Positions 1-64,000 of a stretch of 64,000 nt of DNA are shown here, piece after piece; position 1 is the first letter of the stretch; every line of letters begins with the position of its first letter. The translations under genes were made by a program, and so were the position numbers. Under the pieces are notes generated by a model. It ran no database searches. It had not been told where the DNA came from and saw nothing but the letters and a program-made list of their open reading frames with translations. This DNA is from an uncultured Candidatus Binatia bacterium. GTDB taxonomy: Bacteria; Desulfobacterota; Binatia; UBA9968; CAXXLF01. The DNA is taken from NCBI GenBank assembly GCA_965218425.1, contig OZ244621.1:64001-128000 (forward strand), in the 5' to 3' direction.

Positions 1-1
1 A

Positions 2-706
2 GCGCGTGAAGCGTACCTTGGCAGACCACCATATGAAAAACAACTTCGGATAAAAGGCATCGCCGAGATTCAGTACCCAAATCATTGGTTTGTCAATATG
101 ATCAGGGCTGAGACAGGACTGTCTTCCTTTGACGACCTGGTGAGGGAGCGTCCGGCGCTCAGCCTTTGCCTCCCCTCGCCCACCATGCTTGTCTCGTACC
201 CGGTGAAGGCCATATTCAGGCTCTTTGGCATGGATCCCTACACGGACATTCCAAAATGGGGTGGGGAGATTATTACCAATTTCAATACCGCACCTGAACT
301 CATTGCAACGGGGCGTGCCGATGGTCTGTTCCGGGAGAACAGCCCCACCCGCTACGATATCTCTCAGCAGGCTGAAATGAGATTCTTTCAACTGACTGAA
401 CAGCAGGTGCAACAGGTTGCGGATGAAATGGGCATGAAAACGGGCCTCATCGAGGCGAAGACCTATGAGCACCAGCACGAGAAAATCCGCACCCTCGACG
501 CAGAAGGATTTACCATTTTCGCACGCAGCGATCTACCGCCAGAGATGGGTTACCGTATCGCCAGGGCAATCGATCACCATACCGCAACCCATTACATCAG
601 CTCGTCTACTTTTTATTCACCGCGCTTTGCCGTTCATACCGGTGTGCCGCTGCTAGAAGGCGCGGCAAGATATTACCGCGAGTGCGGTTATCTCCCGACA
701 TCCTAG
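2..706 (+). CDS. TAXI-family (PBP type 2 fold) solute-binding-like protein, 5' truncated by window edge
   Basis: Frame open from nt 2 (AREAYLGRPPYEKQLRI...). C-terminus has TAXI-like IFARSDLP..GYRIARAI and VPLLEGAARYYRECG. Similar to the 16388-17373 product. Confidence 0.65.
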   Translation, partial: AREAYLGRPPYEKQLRIKGIAEIQYPNHWFVNMIRAETGLSSFDDLVRERPALSLCLPSPTMLVSYPVKAIFRLFGMDPYTDIPKWGGEIITNFNTAPELIATGRADGLFRENSPTRYDISQQAEMRFFQLTEQQVQQVADEMGMKTGLIEAKTYEHQHEKIRTLDAEGFTIFARSDLPPEMGYRIARAIDHHTATHYISSSTFYSPRFAVHTGVPLLEGAARYYRECGYLPTS

Positions 707-810
707 AATTTGTTTAAATACAGTCCTAATGTGTGCGACGAGAAAAGAAAACGGTCCCCATGAAAGCGCAATGTCTGTTGTTATGGGTAGACCGAAGGCG
801 GAATTCAGCG

Positions 811-2121
811 TTACTCTGCGCTACGTCTCCCCGGCGCCTCGCCTTTTGTGGGTTGCTGTCCCTCGCTGAGCTGAGCCTTTTTCCTAGTGGCATCCCTGGA
901 AAGCTCTAAAATCATCTTGCGAAAAATAGTGAGCTGGGAGTCCGTGGGGGCGAGGTGCTCCGGGGTCCAGAACCGGCAGGAGGCGGCTCCCCTGCCGTCT
1001 TGGCTGCTGAAATTGTATTCCAGTGGATTTCGAATTAGAGCGAAGTGCAGTTTTCTCCAAAGGCGGCTGATTCCGTTATGAGCCTGAGGGAAATAGAAAT
1101 AAATGATGCGCGACAGGTTGGGTCCCACGGGAACCGCGTACCTCGTAGTACCGCCACCCGTACGGACCACGCTGGGGAGGTGATGCCCCTGCCTCCATTC
1201 CTCGTATTTTTCGAAGGGGCTGCGATTTCCCGACCTCCTGAATCGTTTAAAAAACCATTGCCAGAGTAAACGCCATCGACGAAGTGGCCACACCCCGTCC
1301 ACGCCGGGGTAATACATCTGGTAGGGGACTTTACCGTCTTTAGCGTAATAGTTCGCTCCCGCGTGGGTAGTCACCAACCCCCTCCCATTAACGATTTGCC
1401 CCTGGGCGTTGACGGGGGTGCGAGTCCGGCCCGGAGATATTCCCGTCAACTGGTTGATGGAATTTCGATGAAGGTAGAGGGCATTGTGGGAGTCGCTATG
1501 GTTCTCGATGGCTAAAAGCCAATTGAGAGGCCAGTAGGTATAGGAGCTGAGCACAACTCTATTGTGTTCGAAAAACTCCGGTGGAATGTCCTCTTCCATG
1601 GGAGCCGGCTTGCCCTCCCCCATCCATATAAATACCCACCCATGCAGTGTCCGGGTTGTATAGGTCCGCGCCTTAAGGTTGCCCACCATCTTGGAATCCG
1701 GTCCCTCCGGAATGAAGGCAACACATTCTCCATGGCGGTCAAAGGTTGCCCCATGGTAGGGGCAGGAAAGAAAACCCCGATAAAAACAGGCCCCCTCGCT
1801 CAGGCTGGCGCCCCGGTGCGGGCAGATATCAGATAATGCCACCACCTCTCCCAGCTTATCCCTGAAGAGTACCAGGTCGTCTCCTAGCATCTTCCAATAA
1901 ACGGGTTTCTTAGCCACTTTCTTTGCGGGTAGCGCAGGATACCAGTACTCGCGCAATCCCAGGGGGGGAATGCCGCTGCGAGGGTCTTCACCCGGCTCGG
2001 CGGATTCGGACCTGGAGAAATGGGCTCTGGGCAAAGTCGGCGGTAAGGGTATACCCCTGGGCCTGTGTTCCAGGATCTCCCTCTCCGTTCTCCTTTCATA
2101 TCTCCTGATCCATGCACCCAT
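811..2121 (-). CDS. Rieske non-heme iron oxygenase alpha subunit
   Basis: Rieske motifs CPHRG...CPYHG; mononuclear Fe motif ENxxDxHxxxxxH and distal QD. Confidence 0.9.
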   Translation of the reverse strand: MGAWIRRYERRTEREILEHRPRGIPLPPTLPRAHFSRSESAEPGEDPRSGIPPLGLREYWYPALPAKKVAKKPVYWKMLGDDLVLFRDKLGEVVALSDICPHRGASLSEGACFYRGFLSCPYHGATFDRHGECVAFIPEGPDSKMVGNLKARTYTTRTLHGWVFIWMGEGKPAPMEEDIPPEFFEHNRVVLSSYTYWPLNWLLAIENHSDSHNALYLHRNSINQLTGISPGRTRTPVNAQGQIVNGRGLVTTHAGANYYAKDGKVPYQMYYPGVDGVWPLRRWRLLWQWFFKRFRRSGNRSPFEKYEEWRQGHHLPSVVRTGGGTTRYAVPVGPNLSRIIYFYFPQAHNGISRLWRKLHFALIRNPLEYNFSSQDGRGAASCRFWTPEHLAPTDSQLTIFRKMILELSRDATRKKAQLSEGQQPTKGEAPGRRSAE

Positions 2122-2160
2122 GGTTCGTTTCCCTTTGCCACAAGAATGAGCCCGGTACTG

Positions 2161-3324
2161 CTAGTTCAAGAAACGCTCATCATAGGGGATCCCCGGCCTC
2201 AACAGTTCGGGCCCTCTTTGGCCAATGACGATGATCTCTTCCAGCTTCACGGCCTGAGTCGCACCCACCTCGCCCATATAACATTCCACCGCGATGAGCT
2301 GATTGGGTTCCAAAAAGGCGTCCGCCTGGGCCTTCTTCTTGGTGATGTGCGGATAACCCGAAGATCCCAATCCCATGCCATGGCCGATATTGTAATTGTA
2401 TAGCTGCGCCCTGTACTTCTCCGGGACCTGCGGCGCTTTTTCCAACACCTCGGCAAAAGAGCGACCGCACTGAAAGACATCAACGGCTCCCAGTAAATAA
2501 TCGTAAGCGAGTTTATAGAGATCTCGCTGTTCGCTACTTGGCCGGTCACCCACGAAGAAGGTCCGCGACCCATCACCGCGCAAACCATTAAAACCACGCC
2601 CATGGAGATCTATACCCACGAACTCTCCTTCTTTGAGCCGACGCTCGGTGGGCCAGCGGCGCCACGGATTCATGTTCTCTCCCGAGCATACATTGAGCTG
2701 CGCGATATCCTCTCCTCCGGCTTCATACCAAGCGGTCACCACCTTTGCCGCCAGTTCGTTCTCGCTAATGCCCGGACGAATCGCCTTACGAAACGCGTTC
2801 ATGGTCTGGAAGTACTGTTCTCCAACGACACGATAGATGGCCAGCTCGTCCCGTGTCTTTACCGCCCCGGCGTGCTCAATCACGGGCTCTGCGTTGGCTA
2901 GACGGATTCCCGCCCCATGCAATGAGAGGATGAGGGAACTTGAAAGGCGGTCCACAGCCAGCACCTCCTTGGCCAGCCCGTACTTTTTCATAAGATCCAT
3001 GATGGCCAGGCCGAAACGCTTGACCTCGTCAGGGTTGGAGCCGTCACGTGCGGCATCTCGCCGATAGAGAGGTTCCTGTACGTTAGCATGGTGCCTCTTA
3101 ACGTATCCCACGTCCCGCCCCCGGATAAAGGCGAGCACCTCACCTTCCGCCGGCACAAAGAGCTCACCACCCGGCACCTTTTGATTGAGCAGATACCGTC
3201 CGGCTACGGTATTGTCGCACAGATACATGGCCCCGATGCCGCGCCGTTTCATCTGGGCCTGGGCTCGGACGAGACGGTCCCGCTTGAGTCGTTGGTCGTC
3301 CCACGTTCTAGTGACATCCATCAT
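2161..3324 (-). CDS. M24 (Xaa-Pro peptidase/pita-bread) family metalloenzyme
   Basis: Metal ligands appear intact: DLHG..GDGSRT, GHGMG, AVECY, VKLEE. AGGAG RBS before ATG at 3324. Confidence 0.85.
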   Translation of the reverse strand: MMDVTRTWDDQRLKRDRLVRAQAQMKRRGIGAMYLCDNTVAGRYLLNQKVPGGELFVPAEGEVLAFIRGRDVGYVKRHHANVQEPLYRRDAARDGSNPDEVKRFGLAIMDLMKKYGLAKEVLAVDRLSSSLILSLHGAGIRLANAEPVIEHAGAVKTRDELAIYRVVGEQYFQTMNAFRKAIRPGISENELAAKVVTAWYEAGGEDIAQLNVCSGENMNPWRRWPTERRLKEGEFVGIDLHGRGFNGLRGDGSRTFFVGDRPSSEQRDLYKLAYDYLLGAVDVFQCGRSFAEVLEKAPQVPEKYRAQLYNYNIGHGMGLGSSGYPHITKKKAQADAFLEPNQLIAVECYMGEVGATQAVKLEEIIVIGQRGPELLRPGIPYDERFLN

Positions 3325-3416
3325 TGACGTTGTTTCTCCTTGTTGTGTCGAAATGGGGTGTCGGACCATGTGTGCTTTGCATGGACTTCAAGGGATGTGA
3401 AGTGAGACCTGCGGAA

Positions 3417-3845
3417 TCAAGCCACCGGATCATTTAGACCCTCCAGGGCCTGGGCCACCCAAAATTGCAGGTCTTCCGGAGACGGTCCAGCAACTCCAAC
3501 GCCGCCAATCAACTTCCCTTTGACAATCAAAGGGATGCCCCCCGGCCCCACCCAGAACTCGCCCGGATACATAGCCGACAGGCCGATGATGTTGTAGTTG
3601 CCGGGATGGCCAGCGAATTGATCGCGTACGGACTGGGTGTTCTTTTTAAATGCCACTGCAGTCTTAGCCTTGGCAACCGCGACTTTTTCACCGAACCCGA
3701 CCCTTTTCTCTCCTGTACGGGCGTAGGCCACAAGACTCCCCGCATCGTCAACCACGGCAATGGAAACATCCACCCCCGCCTCTTTAGCCTTGAGCTTGAT
3801 CTTGCCGATACATTCTTCCGCGAAGGTTAAGGTCATTTTTGCCAT
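3417..3845 (-). CDS. GlcG/HbpS family heme-binding protein
   Basis: VSIAVVDDAG..., AKAKTA, GGIPLIVKGKLIGGVGVAG. Confidence 0.85.
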   Translation of the reverse strand: MAKMTLTFAEECIGKIKLKAKEAGVDVSIAVVDDAGSLVAYARTGEKRVGFGEKVAVAKAKTAVAFKKNTQSVRDQFAGHPGNYNIIGLSAMYPGEFWVGPGGIPLIVKGKLIGGVGVAGPSPEDLQFWVAQALEGLNDPVA

Positions 3846-3942
3846 GGAAGCGCTCCATTGCCCATCAACGCAACAGTCTGCGGTGTTTCGAGGAGGTTAC
3901 TCTATTAAAATGACCGGGTTATTTCAAGGCGCAGGTACGCGC

Positions 3943-4404
3943 CTAGATGGATTGAAATCGTTCTACACCGGCGCATATGTTGAAGCTGCTACCCCGCACG
4001 AATCCCAAGAGGATCATGTTGAAGTTGTTGGCTAGGTCCACCGCCAGGTTTGAAGGAGCGCTCACCGCTGCAACAACAGGGATACTTCCCATGAGGGCCT
4101 TTTGCATGATCTCAAAACTAGCCCTGCCGCTCACCATCAGTATAGAGTCGTGGAGGGGCAGTCTATTCTTGGTCAGTTGTTCCCCAATCACCTTGTCCAC
4201 GGCATTGTGCCTTCCCACGTCCTCGTAGAGAGTGATCAGGTTCCCGAATCCATCAAAGAGACCTGCTGCATGCAGGCCACCGGTTTGCTGAAATACCTCT
4301 TATGCGGGCTGGAGTCGTTCTGCCGCCAGTTTAGCAGTGGCACCGCACCCGAACCCTATTTCGGAAACCCTGAGACCGGTTCTTCCAAGCCTCCGATACT
4401 CCAC
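3943..4404 (-). pseudogene. fdhD: Chimeric pseudogene: aldo/keto reductase N-terminus fused in frame to FdhD C-terminal half, with internal TAA
   Basis: From GTG 4404 (GGAGG RBS): MEYRRLGRTGLRVSEIGFGCG (AKR start)...ERLQPA*(TAA 4300-4302)EVFQQTGGLHAAGLF..EDVGRHNAVDKVIG..SGRASFEIMQKA (FdhD). Confidence 0.85.
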
Positions 4405-4487
4405 GATGGTTAACCTCCGAACATCGATGATGAATTCAGTCCTTGGGAGATGGTTATCTTAACTGTGTTATTTTCCTGGGATCAGGA

Positions 4488-5606
<1,119 letters not shown>

Positions 5607-5615
5607 TTAACTCCA

Positions 5616-6095
5616 TTAAACATCCAGTTCCACAATTTCAGGATCCATGGATTGGCCGTTGATCTGGAGCCGGGCAACGGCAACTGGAAGCTTGAACCGT
5701 CGTGGCCCGGCGCTACCCGGATTGAGAAACATGACTCCGTTGTGATGGGTAATCCAGGGTTGATGGGAGTGGCCACTGATTACGACACCAAACCTCGACT
5801 TTGCCGGGTCCAGGTCCAGCCTCTTGAGATCGTGGAGAACGTAGATGAGCATCCGGTCTAATTCAACGACTTCCGTTTGCTGAAAATCCCGCGCCCAATC
5901 ACCCTGATCGACGTTCCCCCGAATAGCCACCACAGGAGCAATGGATTGTAGTGTTTCGATTACCTCTCGTTTGCCGATGTCCCCGGCATGAATGACCAAC
6001 TCCGCACCTTTCAGTGCCAGGAGAGCTTCAGGTCTTACCAGTCCATGGGTATCCGAGATCACTCCTATAAAGCGTTTTCCCATTTTTATAACCAT
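5616..6095 (-). CDS. YfcE-family metallophosphoesterase
   Basis: SDTH, HAGD, GNVD, GHSH, NPGS motifs. Confidence 0.9.
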   Translation of the reverse strand: MVIKMGKRFIGVISDTHGLVRPEALLALKGAELVIHAGDIGKREVIETLQSIAPVVAIRGNVDQGDWARDFQQTEVVELDRMLIYVLHDLKRLDLDPAKSRFGVVISGHSHQPWITHHNGVMFLNPGSAGPRRFKLPVAVARLQINGQSMDPEIVELDV

Positions 6096-6141
6096 TAGTG
6101 GGTAGGCCTAACCCACCTGGGCATATCATTAGCTGGAGTGG

Positions 6142-7380
6142 TCAATCGTTGAGCATCTCAAGATGCTGTCTGAGGGCGTTTAGATTCGGCGCTATGGGCT
6201 TGATCTCCTCTTTGGGGTCCATGACAGCGGACGGTTGCTTGAGACCATGACCGGTGATGTTGCAAATGACCGTATCATTCTGACCTATGGTTCCCTCTTG
6301 CCGCAGTCGCCGTGCTGCGGCCAACGAAATAGCCCCTGCGGGCTCCGCAAAAACGCCGGCAAAACGTCCCAAAAGTAACTGCGCTTCCAGGATTTCTTCG
6401 TCGCTGAAAGAAACGGCCGTTCCTTTGGATGCTCGAATAGCGTTCAGGGCACGCCACCCCATAGCACTGGGATTACCCACCTTGATGCTCTCCGCCACGG
6501 TCTCCCCAACTGTAACCGGCTCGGTTTTCGTTTCGCCCTTTTCAAATGCGAGTGTGATGGGGGCGGCAGCCTGGCTTTGTGCAGCAACGAGTCTCGGCAA
6601 CCGATGGGCCCAACCGAGTCCGTTGAGCTCCTGATAGCCCTTCCAAATGGCATAGAGTCCCGTTCCTCCCGCGCTTGGATGGATGATCCAATGGGGGACA
6701 TGTTCGTCCATCTGATCAAAAAGCTCATAGGCATAGGATTTTTTACCCTCGTTGCGATAGGGGTTGGAGGATAAACAGTCATACCAGCCGAAGCATTCGA
6801 TGGCGGCGCTGTAAAGATTTGCCCCATCATTGTCCAGGTCCCCGTCCAGGGAAACCACGGTGGCACCATAGGCCCGCGCCTGGGTGATCTTAGCCGTGGA
6901 TATGCCGTGGGGAACCATCACCACACAGTTCAGACCAGCGGCGGCGGCATAGGCCGCAACCGATGCGGCCGCATTTCCTGTGGAGATGGCCACTGCGGTC
7001 TCGAAGCCAAGCTCCTTTGCTTTTGAGAGGCCTACAGCATTGCTCCGGTCCTTGAGGGAGCCCGTGGGTAGGACCGTATCGTTCTTTAGATAAAGGCGGC
7101 TCAATCCCAATTCTTGGGAAAGGCGCTTCGGTTTCAGCAGAGGCGTGTAGCCTTCCCCTAGAGAGACAATGCGCGTACGGCTCTGAATGGGAAAAAAATC
7201 GAACCAGCGCCATAGGGTATGGTCCGTAGACTTGCGAATTTCTGTCAGGTGAGATCGAGTCAGATGGGATAAATCTACCATTACTTCGAGAACGGAGGAA
7301 CAGGAGGGGCACTGGAAGGTGGTTTTCGATTTCGACTCTTCACCGCATTTCGGGCACTTTATCGTTTTAACTAGCCCCAT
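6142..7380 (-). CDS. thrC: Threonine synthase (fold-type II PLP enzyme with N-terminal Zn ribbon)
   Basis: SLGEGYTPL, PTGSLKDR (PLP Lys), STGNAAAS, EGKKS, FAEPAGA, TGHGLK. Confidence 0.8.
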   Translation of the reverse strand: MGLVKTIKCPKCGEESKSKTTFQCPSCSSVLEVMVDLSHLTRSHLTEIRKSTDHTLWRWFDFFPIQSRTRIVSLGEGYTPLLKPKRLSQELGLSRLYLKNDTVLPTGSLKDRSNAVGLSKAKELGFETAVAISTGNAAASVAAYAAAAGLNCVVMVPHGISTAKITQARAYGATVVSLDGDLDNDGANLYSAAIECFGWYDCLSSNPYRNEGKKSYAYELFDQMDEHVPHWIIHPSAGGTGLYAIWKGYQELNGLGWAHRLPRLVAAQSQAAAPITLAFEKGETKTEPVTVGETVAESIKVGNPSAMGWRALNAIRASKGTAVSFSDEEILEAQLLLGRFAGVFAEPAGAISLAAARRLRQEGTIGQNDTVICNITGHGLKQPSAVMDPKEEIKPIAPNLNALRQHLEMLND

Positions 7381-7416
7381 GGTTCCCTTCCTTTGTCTCA
7401 GTCCACAGTTAAAAAT

Positions 7417-10323
7417 CTAAAATCGTCCCGGTTCTTGTTGCGCTAAGCTGTCCCAAAAGAGTTCCACTGGATGTCTGGCCTTGCGACCCGTTAATTGATG
7501 GATTTGCTGGCGACAGGAGATCCCAGACGTCACGATCTCCGTTTCATTCCCCGCAGCCCGTACAGATGGCGCGAGCCGACGGTTGCCCATGGCAAGGGAT
7601 AATTCGTAGTGCTCCTTTTCATAACCGAAGGAGCCTGCCATGCCGCAGCAGCCTGAGTCCACTTCCTGGACATCATATCCAGCCCAGCTGAGCATAGCAA
7701 CCGTTTGTCGTGTACCTACCAATGCCTTTTGATGGCAGTGACCGTGGAGGAGGGCCTTGCGGTTGTTCTTCCGAAATTCAAAGGACAGTCGACCCGCCTC
7801 CTGTTCGCGCAGGAGAAACTCTTCAAAGAGAAAGCTTTGACTTGCCACCTTCGTGGCGGCGTCACTGCGAAGTAAATCCGGATACTCATCCCGTAGGGTG
7901 AGCAAGCAGGAAGGCTCCAATCCCACGATGGGAACTCCCCTTTTTGCGTAACCTACGAGCCGCTCCACATTAATCCTTGCGTTTCTCTTGGCCTCATCGA
8001 GCATCCCCTTGGAAATGAGGGGCCGCCCGCAGCACTCCTTTTGGGGCAGCACCACCCGGTAGCCACCCCGCTCTAGGATTCGTATGGCATCCATGGCCAC
8101 AGAAGGGGTATTGTACGTATTAAAGGTGTCATGAAAGAGGACCACCTCCCCCTTTGAGCCGTCTCCCACAGGAAACCTCCTGTGGAACCAGTCGGTCAGG
8201 CTTTCATTTGCGAAGGGTGGCAAGGGACGTCTACGGTCAATTCCCATCAAGCGGTCCAGCAACCAACGGTGGACACGAGAATTGAGCAGCCGGTTTGAGA
8301 TCGGCGCAAGACGGGCTCCCCAACGGTTGACCGTTTCGACCCTGCCGAACAACCGGTTACGCAGAGGCAGGCCATGGGCCTTATAGTGGTGGGATAAGAC
8401 CTCATATTTCACCTTGGCCATATCCACGTTCGAGGGGCATTCCGCCTTGCATGCCTTGCACTCCAGGCAAAGATCCAGGATTTCATTGAGACGTTTTCCC
8501 GCAAATTCTTCCTTAGGGAGCTTCCCTGCAAGCACGGCCCGAAGCGCATTAGCTCGTCCTCTGGTGGAATGCTCCTCATCTAAGGTTGCCATATAAGAGG
8601 GGCACATGGTCCCAGCCAGCTTCTTCCGGCACACACCCATGCCACTACACATCTCTATTGCCGCTGCAAAACCGCCCTGCTCACTGAAGTCGAGGGTTGT
8701 TTCCGGTTCCCAAATTTCCGTAGAAGGGCTCAGCCGAAGCGACTCCGACATTGGCGGGGCATCAACGATCTTTCCCGGGTTCATCAAACCCTTGGGATCA
8801 AATGCCCTTTTAATTCTACGGAATGCCTGATAGAGGTCAGGACCAAAGAGTTTTTCGTTGAAGTGGCTGCGCGCCAGGCCGTCGCCGTGCTCACCGGAAA
8901 GGGCCCCACCCGACGCCAGCACCAGATCCGAAATTTCACTGGCGATCTTGGTCATCTTAGCAATCTCACCCGGCTCCTTGAGATTGATGAAGGGACGGAT
9001 GTGAAGACACCCGACCGAGCAGTGACCGTAATAGCCGGCATTTACATCGTGGCTTTTGAGAATATCTCGAAATCCCTTCACAAAATCCGGCAGCTTGGCA
9101 GGGTCAACGGCCGTGTCCTCCACAAAAGCAATGGGCTTTCTCTCCCCCTTCATTCCCAGCAAAAGGCCCAGACCGTCTTTACGTAGCCCCCAGATCCTCT
9201 GAACTTCCTCGGGTTCGAAGGCCTGAATAGAATCGTAACCCATACCCTGATGCCTTCGGAGAGTTTCCAGTTTTTCGATTTTCCCCTGTACTTCTCGCTC
9301 CGTGGACCCGTCATACTCCACAATCAGAATCGCATTGGGGTCTCCTTGAATGAATCCCATCCGCTTGGACTGAACCAGATTTCTTCTGGCTAAATCGAGA
9401 ATCTGCCGGTCCAGTAGCTCAACGGCATAGGGTCCCGTCTCCACGACGGCGGGAGAAGCCTCCAGGGCTTCCCAAACCTCTCTGAAGTGAATGACATCCA
9501 AGGCCACGTGTTTGGGTTTACGGACGAGCCTTAACTTGGCTTCCACGACACATGTCAGCGTTCCCTCGGAGCCCACTACCAGACGTGAAAGGTTAAGGGG
9601 CTGAGGTTTCACGAATTCGTCCAGGTTATAACCAGACACTCGGCGCAAGATCTTAGGATAACGGGCAAGAATTTCCTCCCGATGACCATCGACGATGTCT
9701 GCCAGTTCCCTGTAGATATGGCCTTCCGAGGTCTGGGATTGGCACTTGAGCGCCAAATCTTCAAGGGATAGCTCCTTCGTGACCAACTCCCTGCCGTCTG
9801 GCAGATAGGCAACGAGTTCCAATACGTGGTCCAGGGTCTTTCCGTAGGCAATGGAGTGCATGCCAGCGGAGTTGTTGCCGGTCATGCCACCGATAGTGGC
9901 ACGGTTGGAGGTTGAGGTGTCAGGGCCAAATAGGAGACCCATGGGCCTGACATAAGCATTTAACTCATCCTGAACCAGTCCCGGTTGAACCTTGCACCAA
10001 AGCTCGTCCGGGCTGACCTCCAGCACACGGTTCATATATTTGGAGAAATCAAGGACGATGGCATGCCCCACCGTTTGCCCGGCCAGAGAGGTCCCGCCCC
10101 CTCGCGGGAGGATGGGAACGCTGAATTTGTTTGCCACCTCGATAACGGCCTGAACATCGCCCTTGTCTCGCGGCAAAACCACGCCTATGGGCTCGATCTC
10201 ATACATGGAGGCGTCCGTGGCGTACAGCAGTCGGGAAATACGGTCAAAACGTACCTCTCCGTCTACTCGCTTGTGCAGTTCCAGGGCAATTTCCCGGTTG
10301 CCGTCTTTCCTGTTCGAATCCAT
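7417..10323 (-). CDS. FAD-binding and Fe-S/CCG-domain oxidoreductase (YdiJ / GlcD-GlcF fusion type)
   Basis: PRGGGTSLAGQ, GEHGDG, CSGMGVC..MCPSY, CLECKACKAECP, CCG motifs. Confidence 0.9.
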   Translation of the reverse strand: MDSNRKDGNREIALELHKRVDGEVRFDRISRLLYATDASMYEIEPIGVVLPRDKGDVQAVIEVANKFSVPILPRGGGTSLAGQTVGHAIVLDFSKYMNRVLEVSPDELWCKVQPGLVQDELNAYVRPMGLLFGPDTSTSNRATIGGMTGNNSAGMHSIAYGKTLDHVLELVAYLPDGRELVTKELSLEDLALKCQSQTSEGHIYRELADIVDGHREEILARYPKILRRVSGYNLDEFVKPQPLNLSRLVVGSEGTLTCVVEAKLRLVRKPKHVALDVIHFREVWEALEASPAVVETGPYAVELLDRQILDLARRNLVQSKRMGFIQGDPNAILIVEYDGSTEREVQGKIEKLETLRRHQGMGYDSIQAFEPEEVQRIWGLRKDGLGLLLGMKGERKPIAFVEDTAVDPAKLPDFVKGFRDILKSHDVNAGYYGHCSVGCLHIRPFINLKEPGEIAKMTKIASEISDLVLASGGALSGEHGDGLARSHFNEKLFGPDLYQAFRRIKRAFDPKGLMNPGKIVDAPPMSESLRLSPSTEIWEPETTLDFSEQGGFAAAIEMCSGMGVCRKKLAGTMCPSYMATLDEEHSTRGRANALRAVLAGKLPKEEFAGKRLNEILDLCLECKACKAECPSNVDMAKVKYEVLSHHYKAHGLPLRNRLFGRVETVNRWGARLAPISNRLLNSRVHRWLLDRLMGIDRRRPLPPFANESLTDWFHRRFPVGDGSKGEVVLFHDTFNTYNTPSVAMDAIRILERGGYRVVLPQKECCGRPLISKGMLDEAKRNARINVERLVGYAKRGVPIVGLEPSCLLTLRDEYPDLLRSDAATKVASQSFLFEEFLLREQEAGRLSFEFRKNNRKALLHGHCHQKALVGTRQTVAMLSWAGYDVQEVDSGCCGMAGSFGYEKEHYELSLAMGNRRLAPSVRAAGNETEIVTSGISCRQQIHQLTGRKARHPVELFWDSLAQQEPGRF
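10183..10323. repeat. Copy 1 of ~140 bp direct repeat (5' end of YdiJ-like gene)
   Basis: 10183-10265 matches 22186-22268 at 80/83 nt by hand alignment; weaker similarity continues to the start codon. Confidence 0.9.
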
Positions 10324-10636
10324 GTTTAGCGCTTTTATATCATGCCCTACGGCAAATAGTTAAGTGAGTTTCCACAAGATTCTTTTCTTTGAAGTCCTTA
10401 AATCTTTCCTGTAGGTTCAGGTAACCAAGTTTAACTTTCAACGTCCAAATTGCTGGGAACCTGACCCCAAGTTGAAAAATAGTCGAAGTAGTGGCGACTA
10501 TGGCCACTATGGGCTGGCTGCTGCTTGACAGTAAAGAGGGAATATGCTAACAGCCCGCTAGTGTGGAGCCATGGGCCTCGATGCTCGGATAAGAACTTAT
10601 GAATAAATAGAACTTGTTAATAATAAGGAGGCATCT

Positions 10637-11809
10637 ATGAGACGGCGCCAAACGGTTCCAGCGATTGTTGTGGTTTTTTTCAGCATTGCCTTGGCCCTGG
10701 GGGCTGTGGCCAGCGGGGGGGCCGCAGGTGTCCCCAAGACTGCCGGCGAACTGGCGCTCGAAGCGCTCGTCCAGCAGGCAAAACAGGAACCCAAGCGCGT
10801 CGTGTCGGGGATGACCGGGAGCGGTTGGCGCTTTTGGCCGGAACTCATGAGGCGCTTTAATGAACGGTTTGGGCTCGATAAAGAGTTGGCGCTTGCGCCG
10901 CCAGGGGTTTCGGAGAGCACCAAAATATCGCAAGCTAAGATGGTTGTAGCCGCGGGAGGGAAGCCAGAGTATGGGTGGTACACCACCGGTAGTGCCCACC
11001 TGGCTGTCCTTATGAATGAGAATTTCTCGGTGCCAATAGAGAAATGGGAACTTTTACTTTCGGAGATCAATCCTTTGGTGAAGTCTGGTCAGGTGAGCGC
11101 CAGCAGCATTAGCCCACCATTCTACCGCGGACACGGATTTACCTTGAGCACCCGGAGCAAGGGATACTTGTACAATACCGACACGATTACGCCAGACAAG
11201 ATGCCGAGAAGCCTCCGTGAGTGGGCCGACCCGAAGTACGCAGGGCGGTATGCCTATCTGCCTTACACGACCCGATGGGAAGCGTATGGCTTCAAATACC
11301 GAGATCGAAAGCAAGAGTACCTCGATATTGTGGACCGTATTGGGAAAGGGGTGCGAATCATCAGCAGGGCGAGTGATGAGCTGAACACCCGCTTGATAGC
11401 GGGAGAATTCGATTTCTATGGGACGAATGCATGGAGTTTAATCGACGTCAAGAAAGAACGGCCGGATGCGCCGGTAGGACTCTGGTTTTTCCCCGAGGAG
11501 CATAATGTGACAAGTGCGGTCATGATGTTCGTTCCAGTGAAGAGCACTACGCCCGCCACCGCAGCGCTCTTTATACTGTTCATGACCACCCCCGAAGCAC
11601 AGGAGCTGCGGTCTCAGGAGGTGCCGAATGTGCTCTATGGAACAACAGCCCCTGACCTGAAACTAAGGGCGGCGATGGAAGAAATCGGGGTTAAGCCATT
11701 CCTTTGGATAGAATCCGATGAAGCAAAGACGTTCCTCGCGTGGTACAAGACCAAGGAAGGAAAGGCGTTCCTTAAGGAGGTAAAGAAGCGAGTCCGGCAA
11801 CGGAAGTGA
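10637..11809 (+). CDS. ABC transporter substrate-binding protein (Fe(III)/polyamine/thiamine class)
   Basis: Signal peptide; YLYNT...P.S..EWADPKYAGR; AAALFILFMTTPEAQ; AGGAGG RBS. Confidence 0.85.
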   Translation: MRRRQTVPAIVVVFFSIALALGAVASGGAAGVPKTAGELALEALVQQAKQEPKRVVSGMTGSGWRFWPELMRRFNERFGLDKELALAPPGVSESTKISQAKMVVAAGGKPEYGWYTTGSAHLAVLMNENFSVPIEKWELLLSEINPLVKSGQVSASSISPPFYRGHGFTLSTRSKGYLYNTDTITPDKMPRSLREWADPKYAGRYAYLPYTTRWEAYGFKYRDRKQEYLDIVDRIGKGVRIISRASDELNTRLIAGEFDFYGTNAWSLIDVKKERPDAPVGLWFFPEEHNVTSAVMMFVPVKSTTPATAALFILFMTTPEAQELRSQEVPNVLYGTTAPDLKLRAAMEEIGVKPFLWIESDEAKTFLAWYKTKEGKAFLKEVKKRVRQRK

Positions 11810-12013
11810 CCGATGGCCCATTGCCGGGATAGCCTGTTGAGGATTATAGAGCTCGCCGGACAACCCGAAAAATCGCACCTGGGTGCCAAGGGATTGGGGA
11901 GGTTGACTGCTCCCACCGCGGCGGTATAGCCCATGACGGAATGGATGAGGCCTAAGACAAGGGCTCCGGAAGGGCTGAAGTTGGGAAATAATTGGACTCA
12001 TGGCTGATAGCGA

Positions 12014-13822
12014 ATGGCAAGCGTGGTAAACGGTCTTAGGGTTCAACGAATCAGGGCGACGCTCGGAAGGGGCGCTGAGAAATATTCGAAGCCGCACTAC
12101 GTGCCCCTGGCTCTGGGAGGTCTTCCGCTTGTAGCTGTGGTCGTTTTGGGGGTGTTCGCGCTCTATATGAGCTTCGTTCCCCTCCTCCCCACGACCCTCG
12201 AGTGGACGCTGGACCACTGGAAGGGCGTCATTCGACCCTACATGATAACCCAAGTGCTACCGAACACCCTCATTGTCGGGTTCGGCACGGTAACCCTGGC
12301 ACTGTTCTTCGGAGCTCCTATCGCGTGGTTGCTCAATCGCACCACGATGCCTCTACGCACCTGGATGTTCGTGGGCATCGCAATCGCATTGATCATTCCG
12401 GGGTTCGTAAAATCAATGGGATGGGCAGTCCTCCTGAACGAGCGCATCGGCATCATAAACAGGATGCTCACGGCCGTCCCCGGCGTGGATACCATTCCCC
12501 TCTCAGTGGGCAACATCTGGGGAGTCGCATGGGTTCAGGGCCTGACGCTCACTCCTATGGTAGTTTTCCTAGTTTCCGGTCCCATGCGCCAACTTGATCC
12601 GGCGTTAGAGGAAGCAGCGGCCACCTCTGGTGTCAACCGCTTTGTGACTTTCCAACGCATTAGCCTACCGTTAGTCTTGCCGGCCATTCTAGGAGCTGGC
12701 ATCTATGTATTTATGACGGCCGTGTCCATCTTTGAGGTGCCGGCGATCCTGGTCGGACTGGGGGGGCAGGCCCCTGTGTTGGCGACCGAGCTATTCTACG
12801 CAGTTCAAGGCGATGACGTGTTCGCAGAGCCGTCGTTCGGTTCCGCTGGTGTTTTTGCCGCCTTGATCATGGTACCCAGTTTGGTGGCTCTCTATTTTTA
12901 TTTCAAAGTCATAAACCGGTCCTACCGGTATAGTGTGGTGACCGGCAAGGGCTATCGTCCTAGGCTGGTTGACCTGGGCCGATGGACCTGGGCGGGCGTT
13001 GGCTTTGTTTCCCTTTACTTGACCTTGAACACCGGCCTCCCGTTTCTGGCTCTTCTGTGGAATTCTTTGGTTCCCTATCAGCTTCCCAGCTGGAGTGCTC
13101 TGGACAATATCTCATTCCAACACTATCACCCAGGGACGTTATTTACCCTGTTTGGCGGCTGGTCAGTGATCCGCAACACGATTGTCTTAATGGTGAGCGT
13201 GGGCGTCGGAGTGACGTTCTTTAGCGTGATGATTTCGTGGGTAGTGGTACGGACGAGGCTGCCCATCCGGCGGCCGTTGGATATGATAGCCATGCTGCCG
13301 CATGCGATTCCGGGTCTGGCGTTTGCGTTTGCCCTGTTCGTGATTGCCTTGGTGCTGGATATCCGGATATCGTGGCTGTCGATCAGGGGCACGCTAGCGC
13401 TTCTTATTATCGCAAACCTACTTAGCCAACTTTCCTTCACAACACGGCTGACCAACGCGGGTCTGATTCAGGTGCACCGCGAGCTAGAGGAGGCAGCAAA
13501 CGTCTGCGGGTGTGCAACGCTCAAGACCATCTGGACTGTCCTCATTCCGTTGATCCGGCCCACACTGGTGTTCGCCACCGCATATGTGGCCCTTCGCACT
13601 TTCCGCGAGTTAACCATGGCGCTGTTTCTCGCAAGCCCTGAGAGCCAGGTCGTTTCGGTGAAGGTCTTCCAAATGTGGACGGACGGATCTCCAACTGAAG
13701 CCGCGACCGGTGGAGTGATGTTGATAGTTGTCATGTTACTCTTGGTGTTACTGGCGAATTTTGTCAGCCGTGGCCGCATTCTGGGACGAGCAATGACCAC
13801 CCGGCCCGAGGGGAGCATATGA
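12014..13822 (+). CDS. ABC transporter permease (FbpB-like, two fused TM domains)
   Basis: Two EAA loops (LEEAAATSG, LEEAANVCG); many hydrophobic segments. Confidence 0.9.
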   Translation: MASVVNGLRVQRIRATLGRGAEKYSKPHYVPLALGGLPLVAVVVLGVFALYMSFVPLLPTTLEWTLDHWKGVIRPYMITQVLPNTLIVGFGTVTLALFFGAPIAWLLNRTTMPLRTWMFVGIAIALIIPGFVKSMGWAVLLNERIGIINRMLTAVPGVDTIPLSVGNIWGVAWVQGLTLTPMVVFLVSGPMRQLDPALEEAAATSGVNRFVTFQRISLPLVLPAILGAGIYVFMTAVSIFEVPAILVGLGGQAPVLATELFYAVQGDDVFAEPSFGSAGVFAALIMVPSLVALYFYFKVINRSYRYSVVTGKGYRPRLVDLGRWTWAGVGFVSLYLTLNTGLPFLALLWNSLVPYQLPSWSALDNISFQHYHPGTLFTLFGGWSVIRNTIVLMVSVGVGVTFFSVMISWVVVRTRLPIRRPLDMIAMLPHAIPGLAFAFALFVIALVLDIRISWLSIRGTLALLIIANLLSQLSFTTRLTNAGLIQVHRELEEAANVCGCATLKTIWTVLIPLIRPTLVFATAYVALRTFRELTMALFLASPESQVVSVKVFQMWTDGSPTEAATGGVMLIVVMLLLVLLANFVSRGRILGRAMTTRPEGSI

Positions 13823-13871
13823 TCTGTCATTTCGTTCGAATTCGGGGAAGCTACCGCGGTAAGGACGAACC

Positions 13872-15038
13872 GTGATTCGCGTCCAGGATCTAAAGAAACA
13901 ATACGCGACCGAGACCGGCTTTGTAGATGCCATCCGTGGCGTCAGCCTGACCGTTCAGCCTGGTGAAATCTATACGTTATTGGGTCCGTCCGGGTGCGGG
14001 AAGAGTACGATGCTGCGCTCGATAGCAGGGCTGGAAAGGCCGAACACGGGAACGATCACCGTTGCCGAGGACCAGGTGGTATTCAGCCTAGTAGAAGGGA
14101 TCAACGTTCCCGCACACCGCCGCGGAGTGGGAATGGTCTTCCAGTCATACGCTATCTGGCCACATATGACCGTGTTTGAAAACGTGGCGTTTCCTCTTCG
14201 GCACGGGAGCTTTAAAGTTCCGAAAAGCCAGGTTAGGGACATGGTTATGAGGACGCTGGAGTCGGTCCAACTCGCAGCATTCGCAGACCGGCCCTCGCCC
14301 TTGCTCAGCGGCGGTCAACAACAGCGGGTGGCTTTGGCGAGGGCACTAGTCTATGAGCCAACCATCCTTCTGCTCGACGAACCGCTTAGCAATCTGGACG
14401 CCCAGCTCCGTAAGGAGATGCGCAGCGAAATCGCGGCGCTCATAAAACACTTAGGAGTGACCGCTCTGTACGTCACGCACGACCAAGAAGAGGCGTTGGC
14501 CATCTCCGACAGAATCGCCGTCATGGACGACGGCCTGATTCAACAAGAGGGGATCCCCGACGAAGTGTACACCTATCCCGCTACCGTGTTCGTAGCCCAA
14601 TTCGTAGGCAAGAGCAACTTCATGAAGGGTCGAGTCACGCAAGTCACACGGGACATGATCCGTGCGGCGTGCGGAAGCTCCGTCATCTCTTCTTGGCACC
14701 ATTCCGGTTTCAGCCACCTCAAGGTGGGCGATGAGGTCCAGATTTGCATTCGTCCGGGAGATGTCGAACTCCACCACAATCAGACGGCATCTAGGCCGAA
14801 TAGCTTCCCCGCCGAGGTTGAAAAGGTCACGTTTTTGGGGGGAAGCAGGCACACCATCATCCGTGCCGGGGAAATCGGACTCGAAGCTGAGAGCCATGGG
14901 AGGAGCAGGTTTGCGGTGGGAGACCGCGTGTGTGTTGAACTACCCGCCGATAGTATCAGGCTATTCAGTTCCACGGAACCTGCTACGCAAACCGCTTCCC
15001 CTTCCCAGAACGCCGTTCTTGACAATATGGAGCACTAA
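13872..15038 (+). CDS. ABC transporter ATP-binding protein (FbpC/PotA-like, TOBE domain)
   Basis: GPSGCGKS, LSGGQQQRVALARA, LLLDEPLSNLD, VTHDQEEA. Confidence 0.95.
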   Translation: MIRVQDLKKQYATETGFVDAIRGVSLTVQPGEIYTLLGPSGCGKSTMLRSIAGLERPNTGTITVAEDQVVFSLVEGINVPAHRRGVGMVFQSYAIWPHMTVFENVAFPLRHGSFKVPKSQVRDMVMRTLESVQLAAFADRPSPLLSGGQQQRVALARALVYEPTILLLDEPLSNLDAQLRKEMRSEIAALIKHLGVTALYVTHDQEEALAISDRIAVMDDGLIQQEGIPDEVYTYPATVFVAQFVGKSNFMKGRVTQVTRDMIRAACGSSVISSWHHSGFSHLKVGDEVQICIRPGDVELHHNQTASRPNSFPAEVEKVTFLGGSRHTIIRAGEIGLEAESHGRSRFAVGDRVCVELPADSIRLFSSTEPATQTASPSQNAVLDNMEH

Positions 15039-15112
15039 CGTAGACTGGAATTCGGCCAGCACCGATGACGTTCAGAGGTGCGGACGGAGATCGGCCTTGT
15101 AAGGAGGTGGCC

Positions 15113-16324
15113 ATGCTTAGTCTGGAAGAGAACGAACTACTGACACAAGTTGGTCGCGGAACTCCGTGCGGTGAATTGCTCCGCCGCTACTGGCAGCCAG
15201 CTGCCCTTAGTGAAGAGCTGCCGGCGGATGGGCCACCTATTCCCATCCAACTTCTAGGTGAGAACCTGGTTCTTTTTCGAAACGACGGAGGACGTGTTGG
15301 CCTGCTGGGCCTTTACTGCTCCCACCGAGGTGCCGATCTCAGCTATGGGCGGCTTGAGGACGGCGGCATCCGCTGCATCTACCACGGGTGGTTGTATGAC
15401 ATTCACGGGCGCTGTTTAGAGCAGCCGGCTGAACCTCTAGAGAGCAAGTTCGCCGAAAAGATTCGACACCCTGCTTATCCATGCGTCGAACGGGCAGGGC
15501 TGATCTTCGCATACTTGGGTCCGGGAGAGCCACCTCTATTGCCCAACTATGAGTTTCTGACGGCGCCGCGGGATCACATTATCGCCAGCAAGGTGTACAG
15601 CGAATCTAACTACCTTGGGGCCTTGGAGGGCGGGATCGATCCGGTCCATGTGACCTTCTTGCACCGGGACCTTTCCCGGGCATCCGACCCGCGGACCTTT
15701 GGCGACACACCGCCTGCGATCCACACGGAGGAAACTGATTTTGGCGTTCGCATTTACATGGTCCGAAAGATCGACTCTGATCAAAACTACGTCGGTATCA
15801 CTAACTATGTTCTCCCAAACGTCAACACGTTCATGGGGCCATTTGGCCGGTCCGGATATAGCGCCAACTGGTTCGTCCCGATCGACGACACCCACTGCTG
15901 GAAATACAACTTCAACTTTGACCGGGAGAAGCCGATACCCGATGACGACCGCCGCCGCCGTCGCGGCGACACGGATGCGAATTATCACCCTGTCGCCAGC
16001 AAGTCGAACCGGTACCTGCAGGATCGGGCGTCCATGAAAGCCAAAAGCTATGCGGGGATACCCGTCGAGCACTTCCAGGCGCAGGATGCTTGTGTCGCGG
16101 AGGGGCCAGGGCCCATCCAGGATCGCAGCCAGGAACACCTTGGCTACACGGATCAGGCCATCATCGCGTCCAGAAACCTGTTACGGCGGGCCATCGAAGC
16201 GGTCCGAGTGGGGAAGGAGCCGCCCCATGTGATCCGCGAGCCTTCAGCCAACCGGCTTGACCATCTCGTGGTCCGGAGCGAGGTGCTCCCTCAGTCGGTG
16301 GACTGGCGCTCCTTCTGGCGGTAG
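15113..16324 (+). CDS. Rieske oxygenase, phthalate 4,5-dioxygenase-like alpha subunit
   Basis: ENELLTQVGRGTPCGELLRRYW, CSHRG..CIYHG, EGGIDPVHVTFLH, QD..GPIQDRSQEHLG; AAGGAGG RBS. Confidence 0.9.
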   Translation: MLSLEENELLTQVGRGTPCGELLRRYWQPAALSEELPADGPPIPIQLLGENLVLFRNDGGRVGLLGLYCSHRGADLSYGRLEDGGIRCIYHGWLYDIHGRCLEQPAEPLESKFAEKIRHPAYPCVERAGLIFAYLGPGEPPLLPNYEFLTAPRDHIIASKVYSESNYLGALEGGIDPVHVTFLHRDLSRASDPRTFGDTPPAIHTEETDFGVRIYMVRKIDSDQNYVGITNYVLPNVNTFMGPFGRSGYSANWFVPIDDTHCWKYNFNFDREKPIPDDDRRRRRGDTDANYHPVASKSNRYLQDRASMKAKSYAGIPVEHFQAQDACVAEGPGPIQDRSQEHLGYTDQAIIASRNLLRRAIEAVRVGKEPPHVIREPSANRLDHLVVRSEVLPQSVDWRSFWR

Positions 16325-16387
16325 CGGCTACAAGACGCCGAACGGTCCGCGCAACTTTCAACGGTTTCGTCCTGGAGGAGGTGAGCG

Positions 16388-17373
16388 ATGGCAGCAACAC
16401 AACGCGTGATACGGCGGCCCAGGACCATGAGGTCGCGTCTCATGCTGGAGGTGGCCTCCGAGTTGGTGGCCGGGGAGGTTCCTGGCCTGGAGGAGGAGTG
16501 GCCTTACCACCAGGTAGACATTCGCCTTCGGGAGCAGGGCGGCAACGATTGGCGGCTCTGCTTTTTCGCGAGCGACGGCCCCAACGCCGTCGACTCCATC
16601 ATGAGCGGCGAGGCCAGCGTGGCGATCTGCAACCCGGGCGGCGTACTGTGGCTATGGCGGTCCAGGGAGCTGGGCCCTTCAAGGAACCACTACCCCTAAG
16701 GGCGATCATGGTGCTCCCGCAGTTCGACCAGCTCGGCTTCGGTGTCAGCGCCAGCACGGGTCTCGCGGATGTTTCCGACATTGGGGACCGCCGCTACCCG
16801 CTGAAGGTGTCTCTTCGCGGGCAGCGAGACCACTCGGTCCACATGGTGGCGGATCAGGTCTTCAGCGTCCATGGATTCTCGCTAGACGACATCGTCTCCT
16901 GGGGCGGCGAGGTCCGCTACGACGAGGAGATGCCGAACGGGCCGAACCGCATCGGCGCGGTCGAGCGCGGCGAGATCGACGCATTGATCGACGAGGCGAT
17001 GCCCATGTGGGGCGCGAAAGCGCTGAATCTCGGGATGCGCTTCCTCAAGATCGATGAGCCATACCTGCAGCGGTTAGAAGCAATAGGGTTACGACGAGTT
17101 GCGATCACCAAGAAGGAATGGCCCAAGCTGGACCGGGACGTGTGGACCGTTGACTTCAGCGGCTGGCCGGTGTTTTGCCGTGAAGACCTCGCGGATGATA
17201 TCGTGCACGCTTTTTGCGTCGGGCTCGAGGCACGCAAGGATCGAATCCCGTGGTACGGCGTTGGACCGCTCCGGCTTGATCTGATGGTTACCGACACGCG
17301 CGAGGCGCCCCTTGCGATTGCGCTGCACCGGGCCGCCGAGCGCTTCTGGCGGGAGCGAGGGTACATCCATTGA
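16388..17373 (+). pseudogene. TAXI-like PBP2-fold protein, frameshifted near 16647-16651
   Basis: Frame 1 MAATQR..ASVAICNPGGVL joins frame 2 AMAVQGAGPFKEPLPLRAI..LHRAAERFWRERGY. An extra TG in ctgtggct explains the shift; sequencing error is possible. Confidence 0.75.
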
Positions 17374-18608
17374 CCGACTCGGGACCTACAGAAACCTGGA
17401 CGGGCTTTTCGCTCGCCGAGCGAGACCGCCGCTGGAATGCCGTTCGGCGCAACGCAGTCGCGGTGGGCTTCGATTGCATCCTGGTGCCCCCGTGCGTGGA
17501 CGGCAGAAATCTCCGGATCTCGCCGGAGAACTCGCGCGGAACCCGTTCGGACTGCCGCTACCTGACACAGATGGAGAACGCGGCGGTCGTCTTCCCAACG
17601 GACGGCCGCGCTCCGGTGGTGATCAATGATCGGGGGATCGGAAACAAATGGATAGCCGAGGCAAGGCCGGTCGCCGCGGGAATACGAGGTCCCCGGGCCC
17701 CCGCAGTTGCGGAGGCATTGCTCGACCTGGGAATGGAGCGGGCCCGGATCGGCGTCACGGGCTTGAAAGGGGGCAGATTTGGACATGTTCGTGCTTCCGA
17801 CGGCACGGTGACTCATGGGGCCTATGCGGAAATCCAACGACGCCTTCCCAATGCTCGCTTCGAGGATGCGACCGATATTGTCGGATGGTGCCGCTACGTG
17901 AAGAGTGAAGAAGAGATTGCGTGTCTGAAACGGGCAGCTGCCATCACGGCAGCCGGCATCCAAGAGATGATTGCCGTGGCCCGCTCGGGCGTGGATGTGG
18001 CCCTTCTGTACGCCAGCATCACGAGGCGTATGCTGGAACTCGGTAACGAGCATCACCCATGGAATCTTGAAATCGGACCCATCGGTGAAGCGCTGGCTCA
18101 CATCGAAGACCCGCCCATCGGCCGACGGCTCCAACCCATGGATCTGATCACCAACGAGATCTATGCCGTCTGGGGCGGTCTGTCTGTACAGGACGTTCAG
18201 CCTATTCTACTAGGACTGATTCCGGAAGAATGGAAACCAGTGATCGACGTGCAGGAGGAAGCGTTCGAGGCGGGGCGAGAGTTCATGCGGCCGGGTAGAC
18301 CCTTCCGCGATCTCATTGGCGTAATCAACCACGTGGGAGCAAGGCGGGGGATGCGGACTGCCGTCATGCTGCACAGCCGTGGCTATGGCAATGAGGGTCC
18401 TTACGTGAACCCCCAGGATGGACCCTCAGATGTCATCCAGGATGTCCACATAGAAAAGAATACGGTCTGGGTCTGGAAGCCTCACGCATACAGTGCCGAC
18501 GGGCAAATCTACTTCCGCTGGGGGACTTCCATCCTGGTGACCGACAAAGGCGGCGAACCCCTGATCTGCCGTCCGCACGGCATGGTCTCCATTACTGGGT
18601 ACAGCTGA
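17370..18608 (+). CDS. M24/creatinase-fold protein with altered metal ligands
   Basis: FSLAERDRRW N-domain, RYVKSEEEI; ligand positions read NE/Q/H/K/G instead of D/D/H/E/E. Confidence 0.8.
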   Translation: MTDSGPTETWTGFSLAERDRRWNAVRRNAVAVGFDCILVPPCVDGRNLRISPENSRGTRSDCRYLTQMENAAVVFPTDGRAPVVINDRGIGNKWIAEARPVAAGIRGPRAPAVAEALLDLGMERARIGVTGLKGGRFGHVRASDGTVTHGAYAEIQRRLPNARFEDATDIVGWCRYVKSEEEIACLKRAAAITAAGIQEMIAVARSGVDVALLYASITRRMLELGNEHHPWNLEIGPIGEALAHIEDPPIGRRLQPMDLITNEIYAVWGGLSVQDVQPILLGLIPEEWKPVIDVQEEAFEAGREFMRPGRPFRDLIGVINHVGARRGMRTAVMLHSRGYGNEGPYVNPQDGPSDVIQDVHIEKNTVWVWKPHAYSADGQIYFRWGTSILVTDKGGEPLICRPHGMVSITGYS

Positions 18609-19801
18609 TGGGAGACCGCCGCGAAGAAGAGGCGGCCGGTGGCTGGGCCGGGTACTCCCTTGGCGAACGGGACCGGCGCTGGCAATCCGTTCGCGAGAAC
18701 GCTGCCAGGGCCGGCTTTGACTGCATCTTCATTCCCCTAGGGAACGGCACTGACGGTCGCTACCTGACGGGGTACCGGGCGGCGTCGGTGGTGCTTCCAA
18801 TCAATGCCCAGCCGCCCATCGTGATCATTAATCCCCTTACCGAGCGAGGTGCTACAAACAGCTGGGTGCCTGAGCCACGCCGGGTGGGACGGCAGTGGGG
18901 CGAAGCGATGGCCCAGGCACTACTCGATACGGGCATGGAACAGGCCCGGATCGGAGTGACAGGCCTGAAGGGATGTACGCTGAGCCACGTGCGAGCGCCC
19001 GAGGGCGTGGTCAACCACAGCTCCTATGCGGAAGTGGTGAAGAGGCTACCGAAGGGCCGCTTCGAGGATGCCACAGATATCCTGGGGTTCGCCCGATACG
19101 TGAAGAGCGTGGAGGAGGTCGAATGTCTCGGCCAAGCGGCCGCTATCGCCGAGGCTGGCATCGAGGAGATGGTGGAGGCGGCGCGTCCAGGCCTCGAAGT
19201 GACAGTGCTTTACGCCAGGGTTATGGAACGCATGCTGGAGCGAGGAAGTGAATACTATCCCCTGGTGCTCTCGGTGGATCCGATTGGCGCACCCGAGCGG
19301 ATTCGCTATGCTAGCCCGCCCGCCGGCCGACGGCTCGAGGCCGATGCTCTCATCACCAATGAGGTGAGCGCCATCTACAGTGGCCAAATGTGCCAAGATG
19401 TTCAGCCCATCGTGTTGGGGCCGATCCCGGAGGAATGGAAGCCGGTCATCGAGCTCCAGCGCGACGTCTTCTATGCAGGCATCGAGTTCATGAAGCCAGG
19501 GGTGGCTCTCGGGGAGTTGATCGACCTCGTCAATGGGTTCGGAGAGAAGCGGGGTATGAAGACGATGACCATTATGCATGGACTCGGTTACGGGGACGAT
19601 GGTCCATTACTGACGCCGCGCGAGCAAGGTGAAAACGTTCGGGACGTGCGACTCGAGGAAAGGAACGCCTTCGTCTGGAAGCCCTCCGCCATGACCCCCG
19701 ACGAGCGGATCTCCTTCGTCTGGGGAGGTGGTGTAGTAGTAACTGAGAAGGGCGGCAAGCCGCTCTTCAAGCGTGGTTACGGGATGGTGGCGATCGCGTA
19801 G
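18608..19801 (+). CDS. M24/creatinase-fold protein, paralog of the upstream gene
   Basis: Clearly similar to the 17370 product (ARIGVTGLKG, RFEDATD, PIPEEWKPVI, VWKP); TGATG overlap. Confidence 0.8.
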   Translation: MGDRREEEAAGGWAGYSLGERDRRWQSVRENAARAGFDCIFIPLGNGTDGRYLTGYRAASVVLPINAQPPIVIINPLTERGATNSWVPEPRRVGRQWGEAMAQALLDTGMEQARIGVTGLKGCTLSHVRAPEGVVNHSSYAEVVKRLPKGRFEDATDILGFARYVKSVEEVECLGQAAAIAEAGIEEMVEAARPGLEVTVLYARVMERMLERGSEYYPLVLSVDPIGAPERIRYASPPAGRRLEADALITNEVSAIYSGQMCQDVQPIVLGPIPEEWKPVIELQRDVFYAGIEFMKPGVALGELIDLVNGFGEKRGMKTMTIMHGLGYGDDGPLLTPREQGENVRDVRLEERNAFVWKPSAMTPDERISFVWGGGVVVTEKGGKPLFKRGYGMVAIA

Positions 19802-19997
19802 CTCTCGACCCGTGATGGCGTCTGAACGAACCAATGTCCCCTGAGCTGGGCCTGACCCAGGGGGTGGCCCAGGTTCTGCTGGGTCCCGAGCAGCCGGTAA
19901 CGGTGGCTAGGCTCAGCGATAGCCGGAAAGTGGCGGTGATGGTATTTCGGTACCCACCCCGTATTTGCTCGGTGCCATTTCAATTTACAGGAGGGGC

Positions 19998-20381
19998 ATG
20001 ATGCCTAGAGATAACACTAAAGAGGTGAAGATAGAGGCAGGGGACGTCGCGGTGTTCAACCCTGAAGATTTTCGGTTCTTTCATCCCGACGAGCCCATGA
20101 TCGTCGGGGTCTATCGGGATGGGATCGATATTCGACACATCACCCTCAGGAATTTCGAGCCAGGGCAGGTTACGGATCTCCACATCCATCCGGAGAACGC
20201 CCACTGCATCTACATCCTTGAGGGAAGCGGGGAGGTCTTGAGGGATGGAGCCCCGCCGCTGCCCGTCAAGGCCGGCCAGTTCCTCGTCGTTCCCCGGAAC
20301 ACACTGCACGGCCTGCGCAACACGGGCGACCGCAGGCTTTCCTACCTGGGCGTAAACGCTGGAGCCGAGCCGGGCCAGTAA
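19998..20381 (+). CDS. Cupin domain protein
   Basis: HIHPENAHCIYILEGSG...VPRNTLHGLRNTG; AGGAGG RBS. Confidence 0.85.
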   Translation: MMPRDNTKEVKIEAGDVAVFNPEDFRFFHPDEPMIVGVYRDGIDIRHITLRNFEPGQVTDLHIHPENAHCIYILEGSGEVLRDGAPPLPVKAGQFLVVPRNTLHGLRNTGDRRLSYLGVNAGAEPGQ

Positions 20382-20652
20382 CGGCCTGAGAAGCCCCATT
20401 TGTTCTGCAAGCAATGCGCGTGGAGCCAGGCCTGGTGTACGTTCGACTGTCCGGGCTTGCCCACTCCTCGGGCAGTGGAATCGAACGCATCGATGCCTTC
20501 CTCGGAGAGAGTTGCCTGGACGTTCTGATTGACGTTCGGAGGGCTTGGCCGCGACGATCATGATCGCCCGGCCATCTCTAGTCTCCACGTGCGCGGCCAA
20601 GCCGACCGCGTGAGACTGCGCAGAGGGGAGCGAGCAGCCGGTAGGAGGAGCC

Positions 20653-21648
20653 TCAGTCCCAATAGGCAAAGGCCATGCCGCACCCCGTGCCAGCGAGGGA
20701 CCGATAGCCCGGGATGTAGTCCCCGATGAAGTGCGGCGTCATGGACTCCATTGCGCCGGCAGCGGTTATCCAGTTGCGGATCTCGGACGTGCCGAGGTTC
20801 AGCCGCTCACGGGGCAGCGTCTTAAGCGCCTGAGCATCCCCTTCCGCTATGCCAGTGATAGTCCGGCGGTCTATGTCTTCATCGATAATAGTATGGCTAA
20901 GGCCGCCGGACGCCATGATGACCACGCCCTTGTCGCTGTCCCATGACTCCACGGCGGATCGCAGCGCTTGCCCAAGCCTGTAGCAGCGTGCGGGCGTCGG
21001 CTGGTTGGGCGGAAAGAACGTGTTGATCATCACCGGCACCACGGGAATCTCGGAACCAGGCAGCATGTGCTGGTAGAAAAACTTGAAGGCGTGACCAATG
21101 CCCACGTCAGGGCGCAAGCTGTCCGAGCTGGCCACGTCAATCTCCTCATCGCGTAAGTAGCCGATCAGGTGCTCGGCCAAGCTCCTTTCGGCAGGCCGCT
21201 CCCTTGGTCCCACCAGTTCAGCTTCCACGGCGGACTGCAACTCATCAAGCCTTGGAGCGTTCCAGCCCTGCGATCGGGTGGTCCGCTGACCGCTGCCGTG
21301 CCGGCGGACCAGGTTGATGGTGCCCCCATGGTATATGCAGAACATCGGCATGTTGGCGCTGTGGAACTGCTCCTGCTGATCGTCCCCTATCATCACGATG
21401 ACGTCGGGGTCGGCCTTCTCCAGCACCGTGGCTAGTGTCCGCAGATTTGTCTGGGCCGAGTCGTAACGCTCGCGGATGTGGTCTTCGGAGAGCTCCTTTG
21501 CGATATTCACCTTCACCGCGTGACGCAGTGCCTCGAAGTTGATGCGCTTGTCCGTCTCGTCCTTCTCTCGCAGCGCGTACCAGCCTTCTATTGGCAGACG
21601 CAATTGCGGGGCATGAGGAGTCGCAACGCCAAGTACGATATTCGCCAT
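20653..21648 (-). CDS. LigB-family (class III) extradiol ring-cleavage dioxygenase, DesZ-like
   Basis: IVLGVATPHAP, IGDDQQEQF, GHAF, ASGGLSH, GTSEIRNW, YRSLAGTGCGMAF. Confidence 0.85.
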   Translation of the reverse strand: MANIVLGVATPHAPQLRLPIEGWYALREKDETDKRINFEALRHAVKVNIAKELSEDHIRERYDSAQTNLRTLATVLEKADPDVIVMIGDDQQEQFHSANMPMFCIYHGGTINLVRRHGSGQRTTRSQGWNAPRLDELQSAVEAELVGPRERPAERSLAEHLIGYLRDEEIDVASSDSLRPDVGIGHAFKFFYQHMLPGSEIPVVPVMINTFFPPNQPTPARCYRLGQALRSAVESWDSDKGVVIMASGGLSHTIIDEDIDRRTITGIAEGDAQALKTLPRERLNLGTSEIRNWITAAGAMESMTPHFIGDYIPGYRSLAGTGCGMAFAYWD

Positions 21649-21763
21649 AGATCATCCTCCTCAACCGGACTGCCGAATCATTGCAGGAACAGATCGCTGC
21701 GTTCCCATCTCACCGCACCCACCAGATAGTGGGTACCGCAACACCCATACGTTGTCAAGCGGC

Positions 21764-22043
21764 TGTCTGTGGTCCCCCCATCTCAGTTGTCCTAAAATTC
21801 CACATCTCAATTGTCCTCATCTTTATTATAGCAGGTGTTGGAGGACAATAGCGGATGCAGGATAAAGAGAGACGGATGTTAGAGAAAAAAACTGGTGCAG
21901 GAGATCCTTTCAGGGGACGTAACGCAACAAGAAGCGGCCTTGAAACTGGCTGTGAGCCCTCGGTCTGTACGCCGGTATCTAAGTCAGGTTTTAGAGCGGC
22001 TGAGCCGAACGATCTTTGGCAAATCGACTTCAGGGCAAGGTGA
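21764..22043 (+). mobile_element. Remnant of IS481/IS1202-type insertion sequence (one end plus internally deleted transposase)
   Basis: TGT followed by tandem subterminal repeats catctcaRttgtcct (21779, 21803); HTH fragment QEILSGDVTQQEAALKLAVSPRSVRRY; rve-start fragment FRAAEPNDLWQIDF in another frame. Confidence 0.7.
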
Positions 22044-22185
22044 ATTTCCCTTTGCGATGGAAATGACTCGCTATGGCGTCCGAAGCACCATTCCCAAGGC
22101 TTTGTCAGATGAGCGGCGGGCTACATTGATCGAACGCGACGCCATGACAAAATTGCTCCTCGAAGACATTGCCGAGCGCGATCCT

Positions 22186-22326
22186 GCCTATGGGCTCGAC
22201 CTCATATATGGAGGCGTCCGTAGCGTACAGCAGTCGGGAAATACGGTCAAAACGTACCTCTCCGTCTAATCGCATGCCCGGTTCCTCCGCAATTTCCCGG
22301 TAGTCTTGCGATGGGCTTGAGTCCAT
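22186..22326 (-). pseudogene. Displaced 5' fragment of the YdiJ-like oxidoreductase (repeat copy 2)
   Basis: MDSSPSQDYREIAEEPGMRLDGEVRFDRISRLLYATDASIYEVEPIG matches the N-terminus of the 7417-10323 product, then similarity stops abruptly. Confidence 0.9.
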
Positions 22327-22568
22327 ACTTGCCATTCTTATATCACGTTTCGGCTGGGTTTGGCCGCAGGGCGACCCAAGTTGACTTATAGGGATGTTAT
22401 CGGATACTCATTGGCCACTAGGAGAAAGGAACGCCTTGTTTTCTTTCTGAGGAACTATAAACATCTCTCAAAGTATGATTTCATGGGAAAAAAGCGGTCT
22501 ATTGGAACTGTTTTTGACTCTGTCTCACGATGGTCTTTTTTCTCTGTCTAACGAAGTGGAGAAAAGCA

Positions 22569-23138
22569 TTGGATAAACAGGCTAAGGCTCGACTAGACCC
22601 GGCAAATGCTCCGCCTCGTCGTGGAACTCCACGTTACCGGGCCGAAGCCATGGAGGCCTTTTACGATGGCTTTCGCAGGGCCGGCATTGATTTCGTCGTG
22701 TTTCTACCGGATACCATGCTGGACGGAATCGAACAGTTGATCTTGGAACGCGCGGAGATGGACACCTATCAGTGTACGAGAGAAGACGAGGGTGTCGCCA
22801 TGGCCATGGGAAGCTACCTGGCGGGTAAGAAACCGGTGGTGATGATGGAGGGGTCCGGCATCGGACTTTCCGGTCTGATCCTGGCACGCGGTATTGTCCA
22901 GAGGACGCCCACCCTTCTCGTTGTCAGTCATAACAGTACCCTGGGAGAGCGCTACGATTACCACGGCGCAACACGACTGGTTACCGAGCCCATATTGAAG
23001 GCCCTCGGTATCCCCTATTACGTGCTCTTCGACCCCGGTCAGATTCCAACGGTATTAACCGAGGCACAGCGCACCGTTGAGGGGCAAAAAATTCCTGTTG
23101 GCGTTCTTGTCCCGAACCACGTGATGCGGGAATCCTGA
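22569..23138 (+). CDS. ThDP-dependent decarboxylase alpha subunit (sulfopyruvate/phosphonopyruvate decarboxylase ComD-like); start uncertain
   Basis: GIDFVVFLPD, CTREDEGVAMAMG, TEPILKALGIPY. Confidence 0.8.
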   Translation: MDKQAKARLDPANAPPRRGTPRYRAEAMEAFYDGFRRAGIDFVVFLPDTMLDGIEQLILERAEMDTYQCTREDEGVAMAMGSYLAGKKPVVMMEGSGIGLSGLILARGIVQRTPTLLVVSHNSTLGERYDYHGATRLVTEPILKALGIPYYVLFDPGQIPTVLTEAQRTVEGQKIPVGVLVPNHVMRES

Positions 23139-23147
23139 AAGACCAAC

Positions 23148-23729
23148 ATGAACCGTATCGAATTTCTTAAGGCGGCATGCCGTGTGAGAGCAGACGCGGC
23201 AATGATCATCGGCCCCGGTCTTGCGAACTATCCCATTGCGGCTGGAGCCGACCATCCATTGACCATCTACAATATGGACATGCCCTACGCCACGCCCATG
23301 GCCCTGGGTTTGGCCCTTGCCTGGCCGGAGAAAAAAGTGGTGTCCATGGAAGGCGATGGCTCCCTGCTGGCGGGAACCGGTGTTCTGACCACCATTGCCC
23401 GCTATCAGCCACGAAACCTAACCGTAATTGTGTTGGATAACGAATCCTATTTGACCACCGGCTCCGGGCGGGCTCCAACCGCCACCGCTTCAGGGACCGA
23501 CATTGAACAACTGGCGCGAGGTGCAGGAATGGCTCACACTGCCACACTAACGGAAATGGTTGAGGCGGGAGAGGTCACTCAGCGGGCATTTCAAGAACCT
23601 GGGCCTTGGCTGCTGGTTGCCAAAGTGGACAAAACCGATCAACACCAGATTGATCGCAGCCAACTACCCGTTGACGTGTTTGAGAGTGCAATGCGATTTC
23701 GTAGAGCCGCCATGCAGGAAAGGCGTTAA
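23148..23729 (+). CDS. ThDP-dependent decarboxylase beta subunit (ComE-like)
   Basis: ALGLALA..EGDGSLL..VLDNESY ThDP-binding motif. Confidence 0.85.
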   Translation: MNRIEFLKAACRVRADAAMIIGPGLANYPIAAGADHPLTIYNMDMPYATPMALGLALAWPEKKVVSMEGDGSLLAGTGVLTTIARYQPRNLTVIVLDNESYLTTGSGRAPTATASGTDIEQLARGAGMAHTATLTEMVEAGEVTQRAFQEPGPWLLVAKVDKTDQHQIDRSQLPVDVFESAMRFRRAAMQERR

Positions 23730-23805
23730 TGCCCGGCATGGATCAAACCCCGTTCCCGTTTACCCGTCAAACAATGGAAGCTGATCTGGACAAGACTTCT
23801 AACGG

Positions 23806-24798
23806 CTATATTTTAAACGGGTCCAAGCAGCTGGGTGCGAAGAGCTTTTCGAGGTCCAGTCTCTTTTTTATCAAGCCTTGTTCCAGGAGGTAGGACTGAA
23901 GGGTCTCCAAGGCATGCTGGTTGGCGGTAAACCCGTAGGGCCAGTAGTCCTCTCCCATGAGGAGCCTGGTCTCTTCATAATCCGCCAGAGTCCATGGCAG
24001 ACTGGTGTAGAGAACGTTAGAATCGTAGATTTTACTAAAGCAGAGATCCTTTGCCGCACAAAAGGCCTTGTAAAGGCTCTGGGCGACCCAGGGAGCCTTT
24101 TCATAGACGCCCATACGAATCACCACTAGATGCATGAGAGGGAAAATCCCCGTCTTGCGAAAATAATCCATCTCGACTCGCTTGTAGTCGGGAAAGAGCC
24201 TGCGGACCTTTGGCGAGCCGCTAAGAAAGCAGGAAGGCATACGCGGTGACATCAAGGCGTCTATCTCGCCACTCTCAATCATCGAGTTAAGAGTTCTATC
24301 GTCGGGAATGACCTTTAATCGAATTTTGGGAGGCAGATCGAAGTCGACCCTGTCCTTGCGCCCTGGCTGTTCCTCACCACCCTGAAACCAGTGTATTTCT
24401 TCGGGGGCGACTCCGTATTCATGCTGCAAAAGCCCTCTGAGCCAGACGGACGCTGTCATGGTGTACTCCGGCACTCCTACGCGCTTTCCTTTCAAATCTT
24501 GCGGCCGTTCAATGCCGGCAGAGGAGTTGATGAAAATGCAGCGGTGTCGGAAGGTCCGCGAAGGAAAGACCGGTATGGCCGTGAACGGACACCGCCCCTG
24601 TGCGGCAGCAACCAGAAAGGCCCCCAGGGACAATTCCGCAATATCGAAATCCTCATAGCGGAGCATACGCCAGAAGATCTCCTCTACGGGAAGCGCCAGA
24701 TAGGTGAGGTCAATCCCCTCGGGTTTTATGGCGCCGTCACGCAGGGCTCGAGTGCGGTCATAGTCCTCACAAGCCAATGTGAGATTTAACTCGCTCAT
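23806..24798 (-). CDS. 4,5-dihydroxyphthalate decarboxylase-like PBP2-fold protein (OphC/Pht5 family)
   Basis: LTLACEDYDRTRAL, AIPVFPSRTFRH, GVPEYTMTASVWLRG, GIFPLMHLVVIR, DYWPYG. Confidence 0.85.
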   Translation of the reverse strand: MSELNLTLACEDYDRTRALRDGAIKPEGIDLTYLALPVEEIFWRMLRYEDFDIAELSLGAFLVAAAQGRCPFTAIPVFPSRTFRHRCIFINSSAGIERPQDLKGKRVGVPEYTMTASVWLRGLLQHEYGVAPEEIHWFQGGEEQPGRKDRVDFDLPPKIRLKVIPDDRTLNSMIESGEIDALMSPRMPSCFLSGSPKVRRLFPDYKRVEMDYFRKTGIFPLMHLVVIRMGVYEKAPWVAQSLYKAFCAAKDLCFSKIYDSNVLYTSLPWTLADYEETRLLMGEDYWPYGFTANQHALETLQSYLLEQGLIKKRLDLEKLFAPSCLDPFKI

Positions 24799-25096
24799 AC
24801 CTCAATTCTACTCGCTCCGCTTTTTCTTTGGTGGCAGTGGTTCGATCTTGGAAAGCAAGCAAGTTGGAAACAATAACAACCACAAAAAAGGAATGTCAAG
24901 GAACCTGAATTTTGCCAAGCGATAGAGAGGCATCCTACCGGATTCTATATCTAGCCTCTTCTTGCCGCGTGCCATTCCCTATGGCTTAATATGATCAGCC
25001 TTAGCCATTGCATGGGAACAGGGTCAAGCCCCATTCTGGAAGAAGGGATTTTGGATTGGTTAGAGTTAGCAATGCAAAACCATGGGAGTCTACACT

Positions 25097-26274
25097 ATGG
25101 CTGACGGAGTAAACCATATGGATCGGTTTCTCGCCCATCTTGACTCACGGGAGCTTCTGCTTGAGTTGAACTGAGAGGAGTGGCTCGACGTTTCAACACC
25201 CTACCCGCAGGTCAATTTTTCCACCCATGAAGTCACGGTTCGGTTCGAAAGAAACGGCTACCCATGGGACATGCACGGGTCGTTTTACACCCCGGCGAAG
25301 GAAATCGATCCAACGAAAGCGTTCGTGATGTTCCACGGCGGTGCGGGCAGCGAGAAGATCATGGACCTGACCCCCGATGGCCGGCCCGGTCTTGCACGGG
25401 TGATTGCCGCGCAGGGCCTTAAAACCTTGAACCTGACCTACCCCGGCCATTATCCCCCCGGCGGAGTCTGGCGGACGCCGGTACCGGACCGAATGCCCAT
25501 CTATCTTCTGGATGAAGAACCGTCCTTGGAAGAAATATTCGATCGAAACTTGAAGTGTACCTTTAATACCATTATGCAAGGTGCTGGATTACTGGTGGAT
25601 AATCATCTTTCCGGTCGTCGTATAATAGCCTTTGGGCATTCCACCGGCGGTCCCATGGCGGCTCATCTAACACGCTTTACCAAGAGGACGAAGGTGATCG
25701 GGCTTGTGGGTTTTGGCAGCGACGGACCGGACGGTTGGCGCAAAGAGTGGAGGGATAAAACAGGCGTGGAGCGGTACCATGAAGTCCCCTTGGAGAAGAT
25801 CTCGCGGCGCTCACCCCAGAGTTTTCGAGAAGCGAAATATGAAGATCCCCAGGACCTGACCCCTTGGGGAGGGGCGGAGGAATACATCGAACTGGTCTGT
25901 AACATTCGTTCGCAGATGAAGACCAGCCTCTGTGACAATCAGCATAATGGAGCCGTGGGCATTCAGAACAATACCCAAAGCGGACTGGACTTCCTCGCGA
26001 AGAGTACTTCGATCATCTCAAGGATCCGGATTGGTTAAAGACAATAAGCGTGCTGCTTGTGGTCGGTGAAAATGACAAGGGACACTGGGTCAAAGGGGAT
26101 CGGATCGAGGACAAACGGGAAATGTTCATGGCACGAAAATACGCCGCCGTTACCCGAAGCACTCATCTAGTCCTGATCCCGCGCTACGGTCACGTCGGCT
26201 ACGCGGAACTCCACAACGAAAAGATCGCCTACCTCTGGCTGTGGGCGGCTAAAGCTGGGGGCTTTGATTCTTAG
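25097..26274 (+). pseudogene. Alpha/beta-hydrolase-fold protein, disrupted (TGA 25172-25174; frameshift near 25965)
   Basis: FHGG oxyanion and GHSTGG nucleophile motifs; C-terminal frame EQYPKRTGLPREEYF..VLLVVGENDKGHW..YGHVG continues after the shift. Confidence 0.75.
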
Positions 26275-26311
26275 ACAGTGTGCCACTCCACCTGCATCCC
26301 ATCAATTGGCG

Positions 26312-27394
26312 TCAAGCAGTGGAGTAGCCTGCATCCTCGAATTGCCGGCGAGGCATTCGCTCCGGGTGTTCAGGGAATTTTGACGTCAACTGACCGCACG
26401 CCGCGTAGATGTCCCTACCCATCGTTTTTCTGACCAGGGCATGGGCGCCGAGGCGGATCAACTCGTTTTTGAACTGAAGCACGGTTTGTTGGCTTGGTCG
26501 GGCATAGTCCGCATCCGGATGTTCGTTAAACGGGATGAGATTGATCTTGTTGGGCACCGACCGAGTCAGCCGAAACAGTTGACGTGCATGTGCCACAGAA
26601 TCGTTCAAACCCTTGAGGAGCACGTATTCAAACGTTACCCGCTCCCCCGACTCTTCCGCATGGCCACGGCAGGCCTCGAGTAACTGTCTGATGGGATACT
26701 TCTTGTTGATGGGCATGACGGCGGAACGTATCTCATCGTTAGAGCCGTTCAAGCTCACCGCAAGCCGGGCGCCCGATTGGGTAACCAATGGGATAAGGGG
26801 TACCAGACCTGAAGTGGACACGGTGATCTTTTTTCGCGAAAATTTGATACCCACACCTTCCGTCAGTATTTTTATGGCTGAGAAAACCGCTTCCGGATTA
26901 TCAAGGGGCTCACCCATTCCCATGAATACCATGTTGGTCATGCGCTTTCCCGCCGGCACCACCTCCCTCGCCCGAACAAACTGACTGACGATTTGACTTA
27001 CGGATAATCGCTTTGCGAGCAATCGCTTGCCGGTGAAGCAAAACTTACAGGCCAGGTTGCAACCTACCTCGGTGGACAGACAAAGGGTCAACCGCTCCTC
27101 TGCCGGGATCAGCACTGCTTCCACTGTCTGGTCATTGCCCACATCCAACAAGATCTTGATCGTACCGTCTCTGCTTTCGACTCTTTCGACTACCTGGGGA
27201 TAATCAAAGTAAAATAGGTTTTTCAGTTCAGCTCGAAAGGCAATGGACAGGTTCGACATCTCATTGAAATCTTCCACGCCCTTTTGATAGACCCACTGGT
27301 AGAGCTGCTGAGCACGAAACCTCTCTTTCCCAAGGCCCGCCAAACTCTCTCTCAATTGTTCAAGAGTCAGATCGTAAAAATTCAATGCCGACAA
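26312..27394 (-). CDS. rlmN: 23S rRNA m2A2503 / tRNA m2A37 methyltransferase RlmN
   Basis: CNLACKFC radical SAM motif, MGMGEP, FEYVLL, NLIPFN, GRDIYAACGQL. Confidence 0.95.
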   Translation of the reverse strand: MSALNFYDLTLEQLRESLAGLGKERFRAQQLYQWVYQKGVEDFNEMSNLSIAFRAELKNLFYFDYPQVVERVESRDGTIKILLDVGNDQTVEAVLIPAEERLTLCLSTEVGCNLACKFCFTGKRLLAKRLSVSQIVSQFVRAREVVPAGKRMTNMVFMGMGEPLDNPEAVFSAIKILTEGVGIKFSRKKITVSTSGLVPLIPLVTQSGARLAVSLNGSNDEIRSAVMPINKKYPIRQLLEACRGHAEESGERVTFEYVLLKGLNDSVAHARQLFRLTRSVPNKINLIPFNEHPDADYARPSQQTVLQFKNELIRLGAHALVRKTMGRDIYAACGQLTSKFPEHPERMPRRQFEDAGYSTA

Positions 27395-27581
27395 TGATAA
27401 ATCTCCAGAATCATTGGAATAAAGTTATTTATGCCACAGCATGGCCCCGCGGGCAATACAACGATTACCCGGGGGCAGGCTGTTCCTCCCCTGGATGGGA
27501 TAATTACGAGCCGGTGGAATCGTTGGGCAGGTGGACTGTCAGAATCTAGCAAGAAGCCAATGGTTCCTGAAAACAATAACC

Positions 27582-28562
27582 CTATAGCTTGAATACTTGC
27601 CTGGCGTTGTCCTCGAAGATCAACTTCTTTTGACCCGCTTCCAGCCAGCTGATTCTCTCTACGGCCGGCCGTAGGTCGTCCAACATCCGGCCTTCGTGCT
27701 GGAAGGTGCCACGGCCGGGTGTCTCCGTGCCGAACAGCACGCGATCCGGTCCAACCACCTTGATCAGAAGTTCCAGCGCCTCCTGGGTGTACAGCGTTCC
27801 ATCAAACCACAGCTTGCGGTAGCCGTCGAGGAATGAACCGTTGTACTTGGACCCGTACATGGCGCCCGCGCCACGCCCCGGAGGGGTCAGGTGACGCCCG
27901 ATTTGGTATGGTGTGGCACCTCCGCCGTGGCAGAGGATCAGCTTCAGCTTCGGGTGCTGTTCCAGTACTCCTCCATAGACCAGCGTCGGCCCGGAGATAC
28001 TCTCCTCCACCGTCTGGCCAACCAGATACGAGGTCCGGTTGCGGAGGTAACGTGGACCCGTCAAGTACGCTCCGTGCAGAAACAGCGGCACGTCCAGCGC
28101 CACCGCCTTCTCCCATAACGGCACCCAGTAGTCGTCGTCCAAGGGCTGCATGGTATCGTTACCCTTGGGATTGGGGTTCACGATTGCCCCTACCATACCG
28201 AGCTCGCGTACGGCGCGCTCAAGCTCCTGTACGGATGCCTCCAGGTCTGCCTGCGGTAGTGTAGCCAGGCCGCGAAATCGGTCCTGCTTGCGGGAAACCG
28301 CTTCGCTCAGCACGTTGTTGAATACCCGGGCCCATGGGATGCTGATGTAAGGGTTCTCATTGTGGAGCATAGACACAGGCCGGATACTCAGAATTTGCAT
28401 GTCGATACCTCGCTCGTCCATGCACTTGAGGTTGGTCTCGTTCTCATCGTCGATGCCACGTACCGGTTTTGCCGTGTCCGGGATATTGCGCAGGCTCACG
28501 GTGGTCCAGAAGAACTCTCTTAAACCAGGAGCCATCCAATGGCCATGCATATCGATAATCAT
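27582..28562 (-). CDS. Amidohydrolase_2 family protein, LigJ (4-oxalomesaconate hydratase)-like
   Basis: MIIDMHGH, NPNPKG..PLDDDYWVPLWEK..LDVP, HGGGATPYQIGR, LFGTE..LDD. Confidence 0.75.
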   Translation of the reverse strand: MIIDMHGHWMAPGLREFFWTTVSLRNIPDTAKPVRGIDDENETNLKCMDERGIDMQILSIRPVSMLHNENPYISIPWARVFNNVLSEAVSRKQDRFRGLATLPQADLEASVQELERAVRELGMVGAIVNPNPKGNDTMQPLDDDYWVPLWEKAVALDVPLFLHGAYLTGPRYLRNRTSYLVGQTVEESISGPTLVYGGVLEQHPKLKLILCHGGGATPYQIGRHLTPPGRGAGAMYGSKYNGSFLDGYRKLWFDGTLYTQEALELLIKVVGPDRVLFGTETPGRGTFQHEGRMLDDLRPAVERISWLEAGQKKLIFEDNARQVFKL

Positions 28563-28980
28563 CTTTCTTCTCCTTTCAGTCGGTAACTCACAGATTCGGC
28601 GCCTGTCGGCACAAAGTTAATTTTGCTTCTCTTCGCCCGCCAAGTGCTACCTAGCACACAAGCTTGAGGGTGGACAAGAGCAATTCCTTGTGGGTGACGG
28701 CCTGCAATACCCCTCGTCCATAATGGGGGATGGCTGGTCGTTTTGGCGATTTCCCCTCCGCAATCAAAACCTTCAGTATGTTGACACCCCATTCATGCTC
28801 GGACGGCTTCCCAAAAAGCATTGGGTCATAGGTTTAGGTAGGCGATGGATTTATCACACACATGGAGTGCCATCAGAAAATCAGGCGGCTTCCCGGGGAT
28901 TAAGGAGGAACCCATGAATGGGCATGGGGATCTGCGCGACTTTATCAACCATCGGGGGCAGGTCATTGGCGCGAAAAACT

Positions 28981-29667
28981 CTATCGGTCCTGGAAAGCCC
29001 TTCTGGCCCGATCAAATATGGCATGGAACATCTCCCAGGTTAGCTTGCCCGTAAAGGTATTTTGTTGGCTGGGATGATAGGAGGCAATGAGAGTCAGCTT
29101 GCTATTCAACTGGACGGTCGCCCCATGACCGAATCCAGGGCGAGGTTTAAGTCGGGTGCCCCCGTTATCCCAGTGAGCTTTTAGAAAGGAATCAAAAGCG
29201 ATCTTTCCCAGAGCAATGACGACTCTCATTTGCCTTAAGAAAAGAAGCTCCCGGGCCAGGTAGGGTTGGCAGTTCTCAAACTCTTCTCTCAGGGGTTTGT
29301 TTGCCGGCGGGGCGCAGCGTACCGCGGCCGTGACGTAACAGTTTGTTAGCTGAAGTCCGTCCTTGCGGTGGTCCGAGTTAAGTTGATTGGCGAAACCATA
29401 TTTATGAAGCGCCCCGTACAACCAGTCTCCGCTCCGGTCACCCGTGAAGACCCTGCCAGTTCGATTTCCCCCGTGAGCCGCCGGCGCCAGCCCCACAACG
29501 AGAAGCCGTGCCCTTGGATCCCCAAATCCCGGGATCGGTTTTGCCCAGTAATTCTCCCCACGATACCGCCGGGGAGGATCCTTTGATACCTGCTCACGCC
29601 AGCGCACCAACCGTGGACACCTGTGACATCGGATAATGGAGTTTTGCAGTTTCGTCAACGATTCCAT
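28981..29667 (-). CDS. Uracil-DNA glycosylase, family 5 (UdgB)
   Basis: CHRCPRL, GLAPAAHGGNRTGRVFTGDRSG, RCAPPANKP, YHPSQQNT. Confidence 0.92.
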   Translation of the reverse strand: MESLTKLQNSIIRCHRCPRLVRWREQVSKDPPRRYRGENYWAKPIPGFGDPRARLLVVGLAPAAHGGNRTGRVFTGDRSGDWLYGALHKYGFANQLNSDHRKDGLQLTNCYVTAAVRCAPPANKPLREEFENCQPYLARELLFLRQMRVVIALGKIAFDSFLKAHWDNGGTRLKPRPGFGHGATVQLNSKLTLIASYHPSQQNTFTGKLTWEMFHAIFDRARRAFQDR

Positions 29668-29827
29668 TGCAATTCGCCTTCTTGCTAGCACATTGCCATT
29701 TGCCGTTACCAGGCCGTTGCCCCAGGGGACGTAGATATCATTGAGCCACCAAGCATAGGAATGGATGGCTCAACCCTCAGACAAGTGCGAATTTTGACGC
29801 CATGAGTTCTCAAAATCAATAGTTTCC

Positions 29828-29856
29828 TTGACGCCTTAAGAGTCCTTTGCTATAGA
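29828..29856 (+). promoter_or_regulatory. Sigma70-type promoter of the sdh/frd cluster
   Basis: TTGACG-17 nt-TATAGA with TG extension, followed by AAGGAG RBS and GTG at 29882. Confidence 0.6.
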
Positions 29857-29881
29857 ATCCAGGAAAGGAGAACCGAGTTAA

Positions 29882-31507
29882 GTGAATGAATATGACGTCC
29901 TGGTGATCGGTGGAGGTGCCGCGGGACTGAGGACGGCCCTTGCCGCCAAAAGTGCCGGGGCTTCTGTTGGCCTGATAACAAAGGTTCATCCGTTAAGGAC
30001 TAATTCGGCCCTCGCGCAGGGTGGCCTCAATGCCCCCTTGGGCAAGGATGATTCCACAGACAGTTACGTTACCGATACCCTCGCGGCGGGAGACGGTTTG
30101 TGTGAAGCCGACGTCGTGCGCATCCTCGCCCAGGAAGCCTCCAACGAAGTCTTCTGGCTCGAGCACATGGGAGTTCCCTTCAACCGAAGCCAAGGGAACC
30201 AGCTGGCGCTTCGTCCTTTTGGGGCGAACAGTCGAAATCGAACCTGCCATGCGGATGATCGGTCCGGGCACATTGTCCTCCAAGTGCTTCATGAACAGTA
30301 TCAGCGGGAGCAAATTCCTTCCTTTGAAGAGTGGTTCGTGACCTCTTTGGTGATTGATGACGGAACCTGCCGGGGGGCCATAGCGCTTAATCTGAGGTCG
30401 GGAAAATTTGATCTGTTCCCCGCAGGCGCCGTGGTGCTCGCCACAGGTGGCTTTACCCGGACGTACAGTCCCTCAACGGTGTCAATCGGAACCACCGGCG
30501 ACGGGCAGGAGCTCGCCTACAGGGCTGGGGCACGCCTCATGGACATGGAGCTGATTCAGTATCATCCAACTGTTTATCCCGGGAAACAGGGACTTTTGAT
30601 CACCGAGGCGGTGTTAAGTGAAGAGGCGGTTATTGCCAACGACAAAGGAAACAAGCTCGAACAGTCCAAGAATGTACCCCGGGACAAGATCTGTTCGGCC
30701 ATGAATGACATGATGCAAAACGGGTCTGGTTCCGTCTTGCTGGATCTGAAACCCATGGGTAAAGAGAAATTATTATCGCAGTTTCCGCAAACCCATGAGC
30801 TGGTGCGCGCGGTTGCCGGCCTGGATTTGACCCAGGAAGCCGTGCCCATTCGTCCGGTGGCCCACCGCCCTATGGGGGGCATCGAAACCGATCATGCGGG
30901 GCAAACCTCTATCGCCGGACTGTCCGCCGTCGGAGAGTGCGCATGTAACGGGTTAAATGGCGCGGGCCGCCTGGCGGGAAATACTTTGACGGAGTCGGTG
31001 GTCTTCGGCAAAAGAGTCGGAGAAGCGGCTGCTATTTATGCGAAGGGCGCGCAAAAGAAAAACATTCCTAGCGCTCGGTTGTCCGACGAAGAGAAACGGG
31101 TTGCCCGGATTATCTCGGGACAATCGGCTCAGGATTCTTCAGGAAAGATTCATACGGAACTGGGTGAGTTGATGAACGGAAAGGTCGGGCTAGTGCGTGA
31201 CGGTGCGGCAATCCAAGAAGCCTTGAATCATATTCAAAACCTAAGGGAGCGTTACTCGAAGCTGGGTGTGAAGAACCCGTCCAAGATTTTTAACTACGAA
31301 CTCACCACGTATCTTGAGCTCGGCTCTATGTTAAAAATGGCGGAGGCGGTGACCCTGGCCGCTCAGGCCCGCACGGAGAGTCGTGGGGCCCATGCTCGGG
31401 TGGATTTCCCCAAGAAAGATGACGCCAATTGGAAAGCTCACACTTTAATTCGGTTGGTAGACGGTTCACCGAAACTGGAAAGTAAACCGGTTGGCCGCAC
31501 AGGGTAA
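29882..31507 (+). CDS. SdhA/FrdA-family flavoprotein lacking the covalent-FAD histidine
   Basis: GGGAAG, RTNSALAQGG (N in place of H), QYHPT, PRD, HRPMGG, GAGRLAGN, RTESRGAH. Confidence 0.88.
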   Translation: MNEYDVLVIGGGAAGLRTALAAKSAGASVGLITKVHPLRTNSALAQGGLNAPLGKDDSTDSYVTDTLAAGDGLCEADVVRILAQEASNEVFWLEHMGVPFNRSQGNQLALRPFGANSRNRTCHADDRSGHIVLQVLHEQYQREQIPSFEEWFVTSLVIDDGTCRGAIALNLRSGKFDLFPAGAVVLATGGFTRTYSPSTVSIGTTGDGQELAYRAGARLMDMELIQYHPTVYPGKQGLLITEAVLSEEAVIANDKGNKLEQSKNVPRDKICSAMNDMMQNGSGSVLLDLKPMGKEKLLSQFPQTHELVRAVAGLDLTQEAVPIRPVAHRPMGGIETDHAGQTSIAGLSAVGECACNGLNGAGRLAGNTLTESVVFGKRVGEAAAIYAKGAQKKNIPSARLSDEEKRVARIISGQSAQDSSGKIHTELGELMNGKVGLVRDGAAIQEALNHIQNLRERYSKLGVKNPSKIFNYELTTYLELGSMLKMAEAVTLAAQARTESRGAHARVDFPKKDDANWKAHTLIRLVDGSPKLESKPVGRTG

Positions 31508-31527
31508 AGACAGAGGAGGAGGATTCC

Positions 31528-32484
31528 ATGGAAGTTACTTTTAAAGTTTATCGTAAGGATCCGGAGAAAGACAACAAGCCGGGACACTCCAATTACACCG
31601 TGGACGTCGCAGAGGACAACACTGTGATGGACGGGCTACTCAAGATCCGGGATGAGCAGGATGGCACCCTCGCGTTCCGTGCATCTTGTCTCCGCGGTTA
31701 TTGTGGTGAGTGCACTGTACGCGTGAACGGCAAAGGCTGTTTCGCCTGTACCGCCAGGGTAAAGACATTTACCCAAAAAGGCCCTGAGATCCAACTTGAC
31801 CCGCTCCGTAACATGCCCATTATCAAGGACCTGGTTTACGACTGGGACGCATTTCTGTGGGATAAGATCAAAGCGGTTCAACCCTGGCTGGAACCGGGCG
31901 AACCGGTTTCCAATGGAGACTCGGTCACCGAGAAGGAGATGCAGGATCTACGGCATGTGATGAGTTGTTATTACTGTGGTCTCTGTGATGAGGGATGCAC
32001 CCTTCTTCCAGTGGACTTTGATTTTCTGGGGCCGGCGGCATTGACTAAGGGATATCGATTCGCATTCGACCCAAGGGATACCGCCGGAAAGGATCGTCTA
32101 AAGGTCCTCGAGCAGTCCAAAGGGGTCTGGGACTGCGTCCACTGTTTCGAGGCCACTGAACACTGCCCCAGGGGCATCGACCCGACAAAGCGGATTATGG
32201 CTATAAGGGACAAGGCCTTCAAAGTTGGCATTAGCAATGAGAGAGTCGCGCGGCATCACAAGAGCTTTGCAGCTTCTGTCAAGGAAAGCGGATGGTTGGA
32301 CGAAGGGCGGCTTGCGGTGGAATCTGAAGGCCTGACCAACGTGAAGGGTCTAGCAGGGCTTCTCCCCACAGCCGCAAGGGCTTTGGTTAGAGGAAAGGCC
32401 CCTATTCCCTATATGCACGCGAAAAGGCCTGGGGCCGACCGAATCAAGCGGATATTTGAAAAAGGAGAAAAGGAGAAGAAATGA
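31528..32484 (+). CDS. SdhB/FrdB iron-sulfur subunit with type E-like C-terminal extension
   Basis: SCLRGYCGEC..C, CYYCGLCDEGC, CVHCFEATEHCP; extension ARHHKSFAASVKESGWLDE. Confidence 0.9.
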   Translation: MEVTFKVYRKDPEKDNKPGHSNYTVDVAEDNTVMDGLLKIRDEQDGTLAFRASCLRGYCGECTVRVNGKGCFACTARVKTFTQKGPEIQLDPLRNMPIIKDLVYDWDAFLWDKIKAVQPWLEPGEPVSNGDSVTEKEMQDLRHVMSCYYCGLCDEGCTLLPVDFDFLGPAALTKGYRFAFDPRDTAGKDRLKVLEQSKGVWDCVHCFEATEHCPRGIDPTKRIMAIRDKAFKVGISNERVARHHKSFAASVKESGWLDEGRLAVESEGLTNVKGLAGLLPTAARALVRGKAPIPYMHAKRPGADRIKRIFEKGEKEKK

Positions 32485-33362
32485 AATACGCTTTTTATCC
32501 TGGTTGCGTTTCCCGTGGCGGGTGCCCGGAGCTTTATCCGTCGGCCGTGAAAGTTTCAGACGCGTTGGGGATTGAACTGGAGGAGATGAAGGATGTGGCC
32601 TGCACGGGCGCCGGGGTTCTCCCCCAGTACGTCTCCGACCCAATTAATGCCCGCACCTTTGCCAAGGCGGAAAAAATGGGTCATTCAATCATGACCATTT
32701 GCAGCACCTGCCAGGGTGTGATGCTTCAGGCCAATTACAGGCTCAAAAATGATCCAGATTATCGAGCCATGATCAACAAAGAATACCTTGCAGAGGAGGG
32801 GCTCGAGTACAAAGGAACCATCGAGGTCAAGCATCTCCTCTGGGTTATCTTTGAAGACTACGGCATTGAGCGTCTAAAGTCTTTGATCAAAAAACCCCTT
32901 AATGGGCTCAGAGTATCCCCTTTTTATGGTTGTTTCTTGCGCCGGCCTCCCGAGGTTGTTGTCCCCACGAAGGCAGAGGCTGCAAGAAAAACTTATTTGA
33001 ATGATTTGATAAGGATTCTAGGCGCCGAGTGCGTGGACTTCAGTGGCATGGGCAAGTGCTGTGGCTTTCCCATTTTAACGGCTAACGAACAAAACTCCCT
33101 CGCAATGGTTGGAAAGCATACAGGTGAGGCAAAGGATAAAGGGGCGGACTGTATGCTTACTCCGTGCCCCCTCTGTCACCTGAACTTGGATGGGAACCAA
33201 TCCAAAGCGGCGCAACAAGAGGGAAAAGATATCGGACTGCCCATAATCCATTTACCTCAATTCCTGGCCATGGCCCTTGGCTTTGACACAAAAGACCTGG
33301 ACTTGAAACGGCACCTTGTCTCAGCGGATACAGTCGAATCCAAGGTGAACATGCTTACCTAG
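32481..33362 (+). CDS. HdrB/SdhE-like CCG-domain subunit
   Basis: YAFYPGC, ACTGAG, TICSTC, FYGC, KCCG, TPCPLCHLNLD, HLPQ. Confidence 0.9.
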   Translation: MKYAFYPGCVSRGGCPELYPSAVKVSDALGIELEEMKDVACTGAGVLPQYVSDPINARTFAKAEKMGHSIMTICSTCQGVMLQANYRLKNDPDYRAMINKEYLAEEGLEYKGTIEVKHLLWVIFEDYGIERLKSLIKKPLNGLRVSPFYGCFLRRPPEVVVPTKAEAARKTYLNDLIRILGAECVDFSGMGKCCGFPILTANEQNSLAMVGKHTGEAKDKGADCMLTPCPLCHLNLDGNQSKAAQQEGKDIGLPIIHLPQFLAMALGFDTKDLDLKRHLVSADTVESKVNMLT

Positions 33363-33471
33363 GAACCCCTCGGTGGATAGCCTTGGCTTATCTTGTGCTT
33401 GCCGGGTCGTAATCGTGCGCCGCCCCGGCATTCAAACCAAGGGTTATCGCCAGACAGACAAATCGTAGCTC

Positions 33472-33675
33472 ATGACCGTGGAAAATAAATCACCTAACCC
33501 CGTGAGCCTCGCCCGTGAGATTATGCGGTTCCACAAAGAAAAACACCCGTACGGTCGTAACTACGCGGTTCGAGTCCGGCTAGGTCACGCTGAGATTCAG
33601 GACGTGACTGCCGTTGCAGAGATTCTTTCGGCAATTAAAGAGCTCGGGTATGAGGTGGTGAAGAGGAACAAGTAA
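33472..33675 (+). CDS. Small hypothetical protein upstream of frdA
   Basis: 67-aa ORF ending 3 nt before the frdA start. Confidence 0.5.
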   Translation: MTVENKSPNPVSLAREIMRFHKEKHPYGRNYAVRVRLGHAEIQDVTAVAEILSAIKELGYEVVKRNK

Positions 33676-33678
33676 GGA

Positions 33679-35412
33679 ATGGTAAGCCACGACCTCGTTG
33701 TTGTCGGAGGAGGCGGTGCCGGCTTGAGGGCCGCCATTGCCGCCGCAGAGTCATCCAACCAAAAATTGTCCATTGGCGTCGTCTCCAAGGTCTATCCCAT
33801 GCGGAGCCATACGGTATCCGCCGAGGGAGGATCGGCAGCCGTGCTACGACCGAACGACAGCCATGACCTCCATTGCAAGGATACCATCTTCGGGGCGGAT
33901 TTTCTGGCCGACCAGGACGTTGTGGAGGCCTTTGTCAATGAAGCCCCGGCGGAATTGATCCAGATGGAACACTGGGGTTGCCCGTGGAGCCGTGACCCAG
34001 ATGGAAAGGTCAGTGCGCGGTCCTTTGGAGGGATGAGCGTCGATCGTACGTTATTTGCGGCTGATAAGACCGGTTTCCATATGCTGCATGCCCTGTTTCA
34101 GACCTCCCTCAAGTACGAAAACATTGTGCGCTATGACGAGTTCTTTCTGACATCCCTGCTGTCTGACGATGGCAAGGTTCGGGGCGTAACCGCGCTCAAC
34201 ATTTATACGGGTCAATTGGAGGGGATCTCTGCCAAGGCCGTGATTATGTGCACGGGTGGTGCAGGACGGATATTCCCCTTTACCACAAACGCGGCCATTA
34301 AGACCGGCGATGGGATGGCCCTTGCCTACCGCGCAGGGGTGCCCTTAAAGGACATGGAATTTGTCCAGTATCACCCCACGGGATTACCCGGCACGGGTAT
34401 CCTGATCACCGAGGCGTCAAGGGGCGAGGGAGGCTGGCTAAGAAATAAGGACGGTTACCGCTACCTTCAGGATTATGGGTTGGGCCCTCCCACCGATACG
34501 CCAACCCATAAAAAGATGGAGCTTGGTCCACGCGACATTCTATCCCGCTGCCACATGCAGGAGCTGCAAAAAGGACGTACCTTTGAAGGTCCCAATGGTC
34601 ACTATGTCCACCTCGACCTTCGACACCTGGGCGAGGAGAAGATAAACCTGAAGCTCCCCTTTGTAAGGGAGTTGGCCAGTAAATACGTGGGCATCGATCC
34701 GGTCTACGAACCCATCCCTGTTCGTCCAGTGGTTCACTATATGATGGGAGGCATTCATACCGATATCACGGGAAAAACTCCCATTGAGGGCCTCTACGCT
34801 GCCGGGGAAACCGCCTGTGTGTCCATCAACGGCGCCAATCGGTTGGGATCCAACTCGCTCACTGAGTGCCTCGTCTTCGGCGCCCGCGCTGGAAAGGCAG
34901 CTTCCGAATATATCCAAGGGCAGTCTCCACCTTCTTCCATTACCCTCGAAGCCCTTGCCCGCGACGAGCAGAATCGAATCGACAGCCAATTCCTTAATAA
35001 CAAGAACGGGAAAGAGCGCATCGCGGACATTCGCACCGAGATGCAGATGTCCATGGAGGAAGGCATCGGGGTTTATCGCAGCGAGGAGTCCATGAAAGAA
35101 ACCTGCAATAAGCTGGCCGATCTCAGGGGACGTTTTGCCAATATCAAAGTTGAAGATGCTAAAGGCGTGTTCAATACGGAACTCACCAGCGCCCTGGAAT
35201 TGGACTTTATGCTGGATATTGCACTGGCAGTGACCCATTGCGCCCTTGAACGAAAAGAGTCCCGAGGGTCTCACACTCGAACGGACTTTCCCGAAAGGGA
35301 TGACGACCAATACCTGAAACACTCCCTTGCCTATCGCACCCAGGGAGAGCCAAAGGTGGATTACCTGCCGGTTACCATCACTCGTTGGCAGCCGGAGGAA
35401 CGAAAATACTAG
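33679..35412 (+). CDS. frdA: Fumarate reductase/succinate dehydrogenase flavoprotein subunit
   Basis: [16 protein letters not shown] (covalent FAD His), [41 protein letters not shown]. Confidence 0.93.
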
Positions 35413-35435
35413 CCCATGGTGGAAGAGGAGTTTTG

Positions 35436-36182
35436 ATGAGCGACGAGAAGGTCACACTGAAGGTTACCCGCTACCGGCCAGGTCAGGATTTGGCCCCGAC
35501 CATGCAGAGTTACACGGTTCCCTATCGTAGCGATTGGGTGGTGCTGGATGCGTTAAACTATATCAAAGATCAGATGGATGGGACTCTGAGCTACCGCTGG
35601 TCCTGTCGTATGGGCGTATGCGGTAGCTGCGGGATGATGGTCAACAACGTTCCCAAGTTAACCTGCGCTGCATTTTTGCGCGATTACTATCCGGGAGAGA
35701 TCCGCGTTGAGCCTCTGGTGAATTTCCCGGTTATTCGCGACCTGGTCATTGATATGAGTGATTTCATGGCCAAGCTAAAGAGCGTGAAGCCGTGGATCAT
35801 TCGTGAATGGGAAAAGCCCGTATCCGAAGGAGAGTATCTCCAGACTCCCGAACAGCTCGACGCTTACAAGCAGTTCACGCAATGCATCAACTGCATGCTG
35901 TGCTATGCCGCCTGTCCGGTCTACGGTCTGGAACCTGAATTTGTGGGGCCCGCGGCTATTGCGTTGGGATACCGCTACAATATGGATTCACGGGATCAGG
36001 GCAACACAGAGCGGGAGTCGGTCATTGGGGGCCATGACGGCGTGTGGCACTGCACCTTCGTGGGCGAATGCAGCGAGGTTTGTCCCAAGCATGTGGATCC
36101 AGCGGCCGCCATCCAGCGTTCCAAGGTCAATACCACAAAGCAATGGTTCACCTCTTTGCTTTTACCCTGGGGGCAGAGATGA
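35436..36182 (+). CDS. frdB: Fumarate reductase iron-sulfur subunit
   Basis: [48 protein letters not shown]. Confidence 0.93.
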
Positions 36183-36272
36183 CCCGTTCGATTAAGCTCA
36201 GGGTTATCCTGAGGAGGTCCGAAGGATGAGTCGCTCAATCCCGAGGAAGACCGATGGGAGGAGTTTCGAAGG

Positions 36273-36686
36273 ATGAACGGTCCGGGGCCCGATAAGTCCA
36301 AGCTCTATTATCCCAGCATGCCCACCATGTGGTGGTTGAGGAAGCGCAGTTACTTCCTTTTCATGGTCAGGGAGCTATCGAGTGTTTTTATAGCGCTCTT
36401 TCTCGTTGTTTTTCTCGCTCAGATCTACCAGTTAGCCGATGGCCAGCAGTCCTACACCGCCTTCATTCAAGGACTCGGGTCTCCTGCGTGGATTACCTTT
36501 CACGTGGTGGCCCTCTTGTTCGCCCTTTATCACACCTTTACATGGTTCCAATCCAGCTCGGTGGTTCTTCAGATTAAGATCGGGCGACGGGTGCTCCCTC
36601 GCTCGGTTGTCATGGCCCTCCACGTTGGAGCTTGGGTGGTGGCCTCCGCCGTTGTTTTAATCATGTTTATTTCACTACGGAGTTAA
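36273..36686 (+). CDS. frdC: Fumarate reductase membrane anchor C
   Basis: MPTMWWL..YFLFMVRELSSVF..HTFTWF; three TM helices. Confidence 0.88.
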   Translation: MNGPGPDKSKLYYPSMPTMWWLRKRSYFLFMVRELSSVFIALFLVVFLAQIYQLADGQQSYTAFIQGLGSPAWITFHVVALLFALYHTFTWFQSSSVVLQIKIGRRVLPRSVVMALHVGAWVVASAVVLIMFISLRS

Positions 36687-36688
36687 AA

Positions 36689-37024
36689 GTGGCTGAGAAA
36701 AAGACATGTGAGCCCTTTTGGTGGGCGCTGTTCTCTGCAGGGGGAGTGGTGGCGGCTTTTCTGGTTCCAATCCATATTGTTCTAGTGGGTTTGGCGGTCC
36801 CCCTTGGTTGGATCTCGGATTCCGGCGTGTTATATCAGCAATGGTGGGTCAAGGCTTATCTCTTTGTGCTCATCAGTCTGCCTCTTTACCATTGGGCTCA
36901 CCGATTTTACTTTACCCTGAACGACATGGGGCTGAAAGCGATGGGTAAATCCCTTGCCGTCTTATGTTACGGAGGTGCGGTTTTGGGCACATTTATAACC
37001 ATTTGGATCCTGCTACAGGTATAG
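36689..37024 (+). CDS. frdD: Fumarate reductase membrane anchor D
   Basis: EPFWWALFSAGG..P, LPLYHWAHR, LCYG. Confidence 0.88.
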   Translation: MAEKKTCEPFWWALFSAGGVVAAFLVPIHIVLVGLAVPLGWISDSGVLYQQWWVKAYLFVLISLPLYHWAHRFYFTLNDMGLKAMGKSLAVLCYGGAVLGTFITIWILLQV

Positions 37025-37033
37025 GAGGTTAAA

Positions 37034-37315
37034 ATGGCTGAGCAAGAAGAAAAATTAACTCAGGCCGACTTCGTAAAACGGGCAATCCAAAAGCTGAGAA
37101 AAGATCCCTATAAAGGTATCCACTCAGTCTATTCAGGTTTCAATGAGGCATTTCGGGGATATTTCAACGAAGATCCCATCAAATGGACTAATCAGCTGGC
37201 TTCTCAAGGGGTGATCGAGACCCGTCCGGCACGAGGTGGGGTTATGCTTTATCTGCCGGGAGAGGCTCCGGCGCGTAGCACCGGTCAGGACGTACTCAAA
37301 AAGATGGGGCTTTGA
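37034..37315 (+). CDS. Hypothetical protein, possible winged-helix-like
   Basis: AGGAGG RBS; YKGIHSVYSGFNEAFRGYF..RPARGGVMLYLPG; directly after frdD. Confidence 0.7.
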   Translation: MAEQEEKLTQADFVKRAIQKLRKDPYKGIHSVYSGFNEAFRGYFNEDPIKWTNQLASQGVIETRPARGGVMLYLPGEAPARSTGQDVLKKMGL

Positions 37316-37348
37316 CCTTACTCCGGCGATTCTTCCCAATCGACCCGT

Positions 37349-37747
37349 TCACTCATAAATTATAAGCTCCAAGAGATTCTGGTCCGGATCTCGGAAGTAG
37401 ATACTTTCACCAGTTGTGCCACCGGCCCGTCCTCCGGATCGAGTAACAGGACCTGCCTCAATGGGGATGGCCAGCCGTTCAAGAAGCTCCATCAACGAAT
37501 CACGCGTCCCACTCCATACAAAGCAGAAATCACCACACCCTGGTCGAGCCGTAGGGCCCTTGAGAATATATTCGTTAGACTGCCACGCAGCCGGTCCGTG
37601 GAAATTGATCTTATGGTCGCCGAAATGAACCGAGAAACGCGATTCCGACGATTGCTTTACCGTAAATCCAAGGCGCTCGTAGAAAACGAGCATCTCATCC
37701 ACCCTGGCGATAGGAATGGCTACATGATCGAAACCTGCGATGGCCAT
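37349..37747 (-). CDS. VOC/glyoxalase family protein
   Basis: FDHVAI, FYERLG, PGCGDFCF, SIYFRDPDQNLLELI. Confidence 0.9.
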   Translation of the reverse strand: MAIAGFDHVAIPIARVDEMLVFYERLGFTVKQSSESRFSVHFGDHKINFHGPAAWQSNEYILKGPTARPGCGDFCFVWSGTRDSLMELLERLAIPIEAGPVTRSGGRAGGTTGESIYFRDPDQNLLELIIYE

Positions 37748-37808
37748 ATCGCGCCCCCTTTGCCCGTAAAGTCATCACCTTTGTAACTCGCAAGCCCTCT
37801 CTATGACC

Positions 37809-37937
37809 CTAACCGTGACTTCCGCCATCTCGAAAAAGCACCTGATTCCTAACAAGGCGACCAATGGCCAGCACCATAGGGAAAACAACTAACGCTCCCG
37901 GCACCAACAGCGAGATTATAATAAGAGACACTCGCAT
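37809..37937 (-). CDS. Possible 42-aa membrane peptide
   Basis: MRVSLIIISLLVPGALVVFPMVLAIGRLVRNQVLFRDGGSHG; co-oriented with neighbours; no clear RBS. Confidence 0.3.
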   Translation of the reverse strand: MRVSLIIISLLVPGALVVFPMVLAIGRLVRNQVLFRDGGSHG

Positions 37938-38018
37938 GGCACGGGTTTCGTATTGTTTCAACTTGTCGATGGCAACTACTAGCTACGCTGATGCTAGAGC
38001 TTTCATTCGCAGCCACGG

Positions 38019-38834
38019 CTAATTTTTCGGCGTATACACTACGGGTATGCCATTGGTTCCAACTGGAATATAAACCGTTGTATGGTTGGGCGAGCTGGCC
38101 ATTTTTTGCTGAGCCATGATCGCCTCGTGTTGCAGGTAGTTGGCCGTTAGGGTTTCATTGATAATTCTCTGCGCCTCGGCAATACCCTTTGCCTCTTCGA
38201 TCTTTATTTCGGCATCCCTTTGGGCTATTTCTTTCTGTACAATTTTCTCTTCCAAAAGTTGCTGCGCGGCAAATTTCTGCTCAACGGCCTTAGAAACTAC
38301 CGGCGGATAATCGACATTTCCAACAACAAGACTCACCAGTTGGAAAGGCGTGCCTTTTACATGCTCCAATAGCTTGCTCTTGATCTTATCGGCAAGAACG
38401 TCGCGATTGCCCTTAATTTCTCGACTCGTGTATTGTTGCACGGAAGCCCGAATGAACGTTCTGAATGGCTCTTTTACAAACCGTGTGTACCAGTTTTTGC
38501 CACCGTACTTTTGCACGATCTCTTTGACCGATCCTGGAGCGATGGAAATGACTGCGTGAAATCTGAAGGCGACATTCAAATCGTCCTTTGCCAGAATTTT
38601 GAGATCTTCGTCGTAAGTGAGTGGCCGCATATCAATGTTGGTGACCCGATTGCGCCACAATGAAAACCCGAAGTTACCCGGACCTTTGATGACTCCCCGG
38701 AATCCGCCTTTGCCATATACTCGGGGTTCCTCATAAACATACCCTTCGTTCCCCGCAGGGGTGTGTGAGTTCGTGCAACCAGTGATCAGGAAAAGAATAA
38801 GAAACACCCCCGACAACAGTAATGAGTGCTTCAT
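38019..38834 (-). CDS. SPFH/prohibitin family lipoprotein
   Basis: Lipobox LITGC; band-7 domain; AEIKIEEAKGIAEAQ coiled coil. Confidence 0.88.
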   Translation of the reverse strand: MKHSLLLSGVFLILFLITGCTNSHTPAGNEGYVYEEPRVYGKGGFRGVIKGPGNFGFSLWRNRVTNIDMRPLTYDEDLKILAKDDLNVAFRFHAVISIAPGSVKEIVQKYGGKNWYTRFVKEPFRTFIRASVQQYTSREIKGNRDVLADKIKSKLLEHVKGTPFQLVSLVVGNVDYPPVVSKAVEQKFAAQQLLEEKIVQKEIAQRDAEIKIEEAKGIAEAQRIINETLTANYLQHEAIMAQQKMASSPNHTTVYIPVGTNGIPVVYTPKN

Positions 38835-39393
38835 AATAACCTCCTATCGTTTGGCTAGAACCTGTACAATATACCGTAAAACATTTGAAAGCTAACGGAT
38901 AAGCTCATCCCGTTAGGTTTGTCCTGGAGGGCACTCGGAAGGATTCCGCTGGATTTGAACGTTTAAGATATGTCGTAATCTTTAATATTTTGGCGGTACT
39001 TAGCGTCTGAATGACGCCTCTATGATTGCAATTTGAGATCATGCAGGGTTTTCCCCTAGAAATAGTTTTCCGTTCTCTTCCTTCATTGGGATTGCTAAAA
39101 CCGCCGTTCTGCCCTGAAGTACGGAAATCGAGCCTTTCCGCTTCAAGCATTTCCCGAACCTGCGCTTTTGCACCGGTATGCCAGTTGAAAGGATATCGTT
39201 TTTTGAACCTTCGATGTTCGCTTCGATATAAGCGGCAAGGAAATCAATTTTTGATGAGCTCGGACTCGATCCTCACTTTTTTCGCTTCTGCCCGGAAGGT
39301 TTGAGTCCGATATCCTTGATTCTCGCCTTTCCCATCAGTACATGATGTCAAAGCGAGAAAAGCCAATACCAGACGCAACCTTTTGTACACCCG

Positions 39394-40500
39394 TTAATCC
39401 AGCCAGTCTTTATCTTTCAATTTTTGGGGAAGATACTTTTTGGTGAGGTATTGAAAGTCCTTGTTGGCGAGGGCGTCCAGTTCGTACTTGAGACCCATTG
39501 AGAGCATTCGCTTGATTTCTTTCTGCCATTCCTTTTTTTGAAACCATGGGTAGTTCATAAGCTCTTTGGCCCGGGTAACGTCTTTATCGTTGAGCTTGAT
39601 GCCGACATTACGCGGGAGACCGTATTTTTCTGGATCGGCACTGGAAAGGCCGATAAATTTGGCCTTCGGAATGGCCATGCGCTGACTTTCAAAAGCAAGG
39701 TTGATGGAGCCCTGCTTGACCACCGAGTAGATATAATAACCCCAGGGGTCATTGTCCACGAGGACATAGACCGGGAGCCCCTTTTCTTCGTGCAGCCGGC
39801 GCGCCAGGCGCCTGACGCCTCGTGGCGGTTGGCCATTTCCCGTAAGGAGGACACAGTTATGTCCCCGCCAAAACTTGTCTTCCGAAAGTCGATTCCACTG
39901 GGTACCCTTCTCAACGAGAAGGACGAAATCAGCGGCACATCTCCTGATCTGGATGTATTCCGGCTCGACGATGGAGGGAACAGAGTAGCCGCCCTTCCCC
40001 AGCCGGGTACAGTCCACCTGGTCACCGTCATCAACCAATACCAGTGGTCCGATAACGGTACCGCCGTTGTCGGCACGTACATGTAATTCTTCACGGAGGG
40101 CTTCCAGGGAGACTTCCAGGTCTTCGATGACGGGATCTGATTCGTTTTGGCCGTCAAAAGTATTTTCGTGTGAGTCTTTAATCGTATGTTTGGCGCGGTA
40201 GTAGATTTCCCTGAGAGAGGTGGTGAGGTTCAATCGCTGGAGCTCGGACAGGGCATCCGCCACGAGCACTGTCTGCATAAATTTCTTCGCCATACCCACA
40301 TTGAAAAAAGAGCGAGCCTGTTTATTCTTTCCCATCTCGATAATGCGTTTCTTCTGGTTAAACTTGACATTGGAAAGTGAGCGCACGGGAATTTCAAGTG
40401 TCGGGTCCTTGCTCTTTTGCGCGGCCGTGATGACTGTGTCCGCGACTCCAACAAGTTTCTTCGCCACTGCACCGTTACTGCTGGGCTTTTTTCGTGCCAT
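39394..40500 (-). CDS. top6A: DNA topoisomerase VI subunit A
   Basis: SLREIYY (catalytic Tyr), QNESDPVIEDLE, TOPRIM LVEK, GQP, DNDPWG, KYELDAL. Confidence 0.95.
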   Translation of the reverse strand: MARKKPSSNGAVAKKLVGVADTVITAAQKSKDPTLEIPVRSLSNVKFNQKKRIIEMGKNKQARSFFNVGMAKKFMQTVLVADALSELQRLNLTTSLREIYYRAKHTIKDSHENTFDGQNESDPVIEDLEVSLEALREELHVRADNGGTVIGPLVLVDDGDQVDCTRLGKGGYSVPSIVEPEYIQIRRCAADFVLLVEKGTQWNRLSEDKFWRGHNCVLLTGNGQPPRGVRRLARRLHEEKGLPVYVLVDNDPWGYYIYSVVKQGSINLAFESQRMAIPKAKFIGLSSADPEKYGLPRNVGIKLNDKDVTRAKELMNYPWFQKKEWQKEIKRMLSMGLKYELDALANKDFQYLTKKYLPQKLKDKDWLD

Positions 40501-40508
40501 TGTGTTAC

Positions 40509-42524
40509 CTATTGCTTCCTGCGTTTTACGCTTTTCTTGGCTTTTACGGCGAGTGAAACCGCCTTCTTCTCGCCAGTAGACTTCTTGGCCCCCGTTGCTT
40601 TGCCCTTAGCCTTTGCTGTCACTTTCTCGTTCCCATTCATCTCCCCGGACCCGCCGGATTGCCCCTCTTCTTCGGAGGCTTCCTGCGGTGGGCCCACTTC
40701 AACATGCCCATTATCACCCATTATGGGAACCTCTCCTTCGGTTCTCTCCGGTGTCACGATAATGGAGAATGGGAGGCCTTCTGGGCCGTCTCCGTTCTTT
40801 CCCAATAGTTCGTCGGTTTTTTCTCCACCCGTTCGCTTCATGGCAATTTTTTGAAGCTGTTGTTTGAGTTTCTCCGTGAGCAGTTTACCCCCCTTGAGGT
40901 GGTTGCAGGCTTCCACGACTTCCTCGATGTAGAGCTCAAAGATATTGCGCCGACGAAACTCGCTCTTTGCGTGCTCGCGACGTCTAAGAAAAGACCCTAG
41001 GCGCCGACCGCATTCCTGCAGGGCGAGTTTGATTTCCTTTCGTATTTCATCGTAGTCCGCGATTGCTTCTTTGGATTCACTGGTGAACGGAACCCAGACC
41101 GAAGCCATATGAACAAAAATCACCATTGGACCGGATGGCAAGGCGCCCCTGGACTGTGGAACTCCATAATTGCGCCAACTTGTCTCCAGGGCCGATTTGA
41201 AGGTGGAGCAGGCGGATTGCTGGTAGAGAAGCGGAACGCGGTTGGCGTAGCGGATGACACTGGCCAGTTCATTGCCGTTATTTCGACTCTCCCCTTCGGC
41301 AAGGGGAACCATTTTCTGATCCTGGTTCTTACCCACCTCATCAGGTCCTTTGCCATACGCTAGGCCCGCCTCAATGACGAATGGATTGCCGCGGTAGACG
41401 GCTGGAGGACGGGTTACCGCAGTGTAAAAATCCCCGGTAATTTGCTTGTACAGGCCGTAGAGAATAGCCTTTTCGCCGATGGGCGAGATGCAGTTACTGG
41501 GCGGGGCCATGATCTTAGTGGACTGAATGGCCTTGTAGAGCGCCTCGGTCTTTTCTCCGTTAACGTCTCGGGGCCTTGTGCGCGGCGAAATATTGGCCGC
41601 CTTGCAAATTTCCTCGGCGAGTTTTGAGGACACGCGGCTGAAATCGCCGCTTAGAAAGCCGGAGAGCCGGTGACTCTTAGTGTCCTGAAGCATCTTCAGC
41701 ATCATCCCGAACTCGATGCCGTAGGGATGCGGTTTGATTTCACGCGGTGGCGGAGGAAGCTCTTGAATGGTCCGCTGATATTCCTTGGTCTCACCTTCCG
41801 GGTTTATATACACGAGGTGTACATGTGGATTGGCAATGGAGGTCTCCTCTATATACTCGTCCACAGAGGCGCGCCCCTTCTGGTAGCGGCCTTCAATTTC
41901 CAGAGTGACCTGGGTCCCCGTGTGATTGTCCCATTGAACCTGCTTTTTCTCGATGATCAGAGGCTCATTTTTCTTAGTGTCGATTTGGACCTCGAAATAG
42001 TTGGCGGGAGTCTTGGCGCTGGTTCGGGAGATAATCTGTACGGGTTTCCCGGTTGTGAGCTGGCCATACATGCCGGCGGCGGAGATACCGATCCCCTGCT
42101 GTCCGCGGCTCATGCGAAGCCGGTGGAATTTTGACCCGTAGAGGAGCTTGGCAAAAATCCGCGGGATCTGTTGTCGCACAATACCAGGACCATGGTCAGT
42201 AACGGTTACCCGAAACCGGGTGGCCTGACTCGGAGCGGGCGCGGGCCCTCCGTTGACCGCCACCTCCAGCTTAACGGTTACGTCTGGGAGGATTCCGGCT
42301 TCCTCGCAGGCGTCAAGTGCATTGTCGACGGCCTCCTTTACGCATGTAAGCAGGGCTTTTCTCGGGTTATCGAATCCCAGCAGATGGCGGTTCTTGGTAA
42401 AGAATTCAGAAACAGAGATCTCCCGCTGACGAGCCCCCATTTCGACTGCGGTTACCGTCGGTCTCGGCTCAGCCCCGAAGCTGGATTCCTCGGGTTGGTC
42501 AGCTTTCTTGTTGCTTTTCCGCAT
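40509..42524 (-). CDS. top6B: DNA topoisomerase VI subunit B
   Basis: EISVSEFF.KNRHLLGF, KEAVDNALDA, DHGPG, SRGQQGIGISAA, RYANRVPLLY, VPFTSESKEAI. Confidence 0.95.
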   Translation of the reverse strand: MRKSNKKADQPEESSFGAEPRPTVTAVEMGARQREISVSEFFTKNRHLLGFDNPRKALLTCVKEAVDNALDACEEAGILPDVTVKLEVAVNGGPAPAPSQATRFRVTVTDHGPGIVRQQIPRIFAKLLYGSKFHRLRMSRGQQGIGISAAGMYGQLTTGKPVQIISRTSAKTPANYFEVQIDTKKNEPLIIEKKQVQWDNHTGTQVTLEIEGRYQKGRASVDEYIEETSIANPHVHLVYINPEGETKEYQRTIQELPPPPREIKPHPYGIEFGMMLKMLQDTKSHRLSGFLSGDFSRVSSKLAEEICKAANISPRTRPRDVNGEKTEALYKAIQSTKIMAPPSNCISPIGEKAILYGLYKQITGDFYTAVTRPPAVYRGNPFVIEAGLAYGKGPDEVGKNQDQKMVPLAEGESRNNGNELASVIRYANRVPLLYQQSACSTFKSALETSWRNYGVPQSRGALPSGPMVIFVHMASVWVPFTSESKEAIADYDEIRKEIKLALQECGRRLGSFLRRREHAKSEFRRRNIFELYIEEVVEACNHLKGGKLLTEKLKQQLQKIAMKRTGGEKTDELLGKNGDGPEGLPFSIIVTPERTEGEVPIMGDNGHVEVGPPQEASEEEGQSGGSGEMNGNEKVTAKAKGKATGAKKSTGEKKAVSLAVKAKKSVKRRKQ

Positions 42525-42704
42525 ATCCTATCTCAGTTCGCCGCCCAAGGGCGAATAAAGTAGTTTGTAGCTCTGCTAAACTGTTGAAAACACTGGTTAG
42601 TAAGCTGTGGTGTTGTGGCAGATTCGGGCAAAGCGCCCGAAGTATTTTAGAGACATTGTACCGTAATTCCAATGAGTTAGCAAGAAATAATTAAACCCTG
42701 GAAG

Positions 42705-42820
42705 GTTTACCCAAAACCAGATAATACCAGGGACGTGAGTCCTGGGATGAATGTTCCGAACTTTCCCGAAGGGAAGAGCTCCAAAGCCACGGACATAAGT
42801 GCGTGGCTCGGCGTTTACAC
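42705..42820 (-). repeat. Miniature palindromic element, copy 1 (IS200/IS605-end-derived, PATE/REP-like)
   Basis: Reverse complement aligns with 63870-63982 (cacg.act.a.gtccgtggctttgg...aagttcggaacattcatc...gactcacgtcc). Confidence 0.75.
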
Positions 42821-43113
42821 GCCTTGAACACGCGACTCTGGGTATTGGTGCATAGAAGATATACCCAGCGAGTGCACTGGGCTCCCCATTATAGGTCTCG
42901 GGATGCCTCCTAGAGCGGCAAACCGACGCAGCTTTCCACAACCCCGAAGCAGGTCATGGACGGAACCCTTTCCTGGAAATCCCTGGTGGAGTAATTTCAC
43001 AGTAAAGACGGGATATTTTAGCGTCGGAAAAGATTAAATCGAGAAAATCTGGACTTTTTCTCATCCCTGGGGTAAGGAAAAACTAAACTTACCTTTTGGG
43101 GAGGAGTCCTGTT

Positions 43114-44247
43114 ATGGCGAAGAACGGATTCAGAGTGTTCGATAGCGACATGCACATTATGGAGCCCCCCGACCTTTGGCATCGCTACATTGAGCCCGAG
43201 TTCAAGGAACACGCTCCCATCGGCCTCACCAGTGACGATGTGAGGGACTTGAGAATGGCTCACTCTGATGGGCGGCAATGGGGTCACAACCCATCCAGAG
43301 ATAAGATCCGATCGACCCGGGGACAAAATTTTCAACGGACTCAAATCATCTATCGTTATTACTCTGAACAGGGTTGGTCGTCCAAGGTACAACTTGAGGC
43401 CATGGATGTGGAAGGAATCGATGTGGGTGTCCTCTATCCCACCAGGGGGCTCACCGCGCTCGCCGAGCCCAACATGGAACCCCGCCTCGCCGCGGCCATC
43501 GCGCGCGCCTACAATAATTGGCTCTACGATTTCTGCAGTGAAGATCCGCAGCGTCTCTTCGGGGCGGCCATGATCTCACCCTACGACGTCGATGAGGCGG
43601 TGAAAGAAGCCCAGCGATGCAAGAAGGAACTGGGTTTCCGTGCCGCCTTCATTCGAGCCAACCTTTTTAACGGAAAGAACTGGTTTGATGAATCTTACGA
43701 TCCCCTATGGTCTACTTTGGAAGAATTAGACCTTCCCCTGGGTTTTCATGAAGCCACACGCAGTGGAGTGAACAACCCAGGAGAACGTTTCGAGCCCAAT
43801 TTTATGCTTCGTAGGGCATTCTCTCAGCCGTTGGAGCAGATGCTCGCCTTGGGAAGTTTCTGCGCCGGTGGGGTTTTGGCTCGCCACCCCAAACTGCGTG
43901 TGGCCTTCCTGGAAGGAAACTGCAGCTGGCTACCCTGGGTCCTGTGGAGGCTCGATGAGGCAGTGGAACTCGACGGTGATACCTGGACAAAGGGATTGAC
44001 CATGGCACCTAGTGAATACTTCAAAAGGCAGTGCATTGTCTCCGTGGAACCGGATGAACATATTGCCCGTTCCGTAATTGATCAACTGGGATGTGATCAT
44101 CTCGTATTCTCGACTGACTATCCCCATGGCGATTCGCGGTTTCCCCATGCCATCGACACCTTCCTCGAGTTACCTTGGAGTGATGAGGAAAAACGTAAAA
44201 TACTTTGGGATAATTGCGCTTCATACTATGGTTTCCATCTCGGTTAG
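43114..44247 (+). CDS. Amidohydrolase_2 family protein
   Basis: FDSDMHIMEP, AYNNWL, PLGFH, FLEGN, FSTDYPHGD. Confidence 0.9.
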   Translation: MAKNGFRVFDSDMHIMEPPDLWHRYIEPEFKEHAPIGLTSDDVRDLRMAHSDGRQWGHNPSRDKIRSTRGQNFQRTQIIYRYYSEQGWSSKVQLEAMDVEGIDVGVLYPTRGLTALAEPNMEPRLAAAIARAYNNWLYDFCSEDPQRLFGAAMISPYDVDEAVKEAQRCKKELGFRAAFIRANLFNGKNWFDESYDPLWSTLEELDLPLGFHEATRSGVNNPGERFEPNFMLRRAFSQPLEQMLALGSFCAGGVLARHPKLRVAFLEGNCSWLPWVLWRLDEAVELDGDTWTKGLTMAPSEYFKRQCIVSVEPDEHIARSVIDQLGCDHLVFSTDYPHGDSRFPHAIDTFLELPWSDEEKRKILWDNCASYYGFHLG

Positions 44248-44301
44248 AGATGAGCAGGACACAGTGCGCATCCTATTTTATTAGAGGAGGACGGAAAAAA
44301 C

Positions 44302-44889
44302 ATGTCGCAAGGACGAGAGATTTTTGACAAGTTTGTTCAAGACCTGCGCGCCGCGTGGAGCGAACGGCAAGATGTTGAACTACGTATGAAACGGTCCGCG
44401 CAATTGCTTGAAAGCCTGGTGAGTAATCCGGCGCTCCGTGAGCGTTCAAAGACATGGCCCTCAACTGAGGGGCCCCCCACCAAAAACCTGCTTCTCTATG
44501 AGGACCCCGATTATGGTTTCGCCGTCAATGCGGTTGTGCGTACTCCCGGCCGTGTGGGGAGCGCTCATGATCACGGTGAGAGCTGGACGGCATACGGCCT
44601 CCTCGACGGCACAGAAAAATTAGAGCACTACCGGCGACTCGATGACGGTAAAAAGGAAGGCTACGCGGAGATCGAGCTCGACTACGTTGACGAAGGAACA
44701 GCCGGTAAGGTGGACCTGGTGCCACCCTTTGCGATTCATGCAGAGGTGGGTGGGCCAGGTAGATCCGTTGCAGTGATCATACGTTCCCTACCCATCGGTC
44801 GCAGGGGAAATTCATCGCGCTTTGACCGTGAAAAGCATACCTGCTCCCATGGCAACGGCCCGGTCCAGATCCCGCTTGAGGTCAACTGA
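44302..44889 (+). CDS. Cysteine-dioxygenase-like cupin protein
   Basis: LLYEDPDYGF, AHDHGESWTAYG, PPFAIHAE. Confidence 0.75.
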   Translation: MSQGREIFDKFVQDLRAAWSERQDVELRMKRSAQLLESLVSNPALRERSKTWPSTEGPPTKNLLLYEDPDYGFAVNAVVRTPGRVGSAHDHGESWTAYGLLDGTEKLEHYRRLDDGKKEGYAEIELDYVDEGTAGKVDLVPPFAIHAEVGGPGRSVAVIIRSLPIGRRGNSSRFDREKHTCSHGNGPVQIPLEVN

Positions 44890-44955
44890 TTGTTACCCCA
44901 GGCAAGATGGAGACCTTTGAAGTTCAATAAGGGTCGATCTTAGGAAGGAATCAAT

Positions 44956-46032
44956 ATGTTCGAAGGGCGTAAAACCTTTTACGAAGAATGGGTGGAGCAT
45001 GAAGGTTTGGAGATCATCCGCGGCTTTCATATCGATGATATGATGAAGTTGGGCCTCCGATGGTGGGACCGAATCGGGGCCGCAGCCGTACATATTGATC
45101 TAGAGGGTACAGGTGATCTGGCAGGCGCCTATGCTTGCGAGATAGAGGGGGGCAAGGAGCTCAAGCCCCAGCGCCATATCTATGAAGAGATGATCTACGT
45201 CCTGTCAGGCAGAGGGGCAACTTCGGTCTGGTATGAAGGCTGGCCCAAGCTTACCTTCGAATGGGAGCCCGGGAGCCTATTTGCCATTCCCTTGAATGCC
45301 TGGCACCAGCACTACAATGTGGAAGGGCACAATTCCCTTCGGTTTCTTTCTGTCACCACGGCGCCTATTGTCTTAAGCCTCTATCGCAACCCGGAATTTG
45401 TATTTAATAATAACGCCGTGTTCCCAGAACGTTATGACGGGAAGAGCGATTACTTCACTCGATCGGACGACTCGATCAATCAAGTGCTGGAGTCCAATCT
45501 TGTGGCGAATGTCAACCATTTGAAATTGCCTGCCGAAGAAGGAGCAAAAGTAAGTCGAGGGAAGGGTACCACCAATACCCTTATTGAAATGGCTAATGGA
45601 ATTTTGGGTGCGCACATTCTCGAGATATCTCCGGGGATCTACAGCAAGCTTCATCGTCACGGTCCCGGGGCTCACGTGATCTGGCTTGCGGGCGAAGGTT
45701 ATACCCTGACTTTTCCTGATGGCGGTGAAAAGAAAAAAGTCGATTGGAAGGCCGGTACCATGTTGGTCCCTCCCACCTGGTGGTGGCACATGCACTGCGT
45801 CACTTCCAAAGACCCTGGCAAACACCTTGCCCTAAAGCTGAACAGCTGGAGGCGACCGCTAACCCATATGCACGATGGGACCGTGACCAGCGTCAAAGAA
45901 GGCGGGAACCAATACGACATGGAGGATCTCGAGCCCGAGTTGGCGGATTACATCCACTCAACCTTTGTGCGCGAGTGTGAGAAACACGGCACCCCCGTGC
46001 GCATAAGCCACCCCCTCAACGGCGGAGCATAA
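44956..46032 (+). CDS. Bicupin protein (gentisate 1,2-dioxygenase-like architecture)
   Basis: QRHIYEE..PLNAWHQHYN and LHRHGPG..PPTWWWHMH. Confidence 0.8.
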   Translation: MFEGRKTFYEEWVEHEGLEIIRGFHIDDMMKLGLRWWDRIGAAAVHIDLEGTGDLAGAYACEIEGGKELKPQRHIYEEMIYVLSGRGATSVWYEGWPKLTFEWEPGSLFAIPLNAWHQHYNVEGHNSLRFLSVTTAPIVLSLYRNPEFVFNNNAVFPERYDGKSDYFTRSDDSINQVLESNLVANVNHLKLPAEEGAKVSRGKGTTNTLIEMANGILGAHILEISPGIYSKLHRHGPGAHVIWLAGEGYTLTFPDGGEKKKVDWKAGTMLVPPTWWWHMHCVTSKDPGKHLALKLNSWRRPLTHMHDGTVTSVKEGGNQYDMEDLEPELADYIHSTFVRECEKHGTPVRISHPLNGGA

Positions 46033-46198
46033 CCAATCAAGGAAAGACCCGGGTTTACTTGTTGCTTTTCACCTCGTGTTTCGCCATCCCGGACTTTCTT
46101 TCCCTGTTATTCCACCATCAGTCGTGCAATGCTTGGTTGATCGGCATATACCTTCTGAGCCCATTAGAATTGGCAAACCTTAATCTACGGGGTGTTAC

Positions 46199-47623
46199 TT
46201 GGCACAACTGACCCCCCGCGGCGATCGGCTTCTCCTGGCCAATGCATTGTTGGGCGCGTTTTTATCCGGGGCGGCCATCCGCATATTTGACGTGGCCATG
46301 CCCACGGTGGCTGCCGATCTGAACACTGACCTGGTGGGAGTAGTGTGGGCGGTCCTGGGTTTCTCACTCGCAGCCAGCGGGCTTTCACTGGTATTCGGTA
46401 GAATCGGTGACCTTTACGGTCACCACAAGATCTATGGTCTGGGATATTTGGTCTTCCTGGCCGGTTCCCTCCTCTGCGGTCTGGCGCGAAATATTGCCCA
46501 GCTCGTTCTTTTTCGCGTACTGCAGGGTCTTGGTGTCGCCATGAATCAAGCAGTAGGACGGGCCTTGGCGTTTGAAGCCGCTGCTCCAGGGCATGGAGGG
46601 AGAGCGCAGGGATACATGACCACGGCGTTCCACATGGGTTTTTTGCTCGGACCCAGCCTGGGTGGGCTCACCATTGATTATGTGGGCTGGCGCTGGACTT
46701 TTATTGGTTTCGTTCCCCTCGGTGCTATAGGCGCAATTCTGACTTTCGTACATTTCAGACACGCAGATCCGCGACCGGCGAGCCCCACGAAACCCAAGGT
46801 GGACTATCTGGGGGCGACCCTCCTTTTCGTCAGTGCCATGGCATTGGTGCTATTTATAGACCAGCGCATTGTGAGCTGGGAGCGAACAGGTTTGAAGACT
46901 CTTTTGCTTCCTGTTCTTGCGGTATCTTCCCTTGGTTTTATACTTTGGGAACGCCGCATCCAGAGTCCCATCGTTAACTTTGCGTTGTTCCGGGACAGGA
47001 TGTTTTCATTCAGTGCCGTGAGCCTACTTATCGTGGCGACGGTCTATGTCCTTAGTAGTCTAATCTTGCCCTTCTATCTTCAGGACATCCTAAAGTTTAG
47101 GCCTAGCTTTATCGGTTTGCTGTTCATGGTTCCCCCGATCTTTACGATCACTCTTGCGCCATTAAGCGGCTCCCTTTCCGATCGCTATGGTCCTCGGCCG
47201 GCGGCAACGATTGGCGTAGCTGCTTTGCTTGCGTCCGTGCTATTGGGAGGCCTATTGAGGGTGGATTCCCATTGGTTTTTACCAACGTTGATCCTAACTT
47301 TGGGAGGGTTCGCAAACGGATTTTTCAATCCAGCCAACAGCGTTGGGATAATGCATTATACCCCTAAACAGCACATGGGATTTGCCTCAGGGATCATCAG
47401 TCTAATGTTCGGGACGGGCGCGGTAATTGGAGTTGCCCTGGCGAGCCTGCTCATGGTGACAGGCTTCCGCATCTCCACGGGTATTCCCGCCGCCCAACCT
47501 ACCCCAACTATGCCGGGAGCGTTTGTGTCTGCGGTGAACTTTGCTTTTTGGGTAGCGTCGGCTGCGTGTGCCTTGGGGCTCCTCACCTCCATCTTGCGTG
47601 GAGATGGGAAGAGAACAAGCTAA
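46199..47623 (+). CDS. MFS transporter, DHA2 (14-TMS) type
   Basis: GRIGDLYG, FRVLQGLG, GPSLGG..GWRW, GSLSDRYG. Confidence 0.9.
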   Translation: MAQLTPRGDRLLLANALLGAFLSGAAIRIFDVAMPTVAADLNTDLVGVVWAVLGFSLAASGLSLVFGRIGDLYGHHKIYGLGYLVFLAGSLLCGLARNIAQLVLFRVLQGLGVAMNQAVGRALAFEAAAPGHGGRAQGYMTTAFHMGFLLGPSLGGLTIDYVGWRWTFIGFVPLGAIGAILTFVHFRHADPRPASPTKPKVDYLGATLLFVSAMALVLFIDQRIVSWERTGLKTLLLPVLAVSSLGFILWERRIQSPIVNFALFRDRMFSFSAVSLLIVATVYVLSSLILPFYLQDILKFRPSFIGLLFMVPPIFTITLAPLSGSLSDRYGPRPAATIGVAALLASVLLGGLLRVDSHWFLPTLILTLGGFANGFFNPANSVGIMHYTPKQHMGFASGIISLMFGTGAVIGVALASLLMVTGFRISTGIPAAQPTPTMPGAFVSAVNFAFWVASAACALGLLTSILRGDGKRTS

Positions 47624-47813
47624 CTGATTCAGATATCGGCACGAAGCGTCACCTCAACGGTTATGCATGAGATAATCTAATATCCGCCTCCCTTGATTAC
47701 TCAAGTACAATCCAGAAAAAAGGCGGCGGCACCATCTGGACCGCCGCCCATTAGAGGTAAAAGGAGCCCAACACCCCTTTTTCTCTCGGCTGTTTTGCCA
47801 GTTAACTGGTTTT

Positions 47814-48926
47814 TTATCTGCGCCTGCGACCGGTTTTTCCCGCAAAGGCCTCGTTCAGAAGTTTACGCAATTGGGGCTTACCATCCATGGCCGCTTGGTC
47901 ATAGGTCTTGATGGCCCCCGGCTGCGGGACTCGCCATGACTCATAATAATCATTGGGTACATCTAACCGGCGGCTGACATAACCAATGGCCTTGCCGAGA
48001 CGGTACTGGCCGTCTTTGCTCAGCAGCCAGTTAATGTAAACCCTTGCGGCATTGGGGTGAGGCGCGCGGTTGAACATGGCCAATGCACCGGCCCCCGGAC
48101 TTATATCGGAACCTTCCTTGAGCTCGTTTGGCTTTAGAATCTTTATGGGGAGACCCCGCCTAAGGGCATCGGATAAAATGGTGGACCGGGGTGCTAAAAG
48201 GATAGGATATTTTCCCCGTGCGACTGAGTCCATGGCAAGTGCCGGGTCCCCGATTATGACGGGTTCATGATCGGCCAACGCCCTTATAAAACCTTCCCCC
48301 AAATTCGGATGGAGCATGAAAAACATAAAAGTCGCTTGGGCCGACCCTGGTCGCCGGGGATCTGCGAAGACGATTTTCCCCTTCCACTTGGGCTTGAGGA
48401 GGTCTTTGTACGACTTGAACTCCCCAGGTTTCACAAGGTTGGGATTGACACTAAGAATTGCACGTTGGGTGGGAAGCATTACCAGCATCTCACGCCTCGG
48501 ATCGACGAATTCGAGATGTCCATCGCGCCAGGTCTTACCGTCTTTAACATCGGGTAAGATTAAGGCCGGCTCCAGGGAATCAAAGGCCCTCATGGGGATC
48601 ATGGCCGTGAGCCCTGTGGTGGTGCCCCCAATGAATACATCCCAAAGATACCTCCCGGCGCGACGCTCCAACCCCGAACGAGTTGATTGTTGACCGCCTC
48701 TACCACCGAAGTAATCCACTGTAATGCCATACCTCTTCATAAAAGGTTGGGTCAGAGCGTCCCGAGTATCTGTCCCTAGGGGGCCCATGACACCCACCTT
48801 CCCCTCCTTCTTGGCAGCAGCCAGGACCTTTTCCCATTCATCTTGGGATGCGGTTCCAATTTGGGCAGAAAATATAAGCCCCCAAATAACTAACATTGAG
48901 ATTGCTATCAAAATATTGCGCCTCAT
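47814..48926 (-). CDS. Orphan ABC substrate-binding protein (Fe(III)/polyamine class)
   Basis: Signal peptide, AAAKKEGKV, DLLKPKWKGKI, APHPNAARVYINWLLSKDGQ. Confidence 0.85.
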   Translation of the reverse strand: MRRNILIAISMLVIWGLIFSAQIGTASQDEWEKVLAAAKKEGKVGVMGPLGTDTRDALTQPFMKRYGITVDYFGGRGGQQSTRSGLERRAGRYLWDVFIGGTTTGLTAMIPMRAFDSLEPALILPDVKDGKTWRDGHLEFVDPRREMLVMLPTQRAILSVNPNLVKPGEFKSYKDLLKPKWKGKIVFADPRRPGSAQATFMFFMLHPNLGEGFIRALADHEPVIIGDPALAMDSVARGKYPILLAPRSTILSDALRRGLPIKILKPNELKEGSDISPGAGALAMFNRAPHPNAARVYINWLLSKDGQYRLGKAIGYVSRRLDVPNDYYESWRVPQPGAIKTYDQAAMDGKPQLRKLLNEAFAGKTGRRRR

Positions 48927-49021
48927 AAGCTGTTCCTCCGTCCCGGAACAATAAGATACAATCGGCCTTTGTGTCAAACTCATCAATCTGTTAACCAGTA
49001 TAGGCAATTGGAGGGTAATCA

Positions 49022-50029
49022 ATGGCGAAGGAATTTCTGCTTGGCTGCCAGTGGAGGGGGATTCAACATACCCGTGAAGTGCCGGTGGAGACGCAATTCC
49101 AGATGATCCGAGATTCAGGGGTCTTTGACTACCTAGACCGGCTTCCCCCGACAGATGTCTTGGATGAATACATCCGCTGCTCCCAAAAGTACGATATTCC
49201 CCTGCATACCGGAACTTGGTATTACCAGCTCGGACGGGATGAACCTCTCCTCACCGAATACCTGCACAACGCCGCACGGGCGGGCCTTAAGATGCACAAC
49301 ATAATGATCTTCACTCATCATGCCGACGGACATGCAGTCACGGATGAGGAGATTGTGGAGTGCTATTGCCGCACCTGGGAGCTAGGGGACCGTCTAGGCG
49401 TCCAACCCACCTTCGAGCTGCATGTAAATATGTGGTCAGAGGATTTCAGGCGGGTAGCTCCGGTTGGGGAAAAGGTCCGTGCCAGGGGGCTCCCTTTTAA
49501 CTTCACACTTGACTACAGCCATTGCGTTTTCAAGATGGACAATCCCGAGGAGTTACAGCGTTCTGGAATCAAGGCTGATGTGGATGTCGGCCGCGTGGTA
49601 CTGGATCCCTTTGAACCGGGAAATTTGTGTGACCGTTGGCTTGAGATGAACATGGTCGTGTACGCGCAGTTTCGTCCAGTGGCCCCAAACAACCCTAAGA
49701 ATGTTTGGGCCATGGATCAGAGTGGTAACCCGGGACGAGGAATTCAGTATCCATTTGTGAAGCCAGAGCCAGGCCAATGGCATTCCCCCTGGCATGCTTG
49801 GAAATTGGAGGCATCGAAGGAGGCCGTGCGCAAGGTGCTGCGCTATCATATCACCCATCCCGAGAGCCCACTGCAGTTTATCAATACGGAAATGATCGAC
49901 ACGCTGGATTACGGGAAAAATGCAAAGTATTCGCTTTTCGAACACAATGTCGCATGTGCGCAATGGATTCGTTCTACATGGCAGCAGCTTAAGGCAATGC
50001 ACAATGCCGGGATTCCGCTACAGGTTTGA
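49022..50029 (+). CDS. Xylose-isomerase-like TIM-barrel protein
   Basis: FELHVNMWSE, TLDYSH, NTEMI metal-site-like motifs. Confidence 0.7.
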   Translation: MAKEFLLGCQWRGIQHTREVPVETQFQMIRDSGVFDYLDRLPPTDVLDEYIRCSQKYDIPLHTGTWYYQLGRDEPLLTEYLHNAARAGLKMHNIMIFTHHADGHAVTDEEIVECYCRTWELGDRLGVQPTFELHVNMWSEDFRRVAPVGEKVRARGLPFNFTLDYSHCVFKMDNPEELQRSGIKADVDVGRVVLDPFEPGNLCDRWLEMNMVVYAQFRPVAPNNPKNVWAMDQSGNPGRGIQYPFVKPEPGQWHSPWHAWKLEASKEAVRKVLRYHITHPESPLQFINTEMIDTLDYGKNAKYSLFEHNVACAQWIRSTWQQLKAMHNAGIPLQV

Positions 50030-50082
50030 GAACGGTTCTGTAAGTTGAATTCATCCTGGGGATTCAGTCACCTCGCGGCTTT

Positions 50083-50468
50083 GATCACTTCCGTCACGGG
50101 AGTTGGGTTATTTTTTGTGCCGGTACCCGACGGCATGCCGGCTGAAGTCATGCCTTGAGCTGGAGTCATTGTGGTAGTGATTGGACTGTGGGCAACGGGA
50201 TCTGCCCCGGAGTATTTCACGTTGGCTTTGCGGTACAGACACTGGGCTTGGTTTAAAGATTGCAGTTGCTACGGGATGGCCCTTGGTCACGAGCTGGACT
50301 ATGACCCTCTTCCCCTATGAGCCGCCGCCACTGATGGTGGCTGTGCAGCCGGGTGGTCTTCGGAACGGTCAGGTTATGAGGTTGATGCTCGCTATGGTAC
50401 TACTGGCATCGCTGGTCATTGTGCCGTTACAGTATTGCTGGCGGCGATTTATGGGTTATTTTGAGTAG
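50083..50468 (+). pseudogene. DASS/SLC13 transporter remnant with large internal deletion
   Basis: N-terminal piece VPVPDGMPAEVMP*AGVIVVVIGLWATGSAPEYFT abuts C-terminal piece FPYEPPPLMVA..VPLQYCWRRFMG in another frame. Confidence 0.65.
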
Positions 50469-50469
50469 T

Positions 50470-51372
50470 TCAGGTCTTTTGGCTTGCCGAACGCCGAACT
50501 TCCGTCTTCTCTCCAAGCTCTATGGACATCAAATCCTCACCGACTTCCAAGGGGCCCGAATACTGTTTCCTTGTGGAAGGGATTAGATCCTTCAGCAAAT
50601 AGTCACCAAATAACAAAATATGCGTGTGGATTGCCAGTTTTGGCTTCGCGCGACTAAAAACTTCTCCCGCGCTCTCGGGTGTAGTGTGATTTGAGGCTAT
50701 GGTTTTGCCAAATTGACTTTTTTGCAGGAATTCGTTCGACATGCCAACCACTTCATGAACCAAGAGATCTACTCCTTGAGAAAATTGGATGACGTTCTCA
50801 TTAAACCGTGTGTCCCCAGAGAGGACTACGGATCGTCCGGCAAAGTCAATTCGGTATCCATAAGCAGGTTTGATCCGGCCGTGATCCACTTCAAAGGCGG
50901 TTATTTTTAGACCTTTGTTTTCGTAGACCACCCCACCGGTGAACTCTTCAGCAATCACCCGGATCCCTTCCTTTTGATAATGGGACCGGATACGTATATC
51001 AAACTGATAGGCTTGCTCGAGGTGGGACATCATCTCCTTTGTCCCTCTGGGTCCCCGAACCGGCAGGGCAACTTGTCTGCCACCCCACGCCTGATTAATC
51101 CAACCGGTGAGCCACAGGTCAGGGATACCCACCACGTGATCGGAATGGAGGTGAGTTAGAAATAGCCCGGTAATTTCTGAGAATCGGATCTTAAGCTGAA
51201 ATAACCTTTGCAATGCGCCTCGACCGGCGTCAAAGAGAAATTTTTCCGATCCGGCTTCAACGAGAGTGCATGGCCCGAACCGCTCCATTATTGGTGGAGG
51301 GCCCCCTGTGCCTAGCAGGGTAACTTTGAGTGTATCAGGTGCGCCGCTTGCCATTGCATTCTCCTCATTCAA
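50470..51372 (-). CDS. MBL-fold metallohydrolase (RNase Z/AtsA-like)
   Basis: LLGTGGP, FDAGRG, THLHSDH, SGDT, LVHE, HTTP. Confidence 0.9.
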   Translation of the reverse strand: MNEENAMASGAPDTLKVTLLGTGGPPPIMERFGPCTLVEAGSEKFLFDAGRGALQRLFQLKIRFSEITGLFLTHLHSDHVVGIPDLWLTGWINQAWGGRQVALPVRGPRGTKEMMSHLEQAYQFDIRIRSHYQKEGIRVIAEEFTGGVVYENKGLKITAFEVDHGRIKPAYGYRIDFAGRSVVLSGDTRFNENVIQFSQGVDLLVHEVVGMSNEFLQKSQFGKTIASNHTTPESAGEVFSRAKPKLAIHTHILLFGDYLLKDLIPSTRKQYSGPLEVGEDLMSIELGEKTEVRRSASQKT

Positions 51373-51564
51373 CTCATGAATATTGGGATCATTAATCTCT
51401 AAGAAATCCTAGAGGCAGATTCAATGCTTCCCAAAGAATGCTGGCTTCGGGACTTGAATTGCCTCTCCGTCTCTGCATAAAATGCGCTACATCGTCGATT
51501 GATCGTTCTCATTTTCTTCCGTCCAAAGCACCTGGAAGTTTAACCAAAACAGGAGATCAAAATT

Positions 51565-52683
51565 ATGGCAATTGCACTCTCGCACGGTGGATCAAATATT
51601 TACTCCTCATCATCACGATCCGACGAGCTTCTGGTTGGAACCAAGGAAGGTGTCGTTATTCTAAAACGGGGTTCCAGTACCCAGTGGGATGTGGCGCACC
51701 GCGCCTTGCCCGACCAGTTTATCAGTTCTATTATCATAGAGCCCGACAGCAAGACCATCTTCGCCGGCGCCTTCTATGGCACAGTGCACGCCAGTACGGA
51801 CGGTGGCAGAACTTGGCAGCGGCGGGATAACGGCCTGACGGTGCATGATGTCTATAGCCTGGCCTCGGTAAAGTTGAACGGCAAGGTTCGAGTCTATGCA
51901 GGGACAGAGCCCGCCCACCTTTTTTACAGTGAGGACCTGGGTCACCATTGGACAGAATTACCGTCCTTGAGATCCGTACCCAGTACACCCCAGTGGAGCT
52001 TCCCTGCCCCACCACACATCGCGCACACAAAATTCATCACTTTTGACCCTCTCAATCCCGCCAAGATGTATGTCTGTATCGAACAGGGCGCCCTATTGGC
52101 CAGCGATGATGCCGGTCAGAGCTGGAAGGAACTCAATACTGTTGGATTTTACACCGATAAGAATCGCCCGCTGGAGCATTTCTACGACGTTCACAAGGCA
52201 ATGATCCACCCGCACGATCCTAAAAGAATATTTGTGAGCGGTGGCGCTGGCCTGTACGTTAGCGCTGATGGGGGTGGCCATTGGGAGCGATGGACCAGCC
52301 CGGATTGGGCCACAGACGTCTATCCTGACGGTCTCGTCCTCAACCCAAACCAACCGGACACCATGTTTGTTTCAGCCGCAGAGCACAATCCTCGCACCTG
52401 GCGTGAGGGCAAAACCCCCGGCCATGCCGGGACGCGAATATATCGTACCATTGACGGCGGGCGCACCTGGAAAATACTAGGCGACGGGCTGGCAGACCGG
52501 ATGAAGCACGAAGCCGGGGCGTTATGTCTGGAGAGCCATGGAGAGTCGTTCTCAGTCTTTTTTGCAACCACTGGAGGCGATCTCTATTGCACTGAGGATG
52601 GCGGAGATCACTGGTCTTTAATTAGTAGCGGCTTGGCGCCCGTTTCGAAAAAAGGGCATGAGCGCCTATTGAGAACGGCGTAG
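51565..52683 (+). CDS. BNR/Asp-box beta-propeller protein (Ycf48-like)
   Basis: Repeated S/T-x-D-G-G-x-T/S-W boxes; no signal peptide. Confidence 0.85.
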   Translation: MAIALSHGGSNIYSSSSRSDELLVGTKEGVVILKRGSSTQWDVAHRALPDQFISSIIIEPDSKTIFAGAFYGTVHASTDGGRTWQRRDNGLTVHDVYSLASVKLNGKVRVYAGTEPAHLFYSEDLGHHWTELPSLRSVPSTPQWSFPAPPHIAHTKFITFDPLNPAKMYVCIEQGALLASDDAGQSWKELNTVGFYTDKNRPLEHFYDVHKAMIHPHDPKRIFVSGGAGLYVSADGGGHWERWTSPDWATDVYPDGLVLNPNQPDTMFVSAAEHNPRTWREGKTPGHAGTRIYRTIDGGRTWKILGDGLADRMKHEAGALCLESHGESFSVFFATTGGDLYCTEDGGDHWSLISSGLAPVSKKGHERLLRTA

Positions 52684-52955
52684 TACCAATTCGCGGCGTA
52701 GGTCACTTGGGAATGGGGCGTCTAACCAGCCTAGAAAATCTGCTTCACTTCGCTCTTCCTCGGGCTCATCAGCAGCGCTAACCACTGCCTCTGATTCGCA
52801 AAGTTTTTCCTGCTCCGGTTCTGTCTCCTCAAAAAGCCGTTCCATGGCCTCCCTCCCCTTGAGGCCTTCCATCTCGATCTTGAGGCGAAGGTTGTTGGTG
52901 CTGTCCGAGTGGGCTAGTGCCTGTTCCAAGCCGATCTTTCCCTCTTTAGTAAAGC
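52666..52955 (-). pseudogene. PilU/PilT retraction ATPase C-terminal fragment
   Basis: KEGKIGLEQALAHSDSTNNLRLKI resembles the PilU C-terminus; no upstream ATPase domain. Confidence 0.6.
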
Positions 52956-53273
52956 AACACGGCGTGATCAAAGGTCCGGCATCCCTCATGGATACCTTGT
53001 TCCATGGCTTCCTTCAGGACATCCACCTCACCATTTCGAATCAAGTTCTTTTATAATTGCGGAGCCCGGGTTGGGAAGAAACAATGATATTTTGTTGGGG
53101 CAAAAATTTCCCGATCTGTTTCTTCGAATATTCTCGGTCGTTTGCCGTAATCACCCAACGGCCTCACTTCCCCCCCAAACCTTGACCTAGTCTCTACTCT
53201 CATAGATACTTCCAATTGAAGCACTGCAGGAAGACAGATCCCTGTCTTCCTGCTTAATTTCACGGGCTCGCCC

Positions 53274-53714
53274 TTGGAAAATCATCAGGAAATAGGACCA
53301 CGGGTCATGATCCAGCAGGTTTCTCAGGTTGCCGGCTCATCCCCTCACCTCTGGGTCGTGGCTTGGAACATCCAGAACGCTGGAGACCAACCGCTGCAGA
53401 TCCTAAATGCACAGTGCCCCCATGGTCGATTTCGAGCCGGCAGGGTAGAGCTTGCCGATTACCCAGAGCTAATGCCCGGTAAAAGCACACGCCTTGAGCT
53501 TGCGGTCACGTGCAAGGAGCCACCCGGCACTGTCGTGGAGAATACTTTTTTGATCCTCCAGGCCAAGTGGCGGAATCAACTCTGGCGGATATTGACTCGA
53601 CTGACCATGACCTTTGACCAACAGGGTGCCCCAAATGGATTCACCGAGGTTATCACAACGCAGTCCGTCGGGTTCTCCAAGGGAATGGGAGGGAGTGAAG
53701 ATCCCCTAGACTAG
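53274..53714 (+). CDS. Hypothetical protein, probable beta-sandwich
   Basis: 146-aa ORF with alternating beta-strand patterns and a CPH motif; stop overlaps the RBS of the next gene. Confidence 0.65.
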   Translation: MENHQEIGPRVMIQQVSQVAGSSPHLWVVAWNIQNAGDQPLQILNAQCPHGRFRAGRVELADYPELMPGKSTRLELAVTCKEPPGTVVENTFLILQAKWRNQLWRILTRLTMTFDQQGAPNGFTEVITTQSVGFSKGMGGSEDPLD

Positions 53715-53726
53715 GAGGGAATCCCA

Positions 53727-53948
53727 ATGCCGATGAATAACGAAGAAAAAACCATTCTGCAAAAACTGCGTGGCTGACATAACAACTGAGGCCTCGGCTT
53801 CGAAGAGACCACGGGTATGGTCTCCAACAGTCTCAATGTGGATCTGCAGGAATTGCTCAAGAAGTTGCAACGAATCAAGCGGGAATACGGTAAGAGCGCT
53901 GAGTTTCAGGATTGGCGAAAGCAAGTCCCCAAGGACTGGCCCATCTAA
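53727..53948 (+). CDS. Putative small selenoprotein with two in-frame UGA (UxxxU), 73 aa
   Basis: AGGAGGG RBS 53713-53719. MPMNNEEKTILQKLRG-U-HNN-U-GLGFEETTGMVSNSLNVDLQELLKKLQRIKREYGKSAEFQDWRKQVPKDWPI*. TGA at 53775 and 53787; SECIS-like hairpin downstream. Confidence 0.75.
53805..53824 (+). promoter_or_regulatory. Candidate bacterial SECIS element
   Basis: Perfect 7-bp stem GAGACCA/TGGTCTC with G-rich loop CGGGTA; loop starts 22 nt after the second UGA and 34 nt after the first. Confidence 0.6.
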
Positions 53949-53969
53949 TTCCTTAAGATTAAGGATACT

Positions 53970-54737
53970 CTACAAGCCAGGGACGTCGGGTAATCGAACC
54001 ACGGGTTGCCGCACTTGGAGGCGGGATACCCCCGCCCAGAATTCTCGCTGTCTGGTCATGGCCTGAACGTGTCCATCCCACTCCAGGGTAAACGCGGTTA
54101 CCCCCAGTTTGACGGCACTTCTGACCTTTTCCTGTGTTACTGCATCCGTGGCAAATCCCCTGAGCGCGTCAATCTGGCGTCTGCCATGGGAATCGTCCTG
54201 TTCGGCATGGAGTCGGTAGGTTTCCGCCGCATGTGCTGGGAACTTATAATACCCCGTCAGTTCCCTGTACACCTTTGCGGCAACACCGTTGGTTCCACCA
54301 TGCTGACTCTCCACGAAGCTAAGCATGGCGATGCCTTCCAATGCCGAGCGTCGTTGACAGCAGCCGGTGAGCATCTCGATGGCAGCCATGGTCCCTGGCG
54401 TCGGTTCCGCCGAGTCAGCCTCTTCCCGCGCGATACCACCCTCCTCGAGGAACTGGAGTAACACATCGGCATGACTTTTGGGTCCGGACAGTTCTTCCAT
54501 GAAGTTCTCAAGCACCACATCCATGGGTCCGTAGTGTTTTTCGGCCACAGCGTTGATGGCAATGTAACCGAAGAAAATAGCATTGGTGCGAACCCGTAGA
54601 TAGTGCTGAACCTCGCCGAGGATAATCTGCTGACGGGTCCAACGGTGTTGAATGATACCCTGAAACCAAGGGTGTTGTTCCATGGGTACCTCTCGGGCGT
54701 AACTCCAAAGCTCATCTATGAATTGATCTGAAGACAT
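53970..54737 (-). CDS. Heme-oxygenase-like (TenA/PqqC/CADD) iron-containing redox enzyme
   Basis: HPWF, ENFMEEL..SHAD, ESQ, YRLHAEQDDSH diiron-type ligand pattern. Confidence 0.8.
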   Translation of the reverse strand: MSSDQFIDELWSYAREVPMEQHPWFQGIIQHRWTRQQIILGEVQHYLRVRTNAIFFGYIAINAVAEKHYGPMDVVLENFMEELSGPKSHADVLLQFLEEGGIAREEADSAEPTPGTMAAIEMLTGCCQRRSALEGIAMLSFVESQHGGTNGVAAKVYRELTGYYKFPAHAAETYRLHAEQDDSHGRRQIDALRGFATDAVTQEKVRSAVKLGVTAFTLEWDGHVQAMTRQREFWAGVSRLQVRQPVVRLPDVPGL

Positions 54738-54821
54738 GGACCTAACCTCCTTGAGAGAGCAGCCGAGAAGCCGATTGCTCATCCCATTCTCGGTAAACGA
54801 CCCTCCTGATGGAAGCGAGCT

Positions 54822-55433
54822 TCAGGGTATTTCCATTCCGCGCCGCACTGCAGGACGATTGCCCATGGCCCTGAACCATCGATGGACGTTGGAAAATTCC
54901 TCCAGCCGGACCTGGTGCCACTCGAAGTGAGCCACCCAGGGGTAGGTGGCGATATCGGCGATGGAATAATCGTCCACAAGAAATTCCACTTGTGCGAGAC
55001 GCTTGTCCAACACGGTGTAGAGCCGTCTGGTTTCTTTGCTGTAGCGCTCGACGCCATACGCGACTTCCGCTGCGTGCCGTATAAAATGATGAGCCTGACC
55101 GAAGATCGGACCCACACCGCCCATCTGAAACATCAACCATTGAATCACATGGTATCGTTTCTTTGTTCCCCTTGGTAGCAGTTGATTGGTCTTGTCTGCT
55201 AGATACATTAGGATCGCTCCGGATTCGAACAGCGGGTAGGGTTTCCCGTCAGGTCCTTCACGATCGACGATTGTTGGGATTTTATTGTTTGGGTTCAGCT
55301 CCAGGTACTCCGGCTCAAATTGTTCTCCCTTGCCGAGGTTGATGGGATGAACTTCATAGGGCAGGCCCACTTCCTCAAGCATAATGGAGACTTTTCGTCC
55401 GTTAGGTGTCTTCCAAGAATAGAGATCGATCAT
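54822..55433 (-). CDS. Glutathione S-transferase, YfcG/Nu class
   Basis: TPNGRKVSIMLEE, NPNNKIP, FESGAIL, QWLMFQMGGVGP. Confidence 0.92.
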   Translation of the reverse strand: MIDLYSWKTPNGRKVSIMLEEVGLPYEVHPINLGKGEQFEPEYLELNPNNKIPTIVDREGPDGKPYPLFESGAILMYLADKTNQLLPRGTKKRYHVIQWLMFQMGGVGPIFGQAHHFIRHAAEVAYGVERYSKETRRLYTVLDKRLAQVEFLVDDYSIADIATYPWVAHFEWHQVRLEEFSNVHRWFRAMGNRPAVRRGMEIP

Positions 55434-55445
55434 AAAAGAAATCCC

Positions 55446-56255
55446 TTAAGTTGAAAGAAAATTCAAAACCTTCTCACAAAAAATTTTTCTAACATCCCAC
55501 ATCAACAGATGAGCGGCACCATCGATCACCTCCACCCGAAGGTCTGGTTCTTTTTCTTTTAGAATGGCGCACCTCTTGGCGGCAGACCCACGATCCTGAG
55601 CGCCATAGAGCATGAAAAGCGGAGCCGATACCTCCGTTAGGCGCTGGGACAGCGGGATCTGGCCCTTTTGTGATTCACGCGCCTTCAACCGCTCAAGTGA
55701 CGCCTCAAAATTTTTTCCCAGACTCATTTCATGTCTCTGTCGCAAGACCTCGGGAGTAATGAGGTCTTTGTTATAAAGGTTGCCTTCCAAAAGCCTCCTC
55801 GTATCCTCCAGGGTTGGCGAGGCTTGGGTCCCTTCCTCTCCCTGCGCTGGACCCCCACCCCCTTGATCCGTTAACCGGGGGAGGAGACTGCCTGTACCAA
55901 CCGTCACCACCTTAATGACGCGATCAGGATGCTTCAATGCCAGCCCCATGACAAATCCTCCCGCTTGCGAGTGGCCGATCATGGAGGCCTGCCGGATCCC
56001 AAGGACATCCATGAATTTAACAACAAAGGCTTCCCTGTAGGAAGGTCGGTAGTCTTTTGGATTATCGGAATGACCGTAGCCGGGTTGGTCATAGGCAATA
56101 GCGCGAAACCCGCCCTGAGCCAAGGCGCCCAACGTATCCTTCCAAACGTCAGCGGAAGAGCCCAAGGATGCGCCATGAAGTAACACCACGGGTGTGCCGG
56201 AGCCTTGCTCCAAATATCGGATTTTTAATCCATCAACTTGAAGAGAGTTTTCCAT
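55446..56255 (-). CDS. Alpha/beta fold hydrolase
   Basis: LLHG, DQPGYGHS, GHSQAG, GAQD, AAH. Confidence 0.9.
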   Translation of the reverse strand: MENSLQVDGLKIRYLEQGSGTPVVLLHGASLGSSADVWKDTLGALAQGGFRAIAYDQPGYGHSDNPKDYRPSYREAFVVKFMDVLGIRQASMIGHSQAGGFVMGLALKHPDRVIKVVTVGTGSLLPRLTDQGGGGPAQGEEGTQASPTLEDTRRLLEGNLYNKDLITPEVLRQRHEMSLGKNFEASLERLKARESQKGQIPLSQRLTEVSAPLFMLYGAQDRGSAAKRCAILKEKEPDLRVEVIDGAAHLLMWDVRKIFCEKVLNFLST

Positions 56256-56468
56256 AGGATCTCCTGAGTTGATTATTGACCTCAATGTCTTAAGGCTTAA
56301 TACCGCTATCCCCATCTTGAATCAATACCCTTCTTAGAGACGTGGTTTGCCGATTTCTTTCGAGGTTCGGGAGTCCGCGGCGAGCCTTGACCCCGGCTTG
56401 ACTTCACCTCCGTCCGAAGATAAAAGGGATGGCGCCCACAACCCGCCCAACAAGAAGGAGACCTCTCA

Positions 56469-57686
56469 ATGGCAACTCTCGGAGCGGACCTTCGCAAGAT
56501 GCAAGATGAGTGTCACACCGAGAAGACCCGTCTCATCGGCCATCACGATCTGGACGGCAGCGGCGATGGGATGCAGGTTATCAAATATGGAAAATACGCC
56601 TATGTTGCCCATGTAGGGACAAGCAAAATGGCCCTGTCGATTCTGGATGTTTCCGATCCGGAGAACCCGCGCCTGCTCCGCCAGATTCCCCATCCTCCCA
56701 ATACCCACAACCACAAGGTACAGATCGTAGGCAACACGCTAATCCAAAACAGCGAATTTATTTCCTACATTCCCAGGAGCGGGCCCGAGCAACCAGTAAC
56801 TGGTCTCAACGTGTACAGTATTGACGATCCCACCGATCCAAAACAGATTGCCTTTTACCCCGTCCCAATGCGCGGGGTTCACAGAATCTGGTTTCGAGAG
56901 GCACCCTACGCCCACATCGCCGCCCCAACCCCCGGCACGAAAACCCGCGGCTACCATATCGTGGACCTCTCGAAGCCGTCGGAGCCAAGGATGGCGGGTT
57001 GCTGGTGGCTGCCGGGCGCGAGAGAGGATGACCCCGAAAAATGGGAGGCCCTCGACCCCGGCCATGACCACTTTCAGGTGCACGGCGCTATCCCCAACGG
57101 AAATCGCGCCTATGTATCTTGTACCGACGCCGGGATGAGCATTGTGGACATCAGCAATGTCGGTTCCCCGAAACTTATCAGTCACATCAACTGGAGCCCA
57201 CCCTATGGCGGCTACGCGCACACCTCCTTGCCGCTCCCCGGGCGAGGACTCCTCATTGAGGTTTGTGAGTGGTTATCCGGCGGCCTCGAAAAGAATGGCG
57301 ACAAGCGGATCTGGGTCATGGACATCCGCGACGAGCGTCAGCCGGTGATGATCAGCAGTTTCCCAAAGCCAAAACCTCCAAGGAATTCACCCTGGGAGAG
57401 CTTTCACAACCGTCCGCTGCGCTTCGGCCCGCATAATGTGCACGAGAACTACCCCCATAGCTTTAAAAGCGAGCAACTCATATTCTCCACCTGGTTTAAT
57501 GCCGGGATGCGAATTACGGACATCAGCGATGCGGACAGGCCATCGGAAGTGGGGTACTTCATACCGCCGCCTCCACCGGGAGAAGAATCTCCTGAAACCA
57601 ACGACCTCTTTGTTGATACCGACAATCTCATCTACCTCACGGACAGACGTCGAGGCGGAATGTACATTGTGGAATACACCGGCTAA
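56469..57686 (+). CDS. LVIVD-repeat beta-propeller protein
   Basis: Repeated I-L/V-D-V/I-S-D-P blades; AAGGAG RBS; His at successive blade tips. Confidence 0.85.
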   Translation: MATLGADLRKMQDECHTEKTRLIGHHDLDGSGDGMQVIKYGKYAYVAHVGTSKMALSILDVSDPENPRLLRQIPHPPNTHNHKVQIVGNTLIQNSEFISYIPRSGPEQPVTGLNVYSIDDPTDPKQIAFYPVPMRGVHRIWFREAPYAHIAAPTPGTKTRGYHIVDLSKPSEPRMAGCWWLPGAREDDPEKWEALDPGHDHFQVHGAIPNGNRAYVSCTDAGMSIVDISNVGSPKLISHINWSPPYGGYAHTSLPLPGRGLLIEVCEWLSGGLEKNGDKRIWVMDIRDERQPVMISSFPKPKPPRNSPWESFHNRPLRFGPHNVHENYPHSFKSEQLIFSTWFNAGMRITDISDADRPSEVGYFIPPPPPGEESPETNDLFVDTDNLIYLTDRRRGGMYIVEYTG

Positions 57687-57832
57687 CGGCTTCGTGAGTT
57701 GAAGCGCCGTGGCAAGTCCCCCTTGGATTCCTATATTTACGGAAGTCTCCGCAGCTAGGATCCCCCTTGACCACATCCTTGGCTCGTGATTTTATTCTTT
57801 TAAGTTACAGGTAACCGGAGGAGGCCTGAACC

Positions 57833-58867
57833 ATGACAGCAAAAAAACAGATGTACATAGGGACGGAGGCTGGAGTCGTTGTGATGTCACACGAGAACGG
57901 CTGCTGGAACCAGCGAGGGGGCGGACTCAAAGGCAAAGCCATTAACGTCCTGTTGGCATCCGGTGACGCCGGCGTTGTTTATGGATGCACCCCAAAGGAT
58001 GGATTATTCGTATCGAAGGACGGCGGAGAGTCCTGGGATCTGGCTTTTTCGGGAAAAGTACACACCATGGCCTTGGATCCCAGCAACCCAAAAGTGATCT
58101 ATGCCGGCACCGAGCCCATTCGCTTGCTCCGGTCTGATAACATGGGTAACAGCTGGACCGAGATTGAAGGCTTACAGCACGTGCCGGAAGAGGCACGTGA
58201 CAGATGGTGGTTTCCCATCTACCCCCACGAATCCCATGTACGGAGCATTTTCGTCGATTGGCATAACCCGAAAATCCTCTGTGTGGGCCTTGAGCACGGG
58301 GGAATCTTCCGAACCGAAGACGGGGGCGAGAACTGGGAAAATCTCTCCGCCGGCATTGAGTACCTCGACATTCACATGGTCATGGGAGATCCCCTTCAGG
58401 AAAATTTGTACTATGCGGCAACCGCACGGGGTTTTTACCGCAGCGATCAATTCGGACGCCAATGGATCTCTTCCGCAGACGGAGTTTCCCGGGACTACTT
58501 CCACGATTTTGTTGCACTACCGGGAGCCGTTTCCACCTTATTAGTGGCAACGGCCAACGGCACACCGCCGGCATGGTTGCGACCCGGTAAGGCCCAATCT
58601 GCGATCTTCCGTAGCAACGACTGCGGAGAGTCCTGGCACCAGTTGGGCGGCGGTCTACCGGACAGCATGGAACGTATGGTTTGGACCATTGTTCGCGACC
58701 CATGGGACAATGACTCCGTCTACGCGAGCATTGGCGACTACAGCCCCAACCTTTCCGAGGGTGAGACCGGCTACAGGGAGGTGTGGACCAGCCACGACCG
58801 TGGCGAACACTGGAAGGAACTCTACAAAGGCCCAAGTCCAATTCGCTCGGTCTGCGTTGGGCTCTAG
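57833..58867 (+). CDS. BNR/Asp-box beta-propeller protein, paralog of 51565
   Basis: SKDGGESW, YAGTEP, WWFPIYPHESHV, TEDGGENW, DIH. Confidence 0.85.
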   Translation: MTAKKQMYIGTEAGVVVMSHENGCWNQRGGGLKGKAINVLLASGDAGVVYGCTPKDGLFVSKDGGESWDLAFSGKVHTMALDPSNPKVIYAGTEPIRLLRSDNMGNSWTEIEGLQHVPEEARDRWWFPIYPHESHVRSIFVDWHNPKILCVGLEHGGIFRTEDGGENWENLSAGIEYLDIHMVMGDPLQENLYYAATARGFYRSDQFGRQWISSADGVSRDYFHDFVALPGAVSTLLVATANGTPPAWLRPGKAQSAIFRSNDCGESWHQLGGGLPDSMERMVWTIVRDPWDNDSVYASIGDYSPNLSEGETGYREVWTSHDRGEHWKELYKGPSPIRSVCVGL

Positions 58868-58919
58868 TGAGTTGCAATGAGCGGTAGCGTACTAATACGG
58901 AATAAAGCACTAGTGCGAG

Positions 58920-59810
58920 ATGAGTAACGCCACCAACCCTAAGGTCCCATGGTCTCCTCCAGGTGATGATGAGCTCACCTGGTTTCCCGCCAAGGGTAAA
59001 TTACCGTTAACCCCCGGCCCTCTGGAATATACCGTAGAGGTGGACGCCCTCTTTTTCGGGTTGACCCGCGCACTGGAAAGCCTCGAATTTCCTTTGACTG
59101 AAGTCCGGTCCCGGCTGGTTGAGGGTCGATTGTACATCGCGGTAGCCCCGTCTGGCGACGCCGAGAAAGACATGCCCCGCCGGTTGCAAAGGGTCGTGGA
59201 CTTGAGTCTCCGCTACACCAGGGATATCCGAGGGTCCTGGCAGCAACAGGTCCGGCCCAAGGTCAAAGATTATAACCGGTGGATGGCGGAGTTCGAAAGC
59301 AACAGCCCATCCGCCAAGGAGCTGGCCGAGCAGGTCCGACAGCTTCGGTGGGTGCGAGGTAATCAGTGGTTCAATATCTTTCGCCCCGTGGTTGCACCCA
59401 CAGCCCTTATGCAGCATTGGGCCAACGAGGCCATAAAAATAAAGGGAAGTGACAGCGAGGAAGCCCGATCCGCGGTGGAGGCGGCAGAGGATGCCGCTTC
59501 GGTTGCCAAGGAAGCCATGGGCGCCGTCGAGCGTGGTCGAACCCTCCTCTTATCGACGCTCCGAGGGGTGGGGGACCGTCTAGGCCACCTAGGATCACTT
59601 AAGGAACGGGAGGATGTTTTTTGGCTTCAATGGATGGAAGTTCGTAACACTTTGGCAAATGGCGGAGATGCCAAAGCCCTCGTGGTCAAACGAAAATCAG
59701 AAGCCGCTCAGCTAGGCGAAGCCAGTCCACCCACGACCCTAGGACCCCACCTACCGGATGATGCCCCGAGGATGTACCTCATCCGAGAAATTTTCGCTCT
59801 GCTGAGCTAG
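58920..59810 (+). CDS. Hypothetical protein resembling the central domain of PEP-utilizing/rifampin phosphotransferase-like enzymes
   Basis: PLTPGPL near N-terminus; VGDRL..GSLKEREDVFWL..EV..LVVKRK...PPTTLG; no ATP-grasp or His-swivel domain. Confidence 0.55.
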   Translation: MSNATNPKVPWSPPGDDELTWFPAKGKLPLTPGPLEYTVEVDALFFGLTRALESLEFPLTEVRSRLVEGRLYIAVAPSGDAEKDMPRRLQRVVDLSLRYTRDIRGSWQQQVRPKVKDYNRWMAEFESNSPSAKELAEQVRQLRWVRGNQWFNIFRPVVAPTALMQHWANEAIKIKGSDSEEARSAVEAAEDAASVAKEAMGAVERGRTLLLSTLRGVGDRLGHLGSLKEREDVFWLQWMEVRNTLANGGDAKALVVKRKSEAAQLGEASPPTTLGPHLPDDAPRMYLIREIFALLS

Positions 59811-59912
59811 GATGGCCCCGGGCAATTGCCTGGGCACAACCCCCATATTGCGCCCAAGGAAAGTTTGTATTTCAAAACAAACATGGTAAGAATATCTACT
59901 CCCAAATAATCA

Positions 59913-59986
59913 GAGCCGTTAGCTCAGCCTGGTAGAGCATCTGCCTTTTAAGCAGAGGGTCGTTGGTTCGAGTCCAACACGGCTCA
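59913..59986 (+). tRNA. tRNA-Lys(TTT); CCA not encoded
   Basis: GAGCCGT/ACGGCTC acceptor stem, AGCTCAGCCTGGTAGAGC D-arm, TCTGC-CTTTTAA-GCAGA anticodon arm, GGTTCGAGTCC T-arm; followed by TCA. Confidence 0.95.
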
Positions 59987-60099
59987 TCAACTTTCCCAAG
60001 CTGCCCCAACACCTTAACCACCTGAAAAAAGGCATCTGTTCTCACACCTGAGATGCGCTTCCAAAGCGCTCTGCCTAGTCGGAGGAACCATAATAATTC

Positions 60100-60894
60100 A
60101 TGCGGATTTTGTTGATAGTTGCCACCCTAAGCCTGTCGATGGCGGGCCTCAACGGAACAACGGCCAGTCGTAGCGTATTTGTTGCTACCACTACGAGTGT
60201 TAGAGACACCGGTTTGTTGAAACACTTGTTGCCCCATGTCCCCGCAATCGCAGTGGGCAGCGGGAAGGCGCTTCAGTTGGGGATGAGAAAAGAAGCTCAC
60301 CTGGTAATTTCCCATTACCCCGAACTTGAACGACAGTTTATGGCTGACGGTTTTGGCATCCTACGCCGGCCGTTCATGTATAACCGGTTCGTGATTGTCG
60401 GGCCATTTGATGATCCTGCCGGCATAAGCAATACGCGCACACTGACTGAAGCCTTCAAAGCGATATCTGTTAGCCGTGCGAGATTTATTTCAAGGGGCGA
60501 TGGCTCCGGAACCCATGCTAAAGAAATGGTCATCCGGTCGAAGGCTCATATATCGCCATTCTCATCCCGTTACGTCTCAACGGGTAGCGGCATGGGATCA
60601 ACCTTGGCGACGGCTGAAAGCCTCAAGGGATATACTTTGACGGACGAAGCGACCTTCGATATCCTGAATCCGAAGCTACGGATGTTTCCCTTTGAAGGTG
60701 ACATGAGCCTCAATCTGTACAGCGCCCTTCTAGTCTCCGAGGTGGCAAGGGACGCGTTCAATCACGTCACCTCAGTGGATGTTGCAAAGATCATTCGGCA
60801 AAAGGGTTTTGTACCATGCAGGGAGGATTCGACGGCGCCAGGAGGGCCACACCATCGCCGGGATTCCCGCACGGTGTGCCCGAGTTCATCGTAA
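60100..60894 (+). CDS. tupA: Tungstate ABC substrate-binding protein TupA-like, orphan and possibly degenerate
   Basis: ATTTSVRDTGLL, AVGSGKAL, MYNRFVIVGP..DPAGI, FISRGDGSGTH, GMGSTL, YTLTD. Confidence 0.75.
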   Translation: MRILLIVATLSLSMAGLNGTTASRSVFVATTTSVRDTGLLKHLLPHVPAIAVGSGKALQLGMRKEAHLVISHYPELERQFMADGFGILRRPFMYNRFVIVGPFDDPAGISNTRTLTEAFKAISVSRARFISRGDGSGTHAKEMVIRSKAHISPFSSRYVSTGSGMGSTLATAESLKGYTLTDEATFDILNPKLRMFPFEGDMSLNLYSALLVSEVARDAFNHVTSVDVAKIIRQKGFVPCREDSTAPGGPHHRRDSRTVCPSSS

Positions 60895-60918
60895 CGATTG
60901 GTTCAGCATATATCGCCG

Positions 60919-61569
60919 TCAGGGTCTGCGGTTTGCCGCTAGGGCCCGCTGATAGGCCCCACGCGACGTATTCCTATTCATATAGCCCAAGACAAGATCG
61001 CTGAGCTTTAGCTTGTGGTTGTGGCCGGACACGATACAGGTGGTCAATAAAAGGTCTGCGCCGGTGAAGGTATCACCCAGAATAAACGGTCTCCCATCCG
61101 CCAATTTGAGATGTGCCACCCTGATCTGCTTTTCAAATCCCTCAAAGGCTGCACGCACCGCGTTGGGAGCCTCACCGTAGATCTCCTTGAGGCCCACGTG
61201 CCTGCGGACAACGTAGAGGGTAGTGGCGTCCAGTTCGGTCATACAGAAAAAACACCATTCGTAATAGGCCGCACGCTCAGGCGTACCTAACGGCGGTACT
61301 AACCCTTTAGATCCTCCATAGGTCTCCCCCAGATAGGTGACGATTGCTGCGCTCTCTGCCACCGTAAGATCTCCATCCTGCAGGAGGGGGACCTTCTCCC
61401 GGGGGTTGAGCCGGACATACTCGAGCTGCTGGGTTTCTCCAGTGCGAGGCCCGATTGGACGTCTTTCATATTCGAGTTCCAGCTCCTGGAGGATCCACTG
61501 AGCCCTCATGGTTCGTGGCGTTCCGGCTCCCCAAAGGATTAACCGAGGTTTTTCTGTTGCTTCGGCCAT
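60919..61569 (-). CDS. Glutathione S-transferase family protein
   Basis: LNPREKVPLL, AESAAI, GDTFTGADLL. Confidence 0.9.
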   Translation of the reverse strand: MAEATEKPRLILWGAGTPRTMRAQWILQELELEYERRPIGPRTGETQQLEYVRLNPREKVPLLQDGDLTVAESAAIVTYLGETYGGSKGLVPPLGTPERAAYYEWCFFCMTELDATTLYVVRRHVGLKEIYGEAPNAVRAAFEGFEKQIRVAHLKLADGRPFILGDTFTGADLLLTTCIVSGHNHKLKLSDLVLGYMNRNTSRGAYQRALAANRRP

Positions 61570-61822
61570 GTCACCTCCCAAATTGGAGAAAGAGTATCCG
61601 ACAAATGGGATACCAGGTCAAATGGTCACAGCAATCTTGTTAAGGAAGGACCCGTAGGGGGCTACGGCTCGCCCGGGGAAAGCAGCCGTAAATGCCATTC
61701 ATGGGAATCGAACTCCCCAAGCCTCCGACGCTTGGATTTTTTGGTCGGCGTTGTGCTATATTGACGTCCTGAATTAGGTCTGCAATTTGAGCCATCACCT
61801 CAGGCTCAACATGGCCCATAAA

Positions 61823-61900
61823 GTCCCCGTCGTCTAGCCTGGCCCAGGACACCGGCCTTTCACGCCGGCAACACGGGTTCGAATCCCGTCGGGGACACCA
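61823..61900 (+). tRNA. tRNA-Glu(TTC)
   Basis: GTCCCCG/CGGGGAC acceptor stem, CCGGC-CTTTCAC-GCCGG anticodon arm, GGTTCGAATCC, ACCA end. Confidence 0.96.
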
Positions 61901-61990
61901 ATGTATTCACGAACTTAGCGGGTTGCGGTTTGAAAACGGTTTGATCGGGGTGGGTGAGCTCGACGGTTTCGCAAGATTTCTTAACTCAAG

Positions 61991-62236
61991 TTGGCCAACC
62001 AACACATTGTCGATGACTGCGAAAGCATTACCCTTAAGCTCTTCAATCAACCAGACTACGAGCCCCACGTGGTCGCGGCTGATGAAGGCAACGACTTGGC
62101 CATCCTGAAGACTAAGTACCAGCCACGATCACGTGCCGTGTTGCGCGGTGATACAGGTGCCCGTCACGGTGACAGTGTCACGGCCGTAGGATATCCATTG
62201 TTTTTTGGAATTCAGGTGTTGTATTCAGAGCGGTAA
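61991..62236 (+). pseudogene. Trypsin-like serine protease fragment
   Basis: ANQHIVDDC (His), DEGNDLAILK (Asp), GDSVTAVGYP; catalytic Ser region absent. Confidence 0.7.
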
Positions 62237-62414
62237 GGAACCCTCCGATCCGGTGTTGCAAATTATTTCTGGATCGACTATGTATTTTCCTGATTTGTTC
62301 GGGGTGCTCCAGGTGGTTCGCACCCCAGGAGATTAGGAAAAGATCCACCGCTGCGGGGTGGGGGATTGCCATTCGAACGATTATCTTTGTGACACTGGGT
62401 TAGTCGGACTCAAT

Positions 62415-62648
62415 ATGGGCACCAGGATGAATACCGCGGCGAGGCGTATTAGCCATCACATAAACATATGCAAGCTTGTTCTAAAGGACCCTCGCACGCC
62501 AAAACAGGCAAAGGCTACCATGGGATTCGCGGTGGCCTGTCTACCTTTCCCCTTGAGTTTTACGGTCTCACCGATTTTAATCATCGCAGCGCTGAGAATG
62601 ATTCCACAAGAAATCATTGAAGCTAGCAAGCCCAGCCTAAATAGTTGA
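62415..62648 (+). pseudogene. YkvA/DUF1232 remnant
   Basis: KDPRTPKQAK..AVA and ALRMIPQEII present; conserved DLIPDFIP..DD core missing. Confidence 0.6.
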
Positions 62649-62657
62649 GTTGCCAAA

Positions 62658-62846
62658 TTGCCCGACAATATTGTTTGGTTCATCATCTTACTTGCATTTG
62701 TTTTTGCCTTTTTAATTGCCTATGGCGTCCTGTGGAATCTAATCGGTATCTGGCTCATGGGGCGAAAAATCGAAAAACGAGAACACCCAACCAAGGATAT
62801 TGACAGTTCGGAATCCATCAATAGTCACGATTCCAGTCGTCCGTAG
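62658..62846 (+). CDS. Small single-TM hypothetical protein
   Basis: Hydrophobic N-terminal helix followed by a charged tail. Confidence 0.4.
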   Translation: MPDNIVWFIILLAFVFAFLIAYGVLWNLIGIWLMGRKIEKREHPTKDIDSSESINSHDSSRP

Positions 62847-63081
62847 TAACAACCGCCCACCCACTTCAGCCCTGGCAATCCCGCTGAAATATTCACACCC
62901 GCCCACGGTCGGAAAACTTTTCCAGCTCAACAACGGGATTCGTTTGGAAAGCTTTAAGAAATCCTAAATGCCAACGGTTGCAGACTTAATATTTGTCTCG
63001 CGGGACGCGCCTGGTGTTATTTGACCTGCGCTCTTTGCCTCTAGATTGAATTCAAAGTCCATCAGGAGCGATTGACTATAA

Positions 63082-63873
63082 ATGATTCAAGGAATTGTAT
63101 TGGGCATCATTCAGGGCGTTACGGAATGGCTTCCCGTGAGCTCTGAGGGGACTATAGTTCTCGCAAAGCTGCATCTGTTTGGTTCGAACGATATCGAGGA
63201 CATGATTCATCTAGCCCTAACTCTTCATTTAGGAACATTCCTTGCAGCCCTAATCTATTTTCGAAAAGAGGTGTTGACCTTAGCAAAATCCACCTTTCAC
63301 TACACAACCGCTTCTCAGGAACAAAGAGCCACCATTCAGTTCCTTATGGTTGCCACACTCATCAGTGGCATTGTGGGATTCATCCTCTTAAAAACACTCA
63401 TCTATTTTGAGGACGGTCTGGCGGCTTCCGGAAAATTAATTACCATGGCTATTGGTTGTTTGTTGCTCGTTACCGCGGGTTTTCAATTCGCCCAACACGA
63501 ATTCGCTTGGAAAGGCCCTCAGGACACTACCCCCACGGATGGATTTCTTCTCGGTATCGTTCAGGGTTTCTCGGTTTTACCTGGTCTCTCACGATCAGGC
63601 CTGACCATTTCGGCTCTACTGTTGAGAAATTTTGATGACACCCATGCTTTGACCCTGAGCTTCCTCATGAGTCTCCCGGTTGTTCTTGGAGGGAATATTA
63701 TGCTGAATCTTGGCGATCCCTTAATTAACGGGACCACTTTATGGGGATGCCTGTTTGCATTTCTTTTTGGTCTGGCAACGATCCATATACTTCTGAAACT
63801 CAGCAGAAAAATGAATTTCGCCTATTTTGTTCTTTTCTTTGGTCTACTGATGATTGCTTCTGGAATCTGGTGA
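63082..63873 (+). CDS. uppP: Undecaprenyl-diphosphate phosphatase
   Basis: GIIQGVTEWLPVSSEG, HLGT, QGFSVLPGLSRSGLT, SFLMSLP. Confidence 0.92.
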   Translation: MIQGIVLGIIQGVTEWLPVSSEGTIVLAKLHLFGSNDIEDMIHLALTLHLGTFLAALIYFRKEVLTLAKSTFHYTTASQEQRATIQFLMVATLISGIVGFILLKTLIYFEDGLAASGKLITMAIGCLLLVTAGFQFAQHEFAWKGPQDTTPTDGFLLGIVQGFSVLPGLSRSGLTISALLLRNFDDTHALTLSFLMSLPVVLGGNIMLNLGDPLINGTTLWGCLFAFLFGLATIHILLKLSRKMNFAYFVLFFGLLMIASGIW

Positions 63874-63982
63874 ACCCCGTATCACGGACTCACGTCCGTG
63901 GCTTTGGGCCGCTTCCTTCCAGGGAAGTTCGGAACATTCATCTCCTGACTCACGTCCAGAGGTTCTGTGGTTCGGGGTGAAC
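63870..63982 (+). repeat. Miniature palindromic element, copy 2
   Basis: GTGAAC..CACGGAC-TCAC-GTCCGTG..ctgactcacgtccag..GTGAAC; starts at the uppP stop codon; homologous to 42705-42820. Confidence 0.75.
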
Positions 63983-64000
63983 CTGCGGGAAGGGGGCGGG

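Follow-up and report, generated by a model that had tools for sequence, protein, structure and literature searches.

A candidate double-selenocysteine protein with a UxxxU motif, encoded beside the gene for a diiron oxidase of the heme-oxygenase-like type in a Candidatus Binatia bacterium

The stretch analysed here (the window) comprises 64,000 nucleotides from the genome of an uncultured Candidatus Binatia bacterium, hereafter the host (GenBank assembly GCA_965218425.1, contig OZ244621.1, positions 64,001 to 128,000), and all coordinates are counted from its first letter. Within the window, 73 codons interrupted by two in-frame TGAs lie between a gene for an ApaG-like protein and a convergent gene for a diiron oxidase of the heme-oxygenase-like type (HDO), as listed in Table 1. 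From the letters alone, a preliminary description had deduced a hidden gene with a ribosome binding site, an ATG start codon at 53727, two internal TGAs and a TAA terminator at 53946-53948, and a check of the sequence found all these elements in place. Both TGAs are covered with 0 differences by contigs of two sequencing runs from two studies (X2 and X4), either of which may itself be the source sample of the host sequence. Public databases mostly hold, instead of the 73-aa gene, a C-terminal fragment of 43 aa starting at Met31, and no paralog of the gene was found within the host genome.

Table 1. Features of the locus in window coordinates, with the evidence for each.
Feature	Position	Strand	Evidence
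Sigma70-like site upstream of the two-gene unit	53182..53210	+	Consensus match only
ApaG-like immunoglobulin beta-sandwich protein, about 146 aa, start uncertain	53274..53714	+	Structure model; no Pfam/NCBIfam family
Shine-Dalgarno AGGAGG, overlapping the stop codon of the upstream gene	53713..53718	+	Sequence
Candidate double-selenocysteine gene, 73 aa, U17-x-x-N-U21	53727..53948	+	Sequence, TGA conservation, predicted four-helix HTH-like bundle
UGA1 (Sec17)	53775..53777	+	TGA in 93/93 distinct genes; Cys in 22 full-motif homologs
UGA2 (Sec21)	53787..53789	+	TGA in 93/93 distinct genes; Cys in 22 full-motif homologs
H1, 6 bp, variable 4-nt loop, UGA2 in 5' arm	53787..53802	+	Pairing conservation; putative role in shortening the spacer
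H2, putative bacterial SECIS hairpin of 7 bp with the loop CGGGNA (-9.2 kcal/mol)	53805..53824	+	Conservation in 93 genes
HDO (PF14518), 255 aa, convergent	53970..54737	-	Profile match, ligand motifs

The sigma70-like site is a weak one, since two such sites occur in 3 kb against 1.6 expected by chance. Between it and the ApaG-like gene lies a perfect inverted repeat of 12 pairs (53226-53253), which could attenuate or stabilise the transcript. Further upstream, a 107-aa ORF on the minus strand (52666-52989) has no significant Pfam or NCBIfam match and is probably a remnant, the N-terminal half of which presumably resembles the C-terminal tail of PilT/PilU. An Rfam scan of 52500-55500 gave nothing meaningful, and the same was true of PADLOC run on six proteins of the module. 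Directly upstream of the HDO gene, both in the host and in one further genome (G001), a YfcG-like glutathione-dependent disulfide oxidoreductase is encoded (54822-55433, minus strand); it is not among the recurring neighbours elsewhere and is a possible local source of electrons.

In the host, TGA is an ordinary stop codon, as had been proposed from the use of TGA by other genes of the window: 589 of 1734 long open frames terminate with it, and a genome-wide reassignment of UGA can be ruled out. In several homologs, TGA also serves as the final stop of the 73-aa gene itself. The host possesses the selenocysteine (Sec) machinery, with selB, selA, a TGA-containing selD and the tRNA-Sec gene located within 11 kb, and the lack of these genes that the preliminary description had named as a ground for doubt is thus not observed. 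Among the 49 genomes found to carry the 73-aa gene, selA is present in 47, and in the remaining two (G021 and G047), both fragmented assemblies, selA and selB were not found and tRNA-Sec is present. Likewise, selA was detected in all 24 carriers picked for their non-Binatia labels, in 23 of them above the cut-off (one genome, G374, is flagged as unpublished). The sequence that follows the UGA of the host selD does not fold into a canonical G-loop hairpin, unlike the hairpin H2 of the 73-aa gene.

The conservation of the two TGAs has been followed at two scales. In a set of 61 genomes, which includes the host and spans three families of one order, the gene was matched in 49, and all 49 matches have both TGAs. 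A broader scan of GTDB, with a search pattern that left out the UGA positions, returned 233 candidate stretches, 216 of which were confirmed as loci of the 73-aa gene, so that at least 216 GTDB loci are on record; TGA occurs at both positions in each of the 80 examined (the best 80 of the 216). The labels of these 80 loci are mainly Binatia/Deltaproteobacteria and Chloroflexota (19/80), with scattered others that are possibly mislabelled. None of 300 genomes sampled from across the phylum yielded the gene, the distribution of which is therefore restricted to one order plus other lineages. Altogether, 110 loci collapse to 93 distinct genes, referred to below as the Sec clade, which show no indels and are of equal length from residue 7 to the stop. 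Synonymous differences among codon pairs for the same amino acid amount to 51% in the N-terminal part, 54% in the C-terminal part and 17% in codons 22-33; both flanks of the UGAs thus evolve as coding sequence, the hairpin region downstream of them is under an extra constraint, and the loss of conservation 3' of the UGAs that had been envisaged as a warning sign is not seen. No viral relative was confirmed among 40 pattern matches, and no fused form of 234-2000 aa was found, which is weak evidence, lengths of 147-233 aa being covered only by the profile search. One metagenome-assembled genome (MAG) has two copies of the gene (L036 and L038), with a transposase-like ORF replacing the HDO gene downstream of L036; mixing of bins is possible in this case.

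A profile search gave 125 matches. Of the 30 homologs fetched, 22 have a CxxxC motif exactly at the UGA positions and the other eight are fragments, as would be hoped for from the proposal to look for cysteines at both sites; Trp, Arg or Gly, the residues suggestive of a decaying gene, were never seen, the homologs carrying either TGA or Cys at both sites. Those with a named source are annotated as hypothetical proteins and come from a Chloroflexota bacterium and, among archaea, from Heimdall-, Hod- and Thorarchaea, Thermoplasmata, Marsarchaeota and Sulfolobales. One homolog (P0180) bears the JGI label 'ferredoxin', which was rejected because the protein has only two Cys, and an ESM Atlas search with another (P0068) gave no usable match. 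Over their whole length, the profiles of the Sec and Cys forms can be aligned with each other (hhalign probability 99.8, E 7.6e-29). In a tree of 91 rows and 67 columns, the Sec genes form a single branch with support 100/100, within which the Cys/Cys protein of Chloroflexota is nested.

As regards the signal for Sec insertion, the preliminary description had placed the loop of a hairpin (H2) 34 and 22 nt past UGA1 and UGA2, respectively, and these distances are exact. H2 is present in the minimum free energy structure of all five windows folded; its energy alone is within chance in four of them (z -0.1 to -0.4) and stands at z -2.9 in the fifth. Hairpins of this sort are frequent, as 289 TGA sites of the host genome pass a similar filter combining hairpin, open frame and context, and a de novo SECIS scan of this genome was too noisy to list its selenoproteome. 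Conservation is more informative than energy, given that each pair of H2 is kept in 92-93 of the 93 genes, the loop CGGGNA in all 93, and an energy of -8.5 to -9.2 kcal/mol in 92. The codons that make up the hairpin are fixed (GAG 93/93, ACC 93/93, ACG 87/87, GTC 92/92), and their usage elsewhere in the same genes is 0.65, 0.28, 0.58 and 0.46, respectively. A value of -7.5 kcal/mol is reached by 3.6% of random synonymous codings and by 4 of 59 windows of the Cys clade. The search for covariation proposed earlier gave no compensatory (two-sided) change in H2, the support for which comes from frozen synonymous sites. For both UGAs, H2 agrees with the published bSECIS model (PMC13188914), the comparison having been made feature by feature. 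Around 53794-53847, assemblies of public runs are interrupted and accumulate precisely at the H2 segment of 30 nt, because many members of the community share it, which is an independent sign of conservation at the nucleotide level; the loose assembly ends at this site show further UxxxU variants.

A second hairpin, H1, holds UGA2 in its 5' arm. Five of its six pairs can form in 93/93 genes and the sixth in 89/93, with one C-G to G-C swap, and its codons are nearly invariant (GGC 67/68, GGC 76/76, TTC 91/93). The loop of H1 departs from the rule for bSECIS loops, neither hairpin has convincing covariation, and part of the conservation of H1 could stem from constraint on the protein. A decoding model can nevertheless be sketched, in which SelB bound to H2 would decode both UGAs. 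With UGA1 in the A site and H1 folded, the path of 27 nt to H2 would become 9 nt plus H1 plus 2 nt, a length comparable to the approximately 15 nt that separate UGA2 from H2; H1 would then melt while UGA2 is read.

The reading of the UGAs as Sec is lifted above chance by the conservation of both TGAs (49/49 and 80/80), the hairpin alone being insufficient. The hidden gene with a UxxxU motif put forward in the preliminary description is borne out by the conservation of TGA or Cys at both sites and by the conserved flanks. From this comparative evidence, we estimate at roughly 95% the probability that the 73-codon frame represents a new family of double-selenocysteine proteins, and the frame is very likely translated as a protein of 73 aa with two selenocysteines one helical turn apart. 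A sceptic might regard the locus as a decayed gene, as a case of UGA read in a different way, or as a real 43-aa protein translated from Met31, pointing to the fragment called in the databases, to the abundance by chance of SECIS-like hairpins and to the two carriers in which selA and selB were not found; however, a gene of this kind would hardly display a TGA invariant at both sites across phyla, Cys aligned at both sites in full-length homologs and an N-terminal segment evolving like coding sequence, in a genome where TGA terminates hundreds of long frames and in a family where it terminates several of the homologs. We consider the absence of Sec from this protein highly improbable.

The protein belongs to no family that could be assigned, as had been anticipated: Pfam and NCBIfam (June 2026), searched with the protein and with an alignment of 39 members, gave no match near any cut-off, and the best match in a PDB sequence search had E 0.19. 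An AlphaFold2 model of the Cys-substituted sequence (pLDDT 88) has helices at residues 5-21, 25-36, 40-54 and 58-64, and this predicted four-helix, HTH-like bundle supports the helical character suggested before. Since helix 1 comprises residues 5-21, Sec17 and Sec21 would both be placed on it, one turn apart. Between them, Asn20 is kept in 90 of 93 genes and His18 in only 38 of 93, so that a soft-metal site involving the intervening His was not upheld and His18 has been rejected as a metal ligand. The companion proposal of a diselenide redox switch is plausible.

The closest structural matches of the model are HTH domains, namely MntR (Z 6.5, rmsd 4.2, 62 aligned) and DesR (Z 5.8, rmsd 1.8, 49 aligned), and the topology of residues 1-58 is like that of the tri-helical HTH regulators of the MntR/DtxR, LuxR/NarL and sigma-4 types. 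These matches, together with the position of the Cys-clade protein at the head of its gene string (see below), raise the question of whether the 73-aa protein might regulate transcription of the HDO module as a sensor of redox state or metal. Several features set it apart from such regulators. The Z values are low, as Z <8 is unspecific for a small helical bundle, and no Foldseek match had E <= 0.001; the net charge spans -7 to +6 among the proteins of the Sec clade and has a median of -2 in those of the Cys clade; the presumptive recognition helix opens with acidic residues, position 42 being E/D in about 90% of both clades. Moreover, no operator was found, in that a simple palindrome and 8-mer scan of 65, 51 and 29 upstream regions revealed no shared palindrome (best 6, 6 and 3). 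A regulatory function is, in our opinion, improbable.

The ApaG-like gene adjoins the 73-aa gene in 78 of 80 bacterial loci, the other two lying at contig ends, and the model of its product (pLDDT 92) has Vibrio cholerae ApaG as the best match (Z 10.4, rmsd 3.3, 108 aligned). Extra ORFs located 1.6-3.3 kb upstream in four loci (L071, L102, L105 and L110) cluster with the ApaG-like family by BLAST and are either paralogs or chaining artefacts. The HDO gene adjoins the 73-aa gene in 72 of the 80 loci, in convergent orientation; of the eight loci without an adjacent HDO, two are at contig ends. As for the corresponding eight genomes, four hold an HDO (one of these being the neighbour of the second gene copy and one, in G361, being flagged as unpublished), and none was found in the other four, which are fragmented MAGs. 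HDO is kept in G039 even though it has moved about 60 kb away. Other neighbours of the bacterial loci vary by lineage. The ApaG-like gene and HDO are both present in 49/49 carrier genomes, and among the 12 non-carriers the ApaG-like gene occurs in none, selA in 11 and HDO in one, as a fragment with its 3' end off the contig; the three bacterial genes are thus present or missing together. It should be considered that one deletion can remove adjacent genes at once and that related genomes are not independent. In several bacterial loci (L036-L115) a recurring pair of -35/-10-like elements just before the HDO start suggests that this gene has its own promoter, a pair not seen in the host. The host genome has at least 12 HDO/TenA-like paralogs in 4.5 Mb, an unusually large set.

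Of 62 bacterial HDOs, 61 retain the ligand motif E-x6-H, 56 the E and 61 the H-x3-D-x2-H motif. Among solved structures, the bacterial HDO is most closely related to CADD, a 4-aminobenzoate synthase (PDB 1RCW, E 1e-8), all six metal-ligand positions of which align with it. The numbering of the CADD ligands used for this alignment is assumed, and we take the sacrificial residues of CADD to be Tyr27, Tyr43 and Lys152. In the bacterial HDO these three positions are occupied by Phe, Gly and Val, and its score against TIGR04305 is 49.7 with a cut-off of 200. A role of the neighbouring HDO in the synthesis of p-aminobenzoate (PABA) was rejected in view of these replacements.

The affinity with CADD, an enzyme that attacks protein side chains, suggests another relationship between the two gene products, in which the 73-aa protein would be the substrate of the HDO, its Sec/Cys pair undergoing oxidative modification or being sacrificed, for instance in the making or release of a cofactor that contains selenium or sulfur, and the ApaG-like protein presenting it. 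The HDO is without the sacrificial residues of CADD, and a substrate acting in trans is therefore conceivable; the strict pairing of the 73-aa gene with HDO is also in keeping with it. Yet the predicted product is a folded, indel-free bundle and not a precursor with leader and core, and the neighbourhoods contain no recurring protease, exporter or tailoring enzyme, which makes this relationship distinctly unlikely.

An HDO gene also accompanies the Cys homologs. The context of the Cys clade was established on 80 of 121 metagenome loci, selected by the Cys pattern, the contigs of which are unlabelled, an archaeal origin being deduced from the named homologs. Directly downstream and on the same strand, a gene for an HDO with a zinc finger is found in 73 of the 80 loci, and in 67 of the 69 with at least 600 nt of downstream sequence; Ta0938 follows in 49 of the 54 with at least 1500 nt. 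The conserved string thus consists of the CxxxC protein, a zf-C2H2_9 plus TenA/HDO protein of the 4LQX family, and Ta0938, bringing together two orphan structural-genomics families in one operon. The profile of the Cys-clade HDO matches the TENA/THI-4 domain protein of PDB entry 4LQX (E 7.5e-125), hence a solved structure exists for this partner family. We take 4LQX to be SSO2700 of Sulfolobus solfataricus, and a literature search for a function of this protein found none. The 4LQX-family HDO differs from the bacterial one by its N-terminal zinc finger and by the loss of one His ligand, the first of the HxxxDxxH motif (1/34 match), and may therefore not hold the same cofactor. The two groups of HDOs are distant (hhalign probability 91.6, E 8e-7), a search of the host genome with the profile of the Cys-clade HDO places the bacterial neighbour only 8th among 12 HDO-like genes, and an HDO tree built by a quick method did not settle whether the two partner clades share a common origin; the link is therefore to the superfamily and not demonstrably to one orthologue. 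Even so, given about a dozen HDO genes in 4.5 Mb, we infer that adjacency to HDO in both clades is unlikely to arise by chance.

The composition of the Cys-clade operon bears on a further interpretation, according to which the double-Sec protein would be a metal carrier or buffer, with its i,i+4 selenolates (alone or across a dimer) binding Fe, Zn or a toxic soft metal, so as to load or protect a labile HDO centre without cycling electrons. The predicted i,i+4 pair on one helix would suit this purpose, the operon adds Cys-rich modules (the C2H2_9 zinc finger on HDO, and Ta0938 in the loci mentioned above), and HDO cofactors have been described as unstable (PMC7848743). However, no third ligand near the pair is conserved in both clades, His18 being variable and position 22 differing between them, and no metal-efflux or resistance gene is among the annotated recurring neighbours. 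Metal handling is possible but unlikely.

We regard as an even bet the proposal that the 73-aa protein is a dedicated two-electron redox partner of the adjacent HDO. It was chosen because the Sec/Cys pair is the only evident chemistry of the protein, because the gene is strictly accompanied by that of an enzyme requiring re-reduction, and because a precedent exists in MboB, which has been called possibly the first dedicated HDO redox partner (PMC13185094). In addition, the 2026 catalogue considers the majority of prokaryotic selenoproteins to be redox proteins (PMC13188914). According to this proposal, Sec17 and Sec21, on one face of helix 1, would alternate between a selenol and a diselenide state (in the Cys clade, between thiol and disulfide) or bind an iron, and would re-reduce the oxidised dimetal centre of the HDO after turnover of O2 or peroxide, with the ApaG-like protein acting as an adaptor. 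Points against a partner role include the statement of an HDO review that no protein effector is required by the HDOs examined to date (PMC13108848), the convergent orientation of the bacterial HDO, which is therefore not co-transcribed with the 73-aa gene, and, as described above, the distance between the two groups of HDOs, the missing His ligand of the Cys-clade enzyme and the carrier genomes in which no HDO was found.

If the proposal is correct, the family would provide a candidate natural reductant for HDO enzymes, for which a dedicated redox partner was first described as late as 2026, as well as a functional handle on the orphan structural-genomics protein 4LQX and on Ta0938. It adds to the selenoproteome a family represented in databases by no more than a stub of 43 aa, and a spacing absent from the 2026 catalogue; the Cys versions in named Sulfolobales species are open to bench work. 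Furthermore, it constitutes a compact natural test case of a bacterial ribosome inserting two Sec four codons apart, which matters for recombinant proteins with multiple Sec. A tentative and bolder synthesis, which we would not press, would see in the 73-aa protein the first partner of the HDO superfamily that is a selenoprotein, with an HTH fold turned into a diselenide electron shuttle for a diiron oxidase and paired with HDOs as CxxxC in archaea and as UxxxU in bacteria. Its mRNA would use a new way of decoding, in which the burial of UGA2 in a hairpin allows a single SECIS to act on both UGAs, 12 nt from each other.

With respect to known systems, MboB, the redox partner of the HDO MboA, shares with the 73-aa protein the proposed role of a co-inherited dedicated reductant; MboB is a one-electron NAD(P)H/flavin/Fe2S2 reductase (PMC13185094), whereas the only evident redox group of the 73-aa protein is its Sec/Cys pair. 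In DtpC of Acinetobacter baumannii, an HDO-like domain can limit the accumulation of H2O2; its abstract mentions no small Sec/Cys partner (PMC13232832). By analogy, an antioxidant job for the 73-aa/HDO module is possible. Among selenoproteins, no UxxxU is present in the 2026 table of 119 prokaryotic families, and the accessible text that accompanies it does not contain 'UxxxU', 'heme oxygenase' or 'TenA' (PMC13188914); similarly, no such family is shown in the available part of the deep-Sep paper (PMC12013277). BSepDB searches only with known families (PMC13326102), and its genome list includes Binatia (11 rows). No description of a UxxxU/CxxxC family was found in the open literature, subscription papers and BSepDB data being outside the search. 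The bacterial two-Sec proteins of the catalogue have UxxU (the Prx-like PF00578, the metal-binding protein NF041115 and FmdB TIGR02605) or UxxxxU (TsoB NF045694), with MbdU NF045648 as a further case (PMC13188914). They share with the 73-aa protein two in-frame UGAs, a SECIS inside the coding region, Cys homologs and a small size; the 73-aa protein differs from them in the spacing of the two Sec, in its predicted all-helical fold, which is neither thioredoxin nor rhodanese, in the lack of an NCBIfam match, in the second hairpin that buries UGA2 and in the link to HDO. The principle of decoding is a known one, and the family, the UxxxU spacing, the tandem hairpin and the association with HDO appear to be new.
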